Assembly (NCBI GenBank): GCA_964549075.1
Contig: CAZJUB010000041.1
Span: forward strand, 10,857-22,097
Source: an uncultured archaeon
GTDB lineage: Archaea; Asgardarchaeota; Heimdallarchaeia; Heimdallarchaeales; Heimdallarchaeaceae
Direction: 5' to 3'
DNA: 11,241 nucleotides
Below, one piece after another: positions 1-11,241 of the stretch. The translations under genes and the position numbers were made by a program. How positions within the stretch are numbered: position 1 is the stretch's first letter; each line of letters opens with the position of its first letter. A model generated the notes under the pieces. It ran no database searches. It worked only from the letters and a program-made list of their open reading frames with translations, and was not told the origin of the DNA.

Positions 1-1455
1 ATTGTCAACTTCTATGCAATGGAAAGAGCATTGAAAAAAGGCAAGAATATCTGGGTCATTTGGACCAAACAAATCATCGCGGGTATTGTACTAATTTTAG
101 TTGGAAAACTCTGGATAACATTTTTCCCATATTGGGGCGTATTAGAAAGCTGGAGTAGAAGTACGACTATAACACTTGCAGAATCTTGGACTTCGCATAA
201 AGGTATGTTCTTTATGATTGAAGCTATCGAATCCATTGGTTTGATGATGATTGTAACATCATTTCTATTCTTAATCTTTGCAACAAAGAAACTTAAAGAC
301 AACTGGATGATTAAAGCAATCCTTGGTTTTGGAATTGGGATAATTGTAATTATAATAAGCCCTTATGTTTCCCAAGCTATAGTTAACGTTTATGGTCTTG
401 ATATAACAACAGGTGAGAATTTCAGTAAATTTACAACACCGGGATATTGGTGGATTATAGGTACAGCTGAATCACAACCTCTAATTTCAACGACGATACA
501 GGCGTGGTCTAAAGTGTGGCGGGTTCCTTTAAATTGGTTGGTGGGAAGAGAAGCACCTTTGTTTCCAATGATGGGATCTTACTTTATAGGTGCTGGAATG
601 GGAACCATACTTACTCAAGATGAACCAAAGAAAAAACAGTACCAATGGCTCTATTTAGTAGGAGGTGTTTTAACAGTATTAGGTTTGATAGACTGGATTG
701 TTTTTTATGGTATGGATTTGAATCTTGGATTTCATGTTCATCCACGTTGGTTTGCTTTATTTGCAGCTGGATTACAAATCATCGTGATTACTGCTATGGT
801 GCTAAAAATAGAGTTCAACAGAATTGTGAGAGTAGATAAATGGGAAAAAGGGACAAGATGGGTTCGTCGATTCGGTGTGTTTGCACTAACAGCATATTTC
901 TTCAGTATTGGAGATATGGTAATTCGATTTATTTTCCAAGCAATATTCCCAGATCAAGACTTCATCAACAGATATAGTCTAAATTTTGGATGGACGTTAT
1001 TACTTCTTACATTACTAATGATATCCTGGCATGCACTACTTTATGTCTGGGACAGATATGGTAAGGGATATGGCTCGTGGGAATTCTTCATAAGTCTAAT
1101 AAGAAGACCAAAAGGTGGCCAAAAAAGAAATTGGAAAGATCCTATTAACCTCAAAGGTATTCTCTGGGATGTAGAAACTATAATGTATGTAACTCCCTAC
1201 ACTGATGATGAATATAAACAGATTGTTAATATCAAAGACAAAAAGAAAGATTTGAGAATAATCAAAGCTCCTTGGGTCTATTTCAAAGTTAATTTTAAAG
1301 GAAAATACTACCCAATCGAACTTTTCTTCAATGTTATCATTATTACTATCAGAAATATACTACTATCAATTGTTCTAATCATTCAAAGAATCAAACATAG
1401 AGAACAGTACAGAATTATTAACTTGGAATTAAAGAAATTAATTGCTACTTTCTAA
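1..1455 (+). CDS. Polytopic membrane protein, 5'-truncated; possibly DUF1624/HGSNAT-like transmembrane acyltransferase
   Basis: Frame is open from base 1 (IVNFYA-MERALKKG...), so the ATG at 19 is probably internal. It has about 8-10 hydrophobic segments, a PLFP motif (REAPLFPMMG) and a late G-x-x-A-L-x-x-Y segment reminiscent of DUF1624/DUF418-type proteins. The CDS is secure; the function is tentative. Confidence 0.55.
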   Translation: MVNFYAMERALKKGKNIWVIWTKQIIAGIVLILVGKLWITFFPYWGVLESWSRSTTITLAESWTSHKGMFFMIEAIESIGLMMIVTSFLFLIFATKKLKDNWMIKAILGFGIGIIVIIISPYVSQAIVNVYGLDITTGENFSKFTTPGYWWIIGTAESQPLISTTIQAWSKVWRVPLNWLVGREAPLFPMMGSYFIGAGMGTILTQDEPKKKQYQWLYLVGGVLTVLGLIDWIVFYGMDLNLGFHVHPRWFALFAAGLQIIVITAMVLKIEFNRIVRVDKWEKGTRWVRRFGVFALTAYFFSIGDMVIRFIFQAIFPDQDFINRYSLNFGWTLLLLTLLMISWHALLYVWDRYGKGYGSWEFFISLIRRPKGGQKRNWKDPINLKGILWDVETIMYVTPYTDDEYKQIVNIKDKKKDLRIIKAPWVYFKVNFKGKYYPIELFFNVIIITIRNILLSIVLIIQRIKHREQYRIINLELKKLIATF

Positions 1456-1478
1456 TTTCTCTTCCTTTTTTTTTATTT
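1456..1478 (+). terminator. Pyrimidine/oligo-T tract, archaeal-type intrinsic terminator
   Basis: TTTCTCTTCC followed by T9 (1466-1474) immediately after the TAA at 1453-1455. Confidence 0.55.
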
Positions 1479-1635
1479 AATTCCTTTAATAAAGTGTCAT
1501 TATGTTAAAAAAACAGGATAAAGCACTCCACAATCATTCTTATTTTTATGAAAAAATTACAAAAAAGATAATCTTATATTCTACATAAAATATAGATATC
1601 ATTACAAGTAAAACAAAAAAATGTGCTAGATTAGA

Positions 1636-2991
1636 TTGAATAAAATGATTAATGTTTCCTATAAGTGCGACAAAAGATTTAATCTATTTGTTAATAACAA
1701 AAAGTATTATGTAGATTTTCCAAAATTCAATGATTTTACTCTGGCTGATGTAATTGGAAATAACTTAAGTTTAATGTACACATATCACTTGGGATTAATA
1801 CAAAACAAAGCTGTAAAATATAATTCATCAATACCTTATTTCCAAACTCAGATTTTAAAAAACATACTTTACGATTTACCTTCTTGTACAACAAAAGATA
1901 ACCATTTAACGATGGAGTCTCTTTTAAAACGCTTTTATAATTTAAAACCTGAATATACTTCTCCTTATTTGGAAGACGAACAGATTTCATATCCATATGA
2001 AGCTAATAAAGAGAAAGTAAGTTTAGCTTTTTCATTTGGGAAAGACAGTTTGTTATCTCTACTACTTGCTCAAGAATTAGGGAAAGAAGTTCAACCAATT
2101 TATGTCATTGAACATAGCATGAAATATGAATATAAGAATAAGATAAAATTGATACAGGATTTTGAAAAAGAACAAAATATCACAACAAGAATCTTAGATA
2201 ACAACATTTCATTATTAAGGGATCCAGAACATCTCAATTGCACTCCTGATGAAGCAGAGCTCTCTTGGGGAACACAAAACACCCAATATTCCTTTATGTT
2301 ATTACCTTATGTGAGATTACATGAATCATCCGCAATTCTGTTTGGTAATGAGTTTACCACAAATACTCTATATTATAATGATGAAGGATATGAAACTAAT
2401 CCCTGTTTTGACCAATCCTCACAATGGACCAATGAAATATCAGCGATGATTCGTAAAATTACCGAAAATAAGGTAAGCGTGACTTCATATATTGAACCAT
2501 TCACAGACATATTAGTTATGGCGACACTTACAAATCGCTATCCAGAGATGATAAAATACATTATGTCTTGTTTTGGAGGACAAAATGAGAGATGGTGTCA
2601 TGCTTGTGATATATGTGCAAAAATGTATCTAATGTTAGTAGCTGTAGGTATTGATCCTAAATTCGCAGGTTATAATCAAGATATGTTGAAAGGGGGAAAC
2701 GCACACTTTTTCTCGATCTTTGGTGGAAAGAGTCAGTATCAATATCTTAATACTACAACAGCACATAACGAACAATTATTTAATTTTGAATTGGCTTATA
2801 AACGAGGGAATAGAAGCCAGTTAACTATTAAAGCTCATGAATTATTTCAAAAGGAAGAAAAGGATTTTGAACAATTATTTGATTATTTTATTACCTTTAA
2901 AAATCCGATTACTATCAAATCTAAAGAAACAATTAACCAACTAAAGGTCATTCATGATGAGACAACAAATAATGTTTTTGACAAAATATAA
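1636..2991 (+). CDS. PP-loop (N-type ATP pyrophosphatase) enzyme with Cys4 metal site; MurL-like / QueC-superfamily adenylating enzyme
   Basis: PP-loop variant SFGKDS (2032-2049, residues 133-138). C-x8-C-x2-C-x2-C (SCFGGQNERWCHACDIC, 2569-2616). Central LFGNE...TNPCFDQS segment. About 130-aa N-terminal domain and 451 aa total, far longer than classical QueC. Start is TTG 1636 or ATG 1645. Confidence 0.7.
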   Translation: MNKMINVSYKCDKRFNLFVNNKKYYVDFPKFNDFTLADVIGNNLSLMYTYHLGLIQNKAVKYNSSIPYFQTQILKNILYDLPSCTTKDNHLTMESLLKRFYNLKPEYTSPYLEDEQISYPYEANKEKVSLAFSFGKDSLLSLLLAQELGKEVQPIYVIEHSMKYEYKNKIKLIQDFEKEQNITTRILDNNISLLRDPEHLNCTPDEAELSWGTQNTQYSFMLLPYVRLHESSAILFGNEFTTNTLYYNDEGYETNPCFDQSSQWTNEISAMIRKITENKVSVTSYIEPFTDILVMATLTNRYPEMIKYIMSCFGGQNERWCHACDICAKMYLMLVAVGIDPKFAGYNQDMLKGGNAHFFSIFGGKSQYQYLNTTTAHNEQLFNFELAYKRGNRSQLTIKAHELFQKEEKDFEQLFDYFITFKNPITIKSKETINQLKVIHDETTNNVFDKI

Positions 2992-2995
2992 TTTT

Positions 2996-3002
2996 GGAGG
3001 GT
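2996..3002 (+). promoter_or_regulatory. Shine-Dalgarno-like motif for the PLP enzyme gene
   Basis: GGAGGGT ends 9 nt before ATG 3012, which favours 3012 over TTG 2994 as the start. Confidence 0.55.
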
Positions 3003-3011
3003 AACAGTACA

Positions 3012-4112
3012 ATGATAATAGAACCAGGAAATACACCAGTTATCAAGTCTAAAATCTTCTCTAAATTATGGGGGATACCTGAATTATACTACAAACTTGA
3101 AGGAATAAATCCAACAGGAACTCATAAAGATCGAATCGCAAGTAGTATATGCCAATATGCAAAAAAAGAAGGATTTGAGACTGTTGCTGTGGCAACTTGT
3201 GGCAATTTTGGTGCTTCAATAGCATACTATGCTAAAGTAAATTCACTCATATGCAGAGTTTATATCCCAGAAAATTATCATAGTACTAGATTAAGGGATA
3301 TTATAGGAGTTGGAGCCTCAATACATTATCTACCAGGAAAATATGAAGATGTTGTAAAAAAATGTGGTGAAATAAGTGAACAAAATGGTTGGTTCAATGC
3401 ATCACCAAATAATAAGATTGTTAAGACAATTTCCTTTGATCAATACGGTGAAATTGCTAAAGAACTTGTTGACCAATTAAAAGAAATTAATTTGATTTCC
3501 ATTCCTGTTGGGAATGGTACTACGCTTGCAGGTATATATTATGGATTCTTAAAGGAATTTGAAAATGGAAGAATAGAACGAATTCCAACACTCATTGCTG
3601 CTTCCACTATTCATGGTAATCCAATAGTAACAAGTCTAAATAAAGAATTGAAACAGATTCTAATTTTAGAACCTGACTTGCTAAAAGAAACTGAAATTAA
3701 TGAACCTCTTATAAGTTATGAATCATTTGATGGGCAAGAAGCTCTAGATTTCTTAAATTCAACCAAAGGATATGCTTTCAATCTTGCTGATAGTTCAATG
3801 ATTAATGCTTCAAAACAGTTATATGATTTTGAGGGATTGAGTGTCCTTCCGGCATCAACTAGTTCTTTGTTAGCTGTAAATATGTGTGTAAAGAATAATC
3901 CTTCTTTAAAGAATAAGAAAATAGTTTGTATACTTACTGCACGTGGAAGTGTTGTACCTAGAGTTTCAAATGTTTCCAAAGTGCTTATGGCTTTGCATGA
4001 AGAAAGACCATATAAAGTAGGTGCAAAAACACCTCAGGAAGATAATCCAGCAGAAATCGTTGCTGTAACTAAACTAGAGGGTAAGAAAAAACAAATAATG
4101 AAAGTGGAGTGA
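3012..4112 (+). CDS. PLP-dependent fold-type II enzyme, threonine-synthase-like but atypical
   Basis: GNTP, KLEGINPTGTHKDR (Schiff-base Lys at 3126-3128), ATCGNFG, phosphate loop PVGNGTT, LPAS and ILTA, followed by a C-terminal extension of about 55 aa. The ORF track starts at TTG 2994; ATG 3012 has the SD. Confidence 0.85.
   Translation: MIIEPGNTPVIKSKIFSKLWGIPELYYKLEGINPTGTHKDRIASSICQYAKKEGFETVAVATCGNFGASIAYYAKVNSLICRVYIPENYHSTRLRDIIGVGASIHYLPGKYEDVVKKCGEISEQNGWFNASPNNKIVKTISFDQYGEIAKELVDQLKEINLISIPVGNGTTLAGIYYGFLKEFENGRIERIPTLIAASTIHGNPIVTSLNKELKQILILEPDLLKETEINEPLISYESFDGQEALDFLNSTKGYAFNLADSSMINASKQLYDFEGLSVLPASTSSLLAVNMCVKNNPSLKNKKIVCILTARGSVVPRVSNVSKVLMALHEERPYKVGAKTPQEDNPAEIVAVTKLEGKKKQIMKVE
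4106..4112 (+). promoter_or_regulatory. Shine-Dalgarno-like motif overlapping the upstream stop codon
   Basis: GGAGTGA contains the TGA of the PLP gene and lies 7 nt before ATG 4120, suggesting translational coupling. Confidence 0.5.
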
Positions 4113-4119
4113 AGTTAAA

Positions 4120-5208
4120 ATGAAAAATAAAATCAAAGTAGTAGTAACATGTAATTTGCGAACAGAAGAAGACGAATTTCAGATGGAATTTGATCCAGAA
4201 CATACTATCGAGTTAATAGTAAAATCTCTCCTAAAACATGGATATGATACAACTTTCGTAGATGCTAGTTCTCCTGATCTTATAGAGAAGCTACGAGCAG
4301 AAAAACCAGACATAGTGTTTAACAGATCTGAAGGTTTCATCTATATGAAAAATAGAGAATCACTAGTACCAGCAATTCTTGAATCCATGCGAATACCTTT
4401 TGTTGGAGCTGATGTCCTTGGTACAGCTATAGGACAAAACAAGAAAATATCTAAAACTATTGCTGCTTCTCTTCTTATTCCAACTCCTAGAGATTATTTT
4501 CTAAATCCTTACAATTATACTAAGATGATTAGAAAATTAGAAAAGGATGTAAAAGCGAAACTAATACAATATCCTCTTGTAATAAAGCCAGTATATGAAG
4601 GTAGTTCCTTTGGTGTGAAGTTAGTATACAATAAAAAAGAATTAACTGATTATGCTTCAGAATATATGCAAAAATTAAACAAACCTGTTATTGTTGAAGA
4701 ATTCATCTCTGGAGATGAATATAGTATTGGATTATTAGGTAATGGGGACAATATAGATGTCTTACCTTTGATTAGAATCAAAACTGAAAAATTCACAGAT
4801 AACGATTTTGTATTTGATAGTTATGCAAAATCACACGATGACTTAAAGTATTATGAATGCCCAGCAAAAATAGAACCAGAATTAAAAGAGAAACTAATAG
4901 AATATGCTAAAGCAATTTTTGAAGCAGCATATTGTTATGATTTTGCTAGATTAGATTTTAGAATTAGAGATGGAATTCCGTATTTTCTTGAAGTCAATCC
5001 ATTGCCAGGTTTGGATTATGATACAGTTAACAACGATATCAGCTTTTATCCTTTAATGGCTGTTAGAGGAAAACTCTCATATGATGAAATGGTTCATAAA
5101 ATCCTTCTTTCAGCAATCAAAAGATACCCCCAACTAAATAAGAAGGCAATGAGACTAAGAAAAAAAGCTGAGAATGGTACTAACGAAGCGAAGAAAAAAA
5201 TCAAATAG
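4120..5208 (+). CDS. ATP-grasp amino acid ligase, D-Ala-D-Ala ligase-like (non-canonical subfamily)
   Basis: KPVYEGSSFG, VEEFISGDEYSIG, ARLDFR and LEVNPLPGL motifs. The N-terminus has EFD..TI and FNRSEG...RESLVPAILE instead of the Ddl motifs GGxSxEHxVS and LHGxxGEDG. Confidence 0.85.
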   Translation: MKNKIKVVVTCNLRTEEDEFQMEFDPEHTIELIVKSLLKHGYDTTFVDASSPDLIEKLRAEKPDIVFNRSEGFIYMKNRESLVPAILESMRIPFVGADVLGTAIGQNKKISKTIAASLLIPTPRDYFLNPYNYTKMIRKLEKDVKAKLIQYPLVIKPVYEGSSFGVKLVYNKKELTDYASEYMQKLNKPVIVEEFISGDEYSIGLLGNGDNIDVLPLIRIKTEKFTDNDFVFDSYAKSHDDLKYYECPAKIEPELKEKLIEYAKAIFEAAYCYDFARLDFRIRDGIPYFLEVNPLPGLDYDTVNNDISFYPLMAVRGKLSYDEMVHKILLSAIKRYPQLNKKAMRLRKKAENGTNEAKKKIK

Positions 5209-5231
5209 CAAAGAATTAAGGAGAGCACCAT

Positions 5232-5735
5232 ATGAGCAGTTTAGAGCATGTTCTCATGAATGGAAAGAATATGCTAAATAGAATCTCAAATTTCTTGGAA
5301 CTTGAACAAACTAATTTTAGTCAAGAATTACAAGATTCTTTTGATGAGCTTGAGCAGAAACTCAACAAAGAAGGTACTTTCGTTTTATACAGACAAGTAA
5401 ATGATATTATTGAAGATTTTATCATTTTTACTGAAAATGATGAAGATGCGCTTGAACATGGGATCTATCTTGATATTTTCGTTGTTAAAGAGAAAGGTAA
5501 AGGATTTGGTAAGAAAATGGAACAAGTACTCTGTACAATTTTAACAAATCTCGGGTATACTTCTATATCCTTGAGAACTGAAGAAAAACCTACAAAAGAA
5601 GGGATTGATTTAATTAGATGGTATTCTAAACTCGGTTATCAGGTTATAGATAAGGATGATAGAGGGGTGTTAATGAGAAAATTTCTTGAAGCTAGCAAGA
5701 CAAATCCAAGTCAAACTACTCAATCAGTCCAATAA
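5232..5735 (+). CDS. GNAT-family N-acyltransferase
   Basis: Acetyl-CoA loop IFVVKEKGKGFGKK and the C-terminal WYSKLGY motif. AAGGAG SD at 5218-5223, 23 nt after the ligase stop. Confidence 0.75.
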   Translation: MSSLEHVLMNGKNMLNRISNFLELEQTNFSQELQDSFDELEQKLNKEGTFVLYRQVNDIIEDFIIFTENDEDALEHGIYLDIFVVKEKGKGFGKKMEQVLCTILTNLGYTSISLRTEEKPTKEGIDLIRWYSKLGYQVIDKDDRGVLMRKFLEASKTNPSQTTQSVQ

Positions 5736-5740
5736 TGCTG

Positions 5741-5759
5741 TCTACTTTCTCTTTTTACT
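5741..5759 (+). terminator. Pyrimidine/T-rich tract, probable operon terminator
   Basis: TCTACTTTCTCTTTTTACT just after TAA 5733-5735, within the 57-nt gap between convergent genes. Confidence 0.4.
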
Positions 5760-5792
5760 AAATTCAAAGATTGAAATCAAGTAAATTTTCAT

Positions 5793-6881
5793 TCAGTGAG
5801 TATCAGTATTATACTTTTCTAAGAAATGCTCTAATTCAGTCTTAGTGAAATCTACTATTTTTTCAGAATCCCATTTTTCGTACCCAAGAGCTCTATTTAT
5901 CCTGTGCATATGAATATTAACAGAAGAACTTCCTGTCGACCAAACTTTTGCTTTTGTAGTCGATAGTAATGTCTCTAACATTTGATATTTCATTGCTAAC
6001 CCAAGACCATTTCCCCTATGTTCAGGAAGAACTCCTGTATCCCACTGCCAAGCAACATGAGGTTGATAATTATCCAGTACAGAAGTAGTAAGACCAACAG
6101 GTTTACCTGTATCTTTGTGAATAGCGATAAAAGTATAGAAAGTATCCCATTTTTTTTGATTAATTAAGCATAGTTCGTTAAATCTTTCAAGATTCAATTT
6201 CGTGTCCTCTATTGAAAGCTCTTCTCTAGGCATATCATTTCTTACACATTCCACAAGATCAACAAAAGAAGAATAGTCCACATAATTATTATAATCTAAA
6301 CCTTCAACAAATATAATTTCATATCCTGATTTCAATGCTTTTTCATTTAGCTTTTTAGCTTGTTTTGAAACTTCAGCTAGATCTTTTGTTTCAAGATTCA
6401 AATCAAACAGAATTTCTTCATAAGAAGGTTCTATATCAGCTGAAAAATAAAATTCAGCACCTTCTGAATCATTCATAAAGGCAGTTGAAATTTTAGTAAT
6501 TTGAGCTGGTACAGATTTAACCATTTCTTTTAACATAATAATTCTATTAGTCATTTTATCTTCATTATCATTCAAATAGACAAGAAACCATGCTTGGTCT
6601 AAATTATCATATTTAATATTGAAACCTAACCATGCATATGCTTGAACATTATCAGTTTCATCAATTCCTGCAAATCTGATAGTTTTTTGCCATGATAAAT
6701 CCGAAATCTTCCATTGCTTTCTAAAATAATCCAACTTTGGAGGATCAAAAGTATGATTCTCTCTTTCTTTTTTTTGCATAAGTTGAAAGATACTTTCACA
6801 GTATTTCTCAGGGATATCGCTTTTCTTATCACTTGAAATGATCTTTTGAATTTTCATTTTGTCAAACACAGATAAGACCAT
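5793..6881 (-). CDS. Two-domain (tandem) GNAT-family acetyltransferase
   Basis: C-terminal GNAT with DTGVLPEHRGNGLGLAMK and NIHMHRINRALGY. The N-terminal half is GNAT-sized but lacks a recognisable CoA loop. The true start may be ATG 6857 (MKIQK). Confidence 0.8.
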   Translation of the reverse strand: MVLSVFDKMKIQKIISSDKKSDIPEKYCESIFQLMQKKERENHTFDPPKLDYFRKQWKISDLSWQKTIRFAGIDETDNVQAYAWLGFNIKYDNLDQAWFLVYLNDNEDKMTNRIIMLKEMVKSVPAQITKISTAFMNDSEGAEFYFSADIEPSYEEILFDLNLETKDLAEVSKQAKKLNEKALKSGYEIIFVEGLDYNNYVDYSSFVDLVECVRNDMPREELSIEDTKLNLERFNELCLINQKKWDTFYTFIAIHKDTGKPVGLTTSVLDNYQPHVAWQWDTGVLPEHRGNGLGLAMKYQMLETLLSTTKAKVWSTGSSSVNIHMHRINRALGYEKWDSEKIVDFTKTELEHFLEKYNTDTH

Positions 6882-6893
6882 TAAAAATTTTTG
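6880..6893 (-). promoter_or_regulatory. Putative BRE-TATA for the tandem GNAT gene
   Basis: Minus strand reads CAAAAA-TTTTTAAT, with the TATA-like box starting 30 nt before ATG 6857, the geometry of a leaderless archaeal gene. Confidence 0.4.
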
Positions 6894-6902
6894 ATAAAAA
6901 CT

Positions 6903-6917
6903 AGAAAACTTTTATAA
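6903..6917 (+). promoter_or_regulatory. Putative BRE-TATA for the amidohydrolase gene
   Basis: AGAAAAC-TTTTATAA, with the box starting 32 nt before ATG 6942 and no good SD in between. Confidence 0.5.
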
Positions 6918-6941
6918 TCTAAGGTAGTGATTTTGTTATCT

Positions 6942-8480
6942 ATGAAAAATCAGCTCTCAATCGTTTTTATCCTCCTCATGATTGCTTCTCCTTTTACTCT
7001 TATTGAAACACACTCTCAACAAACTAATCCAATCATTGTCGATTATATTTATGCTAACAGTAAAATCATATCTCTAGATGAAACTAGTTCAATATATGAA
7101 GCAATAGCGATCAAAGATGGAGCAATCGTAGCTTTAGGTAGTACTGAAGATATTCTAGCGAACTATGAAGCAACAAATAATCAGTGTTATAACCTTGAAG
7201 GACGAACAATTATGCCCGGTATAATTGATGGACACACACACTATATGGCATCTTTGTTTTGGGTAGGCGATACAGGAAACATCTATGATGCTCAGAATCT
7301 AGCTTTAGCTAATGGCTATACTACTTTAAATGAAAAAAGCATAGATATTGGAGAACTTGAGTGGATGCAAAGTGCAGAACAAGATGGTACTCTTCGTCTG
7401 AGAGTTAATTGTTTTCTAATATACAATTTTGCTTGGTTAGAAGATGGCCATCCTGTACTAGTTGGAGCGTGGGAACCTGATGTTGCTCCAGTTAATGACC
7501 ATGATAGAAAATTACGAATTCCTGGTTTCAAAATCTACTCTGATGGTGCTGGGGGGAATAGAGGAGCACCTGCAATGAGTATTCCTTATACTCCTGAAAT
7601 GATGGCTGATTGGGGGATAAACAGTACCTATGGTGATCTCTATTTCAATCAAACTGAACTTAATACAATTGTTGATTCTCTTCAAGATAGAGGTTTTATT
7701 GTCGCATTTCATTCAATGGGAGATAGGTCAACTGAAACAGTGCTTAATGCCATAGAATACGCACTCAACGGTTCTACAAATGACAATTATAGACACCAAA
7801 TAGAGCACAACAGCTTCATTAGACCAGACCTTATCACTCAAGCTCAGAATTTGCACACCATTCATTCCGTTAGAGGATATTTTCCAACATATTGGCAAGA
7901 TGAATATGATGCACTCTACAATGAAACATGGAAAGACTGGTATATGAACAGATATTCATTACCAAGTGTGGTTCATGCTTATCTAGAAACAGATTTCTCA
8001 TATTTATATGGCTATGATGAAGACGATTGGAGTAGATCACCAAATATCAGACCATTTTTACATCTTTGGGGATTGGTTACTAGAAAAGCAATTGATGTAA
8101 ATGGTACAATACATGAACCAGATCCTTGGGTAGCAAATCATACAATAACAGTGGAACAAGCATTAAGAATGATGACTATAGAAGGAGCCTATGCTGTTAA
8201 GCAAGAGGATTATATAGGTTCTCTAGAAGTAGGAAAATATGCTGATTTAATTGTTCTGACAGCTGATCCTTTAACAATAAATCCTGATAATCTGAAAGAT
8301 ATTGAAGTCATGATCAATATGATAGACGGAAAAGTAGAATTTCAAATAGCAAGTCATACATTCCCTCTACCTTATCCACCATCAACTCCAGCAGATACTG
8401 AACCAACTTCTTGGATAGTACTATTCTCAATTCTTGGATTAACCTGTATTACTTCAATTACTAGAGTAAAAAGAGAGTAA
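6942..8480 (+). CDS. Secreted, C-terminally anchored metal-dependent amidohydrolase (Amidohydro_3 / YtcJ-like)
   Basis: Signal peptide MKNQLSIVFILLMIASPFTLI. Catalytic motifs MPGIIDGHTH, GFKIYSDG, AFHSMGD, RHQIEH, ETDF and GSLEVGKYADLIVL. Pro/Thr linker, TM helix and RVKRE at the C-terminus. The ORF track starts at GTG 6927. Confidence 0.88.
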   Translation: MKNQLSIVFILLMIASPFTLIETHSQQTNPIIVDYIYANSKIISLDETSSIYEAIAIKDGAIVALGSTEDILANYEATNNQCYNLEGRTIMPGIIDGHTHYMASLFWVGDTGNIYDAQNLALANGYTTLNEKSIDIGELEWMQSAEQDGTLRLRVNCFLIYNFAWLEDGHPVLVGAWEPDVAPVNDHDRKLRIPGFKIYSDGAGGNRGAPAMSIPYTPEMMADWGINSTYGDLYFNQTELNTIVDSLQDRGFIVAFHSMGDRSTETVLNAIEYALNGSTNDNYRHQIEHNSFIRPDLITQAQNLHTIHSVRGYFPTYWQDEYDALYNETWKDWYMNRYSLPSVVHAYLETDFSYLYGYDEDDWSRSPNIRPFLHLWGLVTRKAIDVNGTIHEPDPWVANHTITVEQALRMMTIEGAYAVKQEDYIGSLEVGKYADLIVLTADPLTINPDNLKDIEVMINMIDGKVEFQIASHTFPLPYPPSTPADTEPTSWIVLFSILGLTCITSITRVKRE

Positions 8481-8490
8481 ATAATGAAAA

Positions 8491-8526
8491 TAGAGGAATT
8501 TTCTCCTCTAATTATGATTTTATTTA
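8491..8526 (+). terminator. Hairpin plus T-rich tail after the amidohydrolase gene
   Basis: TAGAGGA (8491-8497) pairs with TCCTCTA (8504-8510): perfect 7-bp stem, 6-nt loop, followed by ATTATGATTTTATTT. Confidence 0.45.
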
Positions 8527-8547
8527 TGACTATATAATTACAACTGA

Positions 8548-8563
8548 GACAAAAGTTTATATA
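8548..8563 (+). promoter_or_regulatory. BRE-TATA promoter of the PNPOx-like/MarR operon
   Basis: GACAAAAG followed by a consensus-like archaeal TATA box TTTATATA (8556-8563). Confidence 0.6.
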
Positions 8564-8598
8564 GTTCGACATAATATTGTTCGATATCGAACTATATT
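8559..8598 (+). promoter_or_regulatory. Palindromic operator, probable MarR binding site
   Basis: Perfect 14-bp palindrome GTTCGATATCGAAC (8579-8592) extends to 26 bp with one mismatched pair (8573-8598). An extra half-site ATATAGTTCGA (8559-8569) overlaps the TATA box. Confidence 0.7.
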
Positions 8599-8607
8599 GT
8601 GATACAT

Positions 8608-9054
8608 ATGAAAAAAGGAGAAATGATAGAAGAAGCAATAAAAAAATCTCTCGAATTGGTTAATAGAAGCAATATTGCTATGGTAGGGACTATAGGTAAT
8701 GACAATTTTCCAAACATCAAGGCGATGATAAATGCCAAGCATGATGGTTTGAAAGAGATATGGTTTTCCACAAATACTTCATCAAAGAGGATAACACAAT
8801 TAAAACTCAGCAATAAAACATGTGTTTATTTTGTTGATTTTGACGAGTGGGAGGGACTGATGTTAATAGGAAAGACTGAAATCAAACGAGACAAAGAATC
8901 TAGGGAAATGCTCTGGGAAGAAGGTTGTGAGCAATATTATCCTCTAGGAATAGATGATCCAGATTACTCTGTATTGCATTTTACAGCTGAAACAGGAGAT
9001 TATTACAAAAGTCCATGCAAAGTTTCTTTTCTAATACCGGAAAATTTAGAATGA
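8608..9054 (+). CDS. Pyridoxamine 5'-phosphate oxidase-like FMN-binding split-barrel protein (general stress protein 26-like)
   Basis: VGTIGNDNFPNIKAM, IWFSTNTSSKRITQL, GLMLIG and YYPLGIDDPDYSVLHF are typical of this family. Start is uncertain (GTG 8599, ATG 8608 or ATG 8623). Confidence 0.85.
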   Translation: MKKGEMIEEAIKKSLELVNRSNIAMVGTIGNDNFPNIKAMINAKHDGLKEIWFSTNTSSKRITQLKLSNKTCVYFVDFDEWEGLMLIGKTEIKRDKESREMLWEEGCEQYYPLGIDDPDYSVLHFTAETGDYYKSPCKVSFLIPENLE

Positions 9055-9079
9055 ATAAAAACAAGGATAATTGAATATA

Positions 9080-9514
9080 ATGAAAAGACAGAGCAAAGGT
9101 GGTTTCCTTATTTCGAAGATTCACCAAATTTCGGGACGAATCTTTACAAAATTATTAAAACAAAGCAAATTAGATATGATCAACACAGCACAAGGAAGGA
9201 TCATGTTTCCTTTATGGAGAGAGGATGGGATATCAATTGTAAAACTTACGAAGGAAACAGCTCTAACTAAATCTACATTAACATCAATGTTAGACCGGCT
9301 AGAAGAATCAGGTTATTTACAAAGAGTTCCATCAAAAAAAGATAGACGCAAAATACTGATTTATTTGACAGAAGAAGGAAAAAGACTTCAAGAGAGATAC
9401 GCAGGAGTATCACAAGAAATGACTAATCTTTTCTATAGAGGATTCACAGATTCAGAAATTGATGAATTTGAAAAATATTTGGAAAGAATACTTGAGAATC
9501 TTGTAAAAGTTTAG
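9080..9514 (+). CDS. MarR-family transcriptional regulator
   Basis: Winged helix LTKSTLTSMLDRLEESGYLQR..SKKDRRKILIYLTEEG. Start is TTG 9071 or ATG 9080. Confidence 0.93.
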   Translation: MKRQSKGGFLISKIHQISGRIFTKLLKQSKLDMINTAQGRIMFPLWREDGISIVKLTKETALTKSTLTSMLDRLEESGYLQRVPSKKDRRKILIYLTEEGKRLQERYAGVSQEMTNLFYRGFTDSEIDEFEKYLERILENLVKV

Positions 9515-9588
9515 AAAATCTGTAATTCCGGTGATAAGAATTGACATGTTAGACAGTACTAGTTCTTTCTGAAGTTAAAAAAGATTCT

Positions 9589-9602
9589 CCAAATATTTAA
9601 TA
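9589..9602 (+). promoter_or_regulatory. Putative BRE-TATA for the DUF362 gene
   Basis: CCAAATA-TTTAATA, with the box starting 28-31 nt before the tandem ATGs at 9624 and 9627. Confidence 0.35.
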
Positions 9603-9623
9603 GAAGGTCTTCATAGTAAAATA

Positions 9624-10457
9624 ATGATGCTAGATTCTGTAGCCTTGGTCAAATTTGAACAAGATTTAAAAAAAACTCTAAGAGAAGGTATTGAACTTAT
9701 TAATGGTTTTGACAGCCTTAAATCCCCAGTTATAATAAAGCCAAATATATGTACTCAAGAAGATAAGACAGGTTTTGCAGTAGTAAAAGTAAAAGTAGTT
9801 GAGGAGTTAATAAGATTAATTCTCAAAGAGAACAAGGATTTGTCCATTAAAATTGTAGAATCAGATAGTATGAGTAAGTTTGCAGATCAAGCTTTTGATA
9901 AATTTGGGTATAAAAAATTAGAAACAAAACTCGAGGAATCAGGTCATGATGTATCACTAATCAACTTAAGTCACTCTTCATTAACCGAGATAGAGTTTGA
10001 AGGTAATTACTTTAAAAAACCAGAACTTCCTGATATACTTGTGAAAGATAAATTTTTTATTTCACTTGCTCTTGCTAAAACTCACTATTTGACTGGTATA
10101 ACTGGTACATTAAAGAATCTATTCGGTTTATTACCTAGGAAAGATCAGTCCTTTTATCATCCAAATATCAATAATGTAATAGTCGATTTAGGGAGAATCA
10201 TTCAACCTAATCTTTGTATTGTGGATGCTAGAGTTGGTCTTGAAGGATGGGCAGGACCAAAATCTCGAGAGATAAATAGGTTCATAATAGGTAAACAATC
10301 CGCTTCAACAGATGCAGTTATGGCTAAAGTAATGGGATTGAGACCTGAAAAAATTCATCATGTAGTTGAAGCAACCAAATATAATCTTGGTTCGCTGAAT
10401 CCTAATGTTATCGGAGAAAAAATCGAAACTTCTAGAGTACAGTTTAATTATTCTTAA
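9624..10457 (+). CDS. DUF362 domain-containing protein
   Basis: VIIKPN, IVESD, KTHYLTGITGTLKNLFG, FYH, IVDA...EG.GP and D..MAKVMG are DUF362 signatures. There is no C-terminal ferredoxin Cys motif. Confidence 0.85.
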   Translation: MMLDSVALVKFEQDLKKTLREGIELINGFDSLKSPVIIKPNICTQEDKTGFAVVKVKVVEELIRLILKENKDLSIKIVESDSMSKFADQAFDKFGYKKLETKLEESGHDVSLINLSHSSLTEIEFEGNYFKKPELPDILVKDKFFISLALAKTHYLTGITGTLKNLFGLLPRKDQSFYHPNINNVIVDLGRIIQPNLCIVDARVGLEGWAGPKSREINRFIIGKQSASTDAVMAKVMGLRPEKIHHVVEATKYNLGSLNPNVIGEKIETSRVQFNYS

Positions 10458-10470
10458 TTCAAACCCTCTT

Positions 10471-11241
10471 TCATAAAATCTTAAGCTGCTCTGATGCGTT
10501 CAAGAATAACTGAAGTGCTTCTTCTTTTGTTTCTCCCCATGCAAGTAAACCTTCTGTATGACCGAGTAGACAGACTGGAGCTTTTAGTTTTGGCTGAGTT
10601 CTATAGACTTCTTGAATAGCTCTTGCTATTGCTGGTGTCCCATATTCTGCATCTTCTGGTGTTGTACTCATTGTTAATTTTTTATGACTTTCCCACATTT
10701 TTTTGTGATGTACATGTATAACACAGTTCACCTCTGGTGCAATTTCATAGATAGCAGCATGTGTCATAGACTCAGAGGAAGGTTTTGATTGACCTTTAGA
10801 GATTACTCTGTTATTGTCAATATCATAATCTAAGACTAAAGCATAGTCCTCGTTAGAAGTCTCCTTCTTTTCCCCAGTCTGCGAACCAGTTACTATAAAT
10901 TGACCATCAGCTGTATATCGCACACTTGTATTCCCAAAACCAATATTAGGTGTAACAGGATGATCAGGAGGGTAAACTCCAATAAGGTTTAGTTCCCACA
11001 GCTTATCTCTTAGTTGAGCTAAAGGTTCTACCAATCCTCTATCTACCTTCATCTCTGCGGTTCTATGGTCTAGTTTATACTTTATGACTCCTTCGATAGG
11101 ATTTGATATCATTTTATCTATAAGACTTTCAAGCTCATTATAATTGCTAAGACTGATAGTATCAGCTATTGGTTTTTCTTCAATAGTAACATGTATTCCT
11201 TTCATTCCAACAAATTCAGCTACTTCTACATCTTGTTCCCA
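10471..11241 (-). CDS. Class II aldolase/adducin-family (MtnB/FucA-like) domain protein, 5'-truncated, probably with an N-terminal HAD domain
   Basis: GFGNTSVR, FIVTGS, KPSSESMTHAAIY, CVIHVH, YGT and GHTEG give the metal-binding His set. The frame stays open from 11205 to the window edge (WEQDVEVAEFVG-MKGIHV). Confidence 0.8.
   Translation of the reverse strand, partial: WEQDVEVAEFVGMKGIHVTIEEKPIADTISLSNYNELESLIDKMISNPIEGVIKYKLDHRTAEMKVDRGLVEPLAQLRDKLWELNLIGVYPPDHPVTPNIGFGNTSVRYTADGQFIVTGSQTGEKKETSNEDYALVLDYDIDNNRVISKGQSKPSSESMTHAAIYEIAPEVNCVIHVHHKKMWESHKKLTMSTTPEDAEYGTPAIARAIQEVYRTQPKLKAPVCLLGHTEGLLAWGETKEEALQLFLNASEQLKIL

Follow-up and report, generated by a model that had tools for sequence, protein, structure and literature searches.

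The window analysed here, an 11,241-nucleotide stretch of DNA from an archaeal genome, contains four adjacent genes for a PP-loop enzyme with four cysteines, a fold-type II PLP enzyme, a Ddl-like ATP-grasp ligase and a GNAT, and raises the question of what these might make together. We read them as a self-contained, horizontally mobile and NRPS-independent pathway to a small modified peptide, a reading that we regard as evenly balanced between right and wrong. The enzyme types, first proposed from the sequence only, were confirmed by domain searches, alignments and predicted folds, and the proposed archaeal host by PolD DP2 in the same genome, which scores 371 bits and whose family was found, among 14 control genomes, only in three archaeal ones.

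Layout of the locus

The four open reading frames (Table 1) are co-directional and tightly spaced, as both the list of open reading frames and a reading of the junctions confirm. The TAA of gene 1 at 2991 is followed by GGAGG and the ATG of gene 2 at 3012, which leaves a gap of 20 nucleotides, or of 2 if gene 2 starts at the alternative TTG at 2994. At the second junction, GTGGAG precedes the TGA at 4112 and the ATG at 4120 (gap of 7), and at the third the TAG at 5208 is followed by GGAGA and the ATG at 5232 (gap of 23), so that genes 2 to 4 all have the Shine-Dalgarno-like motif attributed to them by the sequence-only reading.

Table 1. Features of the four-gene locus, in positions of the window.
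Feature	Positions	Strand	Remarks
Upstream intergenic	1456-1635	+	T-rich tract, then AT-rich stretch
Gene 1	1636-2991	+	451 aa; alternative ATG at 1645
Gene 2	3012-4112	+	366 aa; 372 aa if TTG start at 2994
Gene 3	4120-5208	+	362 aa
Gene 4	5232-5735	+	167 aa
Downstream spacer	5736-5792	+	T-rich tract at ~5745-5758, past gene 4 stop; cassette end

T-rich tracts are present on both flanks, as had been noted, the upstream one at ~1457-1476, directly 3' of the stop codon of the preceding membrane-protein gene. A scan for hairpin terminators found none at either tract; oligo-T is an established archaeal terminator. The AT-rich stretch upstream of gene 1 (GC of 0.246 over 1501-2000) is a likely candidate for the promoter region of the cassette, and the only small open reading frame in this intergenic region encodes 28 residues (1502-1588). 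Downstream, the spacer is adjoined by a convergent gene (5793-6881). A search of the window found no mur, thr or que genes, in agreement with what had been claimed.

Conservation and spread of the set

The combination is conserved elsewhere. Among the best 80 of 231 loci encoding a gene 1 relative, a sample that favours the same subfamily because resemblance to the query determined the ranking, 43 have all four genes within a few kilobases, and the holders, which belong to the Asgard archaea, Bathyarchaeia, Nitrososphaeria and Spirochaetota, span two domains. Within these 80 loci gene 3 is found in 63, where the gene 1 relative is thus paired with the Ddl-like ligase, genes 2 and 4 occur in 47 and 46, respectively, and no widely shared fifth gene was detected, the next commonest neighbour family (TPR, lineage-specific) occurring in 16; other neighbour families are ArsR, NrdD, YhhN and OTCase. 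The gene order differs between loci, yet the four genes remain together: gene 1-gene 3-gene 4 with a convergent gene 2 is found in 33 loci, gene 2-gene 1-gene 3-gene 4 in seven, and gene 1-gene 2-gene 3-gene 4 in two, the window included. In a tree of gene 1 (93 rows), all 44 four-gene rows fall inside one clade of 52 (SH-aLRT 90). Across phyla, each of the four proteins retains 35-45% identity, and their pairwise identities correlate (Spearman 0.82-0.88, 41 loci), as shared descent alone would also predict.

Closer to the host, a search of the genus and order, 41 genomes in all, found gene 1 in the host genome itself and in none of the 40 others. In one genome of the same genus (G020), the orthologues of the flanking genes (64%, 56% and 71% identity) lie at most 280 bp apart, with no trace of genes 1 to 4, and it is between these orthologues' counterparts that the window carries the 4.3-kb set. 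Because the flanking genes are adjacent in G020 without it, the set is gained or lost as a cassette.

Such a patchy, cassette-like distribution, with an empty site in the same genus, would also suit a Trojan-horse compound, for which the PLP enzyme would build a toxic warhead, the ligase would mask this warhead inside a dipeptide, and acetylation of its free form by the GNAT would protect the producer. The combination of an ATP-grasp ligase, a warhead enzyme and a GNAT resistance gene is the pattern of tabtoxin and related pathways, and a GNAT in such clusters may confer self-resistance and take no part in the biosynthesis. Nevertheless, we consider such a product improbable, as no exporter, regulator or copy of an immunity target is conserved next to the set, and the conservation and steady co-divergence of the four proteins across phyla are more typical of physiology than of fast-changing warfare loci.

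The holders also have a lifestyle in common, as Asgard archaea, Bathyarchaeia and Spirochaetota are sediment heterotrophs, and the module might then deal with material from sediment necromass, either D-amino acids or fragments of peptidoglycan, in salvage or detoxification, with no dedicated product. Ligases of the Ddl family take D-amino acids as substrates, enzymes of the MurL type work on stereocentres, and GNATs are able to detoxify D-amino acids. We find this very unlikely, given that two ATP-consuming, bond-forming enzymes would be odd for breakdown and that the set has no conserved companion peptidase, transporter or amidohydrolase; the window does encode an amidohydrolase at 6927-8480, which recurs in none of the 80 top-ranked loci.

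Predicted activities of the four proteins

By family, gene 2 is a ThrC-like PLP enzyme of fold type II and falls in the PRK06381 subfamily. It matches Pfam PALP (3.5e-49) and NF004996 (343 bits, cut-off 266), has ThrC as its best PDB match (2zsj, 2.4e-43) and, like ThrC, carries its PLP lysine (nucleotides 3126-3128) in an NPTG-x-x-KDR motif, here NPTGTHKDR. In contrast, its substrate loop is TCGNFG in place of the STGNT of ThrC, the GNFG being unlike both ThrC and cysteine synthase, and the NSVNP-x-R region of ThrC, which together with the STGNT loop we take to bind phosphate, is not conserved. Racemase or dehydratase activity, instead of replacement chemistry, is also conceivable for gene 2.

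Gene 3 is by family a Ddl-like ATP-grasp ligase whose N-terminal substrate domain is specific to its own group of relatives. Its best sequence and PDB matches are to Ddl and VanA (family profile against Ddl 3r23, 8e-39, and VanA, 3.6e-36; Dala_Dala_lig_C, 2.1e-34), and the ATP-grasp core is kept. No alignment with these enzymes extends over the N-terminal substrate-1 region, the first 30 residues against Ddl included; SEGxRGESRES stands where Ddl has HGxxGEDG, and the region has invariant motifs of its own, N-x-R...E-x-D-P...T and N-R-x-E-G...R-E-S. The EGSS, Arg and Ser-Phe positions are kept and align with S150, R255 and S281-L282 of Ddl; with the roles we presume for these residues, they fit a predicted amino-acid nucleophile with a free carboxylate.

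Could these simply be housekeeping ThrC, Ddl and QueC with an acetyltransferase, neighbours by chance? The public annotation of relatives as 'threonine synthase', and the fact that gene 2 passes NCBIfam PRK06381, which bears that name, would favour it. However, gene 2 scores 81.5 bits against TIGR00260 (thrC), under the cut-off of 167, a second locus of the host genome passes the same model with 193 bits and is the canonical ThrC, of which gene 2 is a paralogue, and PRK06381 is above cut-off in none of the 14 control genomes, every one a threonine maker. Gene 3, for its part, stays under all listed NCBIfam Ddl/Van cut-offs (Ddl: 164.6, cut-off 243), and gene 1 under that of Pfam QueC (15.9, cut-off 22); to our knowledge, archaea do not need D-Ala-D-Ala. 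None of the four is the housekeeping enzyme, in accord with the departure of the first three from their housekeeping relatives described in the sequence-only reading, and with gene 1 missing from all 40 related genomes that were searched and the four genes co-occurring across domains, a chance neighbourhood is barely credible.

Gene 4 is a divergent acyltransferase of the GNAT fold. While its Pfam GNAT score of 18 bits lies under the threshold (20.7), its AF2 model (pLDDT 89.1) has only GNAT acetyltransferases among the Foldseek matches listed (E ~1e-8 to 1e-7, TM 0.6-0.7), and, in the alignment of its family, a G-x-G is invariant and a D-T-E motif is present.

Gene 1 belongs, if distantly, to the MurL family and is a PP-loop ATP pyrophosphatase of the QueC fold. 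Twenty of 22 family members match NCBIfam MurL (best 3e-11), the nearest Atlas clusters carry MurL_N and MurL_epimerase_C, and hhalign aligns gene 1 with a MurL-Pfam protein at a probability of 98.5% (E 2.4e-15), in line with the comparison to MurL made in the sequence-only reading. With that protein it shares the GxKDS PP-loop, a GNE-S motif, four cysteines and a C-terminal helical region, and its length (~450 aa) is close to that of MurL. Against the MurL equivalog model (cut-off 700) it reaches no more than 15 bits, and it sits on a long branch (1.6) common to locus L002 only, so that its activity may differ from that of MurL. SFGKDS (residues 133-138, nucleotides 2032-2049) and the cysteines (C312/C321/C324/C327, nucleotides 2569-2616) are invariant across the 22 relatives. 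The latter form a Cys-x8-Cys-x2-Cys-x2-Cys pattern, presumably the spacing of QueC, with which gene 1 also has the PP-loop in common, and the core fold resembles QueC/ToyM (Foldseek TMt 0.65-0.73 to 2pg3 and 3bl5). It is, however, twice as long as QueC, with additional N- and C-terminal domains, and, unlike in the QueC/ToyM setting, queuosine genes are absent nearby. The QueC fold is equally compatible with amidation or nitrile chemistry.

The AF2 model of gene 1 (pLDDT 90.7) retrieved QatC, QueC, Cap9, LarE and TilS in Foldseek, with QatC of QatABCD as best match (E 1.3e-5, TMq 0.40). QatC and Cap9 are QueC-like proteins of anti-phage systems that modify protein or tRNA, and the set could by analogy act in defence or in macromolecule modification. 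That seems highly improbable to us: PADLOC returned no hits for the four proteins, the neighbourhood has no conserved nuclease, ATPase or target protein, and the likeness to QatC is at the level of the fold only (11% identity), whereas the sequence links lead to MurL.

A proposed pathway and its known counterparts

If family membership is a guide, the small-peptide pathway would run as follows. The ThrC-like enzyme would produce or edit a non-standard amino acid; the Ddl-like ligase would join two amino acids via an acyl-phosphate, leaving the C-terminal carboxylate free; gene 1 would adenylate this carboxylate and epimerise the C-terminal L-residue to its D form, as MurL does, or, less likely, pass the activated carboxyl to ammonia, yielding an amide; and the GNAT would acetylate the free amino group, on the product or a precursor. 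The sequence-only reading knew of no described pathway with this four-gene combination, and our literature search likewise found none.

The first counterpart is the alternative peptidoglycan route of Xanthomonas and certain actinobacteria, with its MurD2/MurL pair (Feng et al., 2017; reviewed in PMC5808125, PMC8788868). As these reviews present it, MurL depends on ATP and Mg, forms AMP and epimerises the C-terminal L-Glu of a peptide in one direction only, acting downstream of a ligase; here, too, a ligase would attach an amino acid, and the new C-terminal residue would be acted on, with ATP, by a MurL-family enzyme from a neighbouring gene. The partner is, however, a Ddl-like ATP-grasp enzyme and not a Mur ligase, the UDP-MurNAc context is absent, with an archaeal host and no peptidoglycan genes nearby, and the set includes two more enzymes, the PLP enzyme and the GNAT.

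The second is the NAGGN route (asnO-ngg; Sagot et al., 2010), in which, by the account in PMC8070244, Ngg, a GNAT and an ATP-grasp enzyme in one, carries out both the acetylation and the ligation of two glutamines, and AsnO makes the C-terminal amide of the dipeptide. On that account, GNAT acetylation, an ATP-grasp peptide bond, C-terminal carboxylate activation by a PP-loop enzyme and a compact, NRPS-free layout would be common to both, whereas GNAT and ATP-grasp are fused there and separate here, the PP-loop enzyme there is an amidotransferase of the asparagine-synthetase type with a glutaminase and here of the MurL/QueC type without one, and a PLP enzyme is absent from NAGGN.

A functional analogue of NAGGN, in which gene 1 would amidate the C-terminus to give an N-acetyl dipeptide amide serving as compatible solute, has to be weighed. 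That NAGGN is made by acetylation, ligation and C-terminal amidation speaks for it, and so does the QueC fold of gene 1, since QueC/ToyM, as outlined in PMC13060819, take a carboxylate to an amide and on to a nitrile with ammonia. We nonetheless hold it to be unlikely: the closest characterised family of gene 1 is MurL, an epimerase, the module has no glutaminase domain or partner, and AsnO belongs to another PP-loop family, the asparagine synthetase B type. As context for a solute, since habitat does not show function, nine DNA runs hold at least half of the sampled words of the stretch, and their source is salt-marsh metagenomes.

Layout and conservation of the four-gene set

Direct reading of the junctions upheld the description, made earlier from the DNA alone, of four co-directional genes with short gaps and T-rich flanks (see table). 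The TAA of gene 1 at 2991 is followed by GGAGG and by the gene 2 ATG at 3012, which leaves 20 nt between the genes, or 2 if the alternative TTG at 2994 is the start; the TGA of gene 2 at 4112, immediately preceded on its 5' side by GTGGAG, and the gene 3 ATG at 4120 leave a gap of 7; and the TAG of gene 3 at 5208 is followed by GGAGA and the gene 4 ATG at 5232 (gap of 23). T-rich tracts lie 3' of the upstream gene's stop and 3' of gene 4. Oligo-T tracts are archaeal transcription terminators, and a scan for bacterial-type hairpin terminators found none at either tract. That the host is an archaeon, previously called probable, is confirmed because the large subunit of PolD is encoded in the source genome (371 bits), and among 14 control genomes only the three archaeal ones have matches to this family; no 16S rRNA gene was found in the source assembly, which is 89.7% complete.

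Coordinates of the genes and neighbouring features discussed in the text
Feature	Sequence	Position	Strand	Description
Gene 1	window	1636-2991	+	451 aa, PP-loop enzyme
Gene 2	window	2994/3012-4112	+	366 aa from ATG 3012, fold-type II PLP enzyme
Gene 3	window	4120-5208	+	362 aa, Ddl-like ATP-grasp
Gene 4	window	5232-5735	+	167 aa, GNAT
Upstream gene	window	19-1455		478-aa polytopic membrane protein, no Pfam or NCBIfam match
Convergent gene	window	5793-6881	-	362-aa protein with C-terminal GNAT domain
Downstream genes	window	6927-11205		amidohydrolase (signal-like N-terminus), PNPOx-like protein, MarR regulator, DUF362 protein, class II aldolase
Membrane protein copies	L099 (same-genus contig)	2748-3920, 4229-5413, 8741-9826		three copies of the 478-aa protein, 24-64% identity
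TSP3-repeat protein	L038	13666-17226		~1186 aa, 12 bacterial TSP3 repeats and a Binary_toxB-family Ca-binding domain
MurL-like locus	L057	4238-7783		no PLP enzyme or GNAT
MurL-like locus	L078	3740-7876		no PLP enzyme or GNAT

Scanning a single genome for each prokaryotic species located relatives of gene 1 in 231 places, and we examined the 80 most similar to the query. Of these best 80 of 231, tblastn placed gene 3 near 64, gene 2 near 47 and gene 4 near 35, and the seven other genes of the window near none. Clustering of crudely called ORFs (the longest of 70 aa or more), which counted the window and proved more sensitive for gene 4 than tblastn, placed genes 3, 2 and 4 in 64, 48 and 47 loci, the next commonest neighbour family reaching only 16; the other recurrent neighbours (TPR, ArsR, NrdD, YhhN and OTCase) are lineage-specific and unrelated. 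All four genes occur together in 43 of the 80 loci, or 44 including the window, so that the co-occurrence expected of the proposed operon is indeed found across genomes, and several partial sets lie at contig ends (L018, L056 and L070). With the window counted, the prevailing order is 1-3-4 followed by a convergent gene 2 (33 loci), then 2-1-3-4 in Spirochaetota and Borrarchaeota (7 loci); 2 loci have the order 1-2-3-4, namely the window and L002, to which it is most closely related. Also sought was a carrier protein or precursor peptide, a candidate rejected since only an unconserved 28-aa ORF lies upstream and the gaps within the cluster are too short for a gene; the cross-locus clustering covered ORFs of at least 70 aa.

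Within the best 80 of 231 loci, the holders comprise Thor-, Heimdall-, Hermod-, Hod-, Borr- and Promethearchaeota, Bathyarchaeia, one Nitrososphaeria MAG, Spirochaetota and one MAG labelled Actinomycetota. A gene-1 tree of 93 rows, built by a quick method and rooted at the midpoint, gathers all 44 four-gene rows in a single 52-row clade (SH-aLRT 90) and nests those of spirochaetes among rows from archaea; in it, the window and L002 form a long branch (1.6). L002 is the nearest relative of the window for all four proteins (66, 59, 61 and 46% identity). Pairwise identities of the four proteins intercorrelate across the 41 complete loci, three fragmented ones having been dropped (Spearman 0.82-0.88). 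Joint travel of the four genes would produce this pattern, but common descent by itself also yields such a correlation. Our analysis shows a sister branch of the MurL family locked into a four-enzyme cassette across Asgard and other sediment archaea. As a separate observation, the gene-1 proteins of the 'Actinomycetota' MAG (L017) and of a Bathyarchaeota locus (L024) are near-identical, with end branches of 0.05 and 0.017, and the two loci share their layout; the L017 contig is probably mis-binned or the product of a very recent transfer.

Relationships of the four proteins to known families

The set falls outside MurL proper, QueC, ThrC and Ddl, in keeping with the sequence-only reading, which had held that the first three enzymes depart from their housekeeping relatives and that no mur or que genes lie nearby. 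For gene 1, the SFGKDS PP-loop and four cysteines (C-x8-C-x2-C-x2-C) are invariant in the protein and 22 relatives. Its AlphaFold model (pLDDT 90.7) finds its best Foldseek matches in QatC, QueC, Cap9, LarE and TilS, the QueC structures 2pg3 and 3bl5 matching at E-values of 6e-5 to 1.5e-4 and TMt of 0.65-0.73, and is predicted to hold a QueC-type PP-loop Rossmann-like core with a C-terminal four-Cys site. It nevertheless scores 15.9 bits against Pfam QueC (PF06508), below the gathering threshold of 22, with further sub-threshold Pfam matches to PAPS_reduct and ATP_bind_3, and no queuosine-pathway genes and no Mur ligase were found beside it in the window.

By sequence, the nearest named family is MurL. 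Against the NCBIfam equivalog model (NF041275) gene 1 scores 15.1 bits (E 0.006) and 20 of 22 family members match at E ≤ 0.1 (best 3e-11), all of them far under the 700-bit cut-off. The protein Atlas clusters nearest to gene 1, one of them mostly archaeal, are named MurL and carry Pfam MurL_N and MurL_epimerase_C, and hhalign aligned the gene-1 family profile with P0163, a protein with both MurL domains (PF26298 and PF26299), over 285 columns (probability 98.5%, E 2.4e-15), pairing the PP-loop, a GNE-S motif and the cysteines. Gene 1 is thus homologous to MurL-domain proteins over its PP-loop and C-terminal domains. The missing Pfam MurL match is uninformative, because the release used lacks the two MurL models and detected none even in P0163. 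Sequence search of the PDB with gene 1 returned only TtuA (E 0.68), and a MurL structure was likewise not found there by sequence search. The family is rare: out of 1.84 billion, 183 representatives match at E ≤ 1e-30 and 1448 do so at E ≤ 1e-3; the PLP subfamily of gene 2, at 1483 hits, is far larger.

Gene 2 is a fold-type II PLP enzyme (PALP, 3.5e-49) that exceeds the cut-off of PRK06381 (NF004996, named 'threonine synthase'; 343.4 versus 266 bits) and reaches only 81.5 to 82.3 bits against the thrC equivalog TIGR00260 (cut-off 167.1), which a separate locus of the source genome passes with 193 bits. No housekeeping role supports the name 'threonine synthase' of PRK06381, because none of the 14 control genomes has a member above its cut-off. 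Compared with ThrC structures, gene 2 retains the PLP-lysine motif NPTG-T-x-KDR; the loop STGNT, however, reads TCGNFG with an invariant Cys in the family consensus, and the NSVNP-x-R segment is unconserved, the aligned stretch having no conserved Arg. In ThrC, the STGNT loop and the Arg of NSVNP-x-R bind the substrate phosphate. Annotated relatives of gene 2 occur in Rapidithrix thailandica, a bacterium in culture (P0047, 44% identity), and in Bacteroidia and Desulfobacterales.

Gene 3 matches Dala_Dala_lig_C (PF07478) at 2.1e-34 (119 bits versus a threshold of 24) and stays under every Ddl/Van cut-off among the models listed, including those of Ddl (TIGR01205, 164.6 versus 243 bits; NF002378, 150.1 versus 245.65 bits). 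Its family profile matches structures of Ddl (8e-39) and VanA (3.6e-36) best, and an L-amino-acid ligase structure weakly (3e-15). EGSS, an Arg and Ser-Phe, invariant in the family, align with S150, R255 and S281-L282 of Ddl. The invariant R277 and S308 of gene 3 correspond to the catalytic Arg and carboxylate-binding Ser in the ATP-grasp C-terminal domain of Ddl. The N-terminal D-Ala1 site, which in Ddl comprises the Glu of GG-x-S-x-E and HG-x-x-GEDG, was not found in gene 3, where the latter motif reads SEG-x-RGESRES. Profile positions 1-30 are unaligned to all three Ddl/VanA chains whose alignments were examined, and these first 30 residues carry an invariant motif of their own (N-x-R...E-x-D-P...T). 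We read these features to mean that the nucleophile of gene 3 may be an amino acid whose carboxylate is free, and that its first substrate may be unlike that of Ddl.

Gene 4 scores below the gathering threshold of GNAT PF00583 (18.0 versus 20.7 bits). Its model (pLDDT 89.1) has at least 500 PDB matches at E ≤ 0.001, all GNATs among the matches listed, and is thus predicted to have a GNAT fold; G91 and G93, invariant in 18 sequences, form the G-x-G motif of the GNAT acetyl-CoA loop.

A candidate dipeptide pathway and its alternatives

To our knowledge, a single reaction has so far been assigned to MurL, and in a single setting, the synthesis of precursors of the bacterial cell wall, and Asgard and other sediment archaea are without such a cell wall. 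The strongest regularity in our data is that a MurL-family enzyme comes paired with a ligase: a Ddl-like ATP-grasp gene adjoins the gene-1 relative in 63 of the best 80 of 231 loci, and the more distant gene-1 branches (DPANN, Methanosarcinales and CPR) carry one to three Ddl-like ligases but neither a PLP enzyme nor a GNAT. This mirrors MurD2/MurL, and we therefore read the module as one that would supply, ligate, invert and cap. Gene 2 would supply or edit a non-standard residue, gene 3 would join it into a dipeptide, gene 1 would adenylate the dipeptide's C-terminal carboxylate and invert that residue, and gene 4 would cap the amino group. By analogy, the set would resemble in its working both the NRPS-independent peptide pathways already known and a ligase-plus-MurL pair. 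That a MurL-type enzyme acts here outside peptidoglycan synthesis, in Asgard, Bathyarchaeia and kindred sediment archaea and in some spirochaetes, and yields an N-acetylated dipeptide that ends in a D-residue and contains a PLP-made unusual amino acid, is a tentative proposal, which we hold to be possible rather than probable. According to two reviews, MurL acts downstream of the ligase MurD2 and was described by its authors as having no known domains (PMC5808125, PMC8788868). MurL is an ATP/Mg-dependent enzyme that turns a C-terminal residue from L to D in one direction only and releases AMP, and its gene stands beside that of MurD2 in a peptidoglycan setting; the conserved partner of gene 1, in contrast, is not MurD2 but a Ddl-like ATP-grasp.

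In the main alternative, the activated carboxylate is amidated instead, giving an N-acetyl dipeptide amide. The same three roles occur in the bacterial NAGGN osmolyte pathway, where acetylation and ligation fall to Ngg and amidation to AsnO (PMC8070244), and QueC-type enzymes carry out carboxylate-to-amide-to-nitrile chemistry with ammonia (PMC13060819). Among sequencing runs, the window stretch was traced to salt-marsh metagenomes, noted here as context only, and no RNA run was listed. However, AsnO is of the asparagine-synthetase type with a glutaminase domain, unlike the MurL/QueC-type gene 1, which has none, and Ngg is a fused GNAT-ATP-grasp protein, whereas genes 4 and 3 are separate. Ranked lower are an antimetabolite against which the GNAT gives self-protection, a salvage of D-amino acids, and the modification of macromolecules or defence; the one pointer to defence is the fold match of gene 1 to QatC, and a defence system was rejected, as PADLOC returned no hits for the set.

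The earlier statement that no described pathway has this combination agrees with our literature search, which, within papers open to read, did not find the four-part combination with an archaeal MurL relative; it brought up two MurL reviews but no paper on archaeal or Ddl-linked MurL relatives. If the proposal of a dipeptide with a D-residue is true, the set would provide the first role of the MurL family outside the cell wall and a dedicated archaeal route to a D-amino-acid peptide, whose product (a solute, signal or antimetabolite) would be of a kind not yet described. The set is a trait moving between archaea and bacteria in anoxic sediments. It offers concrete genes whose expression could lead to a small peptide and a post-ligation tailoring reaction that are both new, and the predicted stand-alone ligase and epimerase (or amidase) parts are of interest for biocatalysis. 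Since the enzymes are small and look soluble, and since the best 80 of 231 loci supply 43 natural variants of the complete set, function is directly testable.

Genomic setting and neighbouring genes

Of 41 genomes from this genus and order, only the source genome was found to have gene 1; the search did not find it in the 24 same-genus and 16 same-order genomes (63-94% complete). In G020, a same-genus genome, orthologues of the flanking genes stand in the same order (upstream membrane protein, 64% identity; convergent GNAT-domain gene, 56%; amidohydrolase, 71%), the first two 280 bp or less apart as opposed to 4.3 kb in the window. As these flanking genes are adjacent there and genes 1-4 have no match in that genome, the four genes were gained or lost together. 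No direct or inverted repeats of note were found at the boundaries of the set.

The convergent GNAT-domain gene belongs to a large paralogue family in the genus: the source genome has eight matches, and 23 of 25 genus genomes contain matches. It is not a member of the conserved set, as it accompanies it in 0 of the best 80 of 231 loci. None of the genes further downstream travels with the module, and the amidohydrolase and aldolase are syntenic in a same-genus genome. In ten Thorarchaeota-type loci (L038 and nine others), the TSP3-repeat protein lies 5-7 kb from the module, which looks like lineage synteny only. In DPANN, CPR and uncultured Gammaproteobacteria, MurL-like genes form tandem or convergent paralogue pairs or stand beside up to three Ddl-like ATP-grasp genes (L044, L048, L053, L060, L062, L066, L068, L071-L074 and L080, together with L057 and L078), all without a PLP enzyme or GNAT; these loci may be other ligase/epimerase peptide systems.
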